A stretch of 64,000 nucleotides of DNA from Candidatus Micrarchaeota archaeon. Lineage in GTDB: Archaea; Micrarchaeota; Micrarchaeia; Norongarragalinales; Norongarragalinaceae. The translations under genes and the position numbers were made by a program. The DNA lies in the NCBI GenBank assembly GCA_964580705.1, contig CAZOKY010000001.1, positions 1,224-65,223 of the forward strand, written 5' to 3'. Numbering within the stretch: position 1 is the first letter of the stretch; each line of letters begins with the position of its first letter. Below, in pieces: positions 1 through 64,000 of the stretch. Below the pieces are notes generated by a model, which had not been told where the DNA came from, ran no database searches, and was given only the letters and a program-made list of their open reading frames with translations.

Positions 1-689
1 CCGCCTAATCCCATGACGCCGATTCCAAGCTTGTTTGCTTTCGAGAGAAGCGAGCGCTCCATTCCGGCAACGCGGGCATCACTGTTTTTTTCGTTGTCGC
101 GTAACAAAGCTTTCTTCGCCAAACCCAACGCCGTTTCGGCGTTTCCTCCGATTCCTACTCCGATGAATACGGGCGGGCACGCGTGGCCGGCGTGGTTTTT
201 CACGAACAAGATGATTGCTTCCTCGATTTTGGTGGCTGTTGGAGGCAACATGAACAACGCGGTGGCGTTCTCGCTGCCCGCGCCTTTAACGAAAACAGTC
301 AAACAATTCTTTTTCGATGGAATAAAGTGAAGAATTGGTTCGTTGCCGTTGAGGGGTTTTCTGGTTAAGGCGCCAACACTATTCGGGCGCAAAGGAATAA
401 ACTTGGTGGCTTTGGCAACGCCCGCCTTGATTCCTTTTTCTATCGCCAAAAAATCTTTCGGGTTAGCTTCAACGTAAAACTCGAGGAAACCCGTGTCTTG
501 GCACGCCGGCAAACCTTCTTTTTCCGCCAAAACCACGTTATCCAAAATCGTTTTCAATTGAAGGCGCGCGAGCTTGCTTTTTTCTTTCCTTAAAGCAGTC
601 CGCAAAGCTCGCTTTACATCAAGCGGCAAACGCGTTTCCGCTTCCAAAAGAAGTTTTTGAGTTAACTTCGAGACTTGACTGGACTTCAC
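1..689 (-). CDS. Fe-S hydro-lyase, class I fumarate hydratase / L(+)-tartrate dehydratase alpha subunit. N-terminal part only; the C-terminus runs off the window edge.
   Basis: My own translation of the minus strand is an open frame from 689 to 1 containing the CQDTG motif and GIGVMGLGG. It starts at GTG 689, which overlaps the malic-enzyme TGA (GTGA). It is absent from the ORF track because no stop lies within the window. Confidence 0.75.
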   Translation of the reverse strand, partial: MKSSQVSKLTQKLLLEAETRLPLDVKRALRTALRKEKSKLARLQLKTILDNVVLAEKEGLPACQDTGFLEFYVEANPKDFLAIEKGIKAGVAKATKFIPLRPNSVGALTRKPLNGNEPILHFIPSKKNCLTVFVKGAGSENATALFMLPPTATKIEEAIILFVKNHAGHACPPVFIGVGIGGNAETALGLAKKALLRDNEKNSDARVAGMERSLLSKANKLGIGVMGLG

Positions 690-1828
690 TTTCTCGCTAC
701 CCCCGTTTTTCGTGCGGCTTTCGCAACCGCCTTCGCTACAGCAGGCGCGACGCGCTTGTCGAACGGCTTCGGTAAAATGCAACGCCGAGAAAGTTTTCCG
801 TTCAATACTCCCGCGATTGCTTTCGCCGCCGCAAGCTTCATTTCGTCGTTCACGCGCCTCGCGCGGCAGTCAAGCATTCCCCTGAAGATTCCCGGAAAAC
901 CCAGCACGTTGTTGACCTGGTTCTCGTAATCACTGCGGCCCGTCGCGACAATGAATGCCCCTGCTTTCTTGGCTTCACGCGGGTCGATTTCAGGAACAGG
1001 ATTCGCCAACGCGAGCACAATCGAGCGCTTCGCCATGCTTTGAACCATCGCCTGCGTCAAAACGCGCGGAACGCTCACGCCCACGAAAACGTCCGCGCCC
1101 TTGATGACATCCGAAAGCGAACCCTTGATTTTTCGTTTGTTCGACAACCGCGCGATTTCCTTGTGATGCTTGGCCATGCCTTTCTTTCCAAGCCACAACG
1201 CCCCGTTTTTGTCGACTGCTACGACGTTTCGCGCGCCCGCCTTAACGAGAAGCTTGACTATCGCGCACCCGGCAGCGCCCACGCCGTTAACAACGATTTT
1301 CGCGGTCCGCAAGTTTTTGCGGGCGAGCTTCAACGCGTTGAACAACGCCGCAAGCGCTACCACCGCCGTCCCGTGCTGGTCATCGTGAAAAACCGGGATA
1401 TCGATTTCCCTGCGCAGCCGCTCCTCGACTTCAAAACACTTCGGCGACTCGATGTCCTCGAGGTTGATTCCGTCGAATGAAGGAGAAATGGCTTTCACCG
1501 CCGCAACGATTTCGTCCGCGGTTTTAGCTTTAATGCAAATCGCGTAAGCGTCCACGTTTGCGAACTCCTTGAAAAGCACGGCTTTACCTTCCATAACGGG
1601 AAGCGCCGCTTCAGGACCAATGTTTCCCAAGCCAAGCACTCGCGAACCGTCGCTGACGACTGCAACGCTGTTCCACTTATTCGTGAGGTCGAAAACTCTT
1701 TCAGGGTGCTTCGCGATAACGCGGCACGGCTCCGCAACGCCAGGCGTGTACGCCAACGCGAGGTCGCGCATCGTTTTCACTTTAACGCGCGACTTGAGTT
1801 CTAGCTTGCCCTTGAGCTTTGCATGCAT
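686..1828 (-). CDS. NAD(P)-dependent malic enzyme (malate dehydrogenase, decarboxylating)
   Basis: Track ORF 686..2107 contains DLALAYTPGVAEPC and a Rossmann GVGAAG motif. The upstream 94 codons are run-through; the start was trimmed to ATG 1828 (MHAKLKG...). Confidence 0.8.
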   Translation of the reverse strand: MHAKLKGKLELKSRVKVKTMRDLALAYTPGVAEPCRVIAKHPERVFDLTNKWNSVAVVSDGSRVLGLGNIGPEAALPVMEGKAVLFKEFANVDAYAICIKAKTADEIVAAVKAISPSFDGINLEDIESPKCFEVEERLRREIDIPVFHDDQHGTAVVALAALFNALKLARKNLRTAKIVVNGVGAAGCAIVKLLVKAGARNVVAVDKNGALWLGKKGMAKHHKEIARLSNKRKIKGSLSDVIKGADVFVGVSVPRVLTQAMVQSMAKRSIVLALANPVPEIDPREAKKAGAFIVATGRSDYENQVNNVLGFPGIFRGMLDCRARRVNDEMKLAAAKAIAGVLNGKLSRRCILPKPFDKRVAPAVAKAVAKAARKTGVARK

Positions 1829-1915
1829 TTTAAGTGAATCGGAATAAACGGATGCAGACAACTGAAACCACCTACGAATTGAGAAGGTAATAAGACGCGA
1901 AAGCGTAATAAAAAC

Positions 1916-2245
1916 GTGGCTGAAGCAACCGAATTCACGCGAAAAGTGTGGAAAGCGTGCCGTCGAATCCCCCGCGGACGCGTTTCGACTTACGCGGAAA
2001 TCGCGCGCGCAATCGGAAAACCGCGAGCAAGCCGCGCCGTAGGCAACGCGTTGAACGCGAGCCCGGGAATGCGCCCGCCACGCGGCGTTCCGAGCGTTCC
2101 TTGTCACCGAGTGGTCAAAGCCGACGGCGAAATGGGCGGTTTCGCGAAAGGAACGAAAACCAAAACCAAACTGCTAGGGAAAGAAGGTCTGACCGTAAAG
2201 AAAGGAAAAATCTTGGGTTTCGAGAAAAAACTTTTTTCTCTTTGA
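1916..2245 (+). CDS. ogt: methylated-DNA-protein-cysteine methyltransferase (MGMT/Ogt C-terminal domain only)
   Basis: PCHRVV active-site motif and an HTH region (YAEIARAIG); 109 aa. Confidence 0.8.
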   Translation: MAEATEFTRKVWKACRRIPRGRVSTYAEIARAIGKPRASRAVGNALNASPGMRPPRGVPSVPCHRVVKADGEMGGFAKGTKTKTKLLGKEGLTVKKGKILGFEKKLFSL

Positions 2246-2337
2246 TTCGCCAATCCGCGAGTTGAAGTAAAAACACGTTTTTTAAACGAGCGCGCGGAAA
2301 CACGTTAAGGGAAACTCGTTAAGGAGGGAGATGCGCT

Positions 2338-3414
2338 TTGAACGGAAACGAAAAAAAACGGGAAACGTTTTTCGCAATCGCTTTGCTGCTGCCTTTGCTG
2401 CTGGTAATGCCCGGTTTCGTCCTCGCTGACGGCGGACACGTCCCGCCCAGGCCTTCGCCCGGCGTGCAGCCTTACCGCGTTTTCGAGCCGAACCAGCAAG
2501 CCGTAGTAGCGTGGAACAACGACCGCGAAATACTCATTCTCGCGACGACGATTTACGCCAACGCGCCGACCCGCGTGCTCCGCTTGATTCCGTTTCCAAG
2601 CGAGCCTCAAGTCGAGCAAGGAGACTGGACTACCTTCGACTTCCTCAAACAATACCAAACGCGTTACCAAGAAGACTACGGCATAATGCCCGGAGCAATG
2701 GGAGCCGCCGCTGAAAGCAAAGCTCAAGTCGTCTTCCACAAGCGCGTCGGAACGCACACGCTCACCGCGGTGCGCGTTGAAGACGCCGGCGAACTCGAAG
2801 GATTCACGCAAGGCTACGAAGCCGCCTCCGGATTAAAGTTCGACTTCACGGAAATCAGGCCGATAGTCGCGAATTACGTTGCGCGAGGAGTCAAGTACTT
2901 CGTGTTCGACTTGATTGAAGTCGACGTGGAGCCGCGCGACACGAACCCCGTAATCTACTCTTTCGACTCGAAGTACGCGTTTTACCCGCTCGAAATTTCT
3001 TCGACGACTCAAGGCCGAGCCGACGTGGCGCTTTACTTGATTACTCCCGCAGGCGCCCAAGAAATTCACGACGCGAAAGACCCGATGACTCCGTCGCGGC
3101 TGCCTTTGTCGTTCGCGGGAAGCCACTCGCTCGCCGCGTACGAGTTGTTGAAAGTAGGCCGCAACGTAAGCGAACTGATGCGCGGCGGGACGGGAAGCGA
3201 AACCGTAGGCGAAGCCGACTTGCGAGTGTACACTTACTCGGGGCAGTTAAGGGATCTAACGCAAGACTTCGTAATCAAAATGAGTGGGAACGGCGAAAGC
3301 CGCGCCTTGCCCGGTTCGGAAGAAGATTACTCTTCGCTATTGTGGCTGACTGCGGGAGTGCTGCTCGTGTGCGCGGCGCTGGCGTTTTACGCGTTCAAAC
3401 GCTGGTACTTGTAA
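2338..3414 (+). CDS. secreted / C-terminally membrane-anchored hypothetical protein
   Basis: N-terminal signal peptide (KKRETFFAIALLLPLLLVMPGFVLA) and a C-terminal TM helix. AAGGAGG lies 10 nt upstream of the TTG start at 2338. Confidence 0.55.
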   Translation: MNGNEKKRETFFAIALLLPLLLVMPGFVLADGGHVPPRPSPGVQPYRVFEPNQQAVVAWNNDREILILATTIYANAPTRVLRLIPFPSEPQVEQGDWTTFDFLKQYQTRYQEDYGIMPGAMGAAAESKAQVVFHKRVGTHTLTAVRVEDAGELEGFTQGYEAASGLKFDFTEIRPIVANYVARGVKYFVFDLIEVDVEPRDTNPVIYSFDSKYAFYPLEISSTTQGRADVALYLITPAGAQEIHDAKDPMTPSRLPLSFAGSHSLAAYELLKVGRNVSELMRGGTGSETVGEADLRVYTYSGQLRDLTQDFVIKMSGNGESRALPGSEEDYSSLLWLTAGVLLVCAALAFYAFKRWYL

Positions 3415-3474
3415 AAAAGTTTTTTGCGGTGCGCGCGTCGCGGAATAGCAACGAAATTCAAGGAAAAACTGTTT

Positions 3475-4185
3475 TCAAGCGCGGCGTGAAAAACGAGGTT
3501 CTAGTTTCTTGTGAATTCCAGCCGTGATAGCGTCCGAAATTTCTTCAGACATGAAACCGTGCTTTTCAGACGCCGCCGCGTCAGCCACGTGCAAGTAGCT
3601 ATTCAAAAGGTAACGCGTTTCCTCGCGTTCGCGGCGGTTTGCACCGCGCGCTTCATCGATAGCGCGTTCAATCGATAGCCGGTGCCGTTCGAATTCAGTC
3701 ACTTTTTTAAAAATCGCTGGAACTTCGACGTCAAACTGCTTTTCGTCCTCGCTCGGTTTTACTAAAACCGGTTGCCGGAGATAAAAATTAAGCAGCGTCG
3801 GCAACGCCGTGCTGCGCAACTTGGTTGCGCGTCCAGTTAAAGAATGCAGAAAACCAAAAGCGCGAACTAGAAAACCCGGTTTCAACAGCGTGTTGTGATA
3901 GGAAATTATTAGAGCATCAGGATTTTTAGCGCGCAAACCGTCGAAAAACGCTTGGTTTTCAGGGAAAAACCGAGCGTTTAGTCGAAACGGAAACTGCACA
4001 AACGGTTTTTTAGTAGTCAAGCCAAGCAGCCTGTGGTGAACGCTTAACTCTCTTGGAAAAGTTACGAAAGATACTTTGTGCCCCAGCGCTTCAAGCTTCT
4101 CGCTAACGCGTTTAGCAATCGGCGCCGCAGTCAGTTCGTTCGGGTCTTCGTCAACAACAAAGATGGCTTCATCCAAGCTATTCAC
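3475..4185 (-). CDS. hypothetical protein, translationally coupled to argS
   Basis: Track ORF 3475..4308 overlaps argS by 127 nt. An in-frame GTG at 4185 overlaps the argS TGA (GTGA), giving VNSLDEAIFVVDED... No family recognised. Confidence 0.45.
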   Translation of the reverse strand: MNSLDEAIFVVDEDPNELTAAPIAKRVSEKLEALGHKVSFVTFPRELSVHHRLLGLTTKKPFVQFPFRLNARFFPENQAFFDGLRAKNPDALIISYHNTLLKPGFLVRAFGFLHSLTGRATKLRSTALPTLLNFYLRQPVLVKPSEDEKQFDVEVPAIFKKVTEFERHRLSIERAIDEARGANRREREETRYLLNSYLHVADAAASEKHGFMSEEISDAITAGIHKKLEPRFSRRA

Positions 4186-5954
4186 ATTTTCTCGGGCGCG
4201 CTGATTCCGAGCAACGCAAGCCCGTTCTCGATGACGCGAAGCGACGCGCCCACGATTTGCAAGCGACGCGCCTTGTCCTTTTCGTCGTCCGCCGCGAGAA
4301 CGGGACACGCAGCGTAAAAAGAATTGAACGCCGCACAGTAACGCAACAGGAAATCGCAGACTTGGTGAGGCTGCATCGCTCGCGCAGCGCTTTCGACGAC
4401 GAGCGGGAATTCCGCTGCGAGCGCGAGAAGCTGCTTCTCTTCCCTTCCAAAAACAGCGTTCTTGCCTGACTTGGCGGTTACGCCCGCATCCTCCGCTTTC
4501 GCGAGAATCCCCCTGCAGCGCACCAACGCGTACTGAACGTAAGCGCCAGTATCGCCTTCGAACGTCACCGCCGCAGCCGGATCGAAAACAATGTTTTTCT
4601 CAGGCGACACCCGCAGGAAAGCGAAACGCGCGCTTCCCACGCCGATTTGCTTCGCTATCGCATCGATTTCTTTCGCGTCGTAGTCGGAGCCGCGGCGCGC
4701 AAGCACTTGCTTCCTCGCCTCCGCAATTACTTCATTCAGAATGTCTTCGAGGAGAACGACGTTTCCTTGACGAGTCGACATTTTCCCGCTCGGCAACGAA
4801 ATCAACCCGAAAGCCACGTGCTTCAAGTGAGGCGCGTACTGCCTGCCCAAAAGGTCAAGGATTTTGAATACTTGCTGGAAATGGTTTTTTTGCTCGCTCC
4901 CGGTAACGTAAACGCATTCCGTGAAGCGATGCTTTTCGAAGCGGGTTTCCGCAAGCGCGAGATCGCGCGTCGAGTAAAGCGTCGTGCCGTTGCTGCGCAG
5001 CACTATGAGGTTCGGCAAAGCGAATTTCTCTAAATCGCCGACTATTTCCCCGCCCTTGTCGCGGAACGCCACTCTTTTTTCGAGGAGTTCAACGGCGATT
5101 TTCTTGGCAAGCGGAACCATATCGCTGTCGAAAATGGTTTCCTCGAAAGAAACGCCTAGAAGCGCGTAATTTCGCTGGAAGGCGTCAACGCTGATGCGCC
5201 GCACTTCCGCAAGCTCCTTCTTGAGTTTTATTTCCCCGCTCTCCATACCCTCGACGATTACCCGCGCCTTCTCGAGCAACTCAGGATTCTCCTCAATGCG
5301 CTTGTGAATCTTCACGTAATAATCCAGCAAATCCTTCTCGTCGTTCAGCTTCCGCTTTTCCAGCTCGTGCAACGCGAGCATGAGCTTCGCCGTCTGCGTT
5401 CCAGCCTCGCAGAGATAGTTCGAACCGACGACGCTCGCGCCAGAAGCGCGCAGCAAACGCATAATGCTGTCGCCGAGAATCGTGGAACGAATGTGCCCCA
5501 CGTGCATGGGCTTCCCGACGTTCGGAGAAGAGTAATCGATTACGACGCGCCGTTTTTTTCCTTCCGAGTTCGAACCGTAACCCGCACCGGCAGCGCCTAC
5601 TTCCTCGTTCAGCGCAGCGTAAAAAGCGTCGGAGTAAACGAAGTTAACGTAAGGCCCGAGCGCGCTCACCGACGAAAACGACGGCGGAAGATTCTTCTCC
5701 AACTCCGCAGCGAGCTTCTTCGCGATTTCAACCGGATTCTTTTTGGCTTGCTTCGCGATTTCGAACGACGCCGCACTGCTTAAATCCCCGAACTCGAACT
5801 TCGCCGGCCGCGCCACTGCAGGCGCGACTTTAACGGAAAAAAGTTTTTCCGCAGATGAAGCGATTGCCGCGGCTGCTTCGCCTTCGGCGCGCTTTTGAAG
5901 GCAAACCGCATTCTTCACGCCCGCAACGTTCTTCGCTTTCATCGGTTTAGCCAT
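4182..5954 (-). CDS. argS: arginyl-tRNA synthetase
   Basis: HVGH class I motif (PMHVGHIRSTILGD) and a DALR-type C-terminal region. The start was chosen at ATG 5954 (MAKPMK); the track start at 5972 is TTG. Confidence 0.85.
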   Translation of the reverse strand: MAKPMKAKNVAGVKNAVCLQKRAEGEAAAAIASSAEKLFSVKVAPAVARPAKFEFGDLSSAASFEIAKQAKKNPVEIAKKLAAELEKNLPPSFSSVSALGPYVNFVYSDAFYAALNEEVGAAGAGYGSNSEGKKRRVVIDYSSPNVGKPMHVGHIRSTILGDSIMRLLRASGASVVGSNYLCEAGTQTAKLMLALHELEKRKLNDEKDLLDYYVKIHKRIEENPELLEKARVIVEGMESGEIKLKKELAEVRRISVDAFQRNYALLGVSFEETIFDSDMVPLAKKIAVELLEKRVAFRDKGGEIVGDLEKFALPNLIVLRSNGTTLYSTRDLALAETRFEKHRFTECVYVTGSEQKNHFQQVFKILDLLGRQYAPHLKHVAFGLISLPSGKMSTRQGNVVLLEDILNEVIAEARKQVLARRGSDYDAKEIDAIAKQIGVGSARFAFLRVSPEKNIVFDPAAAVTFEGDTGAYVQYALVRCRGILAKAEDAGVTAKSGKNAVFGREEKQLLALAAEFPLVVESAARAMQPHQVCDFLLRYCAAFNSFYAACPVLAADDEKDKARRLQIVGASLRVIENGLALLGISAPEKM

Positions 5955-6081
5955 ACCTTTTATAGTATGCAAAGCGAATTATTAAATGCTCGAACCCGCC
6001 GAAACAAACGAGACGGACGAAACAGTCGAAGCAATCTAAACAATATTCTTTTAACAACAATCAACGGGAGTTGGTAATCTA

Positions 6082-6963
6082 GTGTTTACCGCAAGAAAAA
6101 AAGCTGGGAAAACAAAACCGGCCAAAACCGTAAAAAAAGTCAAACTCGCACCAAAGCAAGAAAAACAGAAAAAAACTCGCGAACCGCTGATACCGCGCTT
6201 TCGAGGCGTATCGCTCCAGCTAGTCGCCGTATTCGTAATGGCTCAATGCATTGCTTTGCTCGCGGGCGCGCAATTCCTCTCGCAACAAGTAAGCTTCGTG
6301 AAAGACTCCGCGAGCATGGGAAACGCGGCGTTCTTATTCGCGTACGTCATCGGAGCCACGCTGTTAATGCTCGTATTGATAAAATACTATAAAGGCAACA
6401 AGCTCTTCATCCTCGTCGAATACGCGCTCATATTCTGCACCGTTGAATTGTTCGCCTCTCTTTTCATCAACGAACTCGCGGCGTTGGCGGCCGCCGCAGT
6501 CGCCGTAAGCGTCCGCGTCGCGTTTCCGCGCCTGCGCAACATCATCCTCGTACTCGCCATAGCGATAGTCGGCGGATTGCTCGGCGCAAGCCTCGACTTG
6601 CTTCCCGCAGCCGCGTTCGCGATTGCCCTCGCCGTTTACGACGTAATCGCCGTCTTCTACAGCAAGCACATGGTTACGCTCGCGAAAGCGCTTGACAAAC
6701 GCGGAGCCGCGTTCGCAGTCCACCTGCAAGACGGAAAAGAAAGCATTCAGTTGGGAACGGGCGACGTCGTTATTCCCGCGATGCTCAGCGTCAGCGCCTT
6801 GCGCATAGCGCCGTTAGCCGGCGTATTCGGACTCGCTGGCTCGGTTCTCGGCTTGATCGTGATAATCGTGCTCCTCGAAAAATTCAAGGGGTACTGGCCC
6901 GCGCTGCCCCCGATTGTTTTCGGCACGCTCGCCGCAATCGGCGCATACGTCTTTCTGGCGTGA
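6082..6963 (+). CDS. presenilin / signal-peptide-peptidase family intramembrane aspartyl protease (A22-like)
   Basis: YD (LAVYDVIAVF), GxGD (LGTGDVV) and PAL (YWPALPP) motifs across multiple TM helices. A Lys-rich 40-aa N-terminal extension precedes TM1; GTG start. Confidence 0.75.
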   Translation: MFTARKKAGKTKPAKTVKKVKLAPKQEKQKKTREPLIPRFRGVSLQLVAVFVMAQCIALLAGAQFLSQQVSFVKDSASMGNAAFLFAYVIGATLLMLVLIKYYKGNKLFILVEYALIFCTVELFASLFINELAALAAAAVAVSVRVAFPRLRNIILVLAIAIVGGLLGASLDLLPAAAFAIALAVYDVIAVFYSKHMVTLAKALDKRGAAFAVHLQDGKESIQLGTGDVVIPAMLSVSALRIAPLAGVFGLAGSVLGLIVIIVLLEKFKGYWPALPPIVFGTLAAIGAYVFLA

Positions 6964-7153
6964 AGAGCGACGCGAGACGCGAGCTTTAAAAAGGGTTTTA
7001 GGCATAAGAATAACCTCGGCTCCTTTTACGATAATGGGGAGGAACCCGAGCCCGCCTTGCGGCGGGCGAACGGGTTGAGAACCATTGACTTACGAATGGT
7101 TTGAAGCACAAGAAATGCTAGTAGCAACAACAGCAAAGCGTGGTGTTAGAAAC

Positions 7154-7453
7154 ATGGATTTAGCTAAATCAATTCGGTTCGCAGTCGACACCGGAAAAGT
7201 CGAACTCGGCTTAAAACAAACGCTGAAAATCGCGTTAAACGGAAACGCGAAACTAGTCATAATCGCGAAAAACTGCCCGAACGACAGCTCAGCCGACGTA
7301 AAACGCTTTACGACGCTCTCGCAAACGCCGCTCGTCGTATTCGAAGGAACGAGCGTCGAACTCGGAAACGCGTGCGGAAAACCCTTCCCCGTCAGCGCGC
7401 TCTCGGTAATCGAGGAAGGAAACTCGGACGTGCTCAAAACGATAAAACACTGA
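7154..7453 (+). CDS. rpl30e: ribosomal protein L30e
   Basis: LVIIAKNCP ... VELGNACGKPF. Start set at ATG 7154 (MDLAKS...). The track ORF starts upstream at 7085. Confidence 0.85.
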   Translation: MDLAKSIRFAVDTGKVELGLKQTLKIALNGNAKLVIIAKNCPNDSSADVKRFTTLSQTPLVVFEGTSVELGNACGKPFPVSALSVIEEGNSDVLKTIKH

Positions 7454-7469
7454 AAAATGCGTTGAAAAA

Positions 7470-7922
7470 TTGATTGAAAGATTCAGGGGATTTATTTTGC
7501 CTACGATTTCAAACGACGAACTCGCGATGCTCAACACGCTCGAACGAGCGACGGGCGCCAAGGCGAACGACGTTTACGCGACCAACGAGTGCGTCACGTT
7601 CATCGTCCAACAAGGCGACCTCGGAAAAGCAATCGGCAAGCAAAGCGCGAACCTCGAACACTTGCGCAAGGCGTTCGGCAAAAACGTTGACCTCGTGGAA
7701 GACGCGGACACTCTTCGAACGTTTCTCGGCAACGTTTTCCGAGGAGTAGAGTTTCTCAGCGTCGAAGAAAAAGAAGACGCGGCGAACGGACGCAAAACAG
7801 TTTTATTGAAGGTAAGCGAAGCGCACCGAGGCAAGGCAATCGGCCGCGGCGGCGAGAAAATCAACCGCGCGCGAGCGCTCGTCAAACGCAGGTTCGGTTA
7901 CGACGACGTAAAAATATCGTGA
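7470..7922 (+). CDS. nusA: archaeal NusA-like transcription termination/antitermination factor (two KH domains)
   Basis: KH GxxG motifs (KAIGKQSAN; KAIGRGGEKI). Position is conserved between L30e and S12. TTG start at 7470; the true start is uncertain (7497/7527 are alternatives). Confidence 0.8.
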   Translation: MIERFRGFILPTISNDELAMLNTLERATGAKANDVYATNECVTFIVQQGDLGKAIGKQSANLEHLRKAFGKNVDLVEDADTLRTFLGNVFRGVEFLSVEEKEDAANGRKTVLLKVSEAHRGKAIGRGGEKINRARALVKRRFGYDDVKIS

Positions 7923-8007
7923 TAAAAAAACAGCGATTGAAAAAAAATTAAAGAAACAATTATCGAAAAAACGAAAAAAGTAAAAAGCATTTAAGGTGGT
8001 TTTGAAA

Positions 8008-8436
8008 ATGGCTCGAGGAGAATTCGCAGGACGCATACTCAAAAACCAGCGCAAGCAAGCGCGCTGGCTCAAGAAAACGTGGAAGCGCAAAGCCCTCGGA
8101 CTCAAGGAAAAATACGACCCGTTGGAAGGAGCGCCGCAAGCAAAAGGCATCGTACTGAAAAAAACGGGTAAAGAGCAAAAGCAGCCTCACTCGGGAATCG
8201 TCAAGTGCGTCACAGTGCAACTCGTCAAGAACGGCAAGAAAGTCAGCGCGCACTGCCCTCGCGACAAAGCAGTCGAGAAAATCGACGAACACGACGAAGT
8301 CTTAATCGAAGGCCTCGGCGGCTCGCAACGCGGGCAAATGGGTTCGATTCCCGGCGTGCGTTATAAAGTCATTCAAGTCAACGGGATATCGCTCGAAGAA
8401 TTGCGTTTGAACAGGAAGGAAAAACCGAAGCGTTGA
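8008..8436 (+). CDS. rps12: ribosomal protein S12
   Basis: Sequence typical of S12/S23e ([18 protein letters not shown] ... SIPGVRYKV). ATG 8008 (MARGEF); the track starts at GTG 7996. Confidence 0.9.
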
Positions 8437-8473
8437 GAACGCTGAAAGCAAAAAAGCAAAAGGTGTTATCGCA

Positions 8474-9259
8474 ATGGCTGAAGAAAAAAAGATTGAAGAA
8501 AAAGAAAAACCCGGCGCGCCCGCTGAAGAAAAAGCGGAAACGAAAGCCGAAGCCAAAGGAAGCGGAGCGGAAAACGTCGTCGCCGAAGAAAAAGCGAAGG
8601 CTGCGGCCGCAGCCGCAGCGGCTGCCGAAGCGGACGAAAGCAAGATTAGGATACCGAAGCAAAAACTCTTCGGAAAGTACGATTACGACTGCATAGTCGT
8701 CCGCGACCGCACGCTCGAACCGTACATTTCGCTTAAGCCAGTCGCGCTTCCGCACAGTTTCGCGCGCCACGCCAACAAATCCTTCGGGAAAGCGCGCATG
8801 AACGTAGTTGAGCGTCTCGCGAACAAGATGATGCGCGGCGGCACGGGCGAGAAACTCGGCGGAAAAGTCATTCGCACTCAAGGACGCCTGCAAGGCAAGA
8901 AAAGCCGCGTTCTCCGCATAATCGAGGAAGCGATGGACGTCGTAGCGGTGAAAACCAAGAAGAACCCGTTGCAGTTGCTTGTGAAAGCGGTCGAAAACGT
9001 CGCGCCGCGCGAAGACGTCACGCGCATCCGCATGGGCGGCGTCTCTTATCAGGTCGCTACGGACGTAAGCCCGTTGCGCAGGCTCGACATGGCGTTGCGC
9101 AACATCGCGCTCGCCGCGATCACGAGCGCGTTCAACAAGAAGACGAAGCTCGGGGAAGCGTTAGCGCACGAAATCGAGCTCGCCGCGGCGAATTCGCAGG
9201 ACAGTTACGCCGTCAAACGCAAGAACGAGACGGAACGCATCGCCAAGAGCGCGAGGTAA
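8474..9259 (+). CDS. rps7: ribosomal protein S7 with a ~60-aa E/K/A-rich N-terminal extension
   Basis: S7/S5e core (KLFGKYDYD ... RIRMGGVSYQVATDVSPLRR) preceded by a low-complexity stretch that includes poly-Ala. Confidence 0.85.
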   Translation: MAEEKKIEEKEKPGAPAEEKAETKAEAKGSGAENVVAEEKAKAAAAAAAAAEADESKIRIPKQKLFGKYDYDCIVVRDRTLEPYISLKPVALPHSFARHANKSFGKARMNVVERLANKMMRGGTGEKLGGKVIRTQGRLQGKKSRVLRIIEEAMDVVAVKTKKNPLQLLVKAVENVAPREDVTRIRMGGVSYQVATDVSPLRRLDMALRNIALAAITSAFNKKTKLGEALAHEIELAAANSQDSYAVKRKNETERIAKSAR

Positions 9260-9310
9260 GCAGTTAAAAATTAAAAAAAACTTCAATTCAAAGGAGTAGT
9301 GGTTTAGGAA

Positions 9311-11497
9311 ATGGCAACGAAAGAAGCAGTGGCGGCACACGTTTCGAAACTCATGCGCAACCCGAAAAACATCAGGAACATGGGAATCGTCGCGCACGTC
9401 GACCACGGCAAAACCACGTTGAGCGACACCCTCGTCGCCCGAGCGGGGTTGATTTCGCAAGAACTCGCCGGCGAGCAGCGCGTGCTCGACTATGATGAAC
9501 AAGAGCAAGCGCGCGGAATCACCATCAAAGCCGCGAACATCTCGATCGCGTTCAACCAAAACGGCGAAGACTACCTAATTAATTTGATCGATACGCCGGG
9601 GCACGTGGACTTCGGAGGACACGTGACTCGCGCCATGCGCGCGGTAGACGGCATAATCCTCGTAGTCGACTGCGTCGAAGGAGTAATGCCGCAGACGGAA
9701 ACCGTGCTTCGTCAAGCGATGAAGGAGAAAGTCAGGCCCGTGCTCTTCATAAACAAAATAGACCGGCTCATGAACGAACTCAAACTCGACTTCAACGGAA
9801 TGCAGGAACGCTTCAAAAAAATCATTAACGGAGTCAACAAGCTCGTCGACGATTACGGTCCGCCTGAATTCAAGGAACAATGGAAATTGAAAGTCGATTC
9901 GGGAAACGTCGCGTTCGGCAGCGCGTTCCACAAGTGGGCGATTAGTTACCCCATAATGAAAGAGAAAGGAATCACGTTCAAGGATATTTACGACAAGTGC
10001 GTGAGCGGCGACCACAAATCGCTTCAAGAGAAAGCGCCGCTCGGAGACGTCATTCTCGAGATGGCGGTAACGAAGCTGCCGAACCCGCTCGAAGCGCAAA
10101 AATACCGCATCCCGGTTATTTGGCACGGAGACCAGAATACGCCGCAAGGCAAAGCCATGATCAACTGCGACCCGAACGGTAAAGCGTGCTTCATGGTGAC
10201 CGCGATTCAAGTCGACCCGCACGCGGGAGACGTAGCCGTCGGCCGTTTGTACAGCGGAGTAATCAAGAAAGGAACCGAGTTATACCTCGCCGCGCAGTAC
10301 GCGCGCGAAAAGATTCAAGGCGTGGCAGTTTACATGGGAATCGACCGCGTTACGATCGATGAAGTGCCCGCAGGCAATATTGTTGCGCTCGTGGGGTTAA
10401 AGGAAGTTTACGCCGGCGAAACCGTTTCCGAAGAAGAAATGGAACCGTTCGAGAAAATCAAGCACCACTCCGAGCCAGTCGTCACGAAATCAATCGAAGC
10501 AAAGAACCCGCGCGACCTCATGCGCTTAATCGAAGCCCTCCGCAGAATAGCGAAGGAAGACCCGACGGTGCGCGTCACCCTCAATCAAGAGACGGGAGAA
10601 CACTTGCTCAGCGGAATGGGAGAACTCCACCTCGAAATTATAGAATATAAAATTCGTAACGAGCGGAAAGTAGAAATCGATACGGGACCGCCTATCGTCG
10701 TTTACCACGAGACGGTAGTCCACGAAAGCCCTGAATTGGAAGGAAAATCGCCGAACAAACACAACCGCTTTAAAGTCATAATCAAGCCGCTCGAAGAAAG
10801 CGTTTTGAAGGCGTTCAAGGAAGGCGAAATCGACGAGAAAGCTAAAGGCAAAGACTTGACGGAACGCCTCCTGAAAGCAGGGCTCGCGCGCGACGAAGCC
10901 AAAAACATCATTAAAGTCTTCGAAAACAATCTCTTAATCGACTCGACGAAAGGAGTGCAGTACCTCCAGGAAATCAAGGAGTCGCTGCTTGAAGGATTTG
11001 AGGAAGCAATGACTGCCGGCCCGCTTGCGAAAGAACGCGTAGTCGGAGTCAAAGTCATTCTAACTGACGCGACGATTCACGTGGACCCCGCACACCGAGG
11101 GCCAGCACAGATTATTCCCGCAATCCGCCGCCCCATCTTCGCGGGCATGCTGCTCGCAGGCGCCGTCCTTCAAGAGCCGAAACAGAACTTGTTCGTGACT
11201 GCGCCGGTGGATTACATGAGTTCGATAATCGCGCAAATCCAGTCCCGCCGAGGGCAAATCGGTGAAGTCAACCAGGAAGGCGAAGCCCTCGTCATCAAAG
11301 CGAAGGTGCCCGTCTCGGAAATGTTCGGTTTCGCGAACGAAATCCGCAGCGCATCTCAAGGCCGCGCGGTTTGGTATTACGAGTACGCCGGATACGAGAA
11401 ACTCCCGGCAGGACTCCAGCCGCAAACGATTTCATCAATCAGGAAGCGTAAGGGAGAGCCGGAGACTCCGCCCACGGCGCGCGACTTCATGGATTAA
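9311..11497 (+). CDS. fusA: translation elongation factor 2 (aEF-2)
   Basis: AHVDHGKTT and DTPGHVDF G-domain motifs. 728 aa, downstream of S7. Confidence 0.95.
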
Positions 11498-11536
11498 ACG
11501 GTATTTTGTTCAAAAGCCGCCTGCAACGACGGCTTT

Positions 11537-13060
11537 TTATTTTCTTTTTTTGTTTACTAGCGACAGCAGTTCGTCTTTTATTTTTGCGGCATTGTCACGA
11601 TTCAAGCCGTCCACGTGCATTTCAGCGGCGGAAGAAGCTCCAACCGTCGACAAGTGCACGTCCACCAAGTCGAACGCGTTGTCGAAAATATCTTGGTCGA
11701 CGAAAACGTTTTGCACGCGCGAATAAGGCGCGTAAGCCGTCGTCCTCCCGAAAACCCCCTTGGTTACTTTAAGCACGCCGTCCGTCGTGGCGTAAGCGAA
11801 ATTCTTGAAGTAAGCGCGCTCGTAAACGAATTTGATTAGAATCAGCGCCGCGAACGCGGCAAAACCGTACGGAAGCAAGTTAACGTAATTCGGGAACGGC
11901 GACAAAAAGAAAGGCGCGAAAACCATGGCGGCAATGACGAGAAGGAAAGCGTAAACCGCGAACTTTGTCGTCCTCTTCAAAGGCACCGCTTTCTCGAGAG
12001 GAAACGCTTCGCGCAAATTTCGGTAAACGCCTTTTCCCGCGGCGCCTCCTTTCTCGAACAACAAGTCCTTCAAGGCGTGCGCGTCTTTCGACTTCAAAGC
12101 CGGAATGGAAAAAGTCGAGTAAAGCTCGCCTTCCCTCTGCCCGTCCTGCGCGCCCGTCTCGATTTTCAATGAAGCGATTCCGAAAAAGCGGTAGAAAAAC
12201 GGTTCGTAAATCACGGCGTTTTGAATTCGGTCTAGCCTGCAGTTCGACGTCCTCAGCCGAAAAAGCGAGTACGTAACGTTAAGTTGGCTTCCGCTTACGC
12301 TATAGGAGTAAGGCAAAATCATTGAAACGCCTGCGACAACCCCGGCGACGGCGGAAACGATTAACACGACTAAAGCCGTTTGAGCGTTCGCCGTAACGGT
12401 TCCCGCGTTTGCCACGATGGCGCCTCCGACAAAAAATGACATGACCGCGAGAGCCATTGCGGCGCCTATCAGGAAATAAGCGAGAAACGCAGGCCCCGAA
12501 GCCATTTTGTAAGGCACAGACGCGGTCTCTGCGACGCCCAGCCTCGCTCGAGACGAAACAACTTTTTTTCCGACAACTGATTCCGTCTTCGGCTTGCTTA
12601 GCCTAGCCAATATTTCTTCCCGAAGCCGGCTCGCAACGCCAGCGTCCAAACCGACCAGCATGTTGCCGGAAGAAGCCGCGCTCATAGTGGATATCTTCAA
12701 ATTCTTCAATCCGAGAAGCAAGTCTAAGAATTCCGCATTTTCTTCAACGTTTTGAACCTGGTTGTACAGAAACAGGACTTGCTCCTTGTTGAAAACGCCG
12801 CTTTTCTTGAACACGCCCGCCTCGCGAACTTCGTATTCCGCGCTGCGCCACCATAAATACCCGTAAACGATTGAGCCGACGCATAAAACCAAAAGAAGAA
12901 GTGGCTGGCTCGAAAGCCACAGCGCGGACGAAATCCCTTTCCCAAGGGAGTTCATGAAAACAAAACCAAAAAGGAATAGTAGTGCAACAACAGCCCCAGC
13001 GTAACGGCGAATCAAGTAACGTACGGACGGCTTGTATACGCCGTAAACATCTTCAGTCAA
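11537..13060 (-). CDS. YdbT-like membrane protein with three bPH_2 (DUF304) repeats
   Basis: TM hairpins alternate with repeated modules (FNKEQVLFLYNQVQNVEEN; VFVDQDIFDNAFDLVDVHLST). 507 aa; overlaps the upstream ydbS-like gene by 8 nt. Confidence 0.6.
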   Translation of the reverse strand: MTEDVYGVYKPSVRYLIRRYAGAVVALLFLFGFVFMNSLGKGISSALWLSSQPLLLLVLCVGSIVYGYLWWRSAEYEVREAGVFKKSGVFNKEQVLFLYNQVQNVEENAEFLDLLLGLKNLKISTMSAASSGNMLVGLDAGVASRLREEILARLSKPKTESVVGKKVVSSRARLGVAETASVPYKMASGPAFLAYFLIGAAMALAVMSFFVGGAIVANAGTVTANAQTALVVLIVSAVAGVVAGVSMILPYSYSVSGSQLNVTYSLFRLRTSNCRLDRIQNAVIYEPFFYRFFGIASLKIETGAQDGQREGELYSTFSIPALKSKDAHALKDLLFEKGGAAGKGVYRNLREAFPLEKAVPLKRTTKFAVYAFLLVIAAMVFAPFFLSPFPNYVNLLPYGFAAFAALILIKFVYERAYFKNFAYATTDGVLKVTKGVFGRTTAYAPYSRVQNVFVDQDIFDNAFDLVDVHLSTVGASSAAEMHVDGLNRDNAAKIKDELLSLVNKKRK

Positions 13061-13562
13061 AACCAGTCACCTTGCTTCGCTTGCCCTTGATTTTCGCCAG
13101 CAGCAGCTTGCGAATCGCTTCGGCGTTCTCGGCGTTCACGCCGTCGACGTGGGCTTCAAAAGCCGACATCGACGTCGCAGTCGAAACGTGCACGTCGAAA
13201 AGCTTGAATAAACGGTCGAAGACGTCCTGGTCCATGTAAACGTCCTGCAGTTTCTCGTAAGGCAGATTCGTTTCGCGCGGCGTAATCCAGCCCTTGCGTA
13301 TTACGAGCACGTCTTCGGCAGCGTCGTAAAAGTAGGCTTTGAAATAATTGTTTTCGTAAACCCACTGCCAGACCGCCCACGCTAGCCAGAAAACTGGCAA
13401 GCACATGAAAAACGTCGGCGACAACAATTCAGGTTTCCAGGAAAACAAGGCGACCGTCAGAATCGCGAAAAAAACGAGCCAGCGAACCATGGTTGAAACG
13501 AAGCGCTTCACTATCTTCCTGCGCTCCAAAGGAAATTTTTGAATCAACGCCGCCATCGCCAA
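13053..13562 (-). CDS. YdbS-like membrane protein (single bPH_2 domain)
   Basis: TM hairpin plus a bPH_2-like module (YMDQDVFDRLFKLFDVHVSTATSMSAFEAHVDG). Confidence 0.55.
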   Translation of the reverse strand: MAMAALIQKFPLERRKIVKRFVSTMVRWLVFFAILTVALFSWKPELLSPTFFMCLPVFWLAWAVWQWVYENNYFKAYFYDAAEDVLVIRKGWITPRETNLPYEKLQDVYMDQDVFDRLFKLFDVHVSTATSMSAFEAHVDGVNAENAEAIRKLLLAKIKGKRSKVTGFD

Positions 13563-13603
13563 TCACCTGACAAAAACTGAAACGAGGTTCGAGTTCAATC
13601 GGT

Positions 13604-13774
13604 TCACTTGTTTTTTTTCAACGCGACTACCGCAGCTAACACCAGCAGGATTACGCCTACGGCGAGGAAAAGGTAGCCCAAGCCGATGTTGAAGTTCCAC
13701 ATTATCGGACCTAGGAACAACATCGACACCACGCCGAGAAACGCGATTATTAACGCGATTATTTTCTTGTCCAC
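13604..13774 (-). CDS. small two-TM membrane protein (56 codons), not in ORF track
   Basis: My own translation, in a different frame from track ORF 13563..13790: VDKKIIALIIAFLGVVSMLFLGPIMWNFNIGLGYLFLAVGVILLVLAAVVALKKNK. GTG start; directly upstream of the ydbS/ydbT-like pair. Confidence 0.4.
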   Translation of the reverse strand: MDKKIIALIIAFLGVVSMLFLGPIMWNFNIGLGYLFLAVGVILLVLAAVVALKKNK

Positions 13775-13786
13775 AAAAACACCTCT

Positions 13787-14413
13787 TCAAATCTCTTGTT
13801 CGATTATTTTCGCAATCACTTTAGAGTTAGCCAATATTTTTTCTTGAGTTTCCTTGCTTCCGACAGCGACGGAGTAATCAAAGAGCTTTACGCCTTCTTT
13901 CCAGTTTAGTATTCTGACCATGGATTTTCCTTTGTAGAAAACCAACTCGCTTAATATTCCCTCGTCATACAATTCGGCGGACGCCTCCCCGAACTCGCTG
14001 GTTCCCGTACGCGACTTGACGAAATCCAAATAACTCTGCTTAATCGAAACCGCGGGCTTATCGTAGTACGCTAAGAAAACAGTGTAATAAATTCCGTCGT
14101 CTTGAAGAACCTTGAACGGCGCGGCAGAACAATACCGTGAATTAGAAACGTCTTTTCTTTCTCTCGTTACGCTAGCGGCGCCGTTAAAGCCAGTCGCAAC
14201 CAGTTTTCCAACAGTCAATAAATCATCAGCATAACCGCAGTAAACACTTGATGCGGATGCTGTAGGCGCATAAGTAGCCGCGACTGTTTGTACAAAAGGA
14301 CTGGCGACAACCGCGGGAGACTGCGAGCCGTCGTCCATGCAGCCGAACAACAAAACGCTGAACGCTAAAACCAATGCTAATCCAAAACCTGATGCTCGCA
14401 TTAAAAACACCAA
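13787..14413 (-). CDS. putative secreted lipoprotein, hypothetical
   Basis: Signal peptide with a lipobox-like LLFGC. Confidence 0.5.
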   Translation of the reverse strand: MVFLMRASGFGLALVLAFSVLLFGCMDDGSQSPAVVASPFVQTVAATYAPTASASSVYCGYADDLLTVGKLVATGFNGAASVTRERKDVSNSRYCSAAPFKVLQDDGIYYTVFLAYYDKPAVSIKQSYLDFVKSRTGTSEFGEASAELYDEGILSELVFYKGKSMVRILNWKEGVKLFDYSVAVGSKETQEKILANSKVIAKIIEQEI

Positions 14414-14449
14414 TCAAATTCCAAGTCAAACTTGAATAAAAACATGCGT

Positions 14450-16063
14450 TCAACCAACGTTTTTTAGTCGCGCCGCAGCGAATCCTCGTTCCAACGCGTT
14501 CAGCAACGGCAAGAGCTTCGGCCCGCGCTCTCTGCCGATGAAGACGCCGTATGCGGCAGCAAAAAATTCCTGGATTTTAATGCCGTGCGCGGCGCACAAA
14601 CGCTTTATTTCCTCTGCTTGCGCGTCCGCGTCGTCGTGCAACGCGAAAAACTCGCCGAAATCAGCCAAAGCAGCCTTGGCGTTCAAATCAAGGGAATGAA
14701 AACGCTTGACCGCCTCTTCTCGCGTTAAAATCCTGAGCTTCGCTTCCTCGGGCGCCAGCTTCTCGAGCCAAACGCGCGCGTAACCAGCGCGTTCAGCCAA
14801 CAGTTTCTTCTCGTCGCTCGTCAACGCGCTTCCTTTCTGCTTCGCGAAAACCGTTTCCGCGTCCGCGCCGGGAATCTGGCTCACGGCAGCAACGAACGAG
14901 AATTGCGGGCGAAACATTTTCTTGGTTTCAATCAAATGCGAGAGCGCGTAAATGCGCGGCACGTCCGGGTCACGCGCCTCTTTTTCCTTGAAATAAACGG
15001 CTGCGGCTTCGTCGAATTGGTCGAATAAACGCGGAATCGTCTCGCCGCTAGGGTCAAAGTCAATCGCGCTCGCCGGCTTGTATTTAGTCATCAAAAAGCG
15101 GAGGAGTTCAGGCGGCAACAACGCGGCTACTTCGCTCGCGCTCACGCCGAGTCCTTTGCTTGAACTCATTTTCTTTCCGCCAATCAAAAAGAATTCGTAA
15201 GGCACGTTCACCGGTGGCTCGCGCTTGTAAACCTCGCGGTAAATAGCTTCAGCGACGTCCCGCGAACCGCCTGTCGTCGAATGGTCTTTCCCAGCGCCTT
15301 CAATGGTGACTCCCAGAATAAAGAATTTCGCGGGCCACTCGACTTTCCACGGAAGCTTCGCGCGCCCACCGAACGGAGAAACGCGCCCTTCGTACCCGCA
15401 GCCCTTCGCCCACGAAACGTAATTCGCGAGACATTTGTATTCAACTGTTTGGGTTTCGGGGTCGTAACTCGTGACTTTCGTCGTGCCTATGCGGCCGCAT
15501 TGCTCGCACACGACGCTCAACGGAAACCAATCCGCGTCTTTCGCTCCGCCGCTCACGCGCTCGTAAATCTCGCGTATTTTGGCGGCGTTCTCGAGCGTGA
15601 GCTTGATCGCTTCATCGTATTTCCCACGCTTGTAGTAGTCGCTTCCCCAGTAAATCTTCGGCTTCGCGCCCAAGCGCTCGAACACTTCCTGAAACTCGCG
15701 GAAATAATAGTCAGCATAGTTTTTGGCTCCGCTTGCGCCGTCGTCCGGCGCGGGCACAACGCACAACGGCTTGCCCATGAACTCCGCATACTTTTTCTTA
15801 TCGAGATAAATGGGAAGCGAATCCATTGGGTCGAAGTCGTCGACTCCGTAATAATAAACGCTTTTCACGCCCGCGTCGAGAAGGGCGCGGTGAATGATAT
15901 CGTGAATAATCACGCCGCGCAACGCGCCCACGTGCACGCGTCCGCTCGGCGTCTTCTCGTCTTCAACAACCTGCGGTTTTCCCGTTGCCGCGGCTGCGCG
16001 CGCGATTTGATCCGCCCAAAACATGTCGCGCTTCTCGTTTTTTTCTTTTTTAATTTCAGCCAT
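14450..16063 (-). CDS. lysK: lysyl-tRNA synthetase, class I
   Basis: Class I architecture (~530 aa), a GRVHVG HIGH-like motif and a KMSSSKG KMSKS-like motif. ATG start. Confidence 0.85.
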   Translation of the reverse strand: MAEIKKEKNEKRDMFWADQIARAAAATGKPQVVEDEKTPSGRVHVGALRGVIIHDIIHRALLDAGVKSVYYYGVDDFDPMDSLPIYLDKKKYAEFMGKPLCVVPAPDDGASGAKNYADYYFREFQEVFERLGAKPKIYWGSDYYKRGKYDEAIKLTLENAAKIREIYERVSGGAKDADWFPLSVVCEQCGRIGTTKVTSYDPETQTVEYKCLANYVSWAKGCGYEGRVSPFGGRAKLPWKVEWPAKFFILGVTIEGAGKDHSTTGGSRDVAEAIYREVYKREPPVNVPYEFFLIGGKKMSSSKGLGVSASEVAALLPPELLRFLMTKYKPASAIDFDPSGETIPRLFDQFDEAAAVYFKEKEARDPDVPRIYALSHLIETKKMFRPQFSFVAAVSQIPGADAETVFAKQKGSALTSDEKKLLAERAGYARVWLEKLAPEEAKLRILTREEAVKRFHSLDLNAKAALADFGEFFALHDDADAQAEEIKRLCAAHGIKIQEFFAAAYGVFIGRERGPKLLPLLNALERGFAAARLKNVG

Positions 16064-16110
16064 GAAAAACCACTTTAAACGTTACCGCTAGGAAAAATAA
16101 AACGCGTCGC

Positions 16111-17304
16111 TTACGGTTGAATCCACTCGATCTCGTAATACTCGTACTTGCTTCCAGGAAGCTCAATGCGCTTCACGCGATAATACGTGATGCTCGTCTC
16201 GCGGTCGCAAATCGCGAGCACGAGATCGAGCCCCAACTGCTTCGCCTGTTCGAGCCCGCGCGCCAGCTCCGCGCCGCCCAACTCTTCTTCCTCGCTGAGC
16301 GCCAGCATTACGAACTTCGGTTTCCCAGTCCGCGGGTTCTCAGGCACGCTGCCCGCGCTCTCGCGGTGGTAAAGCAGGAAGTCGAGTTCGCTCGCTTCGA
16401 CGCGCTTCGCGCCGGGAATCGCGAGAATAAACGTCTTGCGCACGCCGTGCGCCACGCGAATCGCCCGCGCCCACTCGCTGATGAGCATTCTTGCTTCGCG
16501 CGGGAAAACGTGGATGACGTGCTTCGAGTGCATCCACTCGCCTTCGCCGAGCCCCGGGCTCGCGCCCGGGAAGTACAAGCGAAAGTGAGTGCCGAACTTG
16601 AAACCCGTCTTGACGACGAACCCACGCAAGCGCCAGTCTTCGTAAACCGAGTAAAGCGCGGGAAAATCGCTGCGGCGCGCAGTCGCGTCCTTAACGAGTT
16701 TTTTCTCTTTAACGTTGAGCACGAAACAAGCGTGCTTCATGAGGAACAACGTCTCGTAAGCGTCGAGTTTGAGAAAGCGACCGTGCTTCTTCGCCTTGTA
16801 CGTCCCCCACTGGCCGAACCAATTCTTTTCATACAACGCCTGCCCCTCGACGTCGTCATCGATGATCGACATCAAATCGTCGCTGAAGAACAAGCCTTTA
16901 GCCTTCACTTCGGGAAAATCGCTCGGTTTGCACGGGTACTTCTGTAACGGGCTGCGTCCGTAATTCGCGTTCGCATCCGCTTCATCGATGGGGCGCGCGA
17001 TGAGCCCGCGGTCACGCCAATCCTTGAAGCAAAAATAACGGGCGAGGAATTTCGGGTTGTTTTGAAACTTCGCCGCGACGGCATTAAACGAAAGCTCCTT
17101 TTTTTTCGCGTGGCACTTCGCGTTCCGCACGTCGATTAAATAAAGCGCTTCCTCGGGCGTCAACTCGATTTGAGTTTTTTTCCCGTCAAATTCGGTGCCG
17201 AAAAACGAGCGGTCGAGAGCTTGAACGGTGATTAAGTCGGTTACGACGACGTGTTCATCGCCTTTCTTGCCGACGACGCTTAATTCAGTAGTCACGAACT
17301 TCAT
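16111..17304 (-). CDS. endA: tRNA-splicing endonuclease EndA, long single-chain multi-unit form
   Basis: Catalytic-domain signature (YEDWRLRGFVVKTGFKFGTHFRLY ... HSKHVIHV) and an N-terminal domain (EALYLID ... LARYFCFKDWRDRG). At 397 aa it is roughly twice the alpha4 size, as in three-unit epsilon2-type enzymes. Confidence 0.8.
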   Translation of the reverse strand: MKFVTTELSVVGKKGDEHVVVTDLITVQALDRSFFGTEFDGKKTQIELTPEEALYLIDVRNAKCHAKKKELSFNAVAAKFQNNPKFLARYFCFKDWRDRGLIARPIDEADANANYGRSPLQKYPCKPSDFPEVKAKGLFFSDDLMSIIDDDVEGQALYEKNWFGQWGTYKAKKHGRFLKLDAYETLFLMKHACFVLNVKEKKLVKDATARRSDFPALYSVYEDWRLRGFVVKTGFKFGTHFRLYFPGASPGLGEGEWMHSKHVIHVFPREARMLISEWARAIRVAHGVRKTFILAIPGAKRVEASELDFLLYHRESAGSVPENPRTGKPKFVMLALSEEEELGGAELARGLEQAKQLGLDLVLAICDRETSITYYRVKRIELPGSKYEYYEIEWIQP

Positions 17305-17488
17305 TCCTCCGAAAACCGCGCCGAACGAACGAAAAAAAACGTCGCGACTGCGGCCGATTGAGTGATTAACTGGTTTTTAGGCGCCGCAGTATTTAAAACC
17401 AGTCAACCCCTAAGAATAATGTGAGGGAAGCTTAAAGGAAAACGTCGAGGAAAACTTCGAACGTTTTCAAGGCTTTCACGGTGGGAAA

Positions 17489-18133
17489 ATGAAGTTTTTC
17501 AAGCACGGAGACGTTCTAGCGATTACGCTGCCGGAATCGTTGCGCGCGCAATCCCGCGTCACGGCGGGCGACGAGTACGAGTGGTTCGAAGTAGAACCCG
17601 GATTCTTCGCTCTCGTCGAAAAAAACAAGCTCGGAGGACAAGTCAGGCAATCGTTTACGGTCACGCTAGTCAAAAAAGCTTTCGAGGCAAGCGAAGCAGC
17701 CGCGCAAACAACTGGGGGGACGGTAACGCCGATTCGCGCGGAAGGAAGGCAAACGCCGCGAGGCGCCGGCGGCGCAGCCGGCGGCGGAAGCTGCGCGCCT
17801 GCCAAGACGGAGCTCGAAGACCGCGGTTTCCTGATAGTGCAAAACGAAGTAGAGGCGAAAGCGTTAAGCGTCGCGCTCGAAGGAGACATCAAGGCGGGCG
17901 CGGTGCGAGGCGTGCGCGGTTTCGACAAAAAATATTACATCGCCACGCAAGCCTACCTGAAGGATTTAACGCCGAAAATAAAGAAGATTTTGAGCGAGCG
18001 GCCGCTCGCGGGCGGAGCAATCGCGGCTGCGGCGAAGGAAGACGCGGAAGGAACGCTCGCAGTGCTTTACGTCCTCAAGGAGGAAGGCGAAGTAATCGAA
18101 AAGAAGCGAGGAATCTTCGCCCTCGTAAAGTAA
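17489..18133 (+). CDS. hypothetical protein with a possible N-terminal SpoVT/AbrB-like swapped-hairpin domain
   Basis: MKFFKHGDVLAITLPESLRAQSRVTAGDEYEW resembles AbrB/MazE-type DNA-binding modules. The middle is G/A-rich low complexity. Confidence 0.4.
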   Translation: MKFFKHGDVLAITLPESLRAQSRVTAGDEYEWFEVEPGFFALVEKNKLGGQVRQSFTVTLVKKAFEASEAAAQTTGGTVTPIRAEGRQTPRGAGGAAGGGSCAPAKTELEDRGFLIVQNEVEAKALSVALEGDIKAGAVRGVRGFDKKYYIATQAYLKDLTPKIKKILSERPLAGGAIAAAAKEDAEGTLAVLYVLKEEGEVIEKKRGIFALVK

Positions 18134-18161
18134 GGCGCTTTAAGCGTAAGCGTTTCGCGGT

Positions 18162-18911
18162 TTACTTCTTTTTTCGTCCCGAGGTTTTAGCCGCTAATTG
18201 CCGATAGCCGTTCCAAGAATCGTAGCCTTTGCTGTACTCCCAAAACCGTTTCAAATCGCGGTGAAAATCAGGGCGGACGTCGTCCAACTCTTTATTCAAA
18301 AACCCGTGCAGCAACGCCAGCAAAGTCCGGGGGCAAGTCTTGTCATTTGAGTGGTCCCGCGCCGCGTACCGGGCTTCGCGGTAGACGTGTTCGGCTTCAT
18401 CGCGAGTCAAACTCTTGCCTAAAAAACTGATTTTGTCGGCGGGCGTTCTCAAGTCTGCTTCCAACCGCAGCAACGCGTCGTGCAAAGGAATTACTTTAGA
18501 ATGGTAAGCGCCGACTACGCCCGCGACGTCGTCTCGAAAAAAACTCAAATCCCGGCTGTGATTGAGAAAAGCATCAGGACCAAACAACTCTTCGTTTTTT
18601 TCAAACCCCGTCTTTTTTCTCCAAAACAAAAACCCGCTTCTTGTTTTCCGAGTTAAAACGAAGCCGTATACCGCTACGGGTGCTGCGGTTGCCGCTTGAA
18701 CAGTAGGATCACGCCGGAAACAGTCTTTGTTAAAAGACAACTTGCCCCATTTGCGATCCAACTCCTTGTGACGCGCATCGAACGCATCCGCCGCTTCGCG
18801 CAAACGCTTGTTGAACTCGCCGAAAGCCTCGCGCTCGCGTTCATTAAACACTCGGCGCCTGACTTTGGGGATTGGAAGAAGAGCCGAACGGACGAACTTT
18901 GGCGCGCTCAT
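18162..18911 (-). CDS. hypothetical protein
   Basis: Track ORF 18162..18929 (TTG) trimmed to ATG 18911 (MSAPKF...) so that it abuts the Sec61beta stop. No family recognised. Confidence 0.45.
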   Translation of the reverse strand: MSAPKFVRSALLPIPKVRRRVFNEREREAFGEFNKRLREAADAFDARHKELDRKWGKLSFNKDCFRRDPTVQAATAAPVAVYGFVLTRKTRSGFLFWRKKTGFEKNEELFGPDAFLNHSRDLSFFRDDVAGVVGAYHSKVIPLHDALLRLEADLRTPADKISFLGKSLTRDEAEHVYREARYAARDHSNDKTCPRTLLALLHGFLNKELDDVRPDFHRDLKRFWEYSKGYDSWNGYRQLAAKTSGRKKK

Positions 18912-18925
18912 GAACGGGCACCGCG

Positions 18926-19084
18926 TCAAAACTTTACTGATTGCACGATTAATTCGAGAACGATGAAAACCAGCGTTGCTCCGACGACGACTTTAGGATC
19001 CAAAAGAATCTTGCTCGACGTGACGTCGTAGAAGCGAATCAAGCCCGTGCTGCTTGAAGGAGCGTTAATCTTGTCTTGAGCCAT
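18926..19084 (-). CDS. secG: preprotein translocase Sec61 beta subunit (SecG/Sbh1 homolog), 52 aa; not in ORF track
   Basis: My own translation: MAQDKINAPSSSTGLIRFYDVTSSKILLDPKVVVGATLVFIVLELIVQSVKF. Conserved GLIRY/F motif plus a C-terminal TM helix, typical of archaeal Sec-beta. Confidence 0.7.
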   Translation of the reverse strand: MAQDKINAPSSSTGLIRFYDVTSSKILLDPKVVVGATLVFIVLELIVQSVKF

Positions 19085-19201
19085 GCGAAACAAACACCCT
19101 TTTTTCTTTTTTCCTTTTCTCTTTTCCTTTTTCCAGTTGAGAAAATAACTTACGTTTAAACCATTATTTAATGGCTTTCAAAACGCCGCCGCGTCACTGC
19201 T

Positions 19202-19828
19202 TCAACGCTTCAACGCTTTCTCCCGCGCCCGCAACGCCTGCTCGCCCGCCTCACGCATGCTCGCGCCAACGCTCAAAAAACCGTGCGCCCGCAAAACGAT
19301 GAAATCGCGTTTTCCAAGCGTTTTCACTGCCTCACGCGCGAGTTCAAGCGTCCCGTACTCCTCGAACTTGCGCGTTTGAGGAAAACCAAGCGCTTCCGCA
19401 CGCTTCACTATCTCGTCACCGTGGCCGTGAAACACGGCGTTAACGTCCCGCCTCGCGGCGTAAACAGCGTGATGCATTATTGCTTCGCTGCTCGGAGCGA
19501 AAGCGCCGCGCGCGTAAACGACGCGGCGTTCTTCATCGACTCGGTCGACGAACGCGAGTTCGCCTGCGCTCAAGTCAACCGCAGGCATCCCCGTAGGCGT
19601 TATAACGAACTGGTTTTCGCCTGCGCCGACGCGCAAGCGGTAACTCAAGTTTCCCGCGCTAGCGACGCCTCCGTTTCCGTCAGCCTTTCGGTAATCCGGC
19701 CGCAATCCGAAGTCGTGAAACCGCAGGCTCCATCCGCAGAGCTCTCTCGCGCGGGCGTCGCCCGCCAAACGCGGCGCGGCTCCGCGCAAGACGCACGAAT
19801 ACTTTACGCCGACGTATTTTTCAGTCAT
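19202..19828 (-). CDS. class II aldolase/adducin-family protein (MtnB-like dehydratase or fuculose-phosphate aldolase family)
   Basis: HHAV and HGHG metal-binding motifs; 208 aa; adjacent to an mtnA-like gene. Confidence 0.7.
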   Translation of the reverse strand: MTEKYVGVKYSCVLRGAAPRLAGDARARELCGWSLRFHDFGLRPDYRKADGNGGVASAGNLSYRLRVGAGENQFVITPTGMPAVDLSAGELAFVDRVDEERRVVYARGAFAPSSEAIMHHAVYAARRDVNAVFHGHGDEIVKRAEALGFPQTRKFEEYGTLELAREAVKTLGKRDFIVLRAHGFLSVGASMREAGEQALRAREKALKR

Positions 19829-19885
19829 GAAACGTCACAGTCACAAACGATTTTTCAAAACTACAAGCGAAGTTTAACGCGGGGC

Positions 19886-20983
19886 TTAAATAAGTTTTTC
19901 GGAACAGTGCCTTGCAAAGAAAGTCCTGATTTTCGCGGCGTTCGGCCTGCGGATGATTCCGAATTCCGTAATGATTCCAGCGATGAGCTTCGCAGGCGTA
20001 ACGTCGAAACTCGGGTTTCGCGCCTTGCTGCCGGGATTCGCGACTCGCACCGTACGTAAAACACCGCGTTTGTCGGAGCCAGTTTTGTAAAGCACTTCTT
20101 CTTCGCTTCGTTCTTCAATAGGAATTTTCGCTCCAGACGAGCACTTCAAATCGAACGTAGCAGTAGGCGCCGCAACGTAAAACGGCACGCCGTACGCCGC
20201 GCAAGCAAGAGCGCGCTGCAACGTTCCAATCTTGTTCGCCGCGTCGCCGTTCGCGGCAATGCGGTCGGCGCCAACGATCATCAAATCGATTTCTCCCTTG
20301 CTCGCGTAGTAAGCGCCTGCGGTATCGGGAATAATCACGTGCGGAACGCGCTCGTTCGCGAGTTCCCACGCCGTGAGTCGCGCGCCTTGCCCGCGCGGAC
20401 CAGTTTCGTCAACGAACACGAAAACGCGCTTGCCGCGCTGCCGCGCGGCGTAAATCGGCGCGAGAGCAGTACCCCAATCCACGAAAGCAAGCCAACCCGC
20501 GTTGCAGTGCGTTCCGACGCGCGCACCGTTGCGAATCAACGGTTCGCCGTGAATGCCGATCGCGCGGCTAGTCGCGGCGTCCTCGTCAGCAACAGCCTGC
20601 GCCTCGCGCGACGCTAGGCGGCGCGCTTCAGCCGGCGTTTTGGCTTTCTTTGCCGCAGCCATTACCCTGTTCGTGGCGTAGAAAAGATTTTGAGCGGTAG
20701 GACGCGAAGCCTCGATTTCGCGTTTCGCGCAGCGAACGTAATTCCAAAACGCTTTAACGCTTTTTTTAGGGGCTTCAAGAAAAGCCTGCGCTAGCGCGTA
20801 ACCAGCGGCGCCGCCTATGGCGCCGGCTCCGCGGATAGTCATAATCTTTATTGCTTTCGTGGTTTCGCGGTGATTCCGCAGGACGGCGATTTTAAATTGG
20901 AAAGGGAGAAGGTTCTGGTTGATCATGAAAACGTTTTTTCCCTTAACCCAAACAGTCCGGTAATTCTTTCCACGAACTTTCAT
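19886..20983 (-). CDS. mtnA: eIF-2B alpha/beta/delta-family isomerase (methylthioribose-1-phosphate isomerase, or ribose-1,5-bisphosphate isomerase)
   Basis: Family sequence (GAGAIGGAAGYALA ... GADRIAANGD). N-terminus WVKG..V.INQ.LLP is typical of M1Pi. Confidence 0.7.
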   Translation of the reverse strand: MKVRGKNYRTVWVKGKNVFMINQNLLPFQFKIAVLRNHRETTKAIKIMTIRGAGAIGGAAGYALAQAFLEAPKKSVKAFWNYVRCAKREIEASRPTAQNLFYATNRVMAAAKKAKTPAEARRLASREAQAVADEDAATSRAIGIHGEPLIRNGARVGTHCNAGWLAFVDWGTALAPIYAARQRGKRVFVFVDETGPRGQGARLTAWELANERVPHVIIPDTAGAYYASKGEIDLMIVGADRIAANGDAANKIGTLQRALACAAYGVPFYVAAPTATFDLKCSSGAKIPIEERSEEEVLYKTGSDKRGVLRTVRVANPGSKARNPSFDVTPAKLIAGIITEFGIIRRPNAAKIRTFFARHCSEKLI

Positions 20984-21072
20984 TGGAAAACACCTTCAGC
21001 CGCTTCGGCCGCGCCGACTTGGTTTTGTTTTAGCAGAGCGAACGATTTAAATGCGCGGCAGCGTAAACTTTT

Positions 21073-22044
21073 TTGATAACAACCATGGCTCAAGACGCGA
21101 CGCAGGATTTGCTCAAGGAATTGCCGCACTTGATAGTGCTGATTGTGCTCGTTCTCGTGCTCCTCGTCGTCGTCACGAAATTCAACTGGGTTCACTGCTC
21201 GCAAATCCCCGGAAACTGGTGCGACATTTACTGCAACGTCGTAATGCGTTCGCACTCCCGCGTGGCGTTGCTTTACGGCGACGACGGAATCGGCGACCCA
21301 ACAACCCTCGAAAACATCATCCGACGCGTGCGGCCGTTCACGTACTTGGAACCCGTCCGCCTCAAAGACGCGAGCTACGGCATGCTGAAAGGATACGACT
21401 TGATCATACTCGAGCACGCGCGCAGCGTTTCCTACAAGGAATCGCGCGCACTACGCGAATACCTCAACACAGGCGGGATGATGATTTGGGTCGGAGATTC
21501 GGCGTCGCGCCACTACTACGACCAAATCGACGTCGCCGACGTCATCGCGCGCACGAGCGACGAAACGTTCAACGAAAGCGGTTTCAGCAAAGCCGAACTC
21601 CAGAAGGCGTTGGACCACGACATGACAATAGACGAAATCGACAACTTCACTCAAAAACTAGTTGAAAAAGGATTTTTCGGAGAGGACGCGCGCAAGCGGC
21701 CCAGCGGCTTCGGCCCGCTTCAAGACGTGTTGTTCGCGAAATACGTCGACGTCGTCAACGTCACGCCTGGAAAGAAAGTCACGATGAAGATAGTCAACCG
21801 CGATAACATGATGGGCCGCGGATTGTTCTACGAATTCGAAATAACGCCGATTCGCTTCGCCGACGTCAAGGAAAACGCGGCGTGGGTCGACAAAGTAACG
21901 CAGATTTCCTACGACGGGAAAGAGTATGCGGGGATTTATGAGACGCGTTACTCGGGGCGCGTGATTTACTCGTCAATTCCTTTGGAGGACTTGAATTCGA
22001 CGACGCTGTTGACGAACATTTTCGATTACCTGGTGCCGTGCTGA
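21073..22044 (+). CDS. membrane-anchored hypothetical protein, paralog A (possible class-I glutamine-amidotransferase-like / ThuA-type fold)
   Basis: N-terminal TM (LIVLIVLVLVLLVVV). Shares LKGYDLIILE ... NTGGMMIWVGD with paralog B. The fold assignment is only a guess. Confidence 0.5.
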   Translation: MITTMAQDATQDLLKELPHLIVLIVLVLVLLVVVTKFNWVHCSQIPGNWCDIYCNVVMRSHSRVALLYGDDGIGDPTTLENIIRRVRPFTYLEPVRLKDASYGMLKGYDLIILEHARSVSYKESRALREYLNTGGMMIWVGDSASRHYYDQIDVADVIARTSDETFNESGFSKAELQKALDHDMTIDEIDNFTQKLVEKGFFGEDARKRPSGFGPLQDVLFAKYVDVVNVTPGKKVTMKIVNRDNMMGRGLFYEFEITPIRFADVKENAAWVDKVTQISYDGKEYAGIYETRYSGRVIYSSIPLEDLNSTTLLTNIFDYLVPC

Positions 22045-22212
22045 AAAACGCGGTCGCAACGCGCGCGGCAAGGCGCGGAAGCCGTTCAAGCCCGTTCAAG
22101 CGAAAACTGAAGGAAAAACTCTCGCGACGCGCCGAGACTGCGCCGAGAATATGTTTATAAATACGGTTAGGGCAATAATGATAAGCACTTAATCTGGAAA
22201 GGGTGGTTCTCG

Positions 22213-23049
22213 ATGATGACGTTGAAGAGACGCGGACAATACGCGAGCGGCGGAAGCCACGCCGAAAGCTTGATTCCACTGGTTTTGATAGTGATTTTAG
22301 CCGTGTTCATAGCCGGCAAAATGGGCATGGTGGACTTGAGCTCGATTCCCGTTGCGGGATCGCTCTTCCCCAAATCCAACATTAAAGTTTTAGTCGTAGG
22401 GCACGCTTCACCCGCCATGGAAACGATGTTGAAAAGCGAAGACTACAGGATGGCGGGAATAATGTACGCGGGCTCGTTCCCGCAAGAGTACATCGTTCCA
22501 GGCGTACTCAAAAATTTTGATATCATCATTCTGCAAGGCACGCAAGTGTGCGACCGCCCCGCGAGAATGGAAATCGCCAACCGCGCGAAGAGCGGAGGCA
22601 AGCTCATCGTCGTAGGCGACGCTTGCACTCGCGTAACCGACGACCCGAACGCGGCAGGATGGGACGTTGGCATCGGAACGCTCGGTGACGTGATTCCAGT
22701 CGAGTACGCTGGCATATTGTTCCACGAGAGCACGGGACGCACTCAAGTGTTCGCTGACGGCAAATTCCGCATCGTGCAACCGTACCACCCGATGTTCAAC
22801 GGCATCATCAACTACGGGTTCTACGGAACGCTGACGAGCGTAAGACCGAGCGCGTCAAGCGATGTTCTAGCTTATGTGGACACGTACGGCGGAAAGATTA
22901 CGGCGCCCGCGACGTTCGCCATCGTGGAAAGCAAGGGCTTCTTGAGCGGCAAGACGCTTTACTTTGCGTTCGACCCAGCGAACATGGACATCAGCTCGCG
23001 CAACATGTTCTTGAACGCCTTGCTTTACGTGCGCGGCGCGAAAGGCTAA
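22213..23049 (+). CDS. membrane-anchored hypothetical protein, paralog B
   Basis: N-terminal RRGQ plus a hydrophobic stretch, then LKNFDIIILQG ... KSGGKLIVVGD and a C-terminus (LNALLYV) homologous to paralog A. A TATA-like tttataaata lies ~60 nt upstream. Confidence 0.5.
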   Translation: MMTLKRRGQYASGGSHAESLIPLVLIVILAVFIAGKMGMVDLSSIPVAGSLFPKSNIKVLVVGHASPAMETMLKSEDYRMAGIMYAGSFPQEYIVPGVLKNFDIIILQGTQVCDRPARMEIANRAKSGGKLIVVGDACTRVTDDPNAAGWDVGIGTLGDVIPVEYAGILFHESTGRTQVFADGKFRIVQPYHPMFNGIINYGFYGTLTSVRPSASSDVLAYVDTYGGKITAPATFAIVESKGFLSGKTLYFAFDPANMDISSRNMFLNALLYVRGAKG

Positions 23050-23201
23050 GCTCGGTTCAGAGCGCTTGAAAAAAGCGCTCGCCCCCTTTATTTTTTCCTT
23101 TTTCTTTTCTCTTTCTTTTTGTTTTTTCGGCTAGCCGCTGGTTTTTAAAAGACGACTGCGCCATATTAAATCGGAAACAACAAATATGAGAAGCGGAAAC
23201 T

Positions 23202-23828
23202 ATGACTGTAACAGAAATAAGTTTGGCGCGTTTTGTGCGAGAACCCGTAATCGGCGTCAGCGAAGCCGAAAAAACATTGGCTAAACAAAAGGCAGGGCGC
23301 AGGCAAATCACGCGCGCCAGAAAAGCTTTGGAAAGCAATATTGAATTGCTTGAACGATTTAGACGCCACTTGGAGTCAAATTCACGCCAAAGCGCAGTGA
23401 CAACCACCAGTTTAAAAGGAAAACTGGGTGGCGCAATCGCCGCTACGGGCGCAGGAATCGCGATAACATCAGTCATTCCGTTTACAGGCGGCGTTTATAG
23501 TGCGAGTCAAGGAACGCCGTGGGGAAAACTCGAATACGCGCGTCAGGCAAGCAGTGACTTCCGTTTGGCTGGTTTGATGTTCGGCGTAGGAACGCTTATT
23601 GCACTAGGACCGTACGCGAAATGGGCTGCTAACAGGGTTTCTCTGACTAGAAGGCTTCAAAGAGCCGGACTGCGGATGACCGGCAAAGGAAAATTCGTCG
23701 TGCGGGAATTTCAAAACGGTGGCGAACTAACGAAACGAGAACACGACAGAAATTATGTTTGGGTTATGACCGCACTTGAACGGAATAAGAAAGCGCTAAA
23801 ACAATTGAATGCGCCTAAACAACGCTAG
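23202..23828 (+). CDS. hypothetical protein with two predicted TM segments; lower GC than its surroundings
   Basis: ORF with Gly/Ala-rich hydrophobic segments (GGAIAATGAGIAITSVIPFTGGV; LAGLMFGVGTLIALGPY). Codon usage is AT-shifted. Confidence 0.4.
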   Translation: MTVTEISLARFVREPVIGVSEAEKTLAKQKAGRRQITRARKALESNIELLERFRRHLESNSRQSAVTTTSLKGKLGGAIAATGAGIAITSVIPFTGGVYSASQGTPWGKLEYARQASSDFRLAGLMFGVGTLIALGPYAKWAANRVSLTRRLQRAGLRMTGKGKFVVREFQNGGELTKREHDRNYVWVMTALERNKKALKQLNAPKQR

Positions 23829-23890
23829 CAAACAAGGCTACTGATTTTTTATTTCCGCGAAACGAACGGTGGTTTCGAACGATTGTAGGC

Positions 23891-24319
23891 GTGGATTTCG
23901 GGGTAACGAACGCTTTCGCCGCCGTGGATTACGACGGTTGCGTCCGCGCGGTGGAAAGCAAGCGCAACTGGGGGCAACGCGATTTCATCGCCCGCATAGC
24001 CGAATTCCGCCCGACGATAATCGCGGGAGACACGCGACCTCCGGCGAAAGCAGTCAAGAAGACGGCGGCGACTTTCCGCGCCATTTTATTTACGCCCAAG
24101 CATTCGTTGACTCTCGAGGAAAAAGCGTTTTTGGTTAGGGATTGCCAGCCGAAGAACGCGCACGAACGCGACGCGCTCGCCGCGGCGTTGAAGGCGTGGC
24201 ACTCGCGCGAAAACCAGTTGCGCAAACTAGACGCGCTCCTCAAGCGCAAAGGACGCGCGGCCGAGCGAGACGCTGCAAGCGAGAAAGTGTTGCACGGCGT
24301 TCGAATGAACGAAGTTTGA
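23891..24319 (+). CDS. putative RNase-H-fold (RuvC/YqgF-like) nuclease-domain protein
   Basis: GTG start. IVGVDFGVTNAFAAVDYDG ... PTIIAGDTRP ... HERDALAAALKAWH resembles RuvC-family motif order (N-terminal D, C-terminal H..DA..AA). Confidence 0.35.
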   Translation: MDFGVTNAFAAVDYDGCVRAVESKRNWGQRDFIARIAEFRPTIIAGDTRPPAKAVKKTAATFRAILFTPKHSLTLEEKAFLVRDCQPKNAHERDALAAALKAWHSRENQLRKLDALLKRKGRAAERDAASEKVLHGVRMNEV

Positions 24320-24431
24320 AAAACGTCGGAAAAAAGCTTGAAAAGCGCTTGAACGAAAGAGAGGGTTTTTTAAGGCGCCGCAACCACAATTTTCTTGTTA
24401 AACAAAGTCACGATACAAACGCAATATCGAG

Positions 24432-24944
24432 GTGGGCCGAAACATGGACGCTAACGAAGCAGTCACTCAAACTCAGGCAACCGAAACAACGAAAACAACC
24501 GAAACAACTAAAGCGGCTGAGACGCCGCGCGCAATCGAACCGCAAACTACGGCAACGCGCTCCGAATCCCGCAGCGAATCAACTCGCGAGCTAGGTTTCG
24601 ACGAAAACCAAGGCCGCAGCCGAATGCAAAGCGCGCCGCGGGAAGCGCGCGAAGCGCATGCGCCGCGCAGCGGCCGCGACGAAGGCATTATTTTCGTAGG
24701 CAAAAAACCTTTGATGACTTACGTGCTCGCCGTCGTTACGCAGTTCAACGCGGGACAAAACTCCGTAAAAATCAAGGCGCGCGGCAAAGCGATTTCCCGC
24801 GTAATCGACGTCACGCAAGTCGTTAAAAGCCGTTTCATGAACTCGCTGCGCATAACGAATTTCGATGCGGCGACGGAAGTGCTTCCGAACGAAGACGGCA
24901 CCACGAGCAAAGTGAGTTCGTTAACGCTCACGCTAACGAAGTAA
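24432..24944 (+). CDS. albA: chromatin protein Alba with a T/E-rich N-terminal extension
   Basis: The C-terminal ~90 aa (IFVGKKPLMTYVLAVVTQFNAGQNSVKIKARGKAISRVIDVTQVV ... SSLTLTLTK) match Alba. The start is ambiguous (24432, or a later M near 24621). Confidence 0.75.
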   Translation: MGRNMDANEAVTQTQATETTKTTETTKAAETPRAIEPQTTATRSESRSESTRELGFDENQGRSRMQSAPREAREAHAPRSGRDEGIIFVGKKPLMTYVLAVVTQFNAGQNSVKIKARGKAISRVIDVTQVVKSRFMNSLRITNFDAATEVLPNEDGTTSKVSSLTLTLTK

Positions 24945-25011
24945 AATTCTGTTTACACTCTTTTTTTCCGTGCTTCCGAAACGCCGAACAGAAAAACGAA
25001 ATTAAAATCTG

Positions 25012-25377
25012 TTAGCCGCGGCGGGTAGGCTTTATCGGCGGACGTATTTCTCCTTTAGCGATGCCGAGCAATTCCGCTTTCAAACGTTCTAAAGCCATTC
25101 CGTGTTCCAACAAATTTTTTGAATCCCGACGGTTTTCATCCACAGCCTTCAAAACAGCACTGTGAACCGCTGAAACGTCCCGAAAAAAATGATCGGCGCT
25201 GCGGCGCGCATCAGTCGTTCGATTTTTCACCGGATTGCAAACAGTAACCATCCGCCCTTCCGTCAGCTCGTCGAACGAAACGACTAAACCGTATTCTCTA
25301 GCCGCCTTCAACACTACCGAACGGGCGGTAAGAAAAGACTCACTCGGGGACAATCTGAAGTTTCGAGATATCGCCAA
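25012..25377 (-). CDS. hypothetical protein
   Basis: 121-aa ORF; no motif recognised. Confidence 0.35.
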   Translation of the reverse strand: MAISRNFRLSPSESFLTARSVVLKAAREYGLVVSFDELTEGRMVTVCNPVKNRTTDARRSADHFFRDVSAVHSAVLKAVDENRRDSKNLLEHGMALERLKAELLGIAKGEIRPPIKPTRRG

Positions 25378-25409
25378 AACAAACGCCTCCGTGCATTCAA
25401 AAACAGTTT

Positions 25410-25940
25410 TTGAACGCCCGACTTTTTAAACCTCAAGACTCACATATTAACGTCATGAAAACTCCGTTGTGCGAAGCGTGCCTGGCGACGAACTCGTTCT
25501 GCGCGTCGTGCCAGCGCAAGCTAGACGCAGGCGAAGTCACGCGCACCGAACTCGCCATCGCGCAAGCGCTGCGAAGCGAAAACCTTCCAGCTCAAGCGGG
25601 TTTCGAGCGCGCGCTCGAACTCAAGGACGCCGTCCTCGTATTCACGTTGACGCCTGCGGCGGTAATCGGCCGCGGCGGCAAAACCGTTAAAGCAATCGCG
25701 AAAGCCCTCGGCAAGAAAGTGAAGATAATCGATGAAGCCGCGGAGCCGCACGCGAAAATCAGTGAAGTGCTATTGCCAGCGCGAATGCTCGGCGTAAACA
25801 CCGTATTCAAAGCAGGCGGAAAAGAATTCCACGTGCGCGTTCCGCGCGCTGAAGCCCGCCTCCTGCCGGACGCGCCGCTCGCCCTGAAAACGCTGATGAG
25901 CGCGTTCCTCGGCGCGCCCACCGAAATCGTGCTCGAGTGA
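25410..25940 (+). CDS. zinc-ribbon plus KH-domain RNA-binding protein
   Basis: CEAC ... CASC zinc ribbon followed by KH GxxG (VIGRGGKTVKAIAKALGKKVKIID). The likely start is ATG 25455 (MKTPLCEAC). Confidence 0.6.
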   Translation: MNARLFKPQDSHINVMKTPLCEACLATNSFCASCQRKLDAGEVTRTELAIAQALRSENLPAQAGFERALELKDAVLVFTLTPAAVIGRGGKTVKAIAKALGKKVKIIDEAAEPHAKISEVLLPARMLGVNTVFKAGGKEFHVRVPRAEARLLPDAPLALKTLMSAFLGAPTEIVLE

Positions 25941-25979
25941 AAACTGGTTTTCTTTGAGCCGCATTCATAAAATTAGTAG

Positions 25980-26089
25980 TGGGCCCAAAGGGAATCGAAC
26001 CCTTGATCTTTTGCTGAACTAAGAACGAAAAACTCGTTCGAAGCCCTTTCGCACGTCAAGCGAACGTCTTACCACTCGACTATGGGCCC
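25980..26089 (-). tRNA. tRNA-Val (GAC) with a ~38-nt intron in the variable-loop region, a non-canonical position
   Basis: Hand-folded. Acceptor GGGCCCA/UGGGCCC, D-arm GUCG-AGUGGUAA, anticodon arm UUCGC-UUGACGU-GCGAA, T-arm AAGGG-UUCGAUU-CCCUU. 43 nt lie between position 43 and the T-stem instead of ~5. Confidence 0.7.
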
Positions 26090-26147
26090 ACGAAACTTAA
26101 GTCGTTTCCCGAAAAAACAAAGCGAGAAACCCATTTAAAACAACGAG

Positions 26148-26262
26148 TGGACCTGACGGGATTCGAACCCGTAACCTCATGCATGCCATGCATGCGATCT
26201 GTAACGCGCGGCGGACGATTGAAAAAATAATCGCTCGAGGCGTGCCGTTGATCTACAGGCCC
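26148..26262 (-). tRNA. tRNA-Ala (GGC) with a ~42-nt intron inside the D-loop, a non-canonical position
   Basis: Hand-folded. Acceptor GGGCCUG/CAGGUCC with a G3-U70 pair (Ala identity), anticodon arm CAUGC-AUGGCAU-GCAUG, T-arm ACGGG-UUCGAAU-CCCGU. The D-stem halves GAUC..GAUC are separated by 50 nt. Confidence 0.65.
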
Positions 26263-26289
26263 ACATGGCGCCGCACCGATTAAGGCGCG

Positions 26290-26352
26290 GCTACTTATTT
26301 TGCCCGCTAGGGCTTAAAAAACCTCTTTCTTTTCTCGCCTAAAGAAAGTTTT
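26290..26352 (-). terminator. hairpin followed by a T-tract downstream of the Sm gene (possible archaeal intrinsic terminator)
   Basis: Minus-strand transcript after the stop: cuuucuuu-aggcgaga-aaagaaag then agg-uuuuuu. Confidence 0.3.
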
Positions 26353-26658
<306 letters not shown>

Positions 26659-26681
26659 TCAAAACGCATAACGCAAAAAAA

Positions 26682-27473
26682 TTATTTTGCTCTGAAAAGC
26701 CTTTTGAAGAACGCGCCGATCTTGCCGAAAAACGAGCCTCCGCTTCCCCCGACGTTCTTGCCTTGAGGAACCGGCTCGTGCGTCAACGCCGCAGACAAAA
26801 AGCGGAGCCCGCGCGAGAAACCGCAGTCCGGAGCCCGCACCTCGACGGGCTGCTGCAAGGAAGCGCTGCGCCTGACTTCCACGTCCTCGGGAAGGACGGC
26901 TATAACGGGCAACCCCAGAACGCTCGCCAAATCCTGCGGCTTCAACTCAGACTTGTCCCCCGTACTCCGATTGAGGACTACGCCTAGAACCGTAACCCCG
27001 CTTTTCTCGGCGAACTTGCGAATCTTCAACGAGTCTATGAGCGCAGCAGGATCGGGCGTGGAAATAATGACGAGTTCCTGCGCGCTCGTAATCGCCGCCC
27101 GCGCTTCCGGACTCAACCCCGGAGGCGAATCAACCAAAACGTATTCGTAAGACAACTCGAGCTTGCTGACGGCTTCCCGCAAACGAGTCAAGTCGACTTC
27201 TTTACGCTCTTCATGAAGCGAAGACGGAACGTAAAAAACACCGTTCGGGCCGGCGTAAACCGCGTCCGTAACCGCGTTTTCTCCGGCGAGAACGTTTTGA
27301 AGCGTAATCGGATTGATTTCCACGCCGAGCATAATCGATACGGCGGCCATATCCAAGTCTGCGTCGACTACTACGACGCGCTTGCCCGTTTTGGCTAGTA
27401 GAATGCCGAGGTTCAAGGCTACGCTCGTCTTGCCTACGCCGCCTTTACCTGAAGCGAAAACAATGCTCGGCAT
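26682..27473 (-). CDS. minD: MinD/ParA-family P-loop ATPase
   Basis: Deviant Walker A (ASGKGGVGKT). ATG 27473 (MPSIVF...); the track start at 27488 is TTG. Confidence 0.8.
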   Translation of the reverse strand: MPSIVFASGKGGVGKTSVALNLGILLAKTGKRVVVVDADLDMAAVSIMLGVEINPITLQNVLAGENAVTDAVYAGPNGVFYVPSSLHEERKEVDLTRLREAVSKLELSYEYVLVDSPPGLSPEARAAITSAQELVIISTPDPAALIDSLKIRKFAEKSGVTVLGVVLNRSTGDKSELKPQDLASVLGLPVIAVLPEDVEVRRSASLQQPVEVRAPDCGFSRGLRFLSAALTHEPVPQGKNVGGSGGSFFGKIGAFFKRLFRAK

Positions 27474-27484
27474 AAAAAATTCCT

Positions 27485-28045
27485 TCAAATTCCTTTGAAA
27501 CCGATTCTCTTCAAAATCGATTGTTTTTGAGTCGCCGTCCCGCGCAACTCTTCCTCGAAAGCGAACGAACGCTTCAACGGCTTGACGAATTCCGCTTCGC
27601 GAGGCGAATACAACGCCTCGTGATTGTCAGCGAGAAACGAATGCACTTCGCCCGACGCGGCTTCGAAAACGTCTACCACGCCGTTCTGCGCCGCGCACGC
27701 GTTGGCGAAACGCGCGAAAGCTTCCTTGCCGAAAAACTTTCGCGAAAAAGCGTAGTACTCGAAAACGCACGCGACCGGCACGCCCGCGTCGATGAACAAC
27801 GCGCCTTCCTCGAAACCGTGGTTGCCGCGAACGGTCACGAAAATCGCGCCAACGAATTTTTTGAACTTGAATTCCTTGACCAAACGGAAGACGTCCGTCT
27901 CCGCGAGCGAAACGCCCGACTCGAGAGGCCTGCCGAAAACCGAAAACGACGAAACCAAGAAAACCAACGCTCCGAAAAACACCGCAAAACTAAAAACGGA
28001 AAACAAAAACGACAAATAAAAAACAAAAAAACTGCAAAACAACAA
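27485..28045 (-). CDS. hypothetical protein; the N-terminus is encoded by low-complexity DNA
   Basis: 186-aa ORF. The first ~35 codons (F/S/L-rich) derive from an A-rich repeat tract and may not be translated. No motif recognised. Confidence 0.35.
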   Translation of the reverse strand: MLFCSFFVFYLSFLFSVFSFAVFFGALVFLVSSFSVFGRPLESGVSLAETDVFRLVKEFKFKKFVGAIFVTVRGNHGFEEGALFIDAGVPVACVFEYYAFSRKFFGKEAFARFANACAAQNGVVDVFEAASGEVHSFLADNHEALYSPREAEFVKPLKRSFAFEEELRGTATQKQSILKRIGFKGI

Positions 28046-28068
28046 AAACTTCGTCCGTTATTACTGCC

Positions 28069-28527
28069 TCACGCTTTTAAATCGATTACGACGTCCGCGC
28101 TGTTGCGCAAAGCCGCGCTGAACTCCGGCTCGACGCCCACGACAATCGTTTCCTTTCCGTGCTCCTTCGCCTTCATTAAAAGCGGTTTGAAATCGGAATC
28201 GCGCGAAACGATCGCTATACAATCGATCTTCGTATCTCCATAAATGAATTGCGAGGCGTCGACGGCGAGCGCCACGTCCACGTCGCTCGGAACGACTACG
28301 GGGTCGAAGCCTTGGTTCGTGACGGCTTCAATCAGCTTGTCGCTCGCGTACTGGTCCAAGAAAACGCGCCCGACTTTGATGTTGCCGTGCTGCCGCAGCT
28401 TCTTCTTGACGGCGTCGAGATTGACGCCGAGCTCCTTGCGCAGCATGTTCGGGCCGTCGACGAAGCACGCGATGTTTTTTTCTTTCGCGCCTTTCACGGC
28501 AAGCATTCCCTTCAATTTGTCAAGCAA
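28069..28527 (-). CDS. NYN-domain (LabA-like) putative ribonuclease
   Basis: NIACFVDGPN ... SDVDVALAVDA ... TIVVG acidic-residue pattern of PIN-like NYN domains. Confidence 0.65.
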   Translation of the reverse strand: MLDKLKGMLAVKGAKEKNIACFVDGPNMLRKELGVNLDAVKKKLRQHGNIKVGRVFLDQYASDKLIEAVTNQGFDPVVVPSDVDVALAVDASQFIYGDTKIDCIAIVSRDSDFKPLLMKAKEHGKETIVVGVEPEFSAALRNSADVVIDLKA

Positions 28528-28600
28528 AAAGCAACACCAAAAACAAAATCAAAACAAATCCCGAAAAATCCAAAACAAAATCAAACCAAAACCAAAAACG

Positions 28601-29374
28601 TCAAAACCCAAAGACGTTCACTACGTTTTCCCGCACTCGCGCCGCGACTTCATCGAAAGGCGTTTCTTTGATTCTTGAAATTTCCTCGTAAACCCAGCGC
28701 GCCTCGCTCGGCTCGTTCCTCGCGCCTCTCCCGCGCAACGCTAGAAACGGGGAGTCCGTCTCGCAAAGCAAGCGCTCAATCGGCGCTTTCTTAATTATTT
28801 CGCTGGAGCTTTTAAGCGTTGGGAGCGACAGGAAGCAGCCCGCGCCCAACGCCTCATTCACGAGCGCTTGTTCGCCGAAGCAGTGCCACACTTTCGTCCC
28901 GCGAAACGCCTTCAACACGGCAATCGTTTCCGCCGCTGCCTCGCGCGAGTGCACGACGACGGGAAGCGAAGCGTCACGCGCCCAATTCAACTGCGCAGCG
29001 AAGGCGGCGCGCTGCGCGTCGCGCTCTTCCGCCCGCTTGAAGTAGTGGAATTCCAAGCCTATTTCGCCTACGCCCACGATTTTTTCCTTGTTGCGCTCGA
29101 GGAAAGATAACGCGGAACGCAAACCTTGTTCTCCTTCGCGATAAGCGTCGTGCGGGCTCAAACCGAGAACGGTTTTCAGGAACGGCGCGTGCTTTTCCAG
29201 CAACGCCAGAATTTGTTCGTTCGCGTTCGGACTGCTGCCAGCGTTTACCGCGTGCTCGAAACCCGCCGCACGGGCGCGCTCGACGACTCCAGACAAGTCT
29301 TTCCCAAAGCGCGGGTGCTCGAGATGGCAGTGCGCGTCGATTAAACGAAGTTTCTCTTCCATTATTTCAGTCAC
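28601..29374 (-). CDS. tatD: TatD-family metal-dependent hydrolase/DNase
   Basis: DAHCHL, GEIGLEFHY, VVVHSREA and CETDSP motifs. Confidence 0.85.
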   Translation of the reverse strand: MTEIMEEKLRLIDAHCHLEHPRFGKDLSGVVERARAAGFEHAVNAGSSPNANEQILALLEKHAPFLKTVLGLSPHDAYREGEQGLRSALSFLERNKEKIVGVGEIGLEFHYFKRAEERDAQRAAFAAQLNWARDASLPVVVHSREAAAETIAVLKAFRGTKVWHCFGEQALVNEALGAGCFLSLPTLKSSSEIIKKAPIERLLCETDSPFLALRGRGARNEPSEARWVYEEISRIKETPFDEVAARVRENVVNVFGF

Positions 29375-29478
29375 TAAACGCTTTACTTCGCGTTATTCCT
29401 GTGTTGCGAACGTTTTTAATAGCGTTCAGGCATAAAAAAGTGAGTTTCTTTCCGTTATCCTAGAGGTGTTTCGCTGAA

Positions 29479-29880
29479 ATGGTAGACAGGAGTTTCGGGC
29501 AAATGAACGACTTGAGAGTCGGAAAATACGTGATTGCGGACGAGCACCCGTGCCGCGTAATGAGCATAGACCACGCGAAAACCGGCAAGCACGGCGCCGG
29601 AAAAAACATGGTCGTCTGCATCTCGATAATCGACGGTTCGAAGCATTCAATCATGAAGCCGAGCGACGCCGACGTCGAAATCCCCATCGTCGAACGCAAG
29701 CGCGCGCAAGTCGTAACGATTTCAGGCGAAAACGCGCAATTAATGGATTTGACGTCTTACGAAACGTTCGACACGATTATTCCAGAGGAAATGCGGCAGG
29801 AAATCGAAGTCGGAAAGGAAATCCAGTACATGGAAGTCATGGGACGCAAACTGCTCATGCGCATGTACGAAGGCGAGTAA
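29479..29880 (+). CDS. eif5a: translation initiation factor 5A (aIF-5A)
   Basis: Hypusine-loop motif (AKTGKHGAGK) and an N-terminus conserved with aIF5A. Confidence 0.85.
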   Translation: MVDRSFGQMNDLRVGKYVIADEHPCRVMSIDHAKTGKHGAGKNMVVCISIIDGSKHSIMKPSDADVEIPIVERKRAQVVTISGENAQLMDLTSYETFDTIIPEEMRQEIEVGKEIQYMEVMGRKLLMRMYEGE

Positions 29881-29927
29881 GAAAAAGAAAACGCGCCGAC
29901 TTCCCCCCAAAAAAAACCGTTAAACCG

Positions 29928-30179
29928 TCAAAAATCCATTGCCTTCAGCAAGACGCCGAGAACTAGGAACAACAGCACCGCGCTGATTATCAAGTTCAAG
30001 TAAGCAACTGCCTTGATTTCGAAAACTTTGTCTTCCACGATTTTGTCCGTCTTTTCTTCCCAGTCCTTGAATTTCCGGAAATCCGCCTTGAAGCCGTCGA
30101 GTTTCGAATCAATCACTTCAAACGCGTCTGAAACGTCGCTTTTCATTAGCATAACCCCCCGTGCTTCCAGTAAAACCAA
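29928..30179 (-). CDS. small hypothetical protein with a C-terminal TM helix
   Basis: 83-aa ORF with a hydrophobic C-terminus (LNLIISAVLLFLVLGVLL). Confidence 0.35.
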   Translation of the reverse strand: MVLLEARGVMLMKSDVSDAFEVIDSKLDGFKADFRKFKDWEEKTDKIVEDKVFEIKAVAYLNLIISAVLLFLVLGVLLKAMDF

Positions 30180-30285
30180 TTGTTTTTAATCCGTTCGAAC
30201 GAAGTAATAACCCGCAAAGCGTTAAAAAACGCTTGCCTCTCATTAACTAACGACGACAAGCATCGACAAGTGGGTTGGGATTAAA

Positions 30286-32343
30286 TTGCCTGGAGAACTA
30301 GTCAGCGCATTCCAAGACTTTTTCAGCGAAAGCAAGCGCAAACAATCGTTGCTCGACGCGGCAGCCGCGTTCCCGAACGAGCGCTCACTCGCCATCGAAT
30401 TCGCGGAACTCGAACGCTTCGACCCCCGCGTGGCCGACGCCTTGCTCGAGCACCCCGACGACGTCGTGAAAGACGCGGAAACAGCAGTCTCGGATTTCGT
30501 TCTGCCTACGCCGAGCGGCAAAAAATTCGCTCCGCACGTACGCTTCCACTCGCTGCCGGACTCGAGCGAAGTCGAACCACGCGAACTCGGGGCAGCGAAC
30601 CTCAACCGCTTGTTCAAAATCGAAGGAGTCGTCTCGTACATCATGGAAATCAAGCCCATGATCAAAACCGCGTTGTGGGAATGCCTGCACTGCGGCGCGA
30701 CCACGAAAACGCTTACTCAAAAAAACTCCGTTTCGGAGCCAGGAAGCTGCAGGTGCGGACACGGAGGAAAAGAAAACTTCAAATTGCTGGAGCAGTCAAG
30801 CGATTTCATCAACATCCAGAAAGCCGGAATACAGGAAGCAGTCGAAAAAATCAGGGGCAGCACGCCGGCGTCGCGCATCGAGTTATGGATGGAAGACGAC
30901 CTCGTAAACAAAATCGCTCCGGGCGACAAAGTGTGGATTACCGGCGTCATGCGCTTGAAGCAACAAAAACCCGGCAAAGGGCAGTCCAGCGTTTACGAAA
31001 AGTTCGTCGACGTCACACACATCCAAAAAGTCGAGCGCGAGTTCGAGGAAATCAAGTACTCGAAAGAAGAAGAAAAAAAGATTCAAGAACTCGCGGCGGA
31101 CCCGCACATTTACGAAAAAATCCAGAAAAGCATCGCGCCCAGCATGTGGGGTTACGAAGAAATGAAGCAAGCCGTCGCGCTGCAACTCTTCGGCGGAAAC
31201 TCGCACAAAGAAATGCCTGACGGCAAAAAAGTCAGGAGCGACATTCACGTTCTTTTAATCGGCGACCCGGGCACCGGAAAATCAATGCTCCTCGAAAGCG
31301 TTCACCGCATCGCCCCGAAAAACGTTTACGTAAGCGGCGGCGGGGCAAGCGGCGTAGGAATGACTGCGAGCGCCGAACGCAACACCGACGGAGAATGGTT
31401 GTTGAAGGCGGGTGCAATGGTTCTCGCCAACGGTGGAATAGCGATAATCGACGAATTCGACAAGATGGATGAAAAAGACCGCGGCTTAATGCACGAGGCG
31501 ATGGAACAGCAGTTCGTAAGCATCGCGAAAGCAGGAATGATAACCCAGTTCAAGAGCGCGTCAAGCGTGCTCGCGGCCGCGAACCCTAAAATGGGCCGCT
31601 TTGATTCAATGAAACCGCCGGGAGAACAATTCGCGATGGGACCCGCTTTAATGTCGCGTTTTGACCTCATATTCGCCATCAGGGATTTTCCCGACGAAAC
31701 GCGCGACCGCGGGCTCGTGGAACACGTTCTAATGAGCCACAAGCTCGCAAGCGAAAACAAGGCGCCCGACAAAGGTTCTCCGATTAATCCCGAAATCGAT
31801 GCGGAACTACTGCAGAAATACATCGCGTACGCGAGGCAAAACGTTTTCCCGATTTTGACGGACGCGGCAATAAAAAAAATCGAGGAGTATTACATTCAGC
31901 TCCGTAAGCTGGGCGAAAAGCAAGGCAACGTTCCCGTCACGCCTCGCCAACTCGAGGGACTCGTGCGCTTGAGCGAAGCGAGCGCGAAAATACGCTTGAG
32001 CGACAAAGTCGAGGCAAGCGACGCCGAACGCGCAGTCAACATCGTAAACTTCGTGTTGGAAGAAATATTCGTCGACAAGGAAACGGGGCGCATCGATAGC
32101 GACGTCATCAACATCGGCCAGTCGAAAAGCAGAATCGACAAAATGCGTTCACTCCTCGGAATAATCAGCGAGCTCGAGAAGAAGACGGACCTCGTGGCAA
32201 TCGAAGACGTTTTCCGCGACGCGGCGCAGTACGGAATGGATGAAGTTTACGTGCGCCAACTAATTGAAACCCTCGAGCGTCAAGGCGACTTGTACCGCCC
32301 CAAAGCAGGGCACGTGAAGAGCGCGCGCAAGCGCGACTGGTAA
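30286..32343 (+). CDS. mcm: MCM replicative helicase
   Basis: Walker A (GDPGTGKS), Walker B (IDEFDKM), arginine finger region and a zinc-finger N-domain (CLHCG ... CRCG). 685 aa; TTG start. Confidence 0.9.
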   Translation: MPGELVSAFQDFFSESKRKQSLLDAAAAFPNERSLAIEFAELERFDPRVADALLEHPDDVVKDAETAVSDFVLPTPSGKKFAPHVRFHSLPDSSEVEPRELGAANLNRLFKIEGVVSYIMEIKPMIKTALWECLHCGATTKTLTQKNSVSEPGSCRCGHGGKENFKLLEQSSDFINIQKAGIQEAVEKIRGSTPASRIELWMEDDLVNKIAPGDKVWITGVMRLKQQKPGKGQSSVYEKFVDVTHIQKVEREFEEIKYSKEEEKKIQELAADPHIYEKIQKSIAPSMWGYEEMKQAVALQLFGGNSHKEMPDGKKVRSDIHVLLIGDPGTGKSMLLESVHRIAPKNVYVSGGGASGVGMTASAERNTDGEWLLKAGAMVLANGGIAIIDEFDKMDEKDRGLMHEAMEQQFVSIAKAGMITQFKSASSVLAAANPKMGRFDSMKPPGEQFAMGPALMSRFDLIFAIRDFPDETRDRGLVEHVLMSHKLASENKAPDKGSPINPEIDAELLQKYIAYARQNVFPILTDAAIKKIEEYYIQLRKLGEKQGNVPVTPRQLEGLVRLSEASAKIRLSDKVEASDAERAVNIVNFVLEEIFVDKETGRIDSDVINIGQSKSRIDKMRSLLGIISELEKKTDLVAIEDVFRDAAQYGMDEVYVRQLIETLERQGDLYRPKAGHVKSARKRDW

Positions 32344-32398
32344 AACGCAAGGCCGCCGCACCCCGCTGCACCCGCCGCACGCTCGCAACCCGCGCCTC

Positions 32399-32746
32399 CT
32401 AAAACCAGCGGATGGCTTCCAGCAACGGACGCGCCCAACCGATTAACGAAAACAAGACGTACAACAGCAGCGCTGCTCCGAACGCCAGAATGAGCGCGGG
32501 CAGAACGATGAACAACACGAGGAGCGTTCCGAGTAGGAACCAGAAAAAGAAAAAGAAGACGGCGAGGGAAAAAACGAAGAATTTCAAGCCAAGAGCGTAA
32601 CCGGCGTGCGCCGCGCGCGAAACGCGTTCGGTGCGTTCAGCGCTTTCGCTGCGAACGTGGACGAGCCTAGCGTAGTCGTGCGAGCGCTTCGCTGGCTTTA
32701 AGCCGCGCTTCCGCGCGCCTCGCGAACTCGTTCGCTCAGCCAACAA
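32399..32746 (-). CDS. hypothetical membrane protein
   Basis: Two long hydrophobic segments. The start is probably downstream of the track start. Confidence 0.35.
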   Translation of the reverse strand: MLAERTSSRGARKRGLKPAKRSHDYARLVHVRSESAERTERVSRAAHAGYALGLKFFVFSLAVFFFFFWFLLGTLLVLFIVLPALILAFGAALLLYVLFSLIGWARPLLEAIRWF

Positions 32747-32763
32747 AAGCGCTCACCTCGAAT

Positions 32764-33066
32764 TCAACCGAACAAAGCCGCGAGTCCTTCCGCTGCTTCG
32801 GCTTCCTTCTCGGCTTCGCTCTTCTCGTCCTTCTTTTCTTCCTTCTTAGCTTCCGCGCCTGCAGGCGCTGCGCCTGCCGCTACGGGGGCTACTGCCGCTT
32901 GCTTCACTGCTTCCGCAATGTCGACTCCTTCGAGCGCTGCGACTACTGCTTTCAGCTTCGTCGCGTCTTCCGTTGCGCCCGCGGCGGTCAACACTTTGCC
33001 GAGGCTTTCTTCCGTGACTTTCTGCCCTGCAGAGTGCAGGAGCAAAACGGCGTATACGTCTTTCAT
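32764..33066 (-). CDS. rpl12: ribosomal stalk protein L12 (aP1)
   Basis: MKDVYAVLLLH ... C-terminal EEAEAAEGLAALFG. ATG 33066. Confidence 0.9.
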   Translation of the reverse strand: MKDVYAVLLLHSAGQKVTEESLGKVLTAAGATEDATKLKAVVAALEGVDIAEAVKQAAVAPVAAGAAPAGAEAKKEEKKDEKSEAEKEAEAAEGLAALFG

Positions 33067-33114
33067 TTTTTCATTCACCTAACATGATTTTATTCGAACA
33101 AACAACGAACATGA

Positions 33115-34014
33115 TTACTGAGTCGGAGCTGCGGGAGCTGCAGGAACTGCAGGAGTCGCCGGAGCAGCCGGAGCCGCTTCAGGCGCGGGCGTCGCCGCCG
33201 CTTCCTCCTTCTTTTCTTCCGTTTTTTCTTCCTTCTTTTCACCAGCAGGAACTTTGGACTTCACCAATTTGTCAATCGCGTTCGCCTCACGCGCCGCCTT
33301 CGCTATGATGAGCGGCGTGCTTTCAGCGTTGTAAATCTCCGCGAAAACGCAGAGATTCAAAGCATGTTGAACCGCCTGCGTCAAGCTCGCCTTGAACGCT
33401 TCGTCGTCAATGTCAAGCACGGCGCCTTCGTAAAGCGTTCCGTGATCCCAAACCGCGCGCACTTGCATCATTAACTCCATGGGTTCGATTCCCAGCTTCG
33501 CGAGAATTCCCGCGACGGGCGCGCTAATGGGTTCGCCTTTCTTCGCGACGACAGTATCACGCGTAATCACGATTTTCGGTCCCTGGATTTTCGCGTCAAT
33601 CTTCGCCTGCTTGAGTTCCGTCAGCACGGGTCCGGGAGGAAGACTCGTTTCCCCGGCGGGAACGATTAAATCGCAAGGCGCGAGTTGCCCTGCTTTCGCG
33701 ATAGTCTTCGACTTTGCCTGCTTGAACAACTTGTATAAGCGGAAAGCATCGAGCTCCGTCGTGAGCAGCACGGCACCGTTGCACCAATACTTTTCGAGTT
33801 CCTTCGCTTCCGGCTTCGCGGATTCGAGCGCGCGAGCCATCAACGTTTGCCTGGCAAAAAAGAATTTGACTTTGTCGCTCGTCTTCTTCTTGATTGCGCC
33901 GTACTGCTTGCCTGGCAAGGAAGCGTTGCTTGCTATGGCGATTACTTGCGCGCCCGCTAGTTCTTTCACCATGTGCTTGACGAGCACTTGCTTTTCTTTC
34001 TTGGATAAAACCAT
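33115..34014 (-). CDS. rpl10: ribosomal stalk protein L10 (aP0)
   Basis: P0 core. The C-terminus is an Ala/Pro-rich tail ending AAPTQ, lacking the GLxALFG tail it normally shares with P1. Confidence 0.85.
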   Translation of the reverse strand: MVLSKKEKQVLVKHMVKELAGAQVIAIASNASLPGKQYGAIKKKTSDKVKFFFARQTLMARALESAKPEAKELEKYWCNGAVLLTTELDAFRLYKLFKQAKSKTIAKAGQLAPCDLIVPAGETSLPPGPVLTELKQAKIDAKIQGPKIVITRDTVVAKKGEPISAPVAGILAKLGIEPMELMMQVRAVWDHGTLYEGAVLDIDDEAFKASLTQAVQHALNLCVFAEIYNAESTPLIIAKAAREANAIDKLVKSKVPAGEKKEEKTEEKKEEAAATPAPEAAPAAPATPAVPAAPAAPTQ

Positions 34015-34017
34015 GGA

Positions 34018-34755
34018 TTAAGCACTCTGAGGATTCTGAGGATTTTGTGAATTCTGTGAATTCTGAGAAACGTCATTCGCTTGAACTGCATGCCCTTTAG
34101 TCTTCGCGATTTTCGCGCCGATCTTGGCGGGTTTGCCCATCGTCGTCTTCACGTAAATGCTCTTGATTTTGGATTCAACTACTTTCTTCAATATCGCTTC
34201 AACTACGGCGAAAGCGTTTTCCGTGATTTGCTCGACGGGCATTGATTCGTTGCCGACGGGGCAGTGAACGCAAGGCAAGTATTTTCCTTTGCTTTTAATG
34301 GAAATCGTGCGCCTCGAACGCTCGAACAAGTCTTTGAGGTTCGTTCCCGGGGGAATGGGGCGTGCGTTGCGGTTGTGCGCCGCGAGGAATTGTCCAAGCG
34401 CTTTTCCGACTTGCGCCATGAGCTTCGGCTCGCTTAAAACGAAGTAGTCGACGAGTTTCGCTTGCTTCGGCTTGTCGGACGCGTAAGAAGCGATTTCACT
34501 GCTTGGAATGACTAAATCCGCGCCTGCTTTCTGCATTTCGCTTGCGACGACTCCGTCGGCGAACACGGCAATCTTGACTTGCTTCGGCGGATAAGGAAGG
34601 ACGACGTCGAAGTTCGGGCGGTTCTCGGGTTTCTTTAAGTCCAAGTCGCGGAAATTGAATGCGAGGTCGACGCTTTGAGTGAACTTGCGTTTGCCTTTGC
34701 CGTCGGCGAGCGCTAAGGCTACTGCTTCTCCAACCGCTTTCTTGTCGAGAACCAT
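34018..34755 (-). CDS. rpl1: ribosomal protein L1 with a C-terminal NSQNSQNPQNPQ repeat tail
   Basis: L1 core; the repeat tail is encoded by gaattctgtgaattctg DNA repeats. Confidence 0.9.
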   Translation of the reverse strand: MVLDKKAVGEAVALALADGKGKRKFTQSVDLAFNFRDLDLKKPENRPNFDVVLPYPPKQVKIAVFADGVVASEMQKAGADLVIPSSEIASYASDKPKQAKLVDYFVLSEPKLMAQVGKALGQFLAAHNRNARPIPPGTNLKDLFERSRRTISIKSKGKYLPCVHCPVGNESMPVEQITENAFAVVEAILKKVVESKIKSIYVKTTMGKPAKIGAKIAKTKGHAVQANDVSQNSQNSQNPQNPQSA

Positions 34756-34945
34756 TTTTTCAAAACCTTAAAGCCAAAAGCCTTATTTCTAAAGAACAAG
34801 TTTTTCCGAAGCGCTCTTTTGACGAAAGGACTCTTTTGCAGAGTCAATCCCTCCTGCGCGAAAACCGCGAAGTGGTTTAGTGCAGTTCGAGCGGGAAAAA
34901 CAGTTAAACGACGAACACTAATTTTGCGAAAGGTGGTTTTTAAAC

Positions 34946-35983
34946 CTATTGAAAGCGAGTCAACGTATCCTGTTTTCCAAGCAATATGTTAAAAGCATTT
35001 TCGGCTTCTCGCGCAGTATTTCGCTCAATATTTTCTTTGATGTGATGAATAACCCCGGAAAATTTAGCATCCGGTTTGGTAACTATAATCAGATCGTAGT
35101 GAAAAGGAATTCCCGTTCTAACTGCAATTGTTTCAACAGTTTTTCCAGTTTCTCGTATTTTTTCGACATAATAATCGAGAGGCGTTTTCGTTCCAAAATC
35201 GGAAGAACCCAAAAATCGTTTGAGGGCGCCTAGGTTATGTGGATTTCGGGTAACGTTGGAGGTTGGAAAGTTTATTATCAAATCACAGTATCGGTGTTCT
35301 AAAAGTTTGTTTATTGTCGCCCAATCGGCGTCTAACCCCTGGTTATCAATAAAGACAAGAGCGTGATGTTTTCCTGATTGAGTAAGTTCGGCAAGTATGC
35401 CGTCAACGGCTAAATTACAATCGCCATGAATTAGCTTAAATTGACTTTTACTGAGACCGGCGTTAGTCAGTATGTCTAAACGGCCGCGCAAAGCATCTAA
35501 GTTAGTTTTGTTTTCGTCTACAAAAAACATTTTCTTAAAAGGCGGGATAGCGGTGGCAGCTATGAGCGGAGAGCCGACAATATAATGTTTTTTAGAACAT
35601 TTCGAGCATTTTTCAGGTTGTGGCTCGCAATCTCGATATTTACACACAAGATCAATGCCTGAATTCGAAAGTAAGTCAATGAAATAAAAATTATCACCTA
35701 TGTTTCGACTTATTATTGGAACATAGCAGCTATGGGCGTATGCGGCGAGGCAATAAAGTTTGAGCGGCGCCCAAAAGTTCGCTAGAAAAAAACTACTGGG
35801 GTCAACTTCGACTAAGGCAGGCATGACCGACGAGTATTTTTTAAGTATTGGATCAAGACGGTCGGTAAAAGATTTTTTTGGTTTATCTCGCATACATCGG
35901 CGCCAGTAATTTTTTATCAGATTTCGTGTTCTGCGTCCTAAACATTTTCTCGGTTCGAGGGTTATATTCTTTTCTCGTACCAA
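34946..35983 (-). CDS. hypothetical protein with a C-x6-C-x2-C cysteine cluster, in an AT-rich island (candidate partner of the adjacent radical-SAM-like enzyme)
   Basis: 345-aa ORF with markedly lower GC than its flanks. Cys cluster CEPQPEKCSKC. The true start is probably internal (M at 35893 or 35824), because the track start overlaps the upstream gene by 100 nt. Confidence 0.5.
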   Translation of the reverse strand: MVREKNITLEPRKCLGRRTRNLIKNYWRRCMRDKPKKSFTDRLDPILKKYSSVMPALVEVDPSSFFLANFWAPLKLYCLAAYAHSCYVPIISRNIGDNFYFIDLLSNSGIDLVCKYRDCEPQPEKCSKCSKKHYIVGSPLIAATAIPPFKKMFFVDENKTNLDALRGRLDILTNAGLSKSQFKLIHGDCNLAVDGILAELTQSGKHHALVFIDNQGLDADWATINKLLEHRYCDLIINFPTSNVTRNPHNLGALKRFLGSSDFGTKTPLDYYVEKIRETGKTVETIAVRTGIPFHYDLIIVTKPDAKFSGVIHHIKENIERNTAREAENAFNILLGKQDTLTRFQ

Positions 35984-36749
35984 ATTTTATGTGACATGAT
36001 ATTCCGTTTTCCTTACAAAAGTCAAGCACTTCGTTAGCATGAGACTCGTAAAAGAATTCATTGTCCTTGAAGGAACTGCTTTTCGTGTTGTAATTCAGCT
36101 TGCCGAAAATAATTTTGTCGACGAAAGAAACGCTTTCCAAAATATCGTTCAAATCCTGTTCTACGAGGTTCGGCGTCGGGTAAGGCTCCATGCTAACCCA
36201 AGTCCGCAAACCCTCGTCATGCAAACGCTTCAAGGCTTTTACTCGCTGGTTGTAAGGCGCGCTGAACGGCTCAAACTCCTTCTTGAAACTAGCATCGTTC
36301 GAAACCAGCGTGATTCCGTACTCGTTGTCGAAACCGTATTTCTCCGCGTCAGCCAGCATTGCCGGGTATAGCCCTTTCGTTAAGACAGTGCTTCTGATTC
36401 CGTACGAATTCAGTTTTTCGATGATTTTAGACGACATTTTCGCTACTTCAGGGTAGCCGTACATGAACGGGTCGGTCGTAAAACACAAGTGAACGAAATT
36501 GATTTTATCGGCGTGCTTGGGAATCTCTTCATCCAATAATTCGAGCGCGTTTTCAACTAGTTTCGGCTTGCACCAGTCAGAGTAAGACTTTACTTTGCCG
36601 AAGCGAATCGCCATCATCATGGCGTAGCAAGGAAAACGGCAGCCGTGAGCGCAGCCTTCAACGTGGTTAATGCAGTAGTCCGCGTATTCTACCTTGCTTC
36701 GGTACAATAGCGACTTTTTTCTGATAGTCTGCATTAACCAACCACCCAA
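35883..36749 (-). CDS. radical-SAM superfamily protein of the SplB / DNA-repair-photolyase-like type (COG1533-like) with a variant Cx3Cx3C cluster motif
   Basis: INHVEGCAHGCRFPCYAMM resembles the SplB-family N..GC.HGC.YCYA motif but carries one extra residue between the second and third Cys. AT-rich coding sequence. Confidence 0.55.
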   Translation of the reverse strand: MGGWLMQTIRKKSLLYRSKVEYADYCINHVEGCAHGCRFPCYAMMMAIRFGKVKSYSDWCKPKLVENALELLDEEIPKHADKINFVHLCFTTDPFMYGYPEVAKMSSKIIEKLNSYGIRSTVLTKGLYPAMLADAEKYGFDNEYGITLVSNDASFKKEFEPFSAPYNQRVKALKRLHDEGLRTWVSMEPYPTPNLVEQDLNDILESVSFVDKIIFGKLNYNTKSSSFKDNEFFYESHANEVLDFCKENGISCHIKFGTRKEYNPRTEKMFRTQNTKSDKKLLAPMYAR

Positions 36750-36803
36750 AGAAGCTAAGGAATTGGCTTTTTAATACGTCTCGCAGCCTTGCTTCCAGTA
36801 AAC

Positions 36804-37421
36804 TCAAAGCACTTTCTTCAACCGCTCGTTAACCGCGTTCCAGTCAACCACGTTCCAGAACGCGTCTACGAAGCGCGGCCGCTCGTTCTTGTAATCCAGG
36901 TAGTACGCGTGCTCCCAAACGTCGATAACGAGGAGAGGCTTCAAACCCGGCGCGAAATTAACGTTGTGCTTCTCGACCTGCATGATGACGGGGCGTTGCG
37001 TCATCTTACCGTACGCGAGAACAGCCCAACCGCTGCCCTCGACGCTGACGGCAATCTTCGAAAACTCGGTTTTGAAGCGCTCGAAACTCCCGAATTCGTT
37101 CTTGATTGCATCGCCGATTGCGCTTCCCGCTTCCGGAACTCCTCCGCCGCCCTTGCCTGCGGGCGCCATATTCTCCCAGAACAACGAGTGCAAAACGTGC
37201 CCGCCGCTGTTGAAAGCCAGTTCCTTCGCAATCGCCTTAAAGTCAAGGTCGGCACCGCTTGAGCGAGCCGCGTCGAGCTTGTCGTAAATCGCGTTCGCGC
37301 CGTTGACGTAAGCCGCGTGATGCTTGCCGTGGTGAATCGCCAACTGTTGTTCGCTCAAGAACGGCGCGAGTTCTCCGTAACCGTACTTGAGTTTCGGCAA
37401 AACGTATTTCCCGCCAGGCAT
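36804..37421 (-). CDS. sod: Fe/Mn superoxide dismutase
   Basis: Conserved Fe/Mn-SOD N-terminal region (HHGKHH) and C-terminal DVWEHAYY. Confidence 0.9.
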   Translation of the reverse strand: MPGGKYVLPKLKYGYGELAPFLSEQQLAIHHGKHHAAYVNGANAIYDKLDAARSSGADLDFKAIAKELAFNSGGHVLHSLFWENMAPAGKGGGGVPEAGSAIGDAIKNEFGSFERFKTEFSKIAVSVEGSGWAVLAYGKMTQRPVIMQVEKHNVNFAPGLKPLLVIDVWEHAYYLDYKNERPRFVDAFWNVVDWNAVNERLKKVL

Positions 37422-37451
37422 TACTTCCCACCTCGAAAAAATCGTTTTATT

Positions 37452-37568
37452 TCACTTCTGCAGAACCATGTCTTGCCCGCAGCAAACGAGCGTTCCCCCG
37501 CCCGCTTCCACCACGCTCACGACGTTCCCGCAAACCTCGCAACGATAAACTTCATTAACCGCCGTCAT
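37452..37568 (-). CDS. dsr: desulforedoxin (Dx, 38 aa; rubredoxin-like Cys4 iron centre), not in ORF track
   Basis: My own translation: [38 protein letters not shown]. Near-identical in pattern to Desulfovibrio gigas desulforedoxin (C-x2-C ... CC). Confidence 0.75.
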
Positions 37569-37592
37569 TTCTCTCACCTTTTCTTTTCGCTT

Positions 37593-38183
37593 TCAGTATT
37601 CCTCGCACTTCAACTGGTAAAACGCGGTCGGGTGATCGCAAGCAGGACACTTCTCCGGAGGCGTCGTGCCGAAGTGCATGTAACCGCACTCGCGGCAAAC
37701 CCACCAAACCGCCTGCGGCTTCTTGAACACCGTACCGTCCGTCACTTGCTTCAGCAGCTTAACGTAACGCTCCTCGTGATGCTTTTCCGCTACGGCAATC
37801 GAACGCATTCGCTTTGCAACGTCGTGAAAACCTTCCGCATCCGCGATTTTCGCGAACTCCGGATACATAGACTCGTGTTCGTGGTGTTCGCCCGCAATCG
37901 CCGCCGCCAAATTCTCTTTAGTCGAACCGAATACCGTCGGAACGCCGACTCCTTCAGCGATTACGATTTCCGCGGCAGTTTCACCCGTTTTCGCCTTTAT
38001 CGCTTGAATCGCTTCAAACAAGCGCTTCGCGTGAGTGCGCTCCTGCTCCGCAGTCTCGAGAAACACTCCCGCAATCTGCTCGAAACCCTCCTTCATTGCG
38101 GCTTTCGCGTAAATAGTGTAACGGTTGCGCGCCTGACTCTCGCCAACGAACGCTTTCGCGAGACACTCTAGCGTCTTATTCAT
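37593..38183 (-). CDS. rbr: rubrerythrin with a C-terminal rubredoxin-like domain
   Basis: Ferritin-like E..H motifs plus CRECG ... CPAC at the C-terminus. Confidence 0.9.
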   Translation of the reverse strand: MNKTLECLAKAFVGESQARNRYTIYAKAAMKEGFEQIAGVFLETAEQERTHAKRLFEAIQAIKAKTGETAAEIVIAEGVGVPTVFGSTKENLAAAIAGEHHEHESMYPEFAKIADAEGFHDVAKRMRSIAVAEKHHEERYVKLLKQVTDGTVFKKPQAVWWVCRECGYMHFGTTPPEKCPACDHPTAFYQLKCEEY

Positions 38184-38247
38184 CGATGCCCACCTCTCAA
38201 CGCAAACTCTTCCTTAAAAGAAGAAAACCGAGTTACGCAGCCGAAGT

Positions 38248-39075
38248 TTAAAAAAACACGGTTACGAGCAACGCGAGCAGAAGCATGTTGCCGAAATCCG
38301 CGATGCTCGTCGTGATTGGAATGAGAAAATTGCTTGGATCCTCGCCTTTACCGAAAAAGTAGAATCCCGCCGCGATGGCGACGAAGAAAAGAACGGTGAC
38401 GAGCAGAACGGCGTCTATCAACGCTATCGCGAAAACCTTGAACGCGACGAGCGCGCTTACGGCAAAACTCGCGCTCGAAATCACGAGAGCCGCGGCTGCG
38501 CCCAGCGTTGCGGTGAATACCGCGAGAAACAAGACTTGCATGAAGAGCTTGTGCAACTCAGCGTTCTTCCACCAACCGCGTTCGCAGCCCCTTACTTTTC
38601 CTTCGTGAAGCATAGTCGAAAAACGAGAGGAAATAATGGAAGCGTAATCCCCGATCATGTCGTTCAACGCGGGCAGGAGGACGACGAGCGGCACTATGGC
38701 AACGAACGCCGCCTTTATGTTTTCGAGCGCGAATCCTCCGAGCGAACTAACTATGGAAGCCAGCAACAGAATCTTGATGCTTTCCTTGATTATGGTTCCA
38801 GCGACGTTCGAGTGGGCGCCGTACTCTTTCACGTAAAAAAGCGTTTTGCGCGACAACTTGTGCTTCGCATGCAAGTCGTGCTGCAGCGGGTGAAAGTGCT
38901 TGCGCGGCAACGCGCGCAGGCGCTCGAGCTTGCGAGGCAAACGCGGCGTAACGACGACGCGCTTGTGCGCGTGCGCTTCGTGAAACACGCGCGCCAACGG
39001 GTTCCCGATTTCCTTCAAACCGGTTTTCCCGTCGTTTTTGTTTTCGGCTTCTTTTTTCCCGTTTTTGTTTTTCAT
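38248..39075 (-). CDS. MgtE-domain divalent-cation transporter, C-terminal half (COG1824/SLC41-like), separate gene
   Basis: PITTSIADFGNMLL-type D..G motif typical of MgtE TM domains. ATGA overlap with the upstream half. Confidence 0.55.
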   Translation of the reverse strand: MKNKNGKKEAENKNDGKTGLKEIGNPLARVFHEAHAHKRVVVTPRLPRKLERLRALPRKHFHPLQHDLHAKHKLSRKTLFYVKEYGAHSNVAGTIIKESIKILLLASIVSSLGGFALENIKAAFVAIVPLVVLLPALNDMIGDYASIISSRFSTMLHEGKVRGCERGWWKNAELHKLFMQVLFLAVFTATLGAAAALVISSASFAVSALVAFKVFAIALIDAVLLVTVLFFVAIAAGFYFFGKGEDPSNFLIPITTSIADFGNMLLLALLVTVFF

Positions 39076-39650
39076 AAAACCGCCAAAGCTATCAGCAACG
39101 CCGCAATGCTGGTGATGTCGCCCGTAGATGAAACGAACGGGCCCATGATGTTGTTCGGGTCATGGCCTTTCTTGAACAAGTAAAGCGTGGCGGCGAGAGT
39201 CAACGGAATCTCTATCGCGTTAGCGATTACGCCCGCCAGCAAGGGAAGGAAAACGATTTTCCAGAATACCTGTTGAAGGAAAAAGTAGTTGAAGGCGAAC
39301 GCAACGACGCCCAGCACGAGGGAAACGAATACGGCGAGAAAGAACGACGCGGCGAGGTTTCCGACGATTATTTTCGACTTGATTTTGTCGGGGTTGATGA
39401 CGCGCAGAAACAAGCCGGAACTCAAGCGCGAAGCGAACGACGAACTGATGTTCCCGCGCATTTCCAGAAAGCCGGGCAAAATAATGAGCATTCCCGGCAG
39501 CAGCAACAATTTATCCGTGTACGCGGCTAGCGCGGCTCCCGCAATGACTCCGCCGGTTAAGGAAACGAGTTGCGACGAAAACATTTCGCGGAAGTCGCGG
39601 TCGAAAAACCGTTTATCGCCCGTTTTGCCCGCATTAAAGCCTGCAGTCAT
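39072..39650 (-). CDS. MgtE-domain divalent-cation transporter, N-terminal half
   Basis: PFVSSTGDITSIAALLIAL motif. Homologous repeat of the downstream gene. Confidence 0.55.
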   Translation of the reverse strand: MTAGFNAGKTGDKRFFDRDFREMFSSQLVSLTGGVIAGAALAAYTDKLLLLPGMLIILPGFLEMRGNISSSFASRLSSGLFLRVINPDKIKSKIIVGNLAASFFLAVFVSLVLGVVAFAFNYFFLQQVFWKIVFLPLLAGVIANAIEIPLTLAATLYLFKKGHDPNNIMGPFVSSTGDITSIAALLIALAVL

Positions 39651-39698
39651 GCGTTCACTATGACGCGAAACGCGGTTTTATTGCTTTCCTCGCTTTCC

Positions 39699-40367
39699 TT
39701 ATTTCCGCTTTTTCTTAATCTCTTTCCGTTCTTTCTTGAACTCAACGTAAGAGAAAACCACGCTGAAAACCGCTACGGCGATTACTGGCGCGATTACGAA
39801 GACGAACATCAAGTCGGGAAAAACGAGTCCGAGCAAAGAAATTATTCCGCACGCCTTGAATAACTTCGCGCCGACGGCGTGAGTGCGGTTCCAAACGCGG
39901 TCGCTACTCATCGTCCACGGCGTTCTAATGCCGACGAACCAGTTGCGCTCCGCGTGTTCCATCAAAACGCCGACGAAGTAAAACAACGCGGCGAAAGCCG
40001 GAACTAAAGCCATATTCAAGCTGAACGAAACGCCGAGGTTCCACGCTAGCGTCAACGCGTAAACGTAAGACATGAAAGCGACGAACAACACGACGAACCA
40101 ATCGTAATATTTTTGGAACGCGGCGTAATTCTTGCGCAACGGGTCGAGCCTAGGCAGAATGAGGAACACGCCGAACAACGCCGTCGTTAAAATCGGAACG
40201 AAGAACACGCCCCAAAACTTGTCCATGTGACCGTCCACTGCGCCGTTCGCGTTCCAGTGGCTCGCCATTCGCTCGGGCATTGACGGGTAAAAGTAAGCCG
40301 CGAGAAGAAACGACGCGACGATTAACGCGAGGCAAACGATGTTGGCGAGCTTCATTTTAAAAATCAC
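39699..40367 (-). CDS. SdpI/YhfL-family (DUF1648) membrane protein
   Basis: PERMASHWNANGAVDGHM matches the P..HWN..G..DG signature. Multiple TM helices. Confidence 0.6.
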   Translation of the reverse strand: MIFKMKLANIVCLALIVASFLLAAYFYPSMPERMASHWNANGAVDGHMDKFWGVFFVPILTTALFGVFLILPRLDPLRKNYAAFQKYYDWFVVLFVAFMSYVYALTLAWNLGVSFSLNMALVPAFAALFYFVGVLMEHAERNWFVGIRTPWTMSSDRVWNRTHAVGAKLFKACGIISLLGLVFPDLMFVFVIAPVIAVAVFSVVFSYVEFKKERKEIKKKRK

Positions 40368-40512
40368 CGTTAGGCGTTACGCGGCGCGAGAATTAAAAAC
40401 CGCGTTCAAACGCTCACGCACCCAACGCCAAGGCGAACGCGCTTGCGCCTGCTCCCCGGCAACACGCGCTTGCGCCCCGCGATTGCGCTCGCTTGAATCG
40501 CTCGCTTGAAAA

Positions 40513-42693
40513 CTAATTCTTCCTGGAAGGCTTCCAGTTCTTCATCAAAGCGCTGTTGGCGGTTACCGCGACGCTCGAGAAAGCCATTGCCGCGCCCGCA
40601 ATCGCGGGGTTAAGCAGGGTTCCGGTGAACGGGTAGAGAACGCCGGCCGCAATCGGGATTCCGATCAAGTTGAACGCGAAAGCCCAAGCGAGGTTTTCCT
40701 TGATTTTCCTTAACACGAAGCTGCTCAACCTAATTGCAGTCACGGCGTCGCGCAAATCGCTTTTCACCAAGACGACGTCGCCCGCCTCGATTGCGACGTC
40801 GGTTCCCGAACCAATCGCTATTCCGACGTCCGCTTGAGCCAACGCGGGCGAATCGTTTATTCCGTCGCCGATCATCGCCACCCTAAAGCCTTTTTTCTTG
40901 AGTGCCTTCACGTGCTTTTCCTTGTCTTGAGGAAGCACGCGCGCGTAAACCAAGTCGATGCCCACTTTCTTCGCTATCGCTTTCGCGGTTTCCTCGTTAT
41001 CGCCCGTAATCATCGCGACCTTGAAACGCATTTTCTTGAATTCGCGAATGGCTTCAGCCGACGTTTCCTTGACCGCGTCCGCAATCGCTATCAAACCAAT
41101 CGCTTTCCCGTCGACTGCTACGAGCACGACCGTGTTCGCCTGCTTCTCCAACTCCAAAAGCGCGTGCGACAACGAAGCATGATTCACCTTGTTCGCTTTC
41201 AGCAACGCCGGGTTCCCCACTAAAACCGTCTTGCCTTTGACTTTCCCTGCAACGCCTTTGCCCGCGACCGATTTGAAGCCGATTGCCTTGCCGACGCCGA
41301 GCTTGCGGTTCCTGGACTCAAGGACCACCGCGTTGGCCAGCGGATGTTCCGAGTGTTTCTCCAACGCAGCGGCCCAAGCAAGCACTTCGTCTTCGCTGAA
41401 ACCGCTTGAAGGAACGATTTTGGTGACTACGGGCTTTCCGATTGTGATGGTGCCCGTCTTATCCAAAACGACGGCGTTCACCGACTCGATTTTCTGGAGC
41501 GCGGCCGAGTTCTTGAACAAAACGCCGTTTTCAGCGCCTAAACCCGAACCCACCATTATCGCGGTCGGCGTGGCGAGCCCAAGCGCGCACGGACAGGCGA
41601 TTATCAAAACCGAAACAAACGCGGTTAACGCGAAATCAAAGCCGCTTCCGGCAACCAGGAACCAGAAGGAAAACACGATTACGGCTATGACGAATACGGC
41701 AGGAACGAACACCGCCGAAACCTTGTCCGCCAACTCTTGAATCGGAGCCTTCGACGACTGCGCTTCCTCAACGAGCTTGATTATTTGCGATAGAAGCGTG
41801 TCTTTCCCGACTTTCGTCGCCTTGAATTTAAGCGAACCCGCTTGATTGATGGTGGCGCCGATTACTAGGTCGCCTTTCTTTTTCTTGACGGGAACGCTTT
41901 CGCCCGTGACCATGGACTCGTCGATGAAACTCTCTCCTTCCACGACTACGCCGTCAACCGGAACCTTGCCGCCGGGCTTCACCAACACGACGTCGCCGAC
42001 TACGACGTCGTCAACGGAAACCTCGATTTCCTTGTTTTTCCTGAACACTACCGCGGTCTTCGATTGCAAGCCCAGCAATTTCTTGATTGCCTGCGACGTC
42101 CTTCCTTTCGCGACCGACTCCAAGTACTTTCCAAGCGAAATGAAAGACAGGATTATCGCTCCCGCTTCGAAGTAAAGGTGCCCGTCGTAGCCGAGCACCA
42201 CCGCAACGGAGTAAAACATAGAGGAACCGACGCCGAGAGTCACGAGGGACTCCATCGTAGGCGAACCCGTTAAAACCGACTTGACTCCCTTGACGAAAAT
42301 CCGTTTGTTCACGAACAGAACGGGGATTACGAGCGCGAATTCAATCCACGCCGCGTTTTCCATGACAAACTCCGGCAACCGGAACAAGTTGAAATCCGCG
42401 AGCATGAACAAGAGCAGCGGAAAACTGAAGACCGCCGACAACAGGAAGCGCTTCCAGTACGCCGCCGACTCATCTTCCTCTTTTTTCGCGTTCGCTTCGC
42501 CCTCGAGCAGTTCCGCATCGAAACCCAAACTGATTATTTTGTCGCGCACCGAATCGAACGACGCATCGCCTTCGATTGAAAGCGTTTCCGAGTCTTCGAA
42601 GCTCGCGCTATGCACGCCTTTCGCTTTCTTCAAGGCGGCCTCGATTTTCCTGGAGTCGGCGCCTGGAGAAGCGCCGTATATCTTGAGCCTCAA
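40513..42693 (-). CDS. copA: copper-translocating P1B-type ATPase (CopA/CopB)
   Basis: CPC, DKTGTIT and GDGINDSPAL motifs. The start is inferred at TTG 42693, which overlaps the copZ TGA (TTGA); track ORF 40513..42861 overlaps copZ by 170 nt. The N-terminal HMA-like domain lacks CxxC (IYGASPGAD). Confidence 0.85.
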   Translation of the reverse strand: MRLKIYGASPGADSRKIEAALKKAKGVHSASFEDSETLSIEGDASFDSVRDKIISLGFDAELLEGEANAKKEEDESAAYWKRFLLSAVFSFPLLLFMLADFNLFRLPEFVMENAAWIEFALVIPVLFVNKRIFVKGVKSVLTGSPTMESLVTLGVGSSMFYSVAVVLGYDGHLYFEAGAIILSFISLGKYLESVAKGRTSQAIKKLLGLQSKTAVVFRKNKEIEVSVDDVVVGDVVLVKPGGKVPVDGVVVEGESFIDESMVTGESVPVKKKKGDLVIGATINQAGSLKFKATKVGKDTLLSQIIKLVEEAQSSKAPIQELADKVSAVFVPAVFVIAVIVFSFWFLVAGSGFDFALTAFVSVLIIACPCALGLATPTAIMVGSGLGAENGVLFKNSAALQKIESVNAVVLDKTGTITIGKPVVTKIVPSSGFSEDEVLAWAAALEKHSEHPLANAVVLESRNRKLGVGKAIGFKSVAGKGVAGKVKGKTVLVGNPALLKANKVNHASLSHALLELEKQANTVVLVAVDGKAIGLIAIADAVKETSAEAIREFKKMRFKVAMITGDNEETAKAIAKKVGIDLVYARVLPQDKEKHVKALKKKGFRVAMIGDGINDSPALAQADVGIAIGSGTDVAIEAGDVVLVKSDLRDAVTAIRLSSFVLRKIKENLAWAFAFNLIGIPIAAGVLYPFTGTLLNPAIAGAAMAFSSVAVTANSALMKNWKPSRKN

Positions 42694-42935
42694 AGTAACT
42701 CGTACCCCGCTTTGCCAACCGCTTGCTTGAGTTGCGGAACGCTCGCCTGCCTCGGGTCGTAATCCACGACGGCCGCGTTGTTCACGGCGTTGACTGAAGC
42801 CGAGGAAACCCCGTTCACTTTCTTCAACGCCTTCTCGACAGCCAAAGCGCACGAAGCGCAAGTCATTCCTTTAACCTTAAAAGACGCTTTCATTTCTTCA
42901 ACCACCTCTTTCTTCAACCGCCACTTTAAACCCAA
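42690..42935 (-). CDS. copZ: copper chaperone CopZ (HMA domain)
   Basis: GMTCASC metal-binding motif; 81 aa. Confidence 0.85.
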   Translation of the reverse strand: MGLKWRLKKEVVEEMKASFKVKGMTCASCALAVEKALKKVNGVSSASVNAVNNAAVVDYDPRQASVPQLKQAVGKAGYELL

Positions 42936-43026
42936 CTGAACCTAACCGCCGTTTGTTTTTCAATACGCTTTATTTTGATTTATTTTGACTTATTTTTCGT
43001 TACTCTTTCAGTCCGTTATTTTCGTT

Positions 43027-43272
43027 TTATTGCCGACTCACCTTATTGCCTCCAACGCGCTCCTTGCTTCCGACGCTTTCACTGCTTCTGGCGCGTTTAA
43101 TTTCCGGCGTTTTGCTCGTGTACTTGGAGTGCTTCGTCCTGCAACCCGCGCAACAATAATCCTTGCTCTCGTCAGCGAGCTCCATGCCGCACAACTTGCA
43201 TCCTTTCCCCGCTGCATCGCTGAAAACCTCTTTGTGGCAAATCGGGCAACTCAAACCGTTCACGCAAACCAC
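43027..43272 (-). CDS. YHS/TRASH-type small metal-binding protein
   Basis: CPIC ... CKLCGMEL (YHS-like CGM motif) ... CCAGC; 81 aa. Confidence 0.55.
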   Translation of the reverse strand: MVCVNGLSCPICHKEVFSDAAGKGCKLCGMELADESKDYCCAGCRTKHSKYTSKTPEIKRARSSESVGSKERVGGNKVSRQ

Positions 43273-43302
43273 CTCGAAATTGTTTCAATTCACTACCGCG
43301 TC

Positions 43303-44103
43303 TTAATTCACGACCGTCGCCTTGTACGTCTTGAAAACGTCGAGCCCAAGAATGTCCGCTTGCGTAGTCTTCGACGAATCGTATTCCACGTCGAAAAAGT
43401 TCGCGAAACGAAACGTGACGCTTCGCACGCCGGGAAGCTTCTTCAACTCCCCGCTGATGAGCGGCGCGTGCCCAGGACACGGAATATCCACTTGCAACGT
43501 CAATTTCGCCAAAACGGTTTGTGTTTGAAGCGCCGCGCCAGCGCCAGAAACGCCTGCGGCGCAAGCCGCGGAAAGCGTTGCTTGCGCGTCTTGCAAACCG
43601 CAAGCGCCCGACTCTGGAGGCTGGTACGCGTCAACTGCGTTGGCTGAAGGAGCGAAAGCGAAGTTCGCCGCCAACGGGAATATCACCATGAACAATAACA
43701 GGTTCACGGCAAGCGTGGAACCGTAAAGCACGCTCAAATACTTCCAACTCCGCTTCGCTCCAGCAGCGGAAAGATGACCGTTCTTGCGCAAGTACAACGC
43801 CGCCGAAAGCGTGGCGAAAACCAGCGACAACGCAATCAAGCCGTAAAAGAAGTACGGATTCAACAGCAAAGGCTTGAAGAACTCGGTTGCGACCGTAACG
43901 CCTAGAATAGACGCCGCAATGAACGCGATGCAACCCGCGTGCGGCACTAACCCGTAAACTATGCCGGAAAGCGCGCCGCTCTTCTTGCCTTCGCCGCCTT
44001 CGCGGCCTTTGCCGTCTTCGTTCTTCGACTTGCAACAGTCAGGCAACTCATCTTCACGCTTTTCAGAACCTTCTTTATTACTCTCTTTCACTTCAGCCAA
44101 CAT
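43303..44103 (-). CDS. Cys-motif membrane protein with a C-terminal HMA-like domain (putative metal-trafficking permease)
   Basis: DCC and HAGC motifs in or next to the TM region. The C-terminal beta-alpha-beta-like domain carries a CPGH motif. Confidence 0.45.
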   Translation of the reverse strand: MLAEVKESNKEGSEKREDELPDCCKSKNEDGKGREGGEGKKSGALSGIVYGLVPHAGCIAFIAASILGVTVATEFFKPLLLNPYFFYGLIALSLVFATLSAALYLRKNGHLSAAGAKRSWKYLSVLYGSTLAVNLLLFMVIFPLAANFAFAPSANAVDAYQPPESGACGLQDAQATLSAACAAGVSGAGAALQTQTVLAKLTLQVDIPCPGHAPLISGELKKLPGVRSVTFRFANFFDVEYDSSKTTQADILGLDVFKTYKATVVN

Positions 44104-44276
44104 TTCTTACCACCCGCGTCCAACGAGCAACCGCACGCAACGCGAAACCGCTTAACGCGGATTCCCGCACGCGCTAACGTCGAACGCGAGATTAACAACC
44201 AGGAAACGGCTTATTACCAATAGCGTGAAACTAGTTTCAGCTCGAAAACCGCTTTCAAACAGGCTTCAAACAGGCT

Positions 44277-44816
44277 TCAAACGGGTTTCAAGACGACGAC
44301 GTTCGTCATCCCGCGCCTGCGGCGCTCGATTAATCCTTTTACTTCAAGCGAGTCGAGAACGCGCGTAACCTTCACTTTACCCAAACTCGTTTTGTCAACG
44401 AGTTCAGACTGCAGCGCTGAACCGCCGCCGTCAATGATTAAGCCTAAAACCGTTTTCTGTTCGTCGTCAAGCTCGCGCATCACCGCCGCGTAATTCTCGC
44501 GCGACGGCTTTTTCGCCGCCGCCTGCGCCGCAGGCTGCTTTATCGTCTTCACGATTACCGACGGGGGTTTGTCGTCGCGCGCGAAGAAAACCAGGTAAAG
44601 CCCGGCAGCGATTACGAGCGCCATGACTGCGAGCCCAACATTCGTTTGGAAATTAAGCGTTCCCCACATGGGGCACGTAGTTCCGTGCGAACACGACGAG
44701 TTAACGATGTCCGTCAACGCGCGATTAAACAAGAAAACTATTAACCCGATGAGCGCGGCTATGGCGATTACGATTAATCCGACAGTCCGATTCCTCACGC
44801 CAACATCACCCGACAA
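44277..44816 (-). CDS. membrane-anchored winged-helix transcriptional regulator with a Cys/His motif (candidate metal sensor)
   Basis: Two TM helices flank CSHGTTCPMWG. The C-terminal wHTH (LVDKTSLGKVKVTRVLDSLEVKGLIERRR) is MarR/TrmB-like. Confidence 0.55.
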   Translation of the reverse strand: MSGDVGVRNRTVGLIVIAIAALIGLIVFLFNRALTDIVNSSCSHGTTCPMWGTLNFQTNVGLAVMALVIAAGLYLVFFARDDKPPSVIVKTIKQPAAQAAAKKPSRENYAAVMRELDDEQKTVLGLIIDGGGSALQSELVDKTSLGKVKVTRVLDSLEVKGLIERRRRGMTNVVVLKPV

Positions 44817-45477
44817 GTTTCAGCAAACCGCTGAAGCGCTTCAAGCGCGGTATTCCCCGCAACTCGCGCGCGCGTTCATTACGCTTCCAGTGAATTAAAA
44901 CAAGCGGCACGCCTACGCGGTGAGCCAAGCGCGCGTCCACGACTGTGTCGCCCACGTAAAGCACTTCGCGCGGCGAAACGCCGAGTTTCTTCAGTATTTT
45001 GCGGAACCCGACTGGCGAAGGTTTCGGAGGCGCGTCGCTCGCCGTAACGACTGCGTCGAACGCGTTGAAACCGATTATTTTTTGCGTGATGCGTACTTCG
45101 TTGCGCGACTGGTTCGTGACGACGGCGAGCTTGAACCCGCGCTTCTTCAACGCGCGAAGCGTTGCGTGCACGCCGGGCATCGGCTTGCCGTACTTCGGAA
45201 GGTAATGGCTGAAGTAAACGCCGTCGCCCCACTTGAACAGTTTAAATGCGAGGCTGCGAGCGTTCTTTTTGCCTGCGACGAACGGCGTAAACCACTCGAC
45301 GCCGTGCATTCCCGCGCGAGTTAAAATCCGTTTCTTCGAAACGCGCACGTTCGCGAAGCGCAGCAGCGCCGTCTGAACGACGCGCGGATAAGCGTCCTCC
45401 GTATCGATGAGGACTCCATCCACGTCGAACACGACTGCCTTTATTTTCTCGGTTTTCTTGATTTTGCCTGCGTTCAT
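44806..45477 (-). CDS. HAD-superfamily hydrolase (subfamily IA)
   Basis: FDVDGVLID motif I, VTNQS motif II and GDTVVD motif IV. Confidence 0.8.
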   Translation of the reverse strand: MNAGKIKKTEKIKAVVFDVDGVLIDTEDAYPRVVQTALLRFANVRVSKKRILTRAGMHGVEWFTPFVAGKKNARSLAFKLFKWGDGVYFSHYLPKYGKPMPGVHATLRALKKRGFKLAVVTNQSRNEVRITQKIIGFNAFDAVVTASDAPPKPSPVGFRKILKKLGVSPREVLYVGDTVVDARLAHRVGVPLVLIHWKRNERARELRGIPRLKRFSGLLKLVG

Positions 45478-45503
45478 GGAATCAACTAAGCGGAAAAAAA
45501 GAG

Positions 45504-45574
45504 TGCGGCCGCCGGGAATCGAACCCGGGTCTCAAGCTTGGAAAGCTCGAATCATACCATTGGACCACGGCCGC
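45504..45574 (-). tRNA. tRNA-Gly (UCC)
   Basis: Hand-folded: GCGGCCG acceptor, anticodon loop UUUCCAA, T-arm CCGGG-UUCGAUU-CCCGG. Confidence 0.8.
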
Positions 45575-45626
45575 GCGAAAACGAGAAACCGAATTAAGTT
45601 TATCGATTGCGGGAAATAAAAACGAG

Positions 45627-45700
45627 TGGGGGAACCGAGATTCGAACTCGGGTCACGACCACCCCAAGGTCGTAGCATTGCCAGGCTAGCCCATTCCCCC
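45627..45700 (-). tRNA. tRNA-Pro (GGG)
   Basis: Hand-folded: GGGGGAA acceptor, anticodon arm CGACC-UUGGGGU-GGUCG, T-arm CCGAG-UUCGAAU-CUCGG. Confidence 0.8.
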
Positions 45701-45728
45701 AAAAAAGCGAGAAACCACTTTTCAAGCG

Positions 45729-46817
45729 TCAAACGCTCGAGAAAGCATTATAGTAAGCTTCATTGTTTTTAACCCATTCGGGAACGCCGCAAGAACGCAA
45801 CGCGCGCTTTCCGAAAGGCAAACCCTGCGAAAGCAGCCAAGAAACAATCGCACGGCTGCAAACCAAGCAACGATAACTACGCGCGCCCGTCTTCGTCGCG
45901 TAAGGAACGCGCAAACCGAATTCTTCCTCAATCACGCCCGCAAAATCGCGCAGCAGTTTTTCCGAAGACGAAACCACGTAAAACTGTTTTCCGTTGCGGA
46001 TAACGTTTCCGTAACGCATGACGTAAGCCAGCAACTTCGCCAAATTCGCGTTCAGTTGAACGGGAATCTCAACGCGCCATTTTTCAGGTTGTTTTTCGGC
46101 GTCAAAACGAAAATCGTTAAACCACAAAGCGTTTTTGTAACCAAGAGGTGCTACAGAATGCGTTTCAGCGACCTTGCGCAACAAGCTGTTTTTCACTGCA
46201 TCACAACCGAAATCGACTTCTCGCTCGAAAGCAGGCAACGACTTGGTTCGAATAAGGAAACTCAACGCCGCCGTGGTTTTACCATCTTTCCTCAGGTTTC
46301 CAGGTTGAAGCCAAGTTCGAGAAGTCGCCACGCCGAATGTTCGTAGCATTTCCTTCAAGTCTTCAACGAAAGCGATTCCTCCGTCAAGCAATTCCTCGCT
46401 CTTGAAAACCTTGAAGCCGACGCTGAAAGAATAGGCATTGCTTTTCTTCGAAATCCAACCCTCGCATTGAAAAGCAGTCGCGAGGTAAGCACGGGAAAAC
46501 GCTCGATTTTCTTTGATCCAACGCGGGACTCGAAAAACGCAAAGCATTTTGTCTCCTTTCGGCGCCCCTGCTTCGAACAACAACCTGCTGACCCGCACGC
46601 TGTTAAAACGGCACTTGAAACTCGTTCCGAAACCAGTGCCTTTCGCGTAACTAGATTTCAAATCGAACTTATTTTTTACCAACGCCTCGAAGTCTTTCAA
46701 CGCTTGCCAGTCGGCAGAAGACAGGTAGAAGTGAGAAAGATTTTTACTTAAGTGGCCGTCGAACGTCACGTAACTAATTATTCGCGCCAAATCAGCGTCA
46801 AAAAAAGTAGAGTTCAC
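45729..46817 (-). CDS. LAGLIDADG-like (double-motif) homing-endonuclease-family protein, free-standing
   Basis: ARIISYVTFDGHLS and AYLATAFQCEGWIS resemble the two LAGLIDADG helices. A possible degenerate third repeat (LLAYVMRYGNVI). 362 aa; immediately 3' of two tRNA genes. Confidence 0.4.
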   Translation of the reverse strand: MNSTFFDADLARIISYVTFDGHLSKNLSHFYLSSADWQALKDFEALVKNKFDLKSSYAKGTGFGTSFKCRFNSVRVSRLLFEAGAPKGDKMLCVFRVPRWIKENRAFSRAYLATAFQCEGWISKKSNAYSFSVGFKVFKSEELLDGGIAFVEDLKEMLRTFGVATSRTWLQPGNLRKDGKTTAALSFLIRTKSLPAFEREVDFGCDAVKNSLLRKVAETHSVAPLGYKNALWFNDFRFDAEKQPEKWRVEIPVQLNANLAKLLAYVMRYGNVIRNGKQFYVVSSSEKLLRDFAGVIEEEFGLRVPYATKTGARSYRCLVCSRAIVSWLLSQGLPFGKRALRSCGVPEWVKNNEAYYNAFSSV

Positions 46818-46874
46818 GCTAAATAAAAACTAAACGCGAATTAAAAGCGCGACGGAGGTTCGCTTCCAGTGAAC

Positions 46875-47072
46875 TCAGTAGCGCTTGAACGGAATCAAGT
46901 CTTCCACGAAATCCACTTGCGCCACGAACATCCGGCGGCAACAGTAACGCTTGATTCCGAGGTCGTCGAGAATCTTTTCCGGTTTTTCCCCGGCTTTCAC
47001 GCGAGTCTGGTAATCGTCGTAAAACTCGGCTACGGGAAAACCGCAACTCCAACAACGAACCGGAATCAACAT
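46875..47072 (-). CDS. rpoN: DNA-directed RNA polymerase subunit N (Rpb10)
   Basis: MLIPVRCWSCG ... LGIKRYCCRRM. Confidence 0.9.
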   Translation of the reverse strand: MLIPVRCWSCGFPVAEFYDDYQTRVKAGEKPEKILDDLGIKRYCCRRMFVAQVDFVEDLIPFKRY

Positions 47073-47121
47073 TCAACGTCACCTGCACGCTTTTACCTGC
47101 TAACTTTAACCTGAAAAATGT

Positions 47122-47616
47122 TTACCTGTACGATTTCGTGAAACGCGCCCTAGCGCCCGGACCCTTGAACTTCTTCGGCTCAACGCGGCGAGGGTCTTCA
47201 ACGAGCAACGAACGATCGTATTCGATGAGACGCGTCTTCAAATCGTCGTCCCCGCTAGCCGCAACGAGCGCGCGAGCAATCGCGGTGCGCACGGCTTGAG
47301 CTTGCCCCATGCGTCCTCCGCCTCGCACTGCGACGTCTACGTCGTACTGCGCTGAAGATTCGATGAGTTGCAACGGCTCGCTTATGACGGCTCGCTCGAC
47401 GGGCGAGTGGATGGCGGCGAGCGCGAGGCCGTTGATGCGTACGACGCCTTTCCCGGGCTGCGCTGCGGGGCGGATGCTGGCGCGCGCGATCGCTTCCTTG
47501 CGTTTTCCGCGTTGCACGAGCAGTTTCTTCTTTTTTTGCCTCGCCGGTTTTTTCGCGGCGCTTGCAGCGCCTGCAGCGCCCGCGGCGCCGGCTTCAGTTT
47601 TTTTTCTTGCAGCCAT
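47122..47616 (-). CDS. rps9: ribosomal protein S9 with an A/K-rich N-terminal extension
   Basis: S9 C-terminal motifs (GGGRMGQAQA ... RFTKSYR). Confidence 0.9.
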   Translation of the reverse strand: MAARKKTEAGAAGAAGAASAAKKPARQKKKKLLVQRGKRKEAIARASIRPAAQPGKGVVRINGLALAAIHSPVERAVISEPLQLIESSAQYDVDVAVRGGGRMGQAQAVRTAIARALVAASGDDDLKTRLIEYDRSLLVEDPRRVEPKKFKGPGARARFTKSYR

Positions 47617-47670
47617 TAAAAATCAACTCTCAAAACCAACAAACCAAACAAACGAACAGTTTACATTTCC

Positions 47671-48162
47671 TTAATTTTTCGGAGTCCAACCGAGCCTCTC
47701 ACAAATGTCGATCACGCTGACTTTGCTTCGCCCCAGCGCTTCCTGCGTCTTCGGCGGCTTCTCGCGCTTCGCGCCGTGCAATTCGCTCGGCCCCGCGCCG
47801 TAAAAAACGATTATGCGTTTGAACGCGGCGGCGCCGCGCGCGGTGTGCCACGGAAGCATGCCGCGAATCGAGCGCTTGAAAAACAAGTCGGGCCGCCTAG
47901 GCCAGTGAGCACTGTGCTCGGGATTCGCCTTGTCCTGCTGCAAGCGCCTGCGGAAGTATTTGCGAGCGATTTCTTCCGCGTTACCGGAAAAAACCGCTTT
48001 CTCGGCGTTCACGATTCGCACTTCGTTTCCCTGCAAAGCCTCGTGCGCGACGACGGCTGCAAGCCGTCCGACGATCGCGCCTTCAGCATCGTAAACGATT
48101 ATTTTCTTCACTTTGCTTTTGAGTTTGGCGTTACCGAGTTTTTGTCTTCCTTTTTCAGCCAT
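47671..48162 (-). CDS. rpl13: ribosomal protein L13
   Basis: IVYDAEGAIVGRLAAVVA ... VNAEKAV. Confidence 0.9.
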   Translation of the reverse strand: MAEKGRQKLGNAKLKSKVKKIIVYDAEGAIVGRLAAVVAHEALQGNEVRIVNAEKAVFSGNAEEIARKYFRRRLQQDKANPEHSAHWPRRPDLFFKRSIRGMLPWHTARGAAAFKRIIVFYGAGPSELHGAKREKPPKTQEALGRSKVSVIDICERLGWTPKN

Positions 48163-48175
48163 AAAAAACCACGAT

Positions 48176-48538
48176 TTACAAAATTAACCTGACTTTCTTG
48201 CCTTGCGGATTGCGTTCCGCGAGCCGAGCGAGCGGAACCGCGTCGCACTTCGCCTTCTTGAGCTTGATAAGCGCCGTCTTCGACGCCTTGAAGTAACCGA
48301 TTGCGAGCGAGTGCGTAACGTCGCCTTGCGCGAGCAGCTTGCCTGGAAACGCGACGGTTTCGCCTTCCTTCGTGATGACGTTGAGGCGCGACAAATTCAA
48401 TTCGCTTCTCGCCCTCGCGGGAGCGCGCAAACGCTCGGCGCACGCAGTCCAAACCGGAGCGCTGTTCTTGCGCCCAGTTTTCTCGAGCAACGCCACCAGC
48501 TTCACCGTCGATAATGCTTCAGGACCAATACTGCTCAT
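48176..48538 (-). CDS. rpl18e: ribosomal protein L18e
   Basis: L18e sequence; conserved position upstream of L13. Confidence 0.85.
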   Translation of the reverse strand: MSSIGPEALSTVKLVALLEKTGRKNSAPVWTACAERLRAPARARSELNLSRLNVITKEGETVAFPGKLLAQGDVTHSLAIGYFKASKTALIKLKKAKCDAVPLARLAERNPQGKKVRLIL

Positions 48539-48609
48539 TTCTTACCAACTTTCTTTTTCTTTTTTTGTTTTTCTTTTTTTATTTTTTATTTCCGTTTTTT
48601 AATCGTTAA

Positions 48610-48694
48610 TGCAGGGGGAGGGATTCGAACCCCCGAACCCCTAAGGGACAGGCACCTCAAGCCTGCACGTTTGACCAGGCTTCGCTACCCCTGC
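48610..48694 (-). tRNA. tRNA-Leu (GAG), class II with a long variable arm
   Basis: Hand-folded: GCAGGGG acceptor, 3-bp D-stem, anticodon arm CAGGC-UUGAGGU-GCCUG, variable arm UCCCUUAGGGGUUC, T-arm GGGGG-UUCGAAU-CCCUC. Confidence 0.8.
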
Positions 48695-48703
48695 CCATAA
48701 CCG

Positions 48704-49771
48704 CTATTCTTCCTTGTCCTTCCTCGCCTTTGACTCCTTATCCTTCTTCGCCCTGCGCTTGCTCTCCTTCTTTTCCTTCGCCGTCTGTTCGACGAGCTCC
48801 ACTTGATCGAATTGCTCCGCCGGAGCTTCGGCAGCCAACGCCTTCGCCGCCTCTTCTTGCGCGACCACAGCCGCTTCCGCGACCTTAACTTCCTGCGCAG
48901 CGCTCGCCGCCGCAACCGCTTCAGCCGCTGCAACGCGCGCGTCCTCCTCGAGCTTCTCGAGCTTCTTCGGATTCTTCACTCCTTCCTCGACGAACTCGAG
49001 TTTTTCTCCGATCAAACGCAAGCCGCGCTCCAACTGCTCGCTCGCGGAAAGGTTGTTGAACGATTCAACGAAAAAAACGAATTCACCCGGCTTCGGGCGA
49101 ACGGTAATCGCAGCCTTCGGGCACGACTCGACGCAGGATTCGCACAACAAGCATTGTTCCGGCGAAGTCAATTTGATGTGCGGCGAAATTATTTTCACTG
49201 GACAGGCTTTAACGCACTCCCCGCACTTGTCGCACTTGCTTGAAACGTGAAAGTCAGGCATCGCCGAATACGACGCGAGCGCGCTCTGAAATTTAGCGTG
49301 GTTGCGTGCGGCGCCTTGAACCGCAGTCGCCTCAAGCCTTAGTTTCTGGCCTTTGCCTAGGCGCATCAACGGAACGCGTTCGCAAAAAACGCGTATCACG
49401 GGGTCGGAACTCTGCAGTTCCCGCGAGTAAACCGTGCGCGCGGCGTCCTGTGCTTCCGCCTCGAGACTGAACGAGATTTGCGTGCCAGGCGCGACGCCTT
49501 CCTCGAAAGTCAATGGCACGAGCGCCAAACGGCTCGCCACGTATTCGTTGAACAACGGCGACGTGTTCTCGTAAAACGAAATCTCGTCTATCGCGAACGT
49601 CGGAACCTCCGCGTTCAACGTTCTTCGCAAAGCGTTCAAAAAGTGTTCGTCCGCTCCGCTGACTAAAACGCGCAGCTTGTTCGGCTGCGATTCACTTAAA
49701 GCTTCAAACTTCATTTCAACCATCCGCCTTTTTTCCACGCCTTTTTTCAACGCTTTTTCCACGCCGTTCAA
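48704..49771 (-). CDS. rpoD: DNA-directed RNA polymerase subunit D (Rpb3) with a 4Fe-4S domain and a ~100-aa E/A/K-rich C-terminal tail
   Basis: CDKCGECVKACP ... CLLCESCVESCP Fe-S domain and an Rpb3 dimerisation domain. The start may be an internal M (49714/49723). Confidence 0.85.
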   Translation of the reverse strand: MNGVEKALKKGVEKRRMVEMKFEALSESQPNKLRVLVSGADEHFLNALRRTLNAEVPTFAIDEISFYENTSPLFNEYVASRLALVPLTFEEGVAPGTQISFSLEAEAQDAARTVYSRELQSSDPVIRVFCERVPLMRLGKGQKLRLEATAVQGAARNHAKFQSALASYSAMPDFHVSSKCDKCGECVKACPVKIISPHIKLTSPEQCLLCESCVESCPKAAITVRPKPGEFVFFVESFNNLSASEQLERGLRLIGEKLEFVEEGVKNPKKLEKLEEDARVAAAEAVAAASAAQEVKVAEAAVVAQEEAAKALAAEAPAEQFDQVELVEQTAKEKKESKRRAKKDKESKARKDKEE

Positions 49772-49806
49772 AAAACGGTTTTCGGTTTCAGCAAACGCTT
49801 TAAATC

Positions 49807-50376
49807 TTAAACTCTCCTTCCGCGTTTACCGCCCGGACGGCGAGTAGTGTCAGTAGGAATCGGAGTCGCGTCCTCGATTTTACCTATGCGCAAACCCGAA
49901 CGCGCCAACGCGCGAATAGACGCTTGCGCTCCCGAGCCGGGAGTTTTCGAACCGTGTCCGCCGGGCGCGCGCACGCGCACGTGAACGCCCGTAATGCCGC
50001 GTTCCTTCGCTTTTTCGGCGGCTTTGAAAGTCGCCTGCATCGAGGCGTACGGCCCGCCTTCCTCGCGATCCGCTTTCACGATCATTCCGCCGCTGGCAGC
50101 CGAAATCGTTTCAGCGCCGCTCAAATCCGTAATCGTGATAATAGTGTCGTTCTTGCTGGAGTAAATGTGCGCTACGCCCCACAACTCGTGGCGCGAAACA
50201 GGCGCGTAATCGCGGCGAGGCTGAGCCGACGCTTGTTGCGTCGAAGACGCCTGCTGCGCTGACGCTTGCTGCGTTGAAGCCGGAGCTGCTTGCGCTGAAA
50301 GCGCTGCGGGCGCGGCTTTCGTTGCAGCGGGTTGCGCGGCAACCGCTTCCTCAACTTTCTTTTCTTCTTCAGCCAT
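49807..50376 (-). CDS. rps11: ribosomal protein S11 with an A/Q-rich N-terminal extension
   Basis: S11 core ([18 protein letters not shown] ... [13 protein letters not shown]). ATG 50376. Confidence 0.9.
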
Positions 50377-50420
50377 TGAAAACAATCCACTCAACAAACG
50401 GTTAATGAAAACTTAAAAAC

Positions 50421-51050
50421 TCACTTGTTCTCTTCTTTCGTTTCCTCTTTCGCTTCCGAAGGCTTCACTTCCGGCTCTGCTTCGGTTTTCGCTTCGGCCT
50501 TAGGCGTCTCCGGCTTCGCTTCTCCGACTGCGCGGGCGTCACGGGAAGCGGAAGGCGCGGGCGCGTTGCCCGAAACGGGTTTCCCGAACCAGTCAACAAT
50601 GCTTTCCTCGCTGAACTTCACTAAGTACGAAGGAGCGCCGACGCGTTTCGCGTCCACACCCACGTGACCGTGAACGATTAACTGCCTCGCCTGCCTCGTC
50701 GTCTGCGCCAAGCGCTTCTTGAAAACGATTGACTGCAATCGGCGGGCCAAAATGTCGCGAACGTCGAGCGCGAGAATGTCGTCGAGCGTGCAAGCCGGAT
50801 TATTCAACAAAAACGAGCGAACACGCTTCAGCAAGCGTTCCGTCCTCTCTTCGATGTTCTTACCTTTCTTGGAAAGCAGGCGGCGGGCTTCGCGGCGAGT
50901 CTTGCGCAACATCGTGCGCATACGCCAAAGCTCGCGCGAGTTCTTCAACCCGAATTCCTCACGCAACGAAGAATCTTCATCGATGCGCTTGTGCTCCCAC
51001 AATTTTTTCGGGGTTTCGTACTGCTTGCGAGCTTTCTTCGGGTCTCCCAT
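50421..51050 (-). CDS. rps4: ribosomal protein S4 with a C-terminal K/E/A/P-rich tail
   Basis: S4 N-terminal motifs and S4 RNA-binding domain. Confidence 0.9.
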   Translation of the reverse strand: MGDPKKARKQYETPKKLWEHKRIDEDSSLREEFGLKNSRELWRMRTMLRKTRREARRLLSKKGKNIEERTERLLKRVRSFLLNNPACTLDDILALDVRDILARRLQSIVFKKRLAQTTRQARQLIVHGHVGVDAKRVGAPSYLVKFSEESIVDWFGKPVSGNAPAPSASRDARAVGEAKPETPKAEAKTEAEPEVKPSEAKEETKEENK

Positions 51051-51099
51051 TAAAACACAACCTTGAAATCAAAACACTAAAAACTAATTTTTCTTACTT

Positions 51100-51822
51100 T
51101 CATTGCTTCTTTTCTTTTTCCCCGCCTTTCTCCTGAGCGCCGGTTGCCGCAGCGGCTTTCTGCGCCTTCAACGCCTTCTTGAGCACTCCCACCGTCAAAC
51201 CGCTTCGCCCCGTAGTGCGCGAGTGCTGCCCGCGGACGCGTTGCCCGAGTCCGAAACGGTAGCCTTTCCACGAGCGCGTGTTGCGTTCGCCTTCAATGTC
51301 CTGGCGCAACGAAAACTGCAAATCACTCATCGTAAGATGCTTGTCCGTCCCAGCCGCCTTGTCGCGCACGCGATTGAGCTGGAACGAACGAACGCCGTGT
51401 TTTTCCGGGAAGCGGACGATTTCCTCGATTGCGGCGAGTTGCTCGTCCTTCATTTCGCCAACCCACTCGCTTTCCTTCAACCCCAATTCTTTGCGGGCTG
51501 CACGCGCGACGTTCGACGCGATAGCGTGCCCGACTCCCTTGATTTTGCGGAGCGCGCTGCGCAGGGGAGTATGTCCTTCGATGTCTTTCCCGAGAATGCG
51601 GACGATTCCTTTAAAGTCCTTGCTTTCCTTCCCCGTCATCTTGACGGTAATTCCTTTGTAAGCCTGCGGACCGCGCGTTGCGCCGGCGGCAGCTGCCGCT
51701 TGCGCGGCTTTCGCTTCCTGTTTCGAACCCGGCTTCGTGATGACGGCGCGCGATTGCTCGGCGGCTTTCGCTGGCGCTGCAGGTTTTTGCGATTGATTCT
51801 TCGTTTTGTCGTCAGCCAACAC
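51100..51822 (-). CDS. rps13: ribosomal protein S13, with possible N- and C-terminal extensions
   Basis: S13 core begins near FKGIVRILGKDIEG. The track start is GTG 51822; an alternative ATG at 51639 would remove the N-terminal extension. Confidence 0.85.
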   Translation of the reverse strand: MLADDKTKNQSQKPAAPAKAAEQSRAVITKPGSKQEAKAAQAAAAAGATRGPQAYKGITVKMTGKESKDFKGIVRILGKDIEGHTPLRSALRKIKGVGHAIASNVARAARKELGLKESEWVGEMKDEQLAAIEEIVRFPEKHGVRSFQLNRVRDKAAGTDKHLTMSDLQFSLRQDIEGERNTRSWKGYRFGLGQRVRGQHSRTTGRSGLTVGVLKKALKAQKAAAATGAQEKGGEKEKKQ

Positions 51823-51860
51823 GAATCACTCTGAACGCTGAATAACGAATAAAAGCAAGC

Positions 51861-52047
51861 GCCGGGACTGAGAAATCCGCGACTCTCGCGATCGTTCTGT
51901 TTTTCGATCTTTTTTCGAGAGAAGTTTCGAACTCAGGAGGCCCTTACGGGCCACAAGCTCCCCGGAAATCAAGACGGATACGCCTGTTTTTCAGGCAGTC
52001 CGAAAAAAGTTTTCCAGGCCTGCGCATTACCGCTCTGCCATCCCGGC
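51861..52047 (-). tRNA. putative tRNA-Ser (GGA) interrupted by up to three introns (anticodon loop, variable region, T-loop)
   Basis: Hand-folded. 5' GCCGGGA-UG-GCAG-AGCGGUA-AUGC-G-CAGGC-CUGGAA[14 nt]U-GCCUG. Variable-arm hairpin GGCCC-GUAA-GGGCC. T-stem halves CUGAG..CUCAG separated by ~50 nt. 3' acceptor UCCCGGC. A palindromic TATA-like gcgctttaaaaaagcg is centred ~29 nt upstream of the 5' end. Confidence 0.35.
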
Positions 52048-52068
52048 GCAAACAATGTTTTGCGCCCA

Positions 52069-52084
52069 GCGCTTTAAAAAAGCG
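52069..52084 (-). promoter_or_regulatory. TATA-box-like element upstream of the putative tRNA-Ser
   Basis: gcgctttaaaaaagcg, centred ~29 nt from the proposed tRNA 5' end. Confidence 0.3.
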
Positions 52085-52230
52085 TTGGCGAAAAGCAGAA
52101 CGCAATGCTTCCTTTGAGCCGCGCGGCACGCACGAAGCGGGCTCGCGTTCCCTCGAAAGAGTAATTATTTCCCGCGCGGAGCTTTAAAAAGCCTTCGAAA
52201 GAGAGGAAAACCAAAAACTAAAGTAAACAA

Positions 52231-53166
52231 CTAGAACGCGTGAATCACGCGGGAAACGTCGAACGCGAGGCCGTTCCTCCGCCCCTTGATTTCATCGCTC
52301 GAAAGCAGCGCGTCCGCGAAACAGACGAGTTCGCCTTTCAAACTCAAAATCTGCACCGCCTCACCCTTCGCGATTCCTTCGTCAAGCGAGCAAATACCGG
52401 GAATCGCGAGGTGCGCTCCCGTAGTAATCGGGCGCAACGCGTCGTCGTCCGCGACTACTCGCTTCAAGTGAATCGCTTCCTCTAAAGGCAAAACGCATTC
52501 GCGCAACGGCGCCTCGTTCTTTTTCTTTCCGTTCTCCTTCGCGAGCCAAACGCGGTCGCTCAACTCTTGAAGAGTAACGCACTGTTCTTCCGTAAAGGTA
52601 GCCGCTTCCGTCCTGCGCAGCTCAGCCATTACCGCCGCGTCGTTCACGACTTCCCCTAAATCGCGGACTAGAGCGCGAACGTAAAACCCCGCTTCCACGT
52701 CGCATTGAAACAACGCGAATCTTTCATTCACTTCAAGCAAGTCGAGGGAAAAAACCTCTCTTATCCTGAGGCGTTTCGCTACCGCGCTCGCTAGCGGCGG
52801 CGTCTGATAAATTTTTCCTCGGAAGCGCGAAAACGTTTTCTCCAGCGTGGCGGCCTTGATTGGTTTTTCAAACCGCGTGATGCAAACGTACTTCTTGCGT
52901 TGCTTCGACAGGAAGCCGCTGGCTTTGCACGCGTCGTTCAGCATCACGGGCAATACGCCGCTGACGTCGGGATCCAGCGTCCCGCTGTGCCCGGTTTTCT
53001 GCACGCCGAAACCGCTCAGGATTTTGCGTACGAAAGCGCTCGTCTCGTGCGAAGACGGACCGCAAGGCTTGTCGATTAACGCGACGCCGAAACGCAGGTA
53101 ATCGTTAAGCGGGCGCTCGCGCGGCGCAACGCCTAAAACGCCTTCCTGCTTGCGGAGAGTAATCAT
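52231..53166 (-). CDS. cbf5: tRNA/rRNA pseudouridine synthase Cbf5 (TruB family, with PUA domain)
   Basis: TruB catalytic motif (HSGTLDPDVSGVLPV) and a C-terminal PUA domain. Confidence 0.9.
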   Translation of the reverse strand: MITLRKQEGVLGVAPRERPLNDYLRFGVALIDKPCGPSSHETSAFVRKILSGFGVQKTGHSGTLDPDVSGVLPVMLNDACKASGFLSKQRKKYVCITRFEKPIKAATLEKTFSRFRGKIYQTPPLASAVAKRLRIREVFSLDLLEVNERFALFQCDVEAGFYVRALVRDLGEVVNDAAVMAELRRTEAATFTEEQCVTLQELSDRVWLAKENGKKKNEAPLRECVLPLEEAIHLKRVVADDDALRPITTGAHLAIPGICSLDEGIAKGEAVQILSLKGELVCFADALLSSDEIKGRRNGLAFDVSRVIHAF

Positions 53167-53202
53167 TTCGAATCGTTTTTAATTCAAGCAACGGCTTAAT
53201 TA

Positions 53203-53676
53203 ATGCTTATGCAACCGAAAAGAGTTGAACCTCTCGGACCAATCGAACAGCTCGTCGAAGGCCACCGTTTCTTGGGAACTGAGTTTTTTCATTATTCAGT
53301 CGTTCCTCCTCGCCCCGACACCAACGATTTGACGAGAATACGGCTGGCAATCGCAGCAAGAGGTGACTGGGACCACGCGAAGTTGATGGAACAAACGTAC
53401 TACAAGCGAATCGGAATTGAAGTCAAAGATTCGGATACGGAAAAACAGACGAACCACAAACGAAACGGAGCCGAAGTTGAAGAGCCGTCTGCGGAAATAG
53501 TTCTCCAGACGAAGCTAAGCCAAAAAGAAATAGACGAGATAATGACACAATTAAAAATAAAGAAACGCGAAATAGGCGAAGCAATGAAACCGGAAACAAA
53601 AAACCCACAAAAAGACGAAACAGCAATACAATTAGAAATAAGGAAACAGTTAGAACTAAGGAGCCGCCGAAACTAG
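53203..53676 (+). CDS. hypothetical protein with a K/E-rich C-terminal half
   Basis: ORF on the opposite strand within an r-protein region; AT-shifted composition; no motif recognised. It may not be a real gene. Confidence 0.25.
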   Translation: MLMQPKRVEPLGPIEQLVEGHRFLGTEFFHYSVVPPRPDTNDLTRIRLAIAARGDWDHAKLMEQTYYKRIGIEVKDSDTEKQTNHKRNGAEVEEPSAEIVLQTKLSQKEIDEIMTQLKIKKREIGEAMKPETKNPQKDETAIQLEIRKQLELRSRRN

Positions 53677-53840
53677 TCGAGGAGTTCCAAGTGCAGTACG
53701 TTGCAGCGCTTCTCCTTGCCTTTCTTGTCCTTAACCATCACGAAATTACGGTCGACGAGCTTCGTGATTTCCATCGTCTCGCCCGCTTTTCGTCCCGTGA
53801 GCTTGACTGCCTTTCTACCGACTTTCAACGCGCTAGCCAT
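53673..53840 (-). CDS. rpl14e: ribosomal protein L14e (minimal 55-aa form), not in ORF track
   Basis: My own translation: MASALKVGRKAVKLTGRKAGETMEITKLVDRNFVMVKDKKGKEKRCNVLHLELLD. KOW-like GR..G and KR.N..HLE are typical of L14e. Conserved neighbourhood with cmk and L34e. Confidence 0.7.
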   Translation of the reverse strand: MASALKVGRKAVKLTGRKAGETMEITKLVDRNFVMVKDKKGKEKRCNVLHLELLD

Positions 53841-53873
53841 AAAACAAAATCACCTTAAACGCTTCAAACGCTT

Positions 53874-54572
53874 TCAACGTTTTTTCTTTTTCCCAGCTTG
53901 TTTCTTAATCTTTTGCTTCTTCAACCGCTTAACGAGTTTGCGTTTGAGAGTAATTTTCTTTCCGCGCTTCCTTTTAATTCTTGTCTTAGAGACAAAACCA
54001 GCTTTTTCCCGTGCCAGCTTCACAATCGCTTCAACAACTTGCTTCGCGTTATTACGCTCGCCGTCGATTACGACGCACCCGCGCGGCAAACGCTTGACGT
54101 CCACGCCGTACAACCGACGGTAACGCAACGCGTTCTCCACGTCGCGACGCCGCGTGAAAGCCAGCGAATCGCGAAACGCGACGCCGTCCTCCTTCGCGCG
54201 CCTCTTCGCGCGCACCCGCAGCGGCACGTCCAGCCACACTTTCAAGTCGAACGCGGGCGGACGCAACGCGCCGCACCTGCGCCACACGCGCGAATCGTCG
54301 AGCCACACCGCAAGGCGCGAGGCGATGACGCAGGCGCGCGAGCGCGCAGCCAAATCGCATTGCTTGCGTTCGATGCGCAAATCGTGCTTCGGGAAATCGC
54401 GGAGCGCCAGTTCCTGCATTCGACCGAGCGATACGCCTCGCTCGCGGGCGAGAGTGCGGAGAGTGTAATTCAATTGCTTGAGCTTGAGCTTGCGGCTTGA
54501 GAGGCGCGCAGCAGTCGTCGCTCCGCAACCGCTGAAACCCGAAATGGCTATTCGCACGACAACCCCCACCAA
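53874..54572 (-). CDS. cmk: archaeal-type cytidylate kinase with a Lys-rich C-terminal tail
   Basis: P-loop ISGFSGCGATT and archaeal Cmk sequence. Confidence 0.8.
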   Translation of the reverse strand: MVGVVVRIAISGFSGCGATTAARLSSRKLKLKQLNYTLRTLARERGVSLGRMQELALRDFPKHDLRIERKQCDLAARSRACVIASRLAVWLDDSRVWRRCGALRPPAFDLKVWLDVPLRVRAKRRAKEDGVAFRDSLAFTRRRDVENALRYRRLYGVDVKRLPRGCVVIDGERNNAKQVVEAIVKLAREKAGFVSKTRIKRKRGKKITLKRKLVKRLKKQKIKKQAGKKKKR

Positions 54573-54598
54573 CTAACCGACGATTTAAATTTAGCGCT

Positions 54599-54916
54599 TC
54601 AACGCTTGAGGGCTTCAACCCACTTCAAACGCGCTACGGGCACTTCTTCCTTGGCAACGACGCCAGCCTTCAAACGCGTCCTGTCGCGCACGACTAGCGA
54701 AACGCATTTACCGCAAAGAACGCCGCCGAAAACTCGTTCCGGACGCTTTTCCGTCTTCGCGAGGCGCGCTTTCACGCGCGGAACGCCTTGCATCTTGCAG
54801 CTGCACAACGCGCAGTGCGCGATACCCGGAATGCGCTTCTTGTAAATCACCACGCGGTGCCCTGCCGGCGACCTGCGTTTGAGTACGCGCTTGCGACGAA
54901 AAGCTTTCGAAACCAT
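54599..54916 (-). CDS. rpl34e: ribosomal protein L34e
   Basis: Zinc-ribbon Cys (CALCSC ... CGKC) and an L34e N-terminus. Confidence 0.85.
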   Translation of the reverse strand: MVSKAFRRKRVLKRRSPAGHRVVIYKKRIPGIAHCALCSCKMQGVPRVKARLAKTEKRPERVFGGVLCGKCVSLVVRDRTRLKAGVVAKEEVPVARLKWVEALKR

Positions 54917-54994
54917 TTTGTTTATCCACCACCGTTTTTATGCTGCGATTGAAACGCAAAGAAACGCAAATCGTTTTGCAAATCGTTTTTGTGT

Positions 54995-55504
54995 TTAGCC
55001 CCGCTTAAATAGTTTTGCGATTCCGCCCAACGCGCGCGCTTCAACCTTAGTCCACAACAACTCCACTACCAGCATTCCAGCGACAACCGTGCTCCAAATG
55101 AAGAAACCGCGCGCGCCGAAAGTAGGCCGCCAAGCGGACGCGTTCCAGAAATCTATTCCTCCGGGAAGCGAAAACGGAAGCGTAATCGAGTAATTCGGGA
55201 ACAACGCCGGCAAAACGTAATTCCAAATAATGTAGTACAACGGGATTATGACGATGAACGCGCGAAACGGCAGAAACATCGTCTGCATCATCGCATCGTT
55301 CATCTCCTTCTCGCGCGACTGCAGTTCCTTCAACTTCGCTTCATCGTTGCGCTTCATCGCGTCCTGCATTTCCTTCATGTGGTCGTTGAAGCGCTTCTGC
55401 TTCGCGCGCACTTCGTCGCGCTTGCCGAGCGTCTTGTTCACGGCGTAGCTGACGAAAGCGAAGACAACCGAGAAAACAATAATCCAAAAAGTCGCTTCAC
55501 GCAT
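54995..55504 (-). CDS. DUF106-family membrane protein (archaeal Oxa1/EMC3/TMCO1-like insertase homolog)
   Basis: TM1, a coiled-coil KR-rich loop and TM2-3. Conserved position between secY and cmk. ATG 55504. Confidence 0.65.
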   Translation of the reverse strand: MREATFWIIVFSVVFAFVSYAVNKTLGKRDEVRAKQKRFNDHMKEMQDAMKRNDEAKLKELQSREKEMNDAMMQTMFLPFRAFIVIIPLYYIIWNYVLPALFPNYSITLPFSLPGGIDFWNASAWRPTFGARGFFIWSTVVAGMLVVELLWTKVEARALGGIAKLFKRG

Positions 55505-55570
55505 GAAAACCAGCCCCCCCAAAAAACCTGAAACCAAAGCCAAAAACGCAAAAAAAACTCAAAAAAATAA

Positions 55571-56998
55571 TCAACGCATGATCTTGTTGAGAACGGGATA
55601 CATTTCAAACAACTGCTGCTTCGCGAGATCCTCGTAAAAACGGTAAATGATTCCGACGGTGAGCAGAATTCCCGTGCCCGTCCCCAGCGCACCCGTGATG
55701 TCCGCGAACCACGCCAGAACACCCACGAAAATACTGCCTAAAATCGTGATTATGGGAATATACCGCTCGAGAATCTTTTCCGTCACGCGCGGGTCCTGCC
55801 TGAAGCCGGGAATCTGCAACCCCGCCCGATTCAACTGCCCGGCAACCTCCTTCGCGCCCATACCCGTACTCTCAATCCAAAACCAACCGAAAACAACGCA
55901 CAAAAGCACCAAGACGACTCCGTAAACCAACGCGTGCAAAATCTCGTTCGGCTGGGAAATGAATTGCAAATACGTTTGGTAACCCCCCATCAGCAACGGA
56001 GACGGAAGCGAGTTAACGTAGTAAGCGAACCCGCTGATCGGACGATTATCCTGGTACTCCCCGAGAAAACCAGCGCGGTGAGTCATGCTCCCATCTATGG
56101 GCGCGGAAGTAAACATGCCGACTAGCTGGATGTTGAGGATGACTGCGCTCGCGAGAATAACGGGAATGTTCGAGACGTACAGGAACTTTATCGGGTAACG
56201 CGCCCCCAAACCGCGCGCTCTTCCGTAAGCGAGCGGCAGCTCTATCTTCATTCCTTCCACGTAAACGACGACTAGAAAGACGACGATCGTGAAAACTATC
56301 GGGACTACGCTCCAAATCGCGTTCAACACGTCGCCGCTCGCGAGAGCGTACAACGCGCCGGGAATGAGTCCAGCGGGAATACCCGTCGCGCCCGGCACGA
56401 GGCTCAACGAACCGATGAAAACGGATTGGCAGACGCCCGCCGCGATGAACAACGATATACCCGAACCGATTCCGTACTTCTGCACGACTTCATCGAGGTA
56501 AAGCAGTATCACGGAAGCGAGAGCGAGTTGTAATACGACGATGATTTGCGTCAATAAAAACGAGCCGAAAAGCATTCCCGATTGCGACGCGGGCAAATAA
56601 CCGCTGAAAACGTATATTCCCGCCTCGAAAAAACTGAGCAGAACCGCGAGAAGCTTTTGGAGGCCTTGAAAACGCTTTTTGCCTTCAGGATCGCTCAAGT
56701 CCACGTTGATGAGTTTCGCGCCGACCGCGAGTTGAAGGAAAATGCTGGCGAGCACGATGGGGCCGATTCCCGCGGTAATGAGCGTGCCCATGCGGCTGCC
56801 GAGCAGAATGTCGAGGCGCTCGAAACTCGTTATGCGCGAGTAATCCGCTCCGATCGGGTAAATCTGCCCGAGAATGAAGAAGACGAGCAGCACGGCTGCG
56901 GTCCACAAAAGTTTTTGCTTTAGCGGCGCGGCGCGTTCGGCGCGCTTTACTTCAGGCAGAATGCTCAGCAGCGGATCTAAAGCGCTCCAAAAGCCCAT
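55571..56998 (-). CDS. secY: preprotein translocase SecY
   Basis: 10-TM SecY sequence; conserved position after L15. Confidence 0.95.
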   Translation of the reverse strand: MGFWSALDPLLSILPEVKRAERAAPLKQKLLWTAAVLLVFFILGQIYPIGADYSRITSFERLDILLGSRMGTLITAGIGPIVLASIFLQLAVGAKLINVDLSDPEGKKRFQGLQKLLAVLLSFFEAGIYVFSGYLPASQSGMLFGSFLLTQIIVVLQLALASVILLYLDEVVQKYGIGSGISLFIAAGVCQSVFIGSLSLVPGATGIPAGLIPGALYALASGDVLNAIWSVVPIVFTIVVFLVVVYVEGMKIELPLAYGRARGLGARYPIKFLYVSNIPVILASAVILNIQLVGMFTSAPIDGSMTHRAGFLGEYQDNRPISGFAYYVNSLPSPLLMGGYQTYLQFISQPNEILHALVYGVVLVLLCVVFGWFWIESTGMGAKEVAGQLNRAGLQIPGFRQDPRVTEKILERYIPIITILGSIFVGVLAWFADITGALGTGTGILLTVGIIYRFYEDLAKQQLFEMYPVLNKIMR

Positions 56999-57115
56999 GA
57001 TTCAAAACCCACTTCGAAAAATTTAAGCTCGCAACGGAATAAAAAAACAAAAAAAACTGAAAACGCGGACGAAAATAAACGCAGACTGATTTAAAAAACC
57101 GCGTTGAAACGCTTT

Positions 57116-57206
57116 GAAACGGAAAGAAACGGAAAGAAACGAAAAGAAAAGGAATTAAAAGGAAAAAAGAAAAAAGGAAAAAAGAAAAAAGGAAAAAAGA
57201 AAAAAG
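57116..57206. repeat. purine-rich tandem repeats in the secY upstream region
   Basis: gaaacggaaa x3, then ggaaaaaagaaaaaa x3. Confidence 0.5.
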
Positions 57207-57213
57207 CAAAACG

Positions 57214-57645
57214 TCACTCGGTTGAAACCGTTCCGCCAGCCGCAATTATCTTCTGTTTCGCCTTCTCGGAAACGCCGCCCGCGCGCAACGCTATTTTCGA
57301 GCGCAAAACACCGCCCGACAATACCTTGCAGTCGCGCAACGACAACGCGTAAACCCCGTCGGCGCCGGCAGCGTGCTTGCCCGCGTCGATCGCGCTTTGA
57401 ATCTCGCGAAGGCTCGTCTCGAGCAGTCTCGCGCGCTTTCGCGACGCCGCAGTCGGGTTCACGAAACCTTTTTCGCCGTGAATCTCGCCGCGCTTTATCG
57501 TTTGAAGCCACTTGTGCTTGTGGAATCCCGCGCGCCCGACGCCTCCACGCGAGCCTTTGCCGCGGCGGTTCTTCGTGTTTCCACCGCCGTGCGTGCGGTT
57601 GCCTAAAAACTTTTTCTTTCCGCGCGAACGAATTCTTCGAGCCAT
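57214..57645 (-). CDS. rpl15: ribosomal protein L15
   Basis: uL15 G/R/K-rich N-terminus and core. Confidence 0.9.
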   Translation of the reverse strand: MARRIRSRGKKKFLGNRTHGGGNTKNRRGKGSRGGVGRAGFHKHKWLQTIKRGEIHGEKGFVNPTAASRKRARLLETSLREIQSAIDAGKHAAGADGVYALSLRDCKVLSGGVLRSKIALRAGGVSEKAKQKIIAAGGTVSTE

Positions 57646-57690
57646 AAAACAAAAACCCCTTTAAACGTCAAAACGCCAAATTCAACAACG

Positions 57691-58038
57691 TCAAATCATC
57701 GCTTTAATCAAGTCGTTTATTTTCTCGCCGCGGTAGCCGAGCGCGCCTTTCGGGTAGTGCTGGCGAATCCCGCCTTTGAAGCCGCCGCGAGGAGGCTGCA
57801 AACGGTAAACGACTTTTTCTTCTCCAAACTTCTTCTTCAACAACGCAATCGTCTCGTCGCTCGCCTCACCCCAAGAAGCGTAATCGCGAATCTTCACGAG
57901 CATTCCGGTAGTCGAAACGTTTTGAGGAACGAGCACGCAATGATTCTTGCGAGTCAAACGAAACGCCCGAAAAATGCTTTCAACTCGCTCGCGCGTCCTC
58001 ATGACGCCTCGAATCCTTACGACGGCAAACAAAACCAC
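57691..58038 (-). CDS. rpl30: ribosomal protein L30
   Basis: FAVVRIRG ... uL30 sequence. GTG start. Confidence 0.9.
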   Translation of the reverse strand: MVLFAVVRIRGVMRTRERVESIFRAFRLTRKNHCVLVPQNVSTTGMLVKIRDYASWGEASDETIALLKKKFGEEKVVYRLQPPRGGFKGGIRQHYPKGALGYRGEKINDLIKAMI

Positions 58039-58070
58039 GAAAACTCAACTCCCTCATTAAAACCAAAAAA

Positions 58071-58955
58071 TCATTTTTCAACTGCAGAATCCGATTCGGG
58101 TTTTTGAACCGCGTCGGAAACGCTCGACTGCCCAGCAACGCCTTCCGCGCCGGCCGCGGCGGCTCCGCCAGCTGCTTCGCCAACTGCTTCGCCAACGGCG
58201 CCGGCTTGCTCTTCGCCTGCTTCGTCAGCCTCGCTTTCGCTGGAACCGTCGGTTCCCTTCTTCAAGCTGTTAAGCGAATTCAAAGCGTTGATCGTCGCCA
58301 AAATCATGTTGAGCACGTTTCGGGTGCGCCCCTTCGCGAAACTCCAAGCGTCGTGAACTCCCGCCAGCTCCAAAACTTTTTTCGCCGTACCGCCAGCCAC
58401 GAGTCCGACTCCTCGCGGCGCCGGCTTGATCCAAATGTGAGTGCTGCCGCTGTTTCCATGTACTTCGCGAAGAACGGTGTGAGGTTGTCCGCAACCGCAC
58501 TCCCACGAGCCGCAACCGAGGCTCACTCGCACTAGGTTTTTCTTGGCGTCCAACACGGCTTCGCTGATCGCGTCCCTGCTTTCAGGCGCCTTGCCCATGC
58601 CGACGCCTACGTAACCGCTTCTGTTGCCGACGAGCACGACGGCGCGCATCTGCATTTTGCGGCCGCAACCCGTCATTCTTTGCGTGCTTGAAACTTCCAT
58701 GACTTCTTCCGCGAGCTGTCCTTTAAGCAAGAAATCGATTATTTGCGGTTCGAGAATCTTGCGCCCGCTGTTGAAAACCGCTTCAAGCGACGAATACTCG
58801 CCCGCAACTACTTTTTTCCCTAACTCGGTCCGCGGAACCCACTCGGCTTGAGCCGGTTCCTCGCGGCGCCTGCGGAAACCGCCTTCTCGGCCGCCCGGCC
58901 TTCCGCCCCTGCCGCGTTCATCGCTTTTTCCGCGACCGCGTTTTGTAAAAGCCAA
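58071..58955 (-). CDS. rps5: ribosomal protein S5 with an RGG-rich N-terminus and a ~60-aa acidic G/A/E-rich C-terminal tail
   Basis: S5 dsRBD plus C-terminal domain (VVLVGNRSGYVGVGMGKA). TTG start. Confidence 0.85.
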   Translation of the reverse strand: MAFTKRGRGKSDERGRGGRPGGREGGFRRRREEPAQAEWVPRTELGKKVVAGEYSSLEAVFNSGRKILEPQIIDFLLKGQLAEEVMEVSSTQRMTGCGRKMQMRAVVLVGNRSGYVGVGMGKAPESRDAISEAVLDAKKNLVRVSLGCGSWECGCGQPHTVLREVHGNSGSTHIWIKPAPRGVGLVAGGTAKKVLELAGVHDAWSFAKGRTRNVLNMILATINALNSLNSLKKGTDGSSESEADEAGEEQAGAVGEAVGEAAGGAAAAGAEGVAGQSSVSDAVQKPESDSAVEK

Positions 58956-58982
58956 TCAACAACACGCTCCCTTTAACTTTTT

Positions 58983-59045
58983 TTAAACTTTTTTAAGTTT
59001 TTTTAACTTTTTTTAACTTTTTTTCTGTTTTTGGTAAACGCTTAT
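58983..59045. repeat. phased 9-10-nt A/T-tract tandem repeat between L18 and S5
   Basis: (ttttttaac / ttttttaag)n, about 6 copies. Confidence 0.5.
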
Positions 59046-59534
59046 CTTGTTCTTCGCTTCCGCGAACTGTTTCTGCGCGGCTTCGTTCAAGTGTTTTCCT
59101 TCAATTCGCTCCGCGCTCGGAATCTTGTCCGGGGAAAACGGCGCCTTGAGTCCCGCGTCAACCGCGCCCTTCAACGCCGCGAAAACGACTGCGCCTTTCG
59201 AAGCAGTCTGCAAACCCAAGTCGAGCACGAACTCGCGCACCCCGCTCGCCGCGGCGCGTTTCGCCGCAAGCATGCCCGTGAGGTAAGCGCTCGGCGTGTT
59301 GCACTTGCCGTCGAAACCGAATTCCTTCAATTCGGAAGAACAAGCGCTTGCAACTACCGCGTCGCCCGCTTCGCGGAAATCGCAGAATTGGGCGTAAACG
59401 AACTGGTTCGTCTTGCGAACTACGAGGCGCGTCTTGCCGCTCTTCAGCAACGCGAGGCGCTTCTCGTAATCCGTCTTGTTCTCGCGCCTGCGGCGGAAGT
59501 GAACCGAATACAAAGGACCGAAAGCTTTAGCCAT
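59013..59534 (-). CDS. rpl18: ribosomal protein L18
   Basis: uL18 sequence. Confidence 0.9.
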   Translation of the reverse strand: MAKAFGPLYSVHFRRRRENKTDYEKRLALLKSGKTRLVVRKTNQFVYAQFCDFREAGDAVVASACSSELKEFGFDGKCNTPSAYLTGMLAAKRAAASGVREFVLDLGLQTASKGAVVFAALKGAVDAGLKAPFSPDKIPSAERIEGKHLNEAAQKQFAEAKNKISVYQKQKKS

Positions 59535-59589
59535 AATTCATCAACATTTTCCGATTTCCGTTTTTTTTCAATTTTTTCAATCTTTAAAT

Positions 59590-60015
59590 TCAACGCTTCT
59601 CCAAGCCGCGGACAAACTCCGCCAACTGCCTCTTGTTCTTGAAGAAACCTCCTTTAATCATTCTGTAAGCGCGCCGGTAATCCTTGCGTTCAACCTTTCC
59701 TTTCCGCAACGCCAACGCGCGCCTCAAACAGCGGACGAGCGCGATCCATTCGCTTTTCCCGCGCGACGCAACGCTTCCCTTCACGCTTCCCGCGCCCCGC
59801 CTGCGCCCCGAGTGCGTGCGTTGTTGCTTGAAACGGGCTTTCGCGCGCCCCGAACCCTTCGCTTTCACGACTGCCACCGCGCCTTCCGAGAAAAGCGTGC
59901 GCACGTCGTCGCGAGTCAACGCCTCGTTCGCGCGCTTCGCGTCGACGACGCGTATGCGCGATTCGCCTACGCCGGCTACGGCGGCGGCGAGCCTTCGAAC
60001 GGTTTTAAGCGTCAT
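59590..60015 (-). CDS. rpl19e: ribosomal protein L19e
   Basis: L19e sequence. Confidence 0.9.
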   Translation of the reverse strand: MTLKTVRRLAAAVAGVGESRIRVVDAKRANEALTRDDVRTLFSEGAVAVVKAKGSGRAKARFKQQRTHSGRRRGAGSVKGSVASRGKSEWIALVRCLRRALALRKGKVERKDYRRAYRMIKGGFFKNKRQLAEFVRGLEKR

Positions 60016-60094
60016 GAATCATTTTCACTTCCTCGTTTCAACACGCAATGCTTTTGCGTTTTCTCTTCAATAAATTTCTTTTTACAAAATCTTT

Positions 60095-60439
60095 TTACAA
60101 AACCTTGACGTCGAGCTGTACGGCGCGGGCGCGAATCGCTGCGCGCTTGCGTTTGCCCACGCACGCCGCAATGCGCGCGGCATCCGTAACGCAGTCGAGT
60201 TTTTCCAAATCCGCTTCGTTGAAAACGCGTATCTCGCGCAAACCGCACGGGTGCAAGCCGCGAGTCGCGCGCGCGTTCCTGTAACCGATGCTCGGCGAAG
60301 CTCCAAAACCCCACTTGTAAATGCGTTGCTTGTTGTCGATTCCGCGCGGCTTGCGCCACCCCGTGACGGTCACGCGCCTTTTCAAGTGCACGTTCTGCCT
60401 CTGGAATTTCGGATGCTTTTTCTTGACTATCTTGTTCAT
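60095..60439 (-). CDS. rpl32e: ribosomal protein L32e
   Basis: KKKHPKFQRQ ... ATG 60439. Confidence 0.85.
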   Translation of the reverse strand: MNKIVKKKHPKFQRQNVHLKRRVTVTGWRKPRGIDNKQRIYKWGFGASPSIGYRNARATRGLHPCGLREIRVFNEADLEKLDCVTDAARIAACVGKRKRAAIRARAVQLDVKVL

Positions 60440-60464
60440 GAAAACCACTTAAAAACCACTTTTT

Positions 60465-60968
60465 TTACTCCGAGTAATAAACGCCGTCCTGGAAGACGCG
60501 AACGTCGCGCGCCTTGATTTTCGTGGCGCGGACGATGTTGTTCGCCGTTTGCCCGACGTCTTCCTTGTCCTTGCCTTTAACCGTGACAATGTTTCCCGCC
60601 ACGCTCACGGACGCGTCGCCGCAAACTCTTGCTTTTCGCGAGAGTTTCTCGCCCAAAAAATTCTTTATCGCGACGTCTTTGCCTTTGACTTCTATTGAAA
60701 TCGGGAAGTGCGCGAAAACTACTTCCAAACGCTTCTCGAAACCTTTAGTCAAACCGGCAGCCATATTGCGCGCGTGCGCTTCGACCGAGTGCGCGGCAGC
60801 CCTCAACGCGCGCGTTTCCTTGCGCCTGGGCTTGACTACGAGCTCGCCGTTTTCGACTTTCACGTCCAGCAAACGCGAATTGAATTTCTTTTCGAGTGCG
60901 CCGCCGCTCGCTTTAACTCGCAAGACGTCGCCGGCGACTTCGATTGAAACCCCTTCAGGAACCTTCAT
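60465..60968 (-). CDS. rpl6: ribosomal protein L6
   Basis: Two uL6 repeats. ATG 60968 (MKVPEGV). Confidence 0.9.
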   Translation of the reverse strand: MKVPEGVSIEVAGDVLRVKASGGALEKKFNSRLLDVKVENGELVVKPRRKETRALRAAAHSVEAHARNMAAGLTKGFEKRLEVVFAHFPISIEVKGKDVAIKNFLGEKLSRKARVCGDASVSVAGNIVTVKGKDKEDVGQTANNIVRATKIKARDVRVFQDGVYYSE

Positions 60969-61018
60969 TTTACAAAAAACCTTTTTCAAAACCGTTAAAC
61001 AAAAACCGTTTCAGCAAA

Positions 61019-61402
61019 TCAATAAACGAACGCTATCAAACGGCCGCCCGTCTTCGCCTGCTTCGCCGCGCGGTGCGTAAGCAAACCCTTCGGCGTCGAA
61101 ACGACGAGCAACCCGACGTCCCTCGACGGGAGAAAACGCTGTTCGTACTTCTCGAAGTCCACGAACTTGACGGCGAAACGCGGCTTCACCACGCCGCACT
61201 CGTTGATTTTGCCGAGCAGCTTCACGATGAATTCCCCGCTTTTTCCGTCGTCCACGAACTCGAACTCGCCGAGATAACCGTTCTGCTGCAAAAGCAACAA
61301 CGTCTCGCGCACGAGCTTCGACGCGGGCCTAATCCGCGTTTCGTTCGCTCCCTTCGCTTCCGCTACCTTGATCGAGTTCAACGCGTGAGCCAAAACATCC
61401 AT
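61019..61402 (-). CDS. rps8: ribosomal protein S8
   Basis: uS8 sequence. Confidence 0.9.
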   Translation of the reverse strand: MDVLAHALNSIKVAEAKGANETRIRPASKLVRETLLLLQQNGYLGEFEFVDDGKSGEFIVKLLGKINECGVVKPRFAVKFVDFEKYEQRFLPSRDVGLLVVSTPKGLLTHRAAKQAKTGGRLIAFVY

Positions 61403-61453
61403 TTCAAACCAAATCCTTCCAAATATTTCATTAACCGTTTTTTGTTCCTTCGT

Positions 61454-61615
61454 TTAATAGTATTTCTTGAAGCCGATGCTGTTGGCGTGCTCTCGGAAGC
61501 AACGCCTGCACAAGTACAAATCGTACTTGCGGATCAAGCCGTGCACGTTGCCGCAAATGCGGCACTTCCTGACGCCGCGATGCTTTCTCTTCGACTCCAG
61601 TTTTTGAACCAACAA
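61454..61615 (-). CDS. rps14: ribosomal protein S14 (zinc-binding type Z, ~53 aa)
   Basis: My own translation, in a different frame from track ORF 61431..61697: [53 protein letters not shown], with the C..C ... C..C zinc motif. TTG start; there is no in-frame ATG. Confidence 0.75.
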
Positions 61616-61641
61616 ACCACCTGAAAAACATTAAAGGAAAA

Positions 61642-62169
61642 TCATTCTTCTTCTTTTGAAACGACTGAAACGCCGAACGCCTTCGTAACGAAATCAATTG
61701 CCTCGCGCTTGGAAACGCGTTGCTTCCTGCTGAGCCTGCGCTTCGCGATGCGCCTGCGGCCGACTCGCGCGCCCGCCTTGCTGAGCGTCAAGCAAACGTC
61801 GAAGCCTATCATTCCCAGCGAAGGGTCGTACTTCATCCCCGGCAAGTCGATGTACTCCTTCACGCCGAACGCCACGTTTCCATAGTCGTCGAACGAGCGC
61901 TCGCTGATTTTTCCGTCGACTACTTCAAGCGCCTTCTTGAGGAACGCCGCCGCCTCCGTTCCGCGCAGCGTGACTTTCACCCCGATTTCGTCGCCCTTGC
62001 GGACGTTGAACGCGGGATTGCGGGCGCGCGCTTTAGTCGCAACGGCTTTTCGCCCCGTAATGCGTTCGAGAAGCGAGCGCGAATTCTCCAGCTTCTGCCC
62101 CGCTTCGCCCGAACCAATGTTGAGCGTGACTTTCTCGAGAAACGCCTCGCTCATCGTTTTTCCAGCCAT
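61642..62169 (-). CDS. rpl5: ribosomal protein L5
   Basis: uL5 sequence. ATG 62169; the track N-terminus comes from an A-rich tract. Confidence 0.9.
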   Translation of the reverse strand: MAGKTMSEAFLEKVTLNIGSGEAGQKLENSRSLLERITGRKAVATKARARNPAFNVRKGDEIGVKVTLRGTEAAAFLKKALEVVDGKISERSFDDYGNVAFGVKEYIDLPGMKYDPSLGMIGFDVCLTLSKAGARVGRRRIAKRRLSRKQRVSKREAIDFVTKAFGVSVVSKEEE

Positions 62170-62222
62170 GAAAACCAAAACCAAAAACAAAATCAAAAAC
62201 AAAAACTTTTTCGAAAAACCGT

Positions 62223-62933
62223 TTACGCGGCTTGCATCGACTTCACGAATTCTTCATCCACGACGAAAACGTAATCCTTCAGCGTCACGAGTTCCGACCC
62301 GCCTTCGACGACGAGCTTCGCGTTCCTGCCTTCAGCGGACACGAGCCGTCCCATGGCGCCCGAGTGTTTTCCGTGCGAGACGTAACACCACGCGTTCTTC
62401 TCGAGTTTGAGGAAACCCTTGAGTTCCTGCTTGGGAACCCCGATTTTAACGGTGTCGCCAGTCTTGAAGCGGTCCTCTTCTTTCTCAATCAAGATGCTGC
62501 GGCCGTCGTGCAAAACGAGTTGCACGCGTCCTTTCTTCACCGTGTTCTTGCCGTTCACGCGGCAGTACTTCACGTTCGCCGCATCGCCGGAAATCGCCTT
62601 CAAGTCGAGCTTGTTCTTTCGAAGCAAAACGCGGTAAAACACGTTCACGAGAGGAATTGACACGACGCTCATCAAACCGACGGGAAAACCGGCGTCGCGC
62701 ACCACTCTGCCATCCACGAGAACGCTTTTCTCGTTGAAGACTTTCTTCGCTTCGCGCGCGTCGCCCGCCAAGCGCAACGCATCGCGCAAAACCATGAGCA
62801 ACGGCATTGATTCTGCAAGCGCGCCCGGTCCCGCGACCGCTTTCTTCACGAATTTGGTTTCCTTTCGGGAAACGCGCAACGCGATTGGCGCCGCGAGAGC
62901 CTTCAAGTGCCTTGCACAACCGTGTCCAGCCAT
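62223..62933 (-). CDS. rps4e: ribosomal protein S4e
   Basis: S4e sequence with a KOW region. Confidence 0.9.
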   Translation of the reverse strand: MAGHGCARHLKALAAPIALRVSRKETKFVKKAVAGPGALAESMPLLMVLRDALRLAGDAREAKKVFNEKSVLVDGRVVRDAGFPVGLMSVVSIPLVNVFYRVLLRKNKLDLKAISGDAANVKYCRVNGKNTVKKGRVQLVLHDGRSILIEKEEDRFKTGDTVKIGVPKQELKGFLKLEKNAWCYVSHGKHSGAMGRLVSAEGRNAKLVVEGGSELVTLKDYVFVVDEEFVKSMQAA

Positions 62934-62942
62934 AAAAACAAA

Positions 62943-63425
62943 TCACTTCTTCAATTCTTCAATCTTCGCTACATTCGACGCCGCATTCGTTGCCGCGTTC
63001 GCCACCGCATTCGTCGCCGCGTTCGACGCCGCGGGTTTAACCGCTTCGAACGCCTTCTTTGCTTCTTGCTTTTTTTCCTTGCGCTTCGGAGTGCGGGCAG
63101 CCAACTCGATTATCAAGAGCTTGCTCGCGTGAATCGGAACCGGAACTTCCTTGCCGCTTTGCTTCTTGCGCACGATTCCTTCGATGACCGCGCTGGAATC
63201 CTTCAAGTAAACGCTGAAAACTTTGCCTTCCTTTTTCTTGAAGGAACCGCGCAACACGCGCACTTTGTCTCCTTTCTTGAGTTGCACGCTGCGCTTCTTC
63301 ATCTTCGCCCTCAACTCTTTCGACAAGTGCGCAGCCGCGAGCTTTTGCCTAGCGTGAAGCGGAGCCTCGTAAAGCGCCAAACGCTTTTTGCGCGGCTTCG
63401 CGGAAAACGGATTCAAAAACCTCAT
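62943..63425 (-). CDS. rpl24: ribosomal protein L24 with an A/N/T-rich C-terminal tail
   Basis: KOW motif (KKGDKVRVLRGSFKKKEGKV). ATG 63425. Confidence 0.9.
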   Translation of the reverse strand: MRFLNPFSAKPRKKRLALYEAPLHARQKLAAAHLSKELRAKMKKRSVQLKKGDKVRVLRGSFKKKEGKVFSVYLKDSSAVIEGIVRKKQSGKEVPVPIHASKLLIIELAARTPKRKEKKQEAKKAFEAVKPAASNAATNAVANAATNAASNVAKIEELKK

Positions 63426-63468
63426 GATTTTTTTCAACTTCGCTTCATTTTTTTCTTTTTTTATTCGC

Positions 63469-63864
63469 TTAAACGACTGCCGTAGCTATCGCCACGACTT
63501 TAGGGTAACGTTCCGCGATTTCGCGAGCCACGCAACCCTTGATTTCCGTCGCACGAGGCAAACCGGCATCGTCGATGAGAACGCAAGCATTGTCTTCGAA
63601 ACGCACCCTCTCCTTTCCGCGCCTGTACTCGCGGCGTTGGCGGATTATGACCGCGCGTTCCTTCTTCTTCACCATGTCGGGCTTGCCTTTCTTTACCGCG
63701 ACGATTACCAGGCTGCCGACGCCCGCTGAGGGAACTCGGCGCAAACGCGAGCGCGAACCCAAAATGCCGATTATCTGGACTACTTTAGCGCCCGAGTTGT
63801 CGTCGCAAACGAGCCTCGTGCCTATAGTGAGTCCGGCTGTTATCCGCGCAGTCAAACCAAGCAT
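63469..63864 (-). CDS. rpl14: ribosomal protein L14
   Basis: uL14 sequence (VCDDNSGAK ...). Confidence 0.9.
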   Translation of the reverse strand: MLGLTARITAGLTIGTRLVCDDNSGAKVVQIIGILGSRSRLRRVPSAGVGSLVIVAVKKGKPDMVKKKERAVIIRQRREYRRGKERVRFEDNACVLIDDAGLPRATEIKGCVAREIAERYPKVVAIATAVV

Positions 63865-63918
63865 TTCAAAAACACCGAAAAATAATTTCCTTAAAACGTT
63901 TCAAATAAAATTTAAAAG

Positions 63919-64000
63919 TTATTCTTTTATTACGACGTGCGACTTCGTTTTGCTGAGCTTCCTGCATTCGGCGATTTTCACGGTTTCGCCTTCCTTGACT
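63919..64000 (-). CDS. rps17: ribosomal protein S17, C-terminal fragment at the window edge
   Basis: My own translation: ...KEGETVKIAECRKLSKTKSHVVIKE*. Confidence 0.6.
   Translation of the reverse strand, partial: VKEGETVKIAECRKLSKTKSHVVIKE

Follow-up and report, generated by a model that had tools for sequence, protein, structure and literature searches.

A probable epsilon2-type tRNA splicing endonuclease and the intron-disrupted tRNA genes encoded near it in a Micrarchaeota genome

The EndA gene and the architecture of its product

The window analysed here, a 64-kb stretch of a Micrarchaeota genome, contains a gene for a 397-aa, single-chain, epsilon-type tRNA splicing endonuclease (EndA) at 16111..17304 on the reverse strand (all EndA coordinates below refer to this strand), including its stop codon at 16111-16113. 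The gene was identified from its intact ORF and its homology to proteins in the PDB. The initial annotation had read the locus as a single-chain 397-aa tRNA splicing endonuclease of roughly twice the length of alpha4-type enzymes. The exact ORF and the nearly full-length EndA homology bear out the first part, and the protein is indeed about 2.2 times as long as the ~177 aa of alpha4 subunits. A GGAGG sequence is present at 17306-17310, upstream of the ATG. As its spacing is just 1 nt, the GTG at codon 4 (17293-17295) is an alternative start, which leaves the choice of start ambiguous over the first four codons. Metagenome contigs from ENA, JGI and Logan also yield a call of the identical 397-aa protein. 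No second EndA-like ORF was found within the 64-kb window. The adjoining gene encodes a class I LysRS; the two are not a conserved operon, being adjacent in just 4 of 61 loci.

The protein most closely resembles the epsilon2 EndA of Candidatus Micrarchaeum acidiphilum ARMAN-2, a tiny archaeon, described by Fujishima (2011, PMC3239211), Hirata (2012, PMC3488258) and Miyata (2025, PMC12397907), for which apo (PDB 4FZ2) and BHB RNA-bound (PDB 9W2K) structures are available (PMC3488258, PMC12397907). A phmmer search of the PDB matched 4fz2_A/9w2k over aa 17-397 (E = 3.6e-122), and in a global alignment, interrupted by only small indels, 192 of the 371 aligned positions (52%) are identical. Relative to the ARMAN-2 enzyme there are approximately five additional residues at the N-terminus, five in the first linker and two in betaC. 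An AlphaFold model of the chain (pLDDT 88.5, pTM 0.86) superposes over its full length on 4FZ2; Foldseek returned TM-scores of 0.91/0.93 to 4fz2_A and 0.90/0.93 to 9w2k_B, the next best matches being 5x89, 1rlv and 2gjw at 0.49-0.54. The host belongs to a Micrarchaeota lineage other than that of ARMAN-2, and the nearest named homologues carry the labels Micrarchaeota or Norongarragalinales.

A Pfam scan of the whole protein identified the catalytic C-terminal domain PF01974 at aa 216-297 (E = 1.2e-27) and the N-terminal domain PF02778 at aa 147-204 (E = 1.2e-11), the two domains that the initial annotation had thought recognisable. Scanning each unit separately resolved a three-unit order: an N domain alone, an N domain with a catalytic C domain, and a structural C-like domain. 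The alphaN unit (aa 1-104; 16993..17304) was mapped from ARMAN-2 residues 2-97 using the boundaries in PMC3488258. It has the N-terminal-domain fold without a catalytic domain, gives a PF02778 match at aa 17-74 when scanned alone (E = 1.3e-4), and matches residues 12-97 of 4fz2 and, weakly, residues 7-95 of the M. jannaschii alpha4 enzyme. Linker 1 (aa 105-134; 16903..16992), placed by global alignment to the ARMAN-2 sequence, accommodates the five extra residues at a pLDDT still above 80. The catalytic alpha unit (aa 135-296; 16417..16902), assigned from Pfam and residue mapping, contains both PF02778 and PF01974 (E = 5.8e-20 for the latter when scanned alone). It is followed by linker 2 (aa 297-308; 16381..16416), mapped from ARMAN-2 residues 289-300. 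Finally, the betaC structural unit (aa 309-397; 16114..16380) is recognised from weak matches of C-domain, beta-subunit and Sen15 type: scanned alone it resembles PF01974 at 24.2 bits, under the cut-off, and it matches Sen15 weakly, the NCBIfam beta-subunit models at E = 0.01 and the P. aerophilum beta subunit (2zyz_A) at E = 0.017. The ARMAN-2 enzyme is likewise a single chain of ~390 aa in the order alphaN, linker, alpha, linker, betaC. Nearly end-to-end homology, full-length fold and the three-unit parse agree with the initial description of an epsilon2-like enzyme rather than a simple alpha'2 protein.

The other EndA classes each share part of this arrangement. In the alpha4 enzymes (M. 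jannaschii 1A79, and also ARMAN-4 and ARMAN-5) the whole subunit is homologous to the central alpha unit (E = 3.2e-17 over aa 157-299 for M. jannaschii), but these are tetramers of one unit of ~177 aa with strict specificity and no fused structural units; at 397 aa and three units, the protein described here departs from the single unit of about 170-180 aa that defines alpha4. The (alpha-beta)2 enzymes of Crenarchaeota and Nanoarchaeota (A. pernix 3P1Z/3AJV, P. aerophilum 2ZYZ, N. equitans 3IEY) have broad specificity for relaxed BHB motifs, a property predicted by homology for the present enzyme, and share a structural-subunit tryptophan that stacks on a bulged base. The A. pernix alpha subunit aligns with the catalytic unit (E = 2.7e-14). 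However, these enzymes consist of two separate polypeptides and have no alphaN unit, whereas in the 64-kb window a single ORF joins the alpha-like unit to the beta-like one. Their CSL bears no sequence relationship to the ASL, a resemblance that the literature regards as convergent. The alpha'2 enzymes of Euryarchaeota (A. fulgidus 1RLV/2GJW, T. acidophilum 2OHC) are single-chain homodimers with two active sites, the same triad and the same L10-pocket logic, features expected by homology in the present enzyme. They differ in having N and C domains in each of two repeats, the structural one first and the catalytic one last, in lacking the ASL, and in their strict specificity.

More than 100 homologues were found, nearly all of ~370-400 aa and all with source names of Micrarchaeota type; their public annotation already reads tRNA-intron lyase. 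At least 586 GTDB species genomes contain relatives. The best 80 of these at least 586 matches are full-length or ended by a contig edge, and nearly all are labelled Micrarchaeota. Epsilon2-type EndA appears to be the standard EndA throughout Micrarchaeota, and the gene is a further member of an already characterised family.

Functional residues and the specificity loop

The roles of individual residues in ARMAN-2 EndA have been established by mutagenesis and an RNA co-crystal structure (PMC3488258, PMC12397907, PMC3239211), and its catalytic triad, ASL Tyr-Lys pair, pocket lysine, L10 aspartate and Arg/Trp clamp all have counterparts here. The catalytic residues Y244 (16573-16575), H259 (16528-16530) and K290 (16435-16437) align to ARMAN-2 Y236, H251 and K282 and form a single triad, confined to the central alpha unit. 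The same unit contains the pocket residue K232 (16609-16611), equivalent to ARMAN-2 K224, and R283 (16456-16458), alongside K236 and S260. The betaC unit contributes the L10-loop acid D367 (16204-16206), aligned to ARMAN-2 D357, and the bulge-stacking W394 (16123-16125). The aligned ARMAN-2 counterparts of R283 and W394 are R275 and W384, which clamp the first bulged base (PMC12397907).

The ASL of ARMAN-2 EndA confers cleavage of relaxed motifs (PMC3488258, PMC12397907). An equivalent loop, GTYKAKKHGRF (aa 167-177; 16774..16806), aligns without gaps to ARMAN-2 G158-L168 (GTYKVSEHGNL); both are 11 aa long, and the essential Tyr-Lys pair of ARMAN-2, Y160 and K161, is represented by Y169 and K170. 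Two lysines of a second ARMAN-2 loop, K241 and K244, are replaced by S249 and L252 and so are not conserved, and both are dispensable in ARMAN-2. Among 40 EndA homologues of 60-78% identity, Y169, K170, K232, K236, Y244, H259, S260, R283, K290, D367 and W394 are invariant in all 40. Within the ASL, G167 is also invariant and T168 nearly so.

Disrupted tRNA genes in the window

Six tRNA genes were recognised, and the initial annotation's claim that three have introns outside position 37/38 holds: tRNA-Val has one at 43/44, tRNA-Ala at 20/21 and tRNA-Ser at 59/60. Once the introns are removed, each gene folds into a canonical cloverleaf called by ARAGORN at default settings. The genes for tRNA-Gly (45504-45574), tRNA-Pro (45627-45700) and tRNA-Leu (48610-48694) are intronless, the extra length of the last being a normal class II variable arm.

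tRNA-Val(GAC) lies at 25980..26089 on the reverse strand (Rfam tRNA, 60.6 bits), and Rfam reports an insert of ~39 nt following the anticodon stem. A splice-frame scan best places the intron as 38 nt at 26010-26047, probably at 43/44; frames from 42/43 to 45/46 all produce one and the same mature sequence, which ARAGORN calls Val. The predicted motif is of the relaxed HBh' form: H has 3 of 4 bp, pairing U38-G41 with intron AGCA across a G.A mismatch, h' has 5 bp and the outer helix is absent. Its formation would require three anticodon-stem pairs to melt. The RNAfold minimum free energy structure of the precursor independently pairs UGC with GCA beside the intron hairpin.

tRNA-Ala(GGC), with G3:U70 and A73, lies at 26148..26262 on the reverse strand and contains a 43-nt intron in the D loop (26201-26243, position 20/21). 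Only one splice frame yields a BHB, and this is a perfect, strict hBHBh' motif, with the D stem serving as a 4-bp h, and with 4 bp in H and 3 bp in h'; the spliced sequence is called as Ala(GGC). Rfam mislabels this locus (26145-26262) with a weak tmRNA match.

The class II tRNA-Ser(GGA), with G73, lies at 51860..52047 on the reverse strand. It is missed by both Rfam and default ARAGORN, and was recovered by lowering the ARAGORN threshold and parsing the sequence manually. It contains two 52-nt introns. One occupies 51960-52011 at the canonical 37/38 site (h 7, H 4), while the other occupies 51874-51925 at 59/60 in the T loop, where h is the 5-bp T stem and the 4-bp H pairs U54-G57 with intron CGGA. 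Splicing leaves an 84-nt tRNA that default ARAGORN calls Ser(GGA). The two introns are not paralogues, being no more similar to each other than shuffled controls are. In the loci compared, no conservation was detected in the non-coding stretch 5' of tRNA-Ser. Intron sites outside the canonical position are also found in the ARMAN-2 genome, which shares the 59/60 site in its pre-tRNA-Cys and pre-tRNA-Pro.

Sequences from relatives support the intron calls predicted in the window. The tRNA-Ala of locus L005 has an orthologous intron with the same site and motif and similar sequence (z = 13.7), together with an additional 37/38 intron. The L005 tRNA-Val orthologue reads GCGAA-AGATC, without the 43/44 insert, and has instead a D-loop intron (H 4, h 0, h' 13). 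A hand reading of the L006 tRNA-Val places an intron at 43/44 with H of 4/4 (UGCG/CGCA) and no outer helix. The Val intron site is thus 43/44 in the window, the D loop in L005 and both in L006. Ten metagenomic relatives share the tRNA-Ser exons and keep an intron at each of the two sites, with divergent intron sequences and lengths of 46-66 nt and 28-118 nt. Intron sites vary among genomes whose EndA proteins are 74-90% identical, although those of Ser(GGA) are fixed in at least 11 lineages even as sequence and length (28-118 nt) diverge. Across loci L001-L084, a rough ARAGORN count gives introns in 12 of 33 tRNA calls.

Several other models were considered and rejected. The ARAGORN model of tRNA-Val, with a 37/38 intron and a mismatched stem, was replaced by the BHB-supported 43/44 intron, and its 'Val(tac)' call for the second gene by the BHB-supported Ala(GGC) with a 20/21 intron and G3:U70. 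A 22-nt 'strict BHB' within the Val intron was rejected as a functional intron because its splicing would leave a 21-nt variable region. With introns allowed, ARAGORN also proposed a 'tRNA-Leu' (42538-43156, 525-nt intron), but this candidate falls inside a heavy-metal ATPase-like coding region. Low-threshold 'Arg' (~3463-3709, 147-nt intron) and 'Ala' (22026-22104) calls have poor stems and overlap ORFs, and exact T-arm motifs at 8341 (in a ribosomal protein S12-like gene) and 33482 are both in coding sequence. A custom scan for acceptor plus T-arm and a second one for D-loop/T-loop motifs, run over all intergenic gaps in the window, found no further convincing tRNA.

Proposed mechanism and substrate range

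We consider the product of this Micrarchaeota (DPANN) gene very probably orthologous to archaeal EndA (tRNA-intron lyase) of the epsilon2 type. Dimerisation and catalysis would then be expected to follow the ARMAN-2 enzyme. The alphaN and betaC units would pack together, mimicking a structural subunit, and two chains would dimerise through insertion of the acidic L10 loop of betaC (D367) into the basic pocket (K232) of the partner's alpha unit. The resulting dimer would hold its two active sites at a distance that fits both bulges of a bulge-helix-bulge motif. The triad of Y244, H259 and K290 would perform RNase-A-like cleavage at each site to leave a 2',3'-cyclic phosphate, with the first bulged base clamped by R283 and W394 from the partner chain. 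The lineage-specific ASL, through Y169 and K170, would grip the bulge backbone, allowing motifs that are missing one flanking helix (hBH, HBh') to be cut as well. The likely substrates in the window are the four introns: Val 43/44, Ala 20/21, and Ser 37/38 and 59/60. By homology, and from the one relaxed motif among these, the enzyme is predicted to cut strict and relaxed motifs alike.

A conventional alpha'2 EndA, in which two alpha-like repeats lie in tandem with the catalytic one C-terminal, specificity is strict and linkers explain the length, is highly improbable. In length (397 aa) the protein is nearer the alpha'2 enzymes (about 300-350 aa) than the alpha4 ones, PRK09300-type alpha'2 models give the best NCBIfam E-values, and the A. 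fulgidus and T. acidophilum enzymes are among the sequence and fold matches. Those alpha'2 models, however, score just 82-123 bits against cut-offs of 383-518, and the TM-score to alpha'2 structures is ~0.5, compared with 0.91 to the epsilon2 structure. The catalytic domain occupies the middle of the chain (aa 216-297) with a structural C-like domain after it, the reverse of the alpha'2 order, and the N-terminal unit has no C domain. The domain-level comparison reveals an N / N+C(catalytic) / C(structural) series, in which the outer two are half-units, and not an alpha'2 tandem repeat. The ASL insertion is also present, and grafting an ASL onto A. fulgidus EndA renders that enzyme broad in specificity. 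Even less credible is a decaying or non-functional copy, with splicing performed by another EndA encoded beyond the window. The visible genome amounts to 64 kb, and a second gene is possible elsewhere. Against this, the ORF is intact, the catalytic, dimerisation and RNA-binding residues are all invariant among the 40 homologues, independent metagenome contigs encode the identical protein, and the best 80 matches, among hundreds of related genomes, each represent a single EndA gene that is full-length or ended by a contig edge; the window itself lacks a paralogue.

A further alternative accepts the epsilon2 fold and holds that the enzyme is effectively strict, the odd introns folding as strict BHB motifs and the Val intron being processed in a different frame, in an alternative conformation or with the aid of a helper. 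The Ala 20/21, Ser 37/38 and Ser 59/60 motifs each have a 4-bp H and a native closing stem of 4-7 bp, while the Val motif is weak (H 3/4, h 0). Nevertheless, we regard this as unlikely, if somewhat less so than the preceding two. The ASL Tyr-Lys pair and loop length are invariant across the 40 homologues; in ARMAN-2, alanine at the Tyr-Lys positions impairs cleavage of strict and relaxed substrates, and deletion of the ASL is worst for the relaxed one. Both Ser introns have just 1 contiguous bp of h' and so are not textbook strict motifs. The L005 D-loop and hand-read L006 43/44 Val introns combine a 4-bp H with an absent outer helix. As a counter-point to the broad-specificity epsilon2 reading that we prefer, three of the four window introns have motifs in which H is 4 bp and a native tRNA stem provides the closure. 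These three might be substrates for a strict enzyme too, so the need for relaxed specificity within the window rests mainly on Val 43/44. From the 3/4-bp H with its G.A mismatch, the absent outer helix and the three melted anticodon-stem pairs of that intron, we tentatively suggest that EndA in this Micrarchaeota lineage may tolerate even greater departures from the canonical motif than are found in the substrates tested with the ARMAN-2 enzyme, though this seems somewhat doubtful.

That EndA co-evolved with disrupted tRNAs has already been put forward for the epsilon2 family (PMC3239211), and the locus adds little new biology, as the epsilon2 architecture, the specificity loop and the link to disrupted tRNAs were published for ARMAN-2 between 2011 and 2025. 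The invariance of the functional residues now extends across 40 homologues, where the 2025 paper (PMC12397907) compared five species. In this window, standard finders mislabel or miss the disrupted tRNAs, returning the Ala gene as tmRNA-like or Val and overlooking the two-intron Ser gene, so the tRNA inventories of such genomes will be undercounted. If EndA in this lineage is indeed more permissive, these genomes would provide a natural series relating enzyme permissiveness to the gain, loss and retention of introns.

Architecture of the EndA protein and its gene

On the minus strand, the tRNA splicing endonuclease gene (16111..17304) consists of one intact ORF, 397 codons long before its stop. 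The initial annotation described a protein roughly twice as long as an alpha4 subunit, with recognisable EndA domains, and the 397-aa product bears this out: Pfam identifies both the N-terminal domain (aa 147-204, E = 1.2e-11) and the catalytic C-terminal domain (aa 216-297, E = 1.2e-27). Sen15 (aa 331-378) and the Sen54 N-terminal family (aa 42-58) are matched as well, but weakly. NCBIfam equivalogs of the alpha'2 type match only in part, scoring 82-123 bits where the cut-offs are 383-518, and its beta-subunit models match weakly at aa 327-382.

The best PDB sequence match is the epsilon2 EndA of Candidatus Micrarchaeum acidiphilum ARMAN-2 (4fz2_A, apo; 9w2k, RNA-bound), which aligns across aa 17-397 with E = 3.6e-122; the remaining EndA structures match the central unit only, at E = 4e-22 or worse. 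Global alignment with the ARMAN-2 protein gives 52% identity (192/371 positions) with small indels. An AlphaFold2 model built from an input alignment of 40 sequences (mean pLDDT 88.5, pTM 0.86) superposes on the ARMAN-2 enzyme over its full length, with Foldseek TM scores of 0.91/0.93 for 4fz2_A, covering all 397 columns, and 0.90/0.93 for 9w2k_B. The Methanopyrus kandleri fusion construct scores 0.54, and the alpha'2 enzymes 1rlv and 2gjw about 0.5.

Moving the ARMAN-2 unit boundaries of Hirata et al. 2012 across via the alignment divides the protein into alphaN (aa 1-104), linker 1 (aa 105-134), alpha (aa 135-296), linker 2 (aa 297-308), and betaC (aa 309-397). Scanned alone, alphaN matches the N-terminal domain and nothing else, alpha matches both the N domain and the catalytic C domain, and betaC gives a sub-threshold C-domain/Sen15-like match. 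AlphaN is also similar to the N-terminal halves of the alpha4 subunit from M. jannaschii and the beta-like unit from M. kandleri; for betaC the similarity is to the beta subunit of P. aerophilum (E = 0.017). The arrangement is the epsilon architecture already published, in which the catalytic unit sits between the two parts of a split structural unit. A tandem repeat of the alpha'2 type, which would also yield a long single chain, is ruled out by the N / N+C / C-like unit order and by the TM of about 0.5. The epsilon2-like assignment of the initial annotation thus holds in domain-level comparison and predicted structure alike. The protein is an epsilon2 EndA orthologue with no feature departing from the family, sharing unit order and full-length fold with the ARMAN-2 enzyme, although only 52% of its residues.

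A GGAGG motif lies just 1 nt from the annotated ATG (window 17305-17310, minus strand), and its spacing to a GTG at codon 4 (17293-17295) is more usual than that to the ATG at 17302-17304; the true start may be this GTG, three codons downstream. A class I lysyl-tRNA synthetase gene (PF01921; 14450-16063, minus strand) follows 47 nt downstream on the same strand. As this adjacency occurs in only 4/61 related loci, the pair probably does not form a conserved operon. The 64-kb window, the visible part of the genome, contains no second EndA-like gene.

Functional residues and proposed mechanism

The residues whose roles were established in ARMAN-2 EndA (PMC3239211, PMC3488258, PMC12397907) all have counterparts here. 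These are the catalytic triad Y244/H259/K290 (ARMAN-2 Y236/H251/K282), the transition-state contact S260 (S252), the bulge contact K236 (K228), the clamp on the first bulged base R283/W394 (R275/W384), the dimerisation pocket lysine K232 (K224), the L10 aspartate D367 (D357), and the Y169/K170 pair (Y160/K161) of the ARMAN-2 specificity loop (ASL). None of them varies across 40 aligned homologues that share 60-78% identity with the query. The ASL equivalent (GTYKAKKHGRF, aa 167-177) matches the ARMAN-2 loop 158-168 in length, and grafting that ARMAN-2 loop into A. fulgidus EndA allows relaxed motifs to be cleaved. The second-loop lysines K241 and K244, dispensable in ARMAN-2, are by contrast not conserved.

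The analysis itself shows the epsilon fold and unit order, the conservation of every experimentally defined residue, and the presence of bulge-helix-bulge (BHB)-type substrates in the same genome. By homology, the enzyme is proposed to homodimerise via L10 (D367) and the pocket (K232), giving two symmetric active sites, each of which would cut after the second nucleotide of a 3-nt bulge. Y244, H259, and K290 likely catalyse cleavage to leave a 2',3'-cyclic phosphate, with the R283/W394 clamp presumably built across the dimer. Y169 and K170 of the ASL would anchor the bulge backbone, which would allow the enzyme to cut even motifs in which one outer helix is missing.

Disrupted tRNA genes in the window

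Of the window's six tRNA genes, three have an intron outside position 37/38, as originally claimed: Val at 43/44, Ala at 20/21, and Ser at 59/60. Those for Gly(UCC), Pro(GGG), and Leu(GAG), called by default ARAGORN, are intronless. Further candidates were examined and rejected, among them an ARAGORN 'tRNA-Leu' with a 525-nt intron, a false call inside a heavy-metal (CopA-like) P-type ATPase region (40513-43156, minus strand; HMA-domain ORF start MKASFKVKGMTCASCA...). BHB motifs, written hBHBh' when strict and hBH or HBh' when relaxed (H, central helix; h and h', outer helices), were scored with a simple script counting contiguous pairs.

tRNA-Val(GAC) (25980-26089, minus strand) is an Rfam tRNA with an insert of ~39 nt. 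Once 38 nt are removed, the remainder forms a perfect Val cloverleaf whose variable loop is AGAUC. The identical product results from five splice frames, and 43/44 (intron 26010-26047), the only one with BHB-like pairing, is the best-placed rather than the sole possible frame. Here U38-G41 pairs with intron AGCA to form H (3/4 bp, with a G.A mismatch), followed by a 3-nt bulge AA|A and a 5-bp h'. Since the outer helix is absent, the motif is a relaxed HBh'. RNAfold independently pairs UGC with GCA beside the intron hairpin. In related locus L005 (EndA 90% identical) the Val orthologue reads GCGAA-AGATC without an insert and has a D-loop intron instead, while that of L006 (EndA 74% identical) has both introns, its 43/44 motif having a perfect H (UGCG/CGCA, hand-read from sequence).

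tRNA-Ala(GGC) (26148-26262, minus strand), with G3:U70 and A73, contains a 43-nt D-loop intron (26201-26243) at 20/21. Its motif is a strict hBHBh' with a single working frame: the 4-bp D stem serves as h, AACG/CGUU forms H, and h' has 3 bp. An Rfam 'tmRNA' match at 26145-26262 (minus strand; 21.8 bits, E = 7.9e-5) is really this gene, and the Val(tac) label given to 26145-26262 by intron-permitting ARAGORN is wrong. The L005 gene has the same 20/21 intron (sequence similarity z = 13.7) plus a canonical 37/38 intron. The differing Val and Ala intron sites among the window and these close relatives (L005 1869-2535; L006 3408-3580) suggest recent intron loss or gain.

tRNA-Ser(GGA) (51860-52047, minus strand), a class II tRNA with G73, is called by neither Rfam nor default ARAGORN, only by ARAGORN at a lowered threshold. 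It has two 52-nt introns, at 37/38 (51960-52011; h 7, H CUGG/CCGG, h' 1) and in the T-loop at 59/60 (51874-51925). In the latter, h is the 5-bp T stem, H is UUCG/CGGA, and h' is 1 bp followed by a 2x2 internal loop and 6 bp. Ten related genes (L085-L090, L092-L095), recovered from metagenomes by scanning for a 5'-exon pattern, have exons that are nearly identical and an intron at each of these two positions; the introns are divergent in sequence and 46-66 nt and 28-118 nt long. The 59/60 H is 4/4 in 9/11 genes and 3/4 in the other two. Just upstream of the window gene is a promoter-like motif, TTTTAAAGC (52071-52079), with a second copy at 52181-52189. The ~100 nt of G+C-rich non-coding sequence after the second copy (window 52080-52190, minus strand; folding -30 kcal/mol) has no Rfam match and no similarity among the related loci compared; it could represent either a small RNA or an extended leader of the tRNA.

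A strict BHB is a target for strict EndA enzymes at any location, so non-canonical position alone does not require relaxed specificity. The in-window case rests on Val 43/44, on the two Ser introns each having a short h', and on similar motifs in relatives that likewise lack an outer helix, including the hand-read L006 43/44. Together with the conserved ASL, the relaxed Val motif is consistent with the broad-specificity enzyme amid disrupted tRNAs that was first suggested.

Distribution of the epsilon2 EndA family

A protein database contains 1427 relatives at E <= 1e-5. Nearly all of the best 120 are about 370-400 aa, and the source names given for them are all Micrarchaeota, Micrarchaeia, or Norongarragalinales. 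Identical proteins are encoded on ENA, JGI, and Logan metagenome contigs. GTDB contigs (one genome per species) yield at least 586 stretches coding for a relative. Those among the best 80 that are not full-length run into the end of a contig; nearly all 80 are labelled Micrarchaeota (including Fermentimicrarchaeum, Burarchaeum, and Anstonellaceae), a few only 'archaeon', and one belongs to a MAG labelled Kaiserbacteria. This near-exclusive labelling indicates that the window, of 53% G+C, comes from a Micrarchaeota genome, and that the gene appears to be the standard EndA of that lineage. The Kaiserbacteria-labelled case is a full-length epsilon2 EndA, 69% identical to the query, in a 'Candidatus Kaiserbacteria bacterium' MAG (L009; MFMA01000035.1), most likely a Micrarchaeota contig in the wrong bin.

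The epsilon2 type, its structure, the ASL, and the co-evolution argument were already published (PMC3239211, PMC3488258, PMC6379350, PMC12397907), and a 2025 paper found Y160 and K161 strictly conserved when comparing the ASL with four other Candidatus species (PMC12397907). Conservation of the ASL Tyr-Lys pair now extends from that comparison to 40 sequences. The epsilon2 EndA family occurs in at least 586 species genomes, and the interpretation originally given to this gene is supported.

Follow-up and report, generated by a model that had tools for sequence, protein, structure and literature searches.

The proteins closest to the gene pair reported here belong to the ThuA-like and class I glutamine-amidotransferase-like (GATase1-like) group of domains. 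ThuA is a soluble protein encoded alongside ThuB and a sugar ABC importer, and the H-P and G-K..Y motifs recur as structural elements throughout the ThuA-like fold. In domain B of GH42 enzymes and in IFT52, the domain serves oligomerisation or interaction and not catalysis. The genomes of DPANN archaea are tiny, and a large part of their conserved genes is without an assigned function. The GIFT domain of Wbp1 is lumenal, and a sugar-binding role was proposed for it (PMC7226087). Literature searches on ThuA together with Micrarchaeota or DPANN archaea and on extracellular ThuA-like proteins found nothing, and a search on the biochemistry of ThuA/ThuB found nothing relevant.

In this study, two adjacent genes were analyzed on the plus strand of the window, i.e. 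the whole stretch of 64,000 nucleotides from a Micrarchaeota archaeon. Gene A (21085..22044) and gene B (22213..23049) encode signal-anchored ThuA/GIFT-like paralogs of 319 and 278 aa, which are 100% identical to the database copies P0079 and P0001, respectively. The ORF list gives the two co-directional reading frames as 21073/21085-22044 and 22213-23049, where the preliminary description had located them. The ATG at 21085 and not the TTG at 21073 was taken as the start of A because the database copy has 319 aa. A heptamer, TTTAAAT, at 21046..21052 on the plus strand, 33 nt 5' of this ATG, may be a TATA-box-like element of A. Likewise, the TATA-box-like TTTATAAAT at 22154..22162 (plus strand), 51 nt 5' of the ATG of B, and GGTGG at 22202-22206 on the same strand suggest, as read from the nucleotides, that B could have its own promoter.

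The two proteins share 23% identity across 253 aa (BLASTP, E=1e-7), and the alignment contains the blocks quoted in the preliminary description, LKGYDLIILE with LKNFDIIILQ and GGMMIWVGDSASR with GGKLIVVGDACTR. Moreover, the HMMs of the A and B families each pick up the other protein with 34-37 bits. The homology first noticed from the sequence alone is borne out, and A and B are true paralogs, probably an ancient pair. A total of 23 homologs of A and 78 homologs of B were found by homology searches. The pair lies outside every curated family; no model of Pfam or NCBIfam reaches its threshold for A or B. PADLOC gave no match for A, B, the ORF inserted downstream of B, or the DUF460 protein.

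AlphaFold models of A and B (pLDDT 87 and 83.9) were searched by Foldseek, a structure comparison that had been proposed earlier. Both matched ThuA-like and GATase1-like structures with E=5e-10 to 1e-7. The matches of B include 2gk3, 3rht, 4jqs, and the GH42 middle domain, and those of A include 4jqs, the GH42 middle domain, and the GIFT domain of IFT52, with E=3.4e-7 for the N-terminal domain of IFT52. The glutaminase subunits HisH, GMP synthase, and PdxT match the models at E~1e-5, so the flavodoxin-like GATase1 fold is present. Searching PDB sequences with a profile of distant members retrieved the GH42 middle domain (E=7e-4) and 2gk3 (E=0.006), together with 4jqs and IFT52, the latter being weak by profile search (E 0.13-0.2). 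The best PDB-sequence matches of the A1/A2 alignment profiles, isochorismatase (E=0.64) and Mex67 (E=0.01), were judged to be chance matches, and the viral structure library returned just generic GATase domains of herpesvirus FGARAT. The Pfam ThuA model was detected below threshold in 26 of 38 B-family members, with a best E of 1.3e-6 among the 38; scores of PF06283 in relatives range from 17 to 25 bits, below the gathering score of 33.4 bits, and the window's own A and B gave no match to it at E<=1. DUF4159 was absent for A and B at E<=1 and for the 38 B members at E<=0.1. The preliminary description had guessed at ThuA, GATase1-like, or DUF4159 folds, of which the first two are supported and the last is not. 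Judged by the models, the domain would fall, within the class I glutamine-amidotransferase-like fold, into the non-catalytic branch of ThuA, the GH42 middle domain, and GIFT.

The ThuA/GIFT-like domain of B comprises residues 55-278 (22375..23046, plus strand) in alignment A1, where the family signature consists of G63, D103, R118, D136, G149-W150, H192-P193, E239, K247, Y250, and D254-P255. B keeps this signature in full, and the same residues are the commonest ones in the corresponding columns of 147 distant members. G63, D103, G149-W150, H192, Y250, and P255 occur in about three quarters or more of these members, and R118, D136, P193, E239, K247, and D254 in 54-63%. The domain of A was delimited from the secondary structure of the model and the Foldseek matches as residues 57-319 (21253..22041, plus strand). 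It has diverged, without the G-W and H-P signatures of the family, and is interrupted around residues 147-216 (21523-21732, plus strand) by a helical insert, the length of which varies in alignment A2.

The conserved polar residues S66, D114/R115, D136/T139, H192, and E239 of B are located at C-terminal strand ends, which is the region of the GATase1 active site, and for this reason an enzymatic role retains some probability. B might then be an extracellular enzyme, e.g. a hydrolase or amidase working through its crest residues on envelope or host-derived substrates, and A an inactive pseudo-enzyme with a regulatory or anchoring role. The polar cluster after strand 1 (G63, S66), strand 3 (D114, R115), and strand 4 (G135-D136, T139), plus H192 and E239, would suit such a role, and so would the loss of G-W and H-P in A, as is often seen in pseudo-enzyme partners. 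We nevertheless consider it unlikely. In the AlphaFold model of B, strand 4 is followed by a hairpin and not by a helix, thus there is no canonical nucleophile elbow. The Cys-His-Glu triad with Cys on the elbow after strand 4 is absent, which speaks against a catalytic class I glutamine amidotransferase. Furthermore, the nearest structural relatives of known role are non-catalytic, and the H-P and G-K..Y motifs belong to the ThuA-like fold in general.

The sole cysteine near the elbow position, C138, co-varies with a second one, C113, and is dispensable in most members. Among 250 members, both cysteines are present in 124, neither in 126, and a single one in none. This strict co-occurrence fits a disulfide and not a nucleophile, and C138 was ruled out as a catalytic residue; the A-B family has no Cys nucleophile. 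The C138 column is occupied by Gly or Ala in 102 of the 147 distant members, and a Ser of A is aligned to it by BLASTP. Both cysteines are invariant in B, and the codons of this probable pair, C113 (22549-22551) and C138 (22624-22626), bound the stretch 22549..22626 on the plus strand. A carries a juxtamembrane cluster, H-C38-SQIPGNW-C46-DIY-C50 (21196..21234, plus strand, alignment A2), which together with the C-terminal C319 (22039-22041) makes four cysteines that are invariant or nearly so; exactly four are found in 17 of 23 A members. An even number of cysteines was counted in 204 of 224 full-length members (91%). These patterns argue strongly for a C113-C138 disulfide in B, and A would likewise be disulfide-stabilised.

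A single N-terminal transmembrane helix per protein had been recognized in the preliminary description, and the alignments agree. It spans residues 13-30 of A (21121..21174, plus strand; per-column conservation in alignment A2), within helix 3-32 of the AlphaFold model, and residues 18-35 of B (22264..22317, plus strand; by conservation), where the model has helix 20-36. In alignment A2, E12 (0.81) and P14 (0.86) of A are usually conserved, and L27, V28, and T31 are nearly invariant. In the B helix, the positions of one face (E18, I21, P22, L25, I26, L29, F32, and A34) reach 92% conservation or more, compared with a family mean of 46% column identity, and the positions between them (20, 24, 27, and 31) are 34-68% conserved. 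The conservation of this face relative to the mean suggests a helix that is retained in mature B and takes part in interactions. As few parts of the protein are conserved so well as the helix, a Sec-cleaved signal peptide was rejected.

The N-terminal flank of the B helix is basic (KRR), and a lipobox (P0111) or a Sec signal is found in relatives. P0123 starts with a ThuA-like domain, followed by a membrane helix and then an ABC ATPase. In other relatives, the domain is fused after a 5-helix Yip1 domain or resides inside giant Ig/CarboxypepD_reg surface proteins. This sequence logic and the domain architectures of the relatives strongly suggest that the ectodomain is extracellular.

Ahead of the B helix is K-R-R-G-Q (residues 5-9; 22225..22239, plus strand), where the preliminary description saw a resemblance to an archaeal class III signal; the motif would be its cleavage site. 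If so, B, and ancestrally A too, would be prepilin-like, cut after K/R-G by a prepilin peptidase, and either incorporated into a type IV pilin-like surface structure or anchored in the manner of one. K/R-G-Q is kept in 56 of 77 B-clade members, the shortest forms have the conserved Glu at +5 from Gln as in pilins, and two A members begin with M-(A/K)-R-G-Q-Q. However, the motif is missing from 21 of the 77 B-clade members and is present in just 3 of 85 distant members (82 are without it). This count covers the B clade and the distant members; the helix start of A, E-L-P-H, is unlike the motif used, and in alignment A2 only the two members mentioned have R-G-Q. The Glu at the helix start lies +4 to +18 after Gln, and most members, including the window's B, have a variable Gly-rich spacer between G-Q and the helix. 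FlaFind-type patterns require hydrophobic residues at +2 and +3, which the B sequence does not have. The Pfam Class_IIIsignal model matched neither the window proteins nor the 38 B members, no canonical pilin with which to compare signal peptides was found in the 64-kb window, and genes for a pilus ATPase, platform, or prepilin peptidase were absent from the gene lists examined. A prepilin-like B is thus very improbable, and the class III signal is not supported as a family trait.

The gene order MazE-like ... A, B, DUF460, Alba, KH, for which a synteny comparison had been proposed, can be followed through about 60 species of Micrarchaeota and into two far more distant relatives, L067 and L068, of unestablished lineage. 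The A-B pair is kept across the Micrarchaeota, with a conserved gene order. Of 54 evaluable species loci, 32-34 have A directly upstream of B; in about 15-20 species loci, no A lies within 6 kb of B. L067 and L068, the most distant branch, of the 'GKTT..C' type, have an A-like gene followed by a B-like gene with spacers of 33-47 bp, and other distant loci have two to four tandem paralogs. The MazE/AbrB-like protein of the window (214 aa; 17489..18133, plus strand) has a weak match to Pfam MazE_antitoxin. In 31 of 67 loci, a homolog is encoded 2.5-5.7 kb upstream of B. Three genes on the minus strand lie between it and A in the window, and the two are direct neighbours in L004.

Downstream of B, the RNase-H-like neighbour and the stretch of lower GC mentioned in the preliminary description were both recovered. 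The former is a DUF460 gene (23891..24319, plus strand; PF04312, E=1.8e-24), which comes after B in 40 of 67 loci, in many of them at 4-80 bp, and also in L067 and L068. In 43 of 67 loci, an Alba gene (here 24432..24944, plus strand; Pfam Alba, E=1.5e-16) is present downstream of B. The GC content is 0.468 at 23000-23499, which overlaps an insertion of 815 bp (23050..23864) revealed by blastn against the nearest relatives, L005 and L006; the B-DUF460 interval is 96 bp in L005. The insertion contains an ORF of 208 aa (23202-23828, plus strand) that has no homolog in the 66 other loci and stands outside the conserved unit. The pair had also been regarded as a possible surface or accessory module. 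The signal-peptide, lipobox, and ABC-ATPase fusion architectures and the cysteine parity speak for the surface; the accessory part was not upheld, since the low-GC gene is an insertion of the window only and the neighbourhood is core chromosome, with tRNA synthetases, ribosomal proteins, MCM, and Alba nearby.

This gene order might also be read as a functional association, in which A-B act with the nuclease-like DUF460 protein and Alba, e.g. by tethering nucleic-acid transactions to the membrane. B, DUF460, and Alba follow one another in 40-43 of 67 loci, commonly with the short B-DUF460 distances given above, and this order is also seen in relatives with about 25-30% identity and spacers of 1-51 bp. 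But such an association presupposes that the domain faces the cytoplasm or is linked to it by a trans-membrane relay, whereas all topology evidence places the domain outside the cell, and signal sequences are absent from DUF460 and Alba. The genes around the pair make up a long housekeeping array that is inherited vertically, and tight B-DUF460 linkage is not required because the 815-bp insertion parts the two genes in the window. A joint role with DUF460 and Alba can hardly be given any weight.

Weak matches to ABC_transp_aux (PF09822; E=0.0037, 17 bits against a cut-off of 34.7) and GldG (TIGR03521; 13.7 bits against 389.85), and precomputed PF09822 matches on some A-family homologs, raise the question of whether A-B could be the extracytoplasmic auxiliary part of an ABC-2-type exporter encoded elsewhere, comparable to GldG with GldA and GldF. 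Two accessory B-like paralogs are linked to such exporters. The gene of the ATPase fusion P0123 adjoins an ABC-2 permease gene, and a B-like lipoprotein gene of L057 is directly followed by those of an ABC ATPase and an ABC-2 permease. This adjacency was found for the accessory paralogs in L057 and L069 but not for the core A-B locus; an ABC ATPase is near a B-like gene in only one of 67 loci (L057, accessory copy), and the 64-kb window contains none. In addition, every HMM score is far under the curated cut-offs. GldG itself, of about 550 aa, differs in having two membrane helices and two domains, compared with one of each in A and B. We therefore regard an exporter subunit as improbable.

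The GIFT domain also brings to mind the eukaryotic oligosaccharyltransferase subunit Wbp1/OST48, by analogy to which A-B might be an accessory subunit of the archaeal oligosaccharyltransferase AglB. The resemblance is at the level of fold class only, through the lumenal GIFT domain of Wbp1 and the matches of A and B to that of IFT52. No Wbp1/OST48 chain appeared among the profile matches to PDB sequences or the top 50 Foldseek matches, and the WWDYG motif of AglB is absent from the window and from all 67 loci scanned. The membrane anchor of Wbp1 is C-terminal, and that of A and B is at the opposite end, N-terminal. An AglB subunit is thus extremely improbable.

We tentatively favor, at a little below an even chance, a pair of non-catalytic proteins, stabilised by disulfides and held by signal anchors, which would assemble as a hetero-oligomer and serve the envelope as a scaffold or ligand binder. 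Each protein would have a short cytoplasmic tail, the conserved N-terminal helix kept in the mature protein as a signal anchor, and an extracellular domain. At the cell surface, A and B may be joined by way of both the helices and the ectodomains. B could be the ligand- or partner-binding subunit, with the ancestral crest kept (G-D after strand 4, G-W, H-P, E, K..Y..DP), and A its structural partner, in which most of the crest is lost. The complex would be an envelope scaffold or a docking/binding module, possibly for glycans, and not an enzyme. Both the hetero-oligomer and its binding or scaffold role are extrapolated from these features.

A more far-reaching proposal is that A-B is the core of an undescribed, phylum-wide Micrarchaeota surface complex, a hetero-oligomeric assembly of signal-anchored GIFT/ThuA-like ectodomains with an envelope function specific to these host-dependent archaea, e.g. 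host docking or glycan capture. We hold this to be improbable. If it were true, host-derived glycans or other molecules might be captured, and the lipoprotein paralogs linked to ABC-2 exporters would have arisen from the A-B module by specialisation. Surface proteins of DPANN archaea are obvious candidates for host-cell contact. Since the fold is defined and the topology and disulfide pattern are probable, A-B is a concrete target for structural and proteomic work, for which the few cultivated Micrarchaeota co-cultures provide a setting. In itself, the pair is one more lineage-specific family without assigned function and introduces no new principle.

Compared with ThuA-like proteins (PF06283; 4jqs/4pxy and 4e5v), A and B have the same fold (Foldseek E ~1e-7 to 5e-9), and the H-P loop and the C-terminal G-K-x-x-Y hairpin are in common. 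The difference is that the A/B domain is signal-anchored, predicted to be extracellular and disulfide-bonded, and encoded in tandem paralog pairs. No Gfo/Idh/MocA (ThuB-type) oxidoreductase or sugar ABC importer was found in the gene lists of six loci. The structural likeness to ThuA-like proteins would seem to yield little mechanism for A and B. No structures match B better (E=5e-10 to 5e-8) than the GATase1-like proteins 2gk3 (STM3548), 3soz (STM1381), and 3rht (Planctomyces), which are also without assigned function. They are cytoplasmic and soluble according to their depositors, share just 15-16% identity, and have neither the family signature nor the Cys pairs of A/B. With GldG and Wbp1, members of the GIFT/ABC_transp_aux systems, A and B have in common a membrane anchor and, by prediction, an extracytoplasmic domain, and accessory A/B-type paralogs sit with ABC-2 exporters as GldG does, but no transporter or AglB gene lies beside the core pair. 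The GH42 middle domain (Glyco_hydro_42M) matches both A and B in fold, and no other domain scored better when the wider family was searched by sequence profile. It forms part of a large beta-galactosidase, cytoplasmic or secreted, in which it is a non-catalytic trimerisation domain, whereas A and B have no glycosidase domain. The pair may be a further case of a ThuA/GIFT-like domain employed outside the cytoplasm.

Genes A (21085-22044) and B (22213-23049) lie co-directionally on the plus strand and encode proteins of 319 and 278 aa, identical to the database proteins P0079 and P0001, respectively. Since P0079 has 319 aa, A probably starts at the ATG at 21085. A TTTAAAT element is located 33 nt upstream of A, and a TATA-like TTTATAAAT element together with GGTGG precedes B. 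This second TATA-like element and the 168-bp spacer between the genes suggest a possible separate promoter for B. The spacer also contains, beside GC-rich inverted repeats, a short tandem duplication (CCGTTCAAG-CCCGTTCAAG, 22081-22102). The two proteins share 23% identity over 253 aa (E=1e-7), in an alignment that spans the transmembrane helix, the juxtamembrane segment and the sequence blocks which the preliminary description had listed as shared. The family HMMs also cross-detect, A-family against B and B-family against A, at 34-37 bits, so that the proposed homology of the two neighbours is confirmed.

Neither protein reaches Pfam or NCBIfam thresholds; A displays weak matches to ABC_transp_aux (E=0.0037) and GldG, and B not even a weak match in the same scan. 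AlphaFold2 models computed on the family alignments were confident for both B (pLDDT 83.9, pTM 0.77) and A (pLDDT 87.0, pTM 0.81). Foldseek searches of the PDB with the B model retrieved 2gk3 (STM3548), 3rht (GATase1-like, Planctomyces), 3soz, ThuA-like 4jqs and the GH42 middle domain with E=5e-10 to 1e-7, followed by true glutaminase subunits at ~1e-5. The A model matched ThuA-like 4jqs, the GH42 middle domain and the IFT52 GIFT domain (E=5e-9 to 3e-7). From sequence alone, a profile of the most distant members found the GH42 middle domain (E=7e-4), 2gk3, 4jqs and IFT52, and sub-threshold ThuA matches were present in 26 of 38 B-family members. The family thus belongs to the class I GATase-like fold, in its ThuA / GH42M / GIFT branch, and the earlier guess of a ThuA or GATase1-like fold was right.

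Two cysteines are invariant in B: C113 follows strand 3, and C138 strand 4. Among 250 aligned family members, 124 possess both, 126 neither and none a single one. Position 138 is mostly Gly or Ala in distant members, and A, which lacks both cysteines, has Ser there by the A-B alignment. The B model places a hairpin, not a nucleophile-elbow helix, after strand 4. B is thus not a glutaminase, and these features fit a predicted C113-C138 disulfide rather than a catalytic thiol. A has four conserved cysteines of its own (A-family alignment A2): C38, C46 and C50 are juxtamembrane and each 95% conserved, and an invariant one forms the final residue.

B keeps a crest of conserved residues (G63/S66, D114/R115, G135-D136/T139, G149-W150, H192-P193, E239, K247..Y250..D254-P255), which appears to be ancestral. 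The conserved polar residues are located where GATase1 active sites lie, which makes an enzymatic B the main rival to a non-catalytic role, albeit a rather unlikely one. The G-W and H-P signatures are lost in A, which has gained a variable helical insert and its own cysteine set. This would fit B as the binding subunit and A as its structural partner. The two probably assemble into a hetero-oligomer.

The N-terminal flank of B is basic (KRR). Among relatives, P0111 has a lipobox, and P0123 runs from a Sec-type signal through the ThuA-like domain and a membrane helix to a cytoplasmic ABC ATPase. The ThuA-like domain is C-terminal to a five-helix Yip1 domain in several others, and embedded in a 1868-aa protein rich in CarboxypepD_reg and Ig-like domains in P0184. 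These architectures, together with even cysteine counts in 204 of 224 full-length members, argue strongly for an extracellular location of the domain. Within the B helix, conservation is 92% or higher at E18, I21, P22, L25, I26, L29, F32 and A34, and 34-68% at the intervening positions 20, 24, 27 and 31 (family mean 46%). Such conservation rules out a disposable signal peptide, and the single conserved face points to specific packing of the helix within the membrane. The window also encodes a presenilin/SPP-type intramembrane aspartyl protease (6082-6963; Pfam SPP, E=2e-10), which is not a prepilin peptidase but, being membrane-embedded, could act on signal-anchor helices.

The N-terminus of B had been likened to a class III, prepilin-like signal. 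The K/R-R-G-Q motif is real in the B clade (56/77 members), where the shortest members have a conserved Glu at +5 from the Gln, a spacing like that of pilins. However, positions of this Glu vary between +4 and +18 overall (+10 in the window's B) because a variable Gly-rich spacer intervenes, one B sub-clade begins M-Y-G... without K/R-G-Q, and only 3 of 85 distant members carry the latter. R-G-Q was found in only two A-family members of alignment A2; this family was left out of the motif scoring since its helix start (E-L-P-H) falls outside the search motif. No Pfam match to Class_IIIsignal was obtained, nor were pilus genes seen in the gene lists examined. Real prepilin-type processing of B is therefore highly improbable, and K/R-R-G-Q is treated as a clade-specific cytoplasmic tail. 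The wider family conserves one or two basic residues followed by (Y/F)-x-E-x-x-I-P at the helix start, a putative cytoplasmic and interface motif in distant members that is often preceded by an acidic, Tyr-rich tail. The N-termini of many distant members (P0161, P0176, P0187, P0234 and others) begin with M-Y-(G/P) or an acidic Tyr/Gly-rich tail, e.g. MAEQMPYYYADEGSG.

The family is small and lineage-restricted. Searching 1.84 billion representative proteins with a profile gave only 246 relatives at a cut-off of E<=1e-3, and 47 at E<=1e-30. Homologs with a named source are all from Candidatus Micrarchaeota, Micrarchaeia or Norongarragalinales, and every one of 62 loci from a scan of GTDB species genomes bears the label Micrarchaeota or unclassified 'archaeon'. 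The window belongs to the core chromosome: it contains genes for ArgRS, LysRS, S7, EF-2, tRNA-splicing endonuclease, MCM, L1, L10 and Alba. Gene order is strongly conserved in related genomes: A directly precedes B in 32-34 of 54 evaluable loci, and downstream of B come DUF460 in 40/67 (gap often 4-80 bp), Alba in 43/67 and a KH protein in 22/67. A MazE/AbrB-like gene belongs to the same order, as its homolog lies upstream in 31/67 loci; in the window (17489-18133) it encodes 214 aa, in which a Gly/Ala-rich linker joins an N-terminal domain of weak MazE/AbrB similarity to a C-terminal domain, and three minus-strand genes separate it from A. DUF460 is an archaea-only, RNase-H-like, resolvase-related family (PMC3985635). 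Despite the fixed order, A-B is unlikely to be linked in function with DUF460 and Alba: the topology of the pair speaks against it, as does the array as a whole, which is of a housekeeping kind.

The distant loci L067 and L068 keep A-like, B-like, full-length DUF460, Alba and KH genes with spacers of 1-51 bp. Their B-like proteins reach only 63-80 bits with the B-family HMM, and are ~25% identical to the reference sequence of A3 (the alignment of distant members) over the best locally aligned region. DUF460 at these two loci (L067 7033-8061, L068 6971-7933) has 320-342 aa with a long Arg/Glu-rich coiled-coil tail, whereas that of the window (23891-24319) and close relatives is short (141-154 aa), with the RNase-H-like domain only. 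Two to four tandem paralogs occur at other distant loci. The A/B duplication is thus old, and tandem multiplicity is typical of the family. B is the more universal partner, since ~15-20 species loci have B with no A nearby.

Two insertions are specific to the window. The one between B and DUF460 (23050-23864; 815 bp, lower GC of 0.468) is absent in the nearest relatives L005 (96 bp at this site) and L006. It contains a 208-aa orphan ORF (23202-23828, plus strand), whose middle segment is hydrophobic, and a 139-aa minus-strand ORF that overlaps it; for both, the other 66 loci scanned gave no homolog, and Pfam, NCBIfam and PADLOC no match. The other insertion, between Alba and KH (24946-25443), measures ~498 bp where L005 has 87 bp; its 121-aa minus-strand ORF (25012-25377) is without homologs in the other loci.

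Extra, longer lipoprotein-type B-like copies were found in some Micrarchaeota genomes (L048, L051, L057, L059). In L051 (5437-8558), two tandem lipoprotein-type genes of 634 and 393 aa, the first with a B-like domain, resemble each other at the N-terminus (a lipobox followed by ...M(D/Q)Y(A/G)Q(E/K)F(K/E)(A/S)DGSS...) and both have L-S-Y as C-terminal tripeptide. A link to ABC-2 exporters is seen for two family members. In L057 (970-5806), genes for an ABC ATPase and a 627-aa ABC-2 permease come after that of a 632-aa lipoprotein; in L069 (3694-7319), the domain is fused to the ABC ATPase in P0123 (772 aa), with ABC-2 permease and zinc-ribbon genes upstream. Both echo GldG / ABC_transp_aux systems, and the A-B pair could by analogy be an ABC-2 auxiliary. 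This is distinctly unlikely, as the core A-B locus lacks a neighbouring transporter: one lies near the B-like gene in only 1/67 loci, and none in the window. No AglB motif was found near any locus scanned.

The best-supported picture is that A and B are signal-anchored, disulfide-stabilised, non-catalytic ThuA/GIFT-like ectodomains. GH42 domain B and the IFT52 GIFT domain serve in oligomerisation or partner binding. Sugar binding has been proposed for GIFT domains (PMC7226087). By analogy with these relatives, we tentatively suggest a role of the pair as envelope scaffold or in ligand docking. For DPANN surface biology the pair is a reasonable target. Literature searches found no published description of the family. 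The fold superfamily is already known, and curated models do not cover the A/B family; what is new is the way it combines a signal anchor at the N-terminus, its helix conserved on one face, with a single ectodomain of ThuA-like type, cysteine pairs specific to clades and an ancient tandem pair in a fixed chromosomal position.

Follow-up and report, generated by a model that had tools for sequence, protein, structure and literature searches.

A probable 38-nt protein-spliced intron between the anticodon stem and variable loop of a Micrarchaeota tRNA-Val(GAC) gene

In a 64-kb stretch of archaeal DNA (the whole of which we refer to as the window) we find a tRNA-Val(GAC) gene that is interrupted by 38 nt where the anticodon stem meets the variable loop. 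We consider it very probable that this is a functional tRNA gene of a member of the Micrarchaeota and that the interruption is a protein-spliced intron of the bulge-helix-bulge (BHB) type, located at position 43/44. The gene, the exact insert, a complementarity and bulge geometry that recur across six inserts, and an enzyme gene that carries specificity residues are all directly observed.

The archaeal nature of the window is evident from its gene content, which includes MCM, Alba, aEF-2, a NusA-like KH protein, class I LysRS, ribosomal proteins and SecY. The KH gene, which adjoins the tRNA genes discussed below, has close homologues at 78-96% identity, one of them named as belonging to a Candidatus Norongarragalinales archaeon. 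Norongarragalinales is an order in the class Micrarchaeia of the DPANN group, and the nearest named relatives of the window are Norongarragalinales/Micrarchaeota MAGs. On the contigs that carry the KH homologues, the gene order Alba - KH - tRNAs - LSM - ParA-like is kept, while the DNA of these syntenic contigs is only about 70-80% identical to that of the window. Elsewhere in the window, GC content falls to 0.44 at 34001-36000, compared with about 0.53 in the remainder; two ORFs overlap this dip, one at 34946-35983 that lacks any Pfam match and another at 35883-36749. A 362-aa ORF with a LAGLIDADG_3 domain (45729-46817, minus strand) directly adjoins a tRNA-Pro(GGG)/tRNA-Gly(UCC) pair at 45503-45700, and another relative has a LAGLIDADG-domain gene near its KH gene.

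The interrupted gene is made up of the following parts:

25980-26089, minus strand: tRNA-Val(GAC) gene, a precursor body of 110 nt that is 72 nt long when spliced, with no encoded CCA (Rfam RF00005, ARAGORN -i)
26048-26089, minus strand: 5' exon, Sprinzl positions 1-43, holding the anticodon GAC; identical to the exons of L001, L005, L013, L024, L027 and L067
26010-26047, minus strand: 38-nt intron AGGGCUUCGAACGAGUUUUUCGUUCUUAGUUCAGCAAA, drawn at 43/44; absent from L001, placed by the shared geometry of six inserts
25980-26009, minus strand: 3' exon, Sprinzl positions 44-73, comprising the variable loop AGAUC, the T arm, the 3' strand of the acceptor stem and A73

An earlier note on this DNA, made from the letters alone, had proposed a tRNA-Val(GAC) with canonical arms, and the gene is recovered as such both by the Rfam tRNA model and by ARAGORN in intron mode. 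RF00005 matches 25980-26089 on the minus strand end to end (model positions 1-71) with 60.6 bits and an E-value of 1.2e-10, the gathering score being 29 bits; an insertion of about 39 nt falls in the variable region of the alignment, after the anticodon stem. The covariance model thus accepts the tRNA and does not place the insert at 37/38. The acceptor stem reads GGGCCCA/UGGGCCC, the D arm is normal, and the anticodon stem UUCGC/GCGAA encloses the 7-nt loop UUGACGU, with the anticodon GAC at 26055-26057. The earlier note had counted 43 nt between anticodon stem and T stem, which is exact on direct reading; the strand, which it had left unstated, is minus. The T arm follows as AAGGG-UUCGAUU-CCCUU, the discriminator is A73, and CCA is not encoded. 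Valine identity elements are A35, C36 and A73. ARAGORN misses the gene in its default mode and reports tRNA-Val(gac) with a 38-nt intron when run with -i, the in-silico spliced product being a clean 72-nt cloverleaf. The precursor is also unusually stable for its composition, with a z-score of -3.99 and none of 200 shuffles as stable. Neither ARAGORN, Rfam nor sequence comparison finds a second Val(GAC) gene in the 64-kb window, in which default gene finders overlook two of the five tRNA genes.

The anticodon arm is invariant, and we used an exact 21-nt pattern of it to collect loci; of the stretches obtained, 37 are from species-representative genomes and 30 are from metagenomes, most of them Micrarchaeota MAGs alongside some other DPANN archaea. 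The tRNAs in these loci are nearly all Val or Ala, with a few others besides. Across the loci, tRNA-Val(GAC) is either uninterrupted or carries inserts in at least four regions (the D-loop, about position 21, 43/44 in the variable region, and the T-loop), and some of the genes have two inserts. Many of the tRNA-Val introns in loci L002-L072 have cores of the CUUUUCUUU...AAAGAAAG type. One locus, L054, shares 100% identity with the window across 3144 nt and comes from the same population; we therefore dropped it as independent confirmation.

The most informative relative is L001, whose gene at 5194-5265 has the same exons as the window and no insert; it is 72 nt long, scores 72.2 bits and has the variable loop AGAUC. 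Because its exons are identical, it tells us that the mature variable loop of the window gene is AGAUC and that the insert measures 38 nt, the figure that the earlier note had given as approximate. The spliced sequence of the window gene equals that of L001, with a predicted junction at which ...GUGCGAA is joined to AGAUCAAGG. Within the intron, GAACGA (26034-26039) and UCGUUC (26023-26028) form an inner hairpin. No Rfam intron model matches anywhere in 25500-27000 at E-values up to 10. A self-splicing group I or group II intron is ruled out by size, 38 nt comparing with a ribozyme core of hundreds of nucleotides, and a C/D-box guide RNA within the intron was likewise discarded, given that no box C or D is seen by eye and that 38 nt are too short.

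Where precisely should the cuts be drawn? A/G repeats at both ends of the insert make the junction ambiguous between 41/42 and 45/46 by sequence alone, and any cut in this range leaves the product of the window gene unchanged. There are six different variable-region inserts, 36-56 nt long (those of the window and L054, in L049, in L005 and L012, in L013, in L024, and in L067), which fall into about two sequence families and hence do not amount to six independent observations. In L005, a Norongarragalinales MAG, a different sequence of 43 nt occupies the site of the window's insert; in L002-L004 the variable loop is intact and the D-loop has an insert of 36 nt. All six variable-region inserts can be drawn with a 5' site A42 A43/N and a 3' site A N/A44 (the slash marking the cut), and AG (44-45) is invariant after the 3' junction in all of them. 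It is this common geometry, together with the invariant AG, that points to a register of 43/44, inside the stretch of roughly 43-48 in which the earlier note had suspected an intron at a non-canonical site.

The alternative that survives best retains an intron cut by the splicing endonuclease EndA and merely shifts its register, for example to the 45/46 site in the variable loop. The window gene by itself is indifferent, as cuts from 41/42 through 45/46 all yield one mature sequence, and a register of 45/46 is catalogued among archaeal non-canonical sites in a non-exhaustive list that does not name 43/44 (PMC4090602). Against this, the window gene offers no BHB-like pairing for a register of 45/46. 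Cutting at 45/46 in L013, L024 and L067 would moreover produce the loops GCAUC, GCAAC and GGAUC, whereas cutting at 43/44 gives loops that begin with AG (AGAUC or AGAAC). Nor does the pattern of variation favour it: right after the 3' junction AG is constant, and it is the two bases following GCGAA that vary. Overall, we regard a register other than 43/44 as improbable.

At 43/44, the precursor can form the following elements around the junctions:

26050-26053, minus strand: exon strand of the central helix H (U38 G39 C40 G41), the pairs of which are kept in the unconstrained minimum free energy fold
26012-26015, minus strand: intron strand of helix H (AGCA), followed by AA/A44 as the 3' splice-site segment
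26016-26046, minus strand: intron helix h', in which GGGCU (26042-26046) pairs with AGUUC (26016-26020) and closes the intron hairpin

In canonical motifs, four exon bases immediately preceding the 5' bulge have as their partners the four intron bases that precede the 3' bulge (PMC4090602), and in the structure of the ARMAN-2 EndA-RNA complex it is the bond between the second and third bulge bases that is cut (PMC12397907). In the Val precursor, the 5' splice-site bulge consists of A42, A43 and the first intron base (AA/A in the window), and h' provides five contiguous pairs directly after it; in precursor numbering, H corresponds to 37-40/75-78, the bulge to 41-43 and h' to 44-48/70-74 (G44-U48 with A70-C74). 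Cuts after the second bulge base in the 43/44 register reproduce the mature sequence of the orthologue. Helix H is not equally good in all six cases: in the window and L049, exon UGCG faces AGCA to give 3 bp and a G.A apposition, while in L005, L013, L024 and L067 it faces CGCA or CGCG to give the full 4 bp.

What the motif lacks in every case is an outer helix, for which we count 0 bp in all six inserts. The 3' splice segment is unpaired and is not closed by an adjacent helix. An alternative exon-exon helix (31-35/47-51) can be formed 2 nt from the 3' site, at the cost of the T stem. Since all six have a 3' site without an abutting helix, the motif, as judged from predicted pairing, is of the relaxed HBh' type as defined previously (PMC3239211), with a closed 5' bulge and an open 3' site. 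Strict BHB scans of the Val precursor, allowing both bulge topologies, returned only motifs whose removal gives nonsense products. Hence the BHB motif envisaged by the earlier note can be formed in a relaxed version, while a strict hBHBh' motif that leaves a valid tRNA cannot. Specific to the Val intron is an HBh' variant whose central helix takes its exon half from the anticodon stem, namely from that stem's 3' strand.

The unconstrained minimum free energy fold of the precursor (-44.5 kcal/mol) includes h' and 3 bp of helix H. With the D arm held intact, however, stability favours the cloverleaf conformer (-40.6 kcal/mol) over the splicing conformer (-34.9 kcal/mol), implying that remodelling or enzyme binding energy is involved. 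We envisage the following sequence of events. Once the gene is transcribed, U38-G41 would leave their partner in the anticodon stem and pair with the intron bases AGCA, located 2 nt upstream of the 3' junction. This pairing would expose a 3-nt bulge, made up of A42, A43 and the first base of the intron and closed by the 5-bp intron helix, with the 3' junction A-A/A44 sitting in an unpaired segment that no helix abuts, as expected of a relaxed HBh'-type motif. A homodimeric epsilon2 endonuclease would then cut at both junctions, in each case after the second base of the segment, following which an RtcB-type ligase would join the exons, the anticodon stem would re-form and CCA would be added.

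A candidate for the endonuclease is encoded 9 kb from the tRNA-Val gene, next to the class I LysRS gene (14450-16063):

16111-17304, minus strand: epsilon2-type tRNA-splicing endonuclease (EndA), 397 aa, identified by Pfam and by alignment with ARMAN-2 EndA

The protein matches PF01974 (1.2e-27) and PF02778 and has a single catalytic domain in its middle, at residues 147-297. Against ARMAN-2 EndA (4FZ2/9W2K) it aligns with an E-value of 3.6e-122 and 50.8% identity (residues 17-397 against 12-387), that is, end to end with the three-unit ARMAN-2 chain (alpha-N, alpha, beta-C). The catalytic Tyr/His/Lys are kept as Y244, H259 and K290, and so are the RNA-binding residues R283 and W394. The sequence of the ARMAN-specific loop (ASL) is GTYKAKKH, against GTYKVSEH in ARMAN-2; Y169 and K170 are conserved. 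In ARMAN-2, this loop and its lysine K161 are required for cleavage of relaxed motifs, and grafting the ASL into a narrow-specificity enzyme transfers that ability (PMC3488258). The ARMAN-2 enzyme cuts both strict 37/38 and relaxed 59/60 substrates in vitro, in an organism 56% of whose tRNA genes are interrupted; the relaxed substrate tried was of the hBH/BHL type at 59/60 and not HBh' at 43/44 (PMC3239211). More generally, strict hBHBh' motifs are substrates of alpha4 and alpha'2 enzymes, and relaxed HBh' motifs belong with broad-specificity enzymes. The earlier note had argued that its intron needs an endonuclease of relaxed specificity, and this holds up: only a relaxed motif can be formed, and the genome encodes a broad-specificity, epsilon2-type enzyme. 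We infer from its sequence that the EndA of the window would be the enzyme that cuts the Val intron. RtcB has no match among the window's eight ORFs of at least 400 aa, so that the ligase appears to be encoded elsewhere.

The Val intron is not the only interruption at this locus. A second tRNA gene, 60 nt upstream, is split in a different place:

26148-26262, minus strand: tRNA-Ala(GGC), with G3:U70 and A73, 60 nt upstream of tRNA-Val; assigned from its strict motif and its orthologues
26201-26243, minus strand: 43-nt intron located at about 20/21, within the D-loop of tRNA-Ala; its motif is a strict hBHBh'

Here the D stem supplies the outer helix, with AACG/CGUU as H and with GC/A and AC/A as bulges. 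This gene serves as a control for the register: applied to tRNA-Ala, the rule used for the Val intron leads to a strict hBHBh' motif and the correct mature tRNA. ARAGORN in default mode and Rfam at its gathering score both miss tRNA-Ala. In intron mode, ARAGORN calls a tRNA-Val(tac) at 26147-26262, which we rejected: it is identified as tRNA-Ala(GGC) by G3:U70, by the strict motif and by its orthologues, some of which have the D-loop intron and some of which do not. In L049, the D-loop of tRNA-Ala has no intron and the gene is interrupted at 37/38 only. In other relatives, tRNA-Ala(GGC) has two introns, one in the D-loop and one of 35-52 nt at the canonical 37/38 site (L001 5301-5452, L002 5057-5192 and L005 1442-1573, all on the minus strand); in the window, the 37/38 intron has been lost or was never present. 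Upstream of tRNA-Ala, four loci (window 26263-26320 on the minus strand, L001, L002 and L005) have a conserved motif, (A/C)AATAAGTAGCCGCGC, with a TTTTTAAG-like box before it, and in the window and L002 an extra 22 nt or so, capable of forming a hairpin, separates this motif from the 5' end of tRNA-Ala.

Could the tRNA-Val gene nevertheless be a pseudogene, inactivated by a random insertion? The motif is indeed imperfect, at 3 bp plus G.A and with no outer helix; we infer the splicing, and our view is limited to 64 kb. However, the exons share 100% identity with those of other organisms even though the DNA around the gene agrees at only about 70-80%, which means that selection on tRNA-Val persists. 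A random insertion would also have had to land exactly where splice geometry can form, next to a tRNA-Ala gene that is itself interrupted, with a strict motif, and with the matching enzyme encoded nearby. Given, in addition, that the 64 kb contain no other Val(GAC) gene, we attach only a slight probability to inactivation.

We think it still less probable that the 38 nt are retained and that the mature tRNA has a very long extra arm in its variable region. Admittedly, in the cloverleaf conformer (-40.6 kcal/mol) the insert forms a stable hairpin that projects from the variable region, and the Rfam model tolerates it as an insertion there. Known long variable arms measure about 13-21 nt. The insert is absent from an orthologue with identical exons, the gene does not belong to class II, and unrelated inserts of 36-56 nt in relatives all complement exon positions 38-41, for which a structural arm would have no need. 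Moreover, valine tRNAs are of class I, and known long arms are those of Leu, Ser and bacterial Tyr (PMC4033280). The last alternative, a near-canonical anticodon-loop intron of 38 nt starting from gene position 38, is what ARAGORN -i outputs and has next to no chance of being right, as the program models introns in that loop only, the product would have the stem GCAAA with a C.A mismatch where intron-less L001 has GCGAA, and the covariance model puts the insert after the anticodon stem.

With a BHB-type intron at 43/44 as the most probable explanation, how might it have arrived there? The exact exons of the window gene occur with at least five intron configurations (in the window, L001, L005, L013, L024, L027 and L067), from which it follows that introns turn over fast relative to exon change. 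The clearest case for movement concerns two relatives. Over about 45 nt, the intron at 43/44 in L067 can be aligned with the one in the D-loop of L024, at a score of 55 (p <= 0.001, dinucleotide shuffles). At their 3' ends, the L067 intron reads ...CGCG-AG opposite exon UGCG and the L024 D-loop intron ...CUCG-AG opposite exon CGAG, so that the single G/U difference between these ends matches the exon base it faces (C40 vs A14). With the exon side being fixed by tRNA function, this is the nearest one can get to covariation. Movement of the L067/L024 family between the D-loop and 43/44 is well supported by sequence comparison.

For the Val intron of the window itself, the picture is less clear-cut. 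It has a core that is collinear with part of the D-loop introns in the tRNA-Ala of relatives, matching that of L005 at 21 of 25 nt, including an exact run of 14 nt, and that of L002 at 11 of 11. As evidence of homology, counts of shared words are undermined by chance matches in coding DNA, and we replaced them with a group test. Coding sequence contains exact chance matches to the Val intron of 16 nt (L013 1411-1426, plus strand) and 13 nt (L067, around 5117-5129, minus strand), and short-word statistics are unreliable in this composition. In the group test, we summed the similarity of the Val intron to four orthologous Ala D-loop introns and obtained p-values of about 2e-4 against dinucleotide shuffles and, with real 38-mers taken from these loci as decoys, of 3e-4 to 7e-4; because the group was picked after seeing the data, allowing for some six possible groups leaves about 0.003. 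Descent of the Val intron from the neighbouring tRNA-Ala D-loop intron is therefore likely on these comparisons, if not established.

Taken together, relatives with identical exons that either lack the intron or have introns elsewhere, and a core that resembles the tRNA-Ala D-loop intron, suggest that the Val intron is a recent and probably mobile acquisition. We regard the chances as evenly balanced for the broader proposition that short BHB introns are mobile in Micrarchaeota at present, with one family found in the D-loop or at 43/44 in different genomes, its 3' end retuned by one base, and the Val intron perhaps a copy of the one in Ala. If true, insertion sites would be selected by the complementarity of an intron's 3' end to the exon, and the Micrarchaeota, with their compact genomes and a crystallised endonuclease, would become a tractable second system, besides the Thermoproteales, for studying the mechanism of intron transposition.

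Taken alone, the Val intron is one more non-canonical tRNA intron, of a kind that specialists would expect in Micrarchaeota. What gives the locus its value is that a single stretch of 64 kb combines a relaxed-motif intron, a strict-motif intron and a broad-specificity enzyme, and so provides an internally controlled example, while close relatives supply intron-less and differently interrupted alleles of tRNA-Val as a natural series. This series is suited to questions about the acceptance of HBh' motifs by epsilon2 enzymes, the remodelling of the anticodon stem for cleavage, and the movement of introns between sites.

Much of the wider framework has already been published: non-canonical archaeal introns, hBH/HBh' motifs and their link to broad-specificity enzymes, transposition in Thermoproteales, and the epsilon2 enzyme of Micrarchaeota. 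We do not claim 43/44 as a new site either, as the review list that includes 45/46 and does not include 43/44 is open-ended (PMC4090602). The closest known system is ARMAN-2 (Candidatus Micrarchaeum acidiphilum), which has non-canonical introns cut by an epsilon2 enzyme, for example at 59/60 in pre-tRNA-Cys(GCA) (PMC3239211, PMC3488258, PMC12397907). Both organisms belong to the class Micrarchaeia and share an orthologous enzyme (51% identity, key residues included), a relaxed motif and many interrupted tRNA genes. Unlike in pre-tRNA-Cys of ARMAN-2, the site in the window is at 43/44 rather than in the T-loop and the intron has 38 nt rather than 13; and where the ARMAN-2 substrate is hBH/BHL, the motif predicted here is HBh', with the 5' site in a closed bulge and the 3' site open.

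Among the Crenarchaea, the Thermoproteales have non-canonical introns, including some at 45/46, and introns there have transposed from one tRNA gene to another (Sugahara 2008; Fujishima 2010; both as related in PMC4090602 and PMC4033280). Going by these secondary accounts, the parallels are introns in or beside the variable loop, the use of hBH/HBh' motifs, related introns at different sites and in different tRNAs, and rapid gain and loss between close relatives. The differences, on the same accounts, are that their enzyme is an (alpha-beta)2 form with a Crenarchaea-specific loop, that they belong to another phylum, and that the register in the window is 43/44. With the canonical 37/38 intron and its strict hBHBh' motif, the Val intron shares the rule of architecture, by which four exon bases lie opposite four intron bases (here three pairs and a G.A apposition) and the predicted cuts come after the second bulge base, but it has no outer helix, and because its exon strand is 38-41 instead of 32-35 the anticodon stem must open. 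Finally, tRNA-Thr(GGU) of Caldiarchaeum subterraneum (PMC3293823) similarly presents one locus with differing intron configurations in closely related genomes; in contrast to that case, no recombinase or mobile element flanks the locus in the window, and the evidence is of short intron sequences moving. Particular to the present locus, then, are an HBh' intron that occurs alongside an epsilon2 enzyme and, in Micrarchaeota, signs of recent intron movement between sites.
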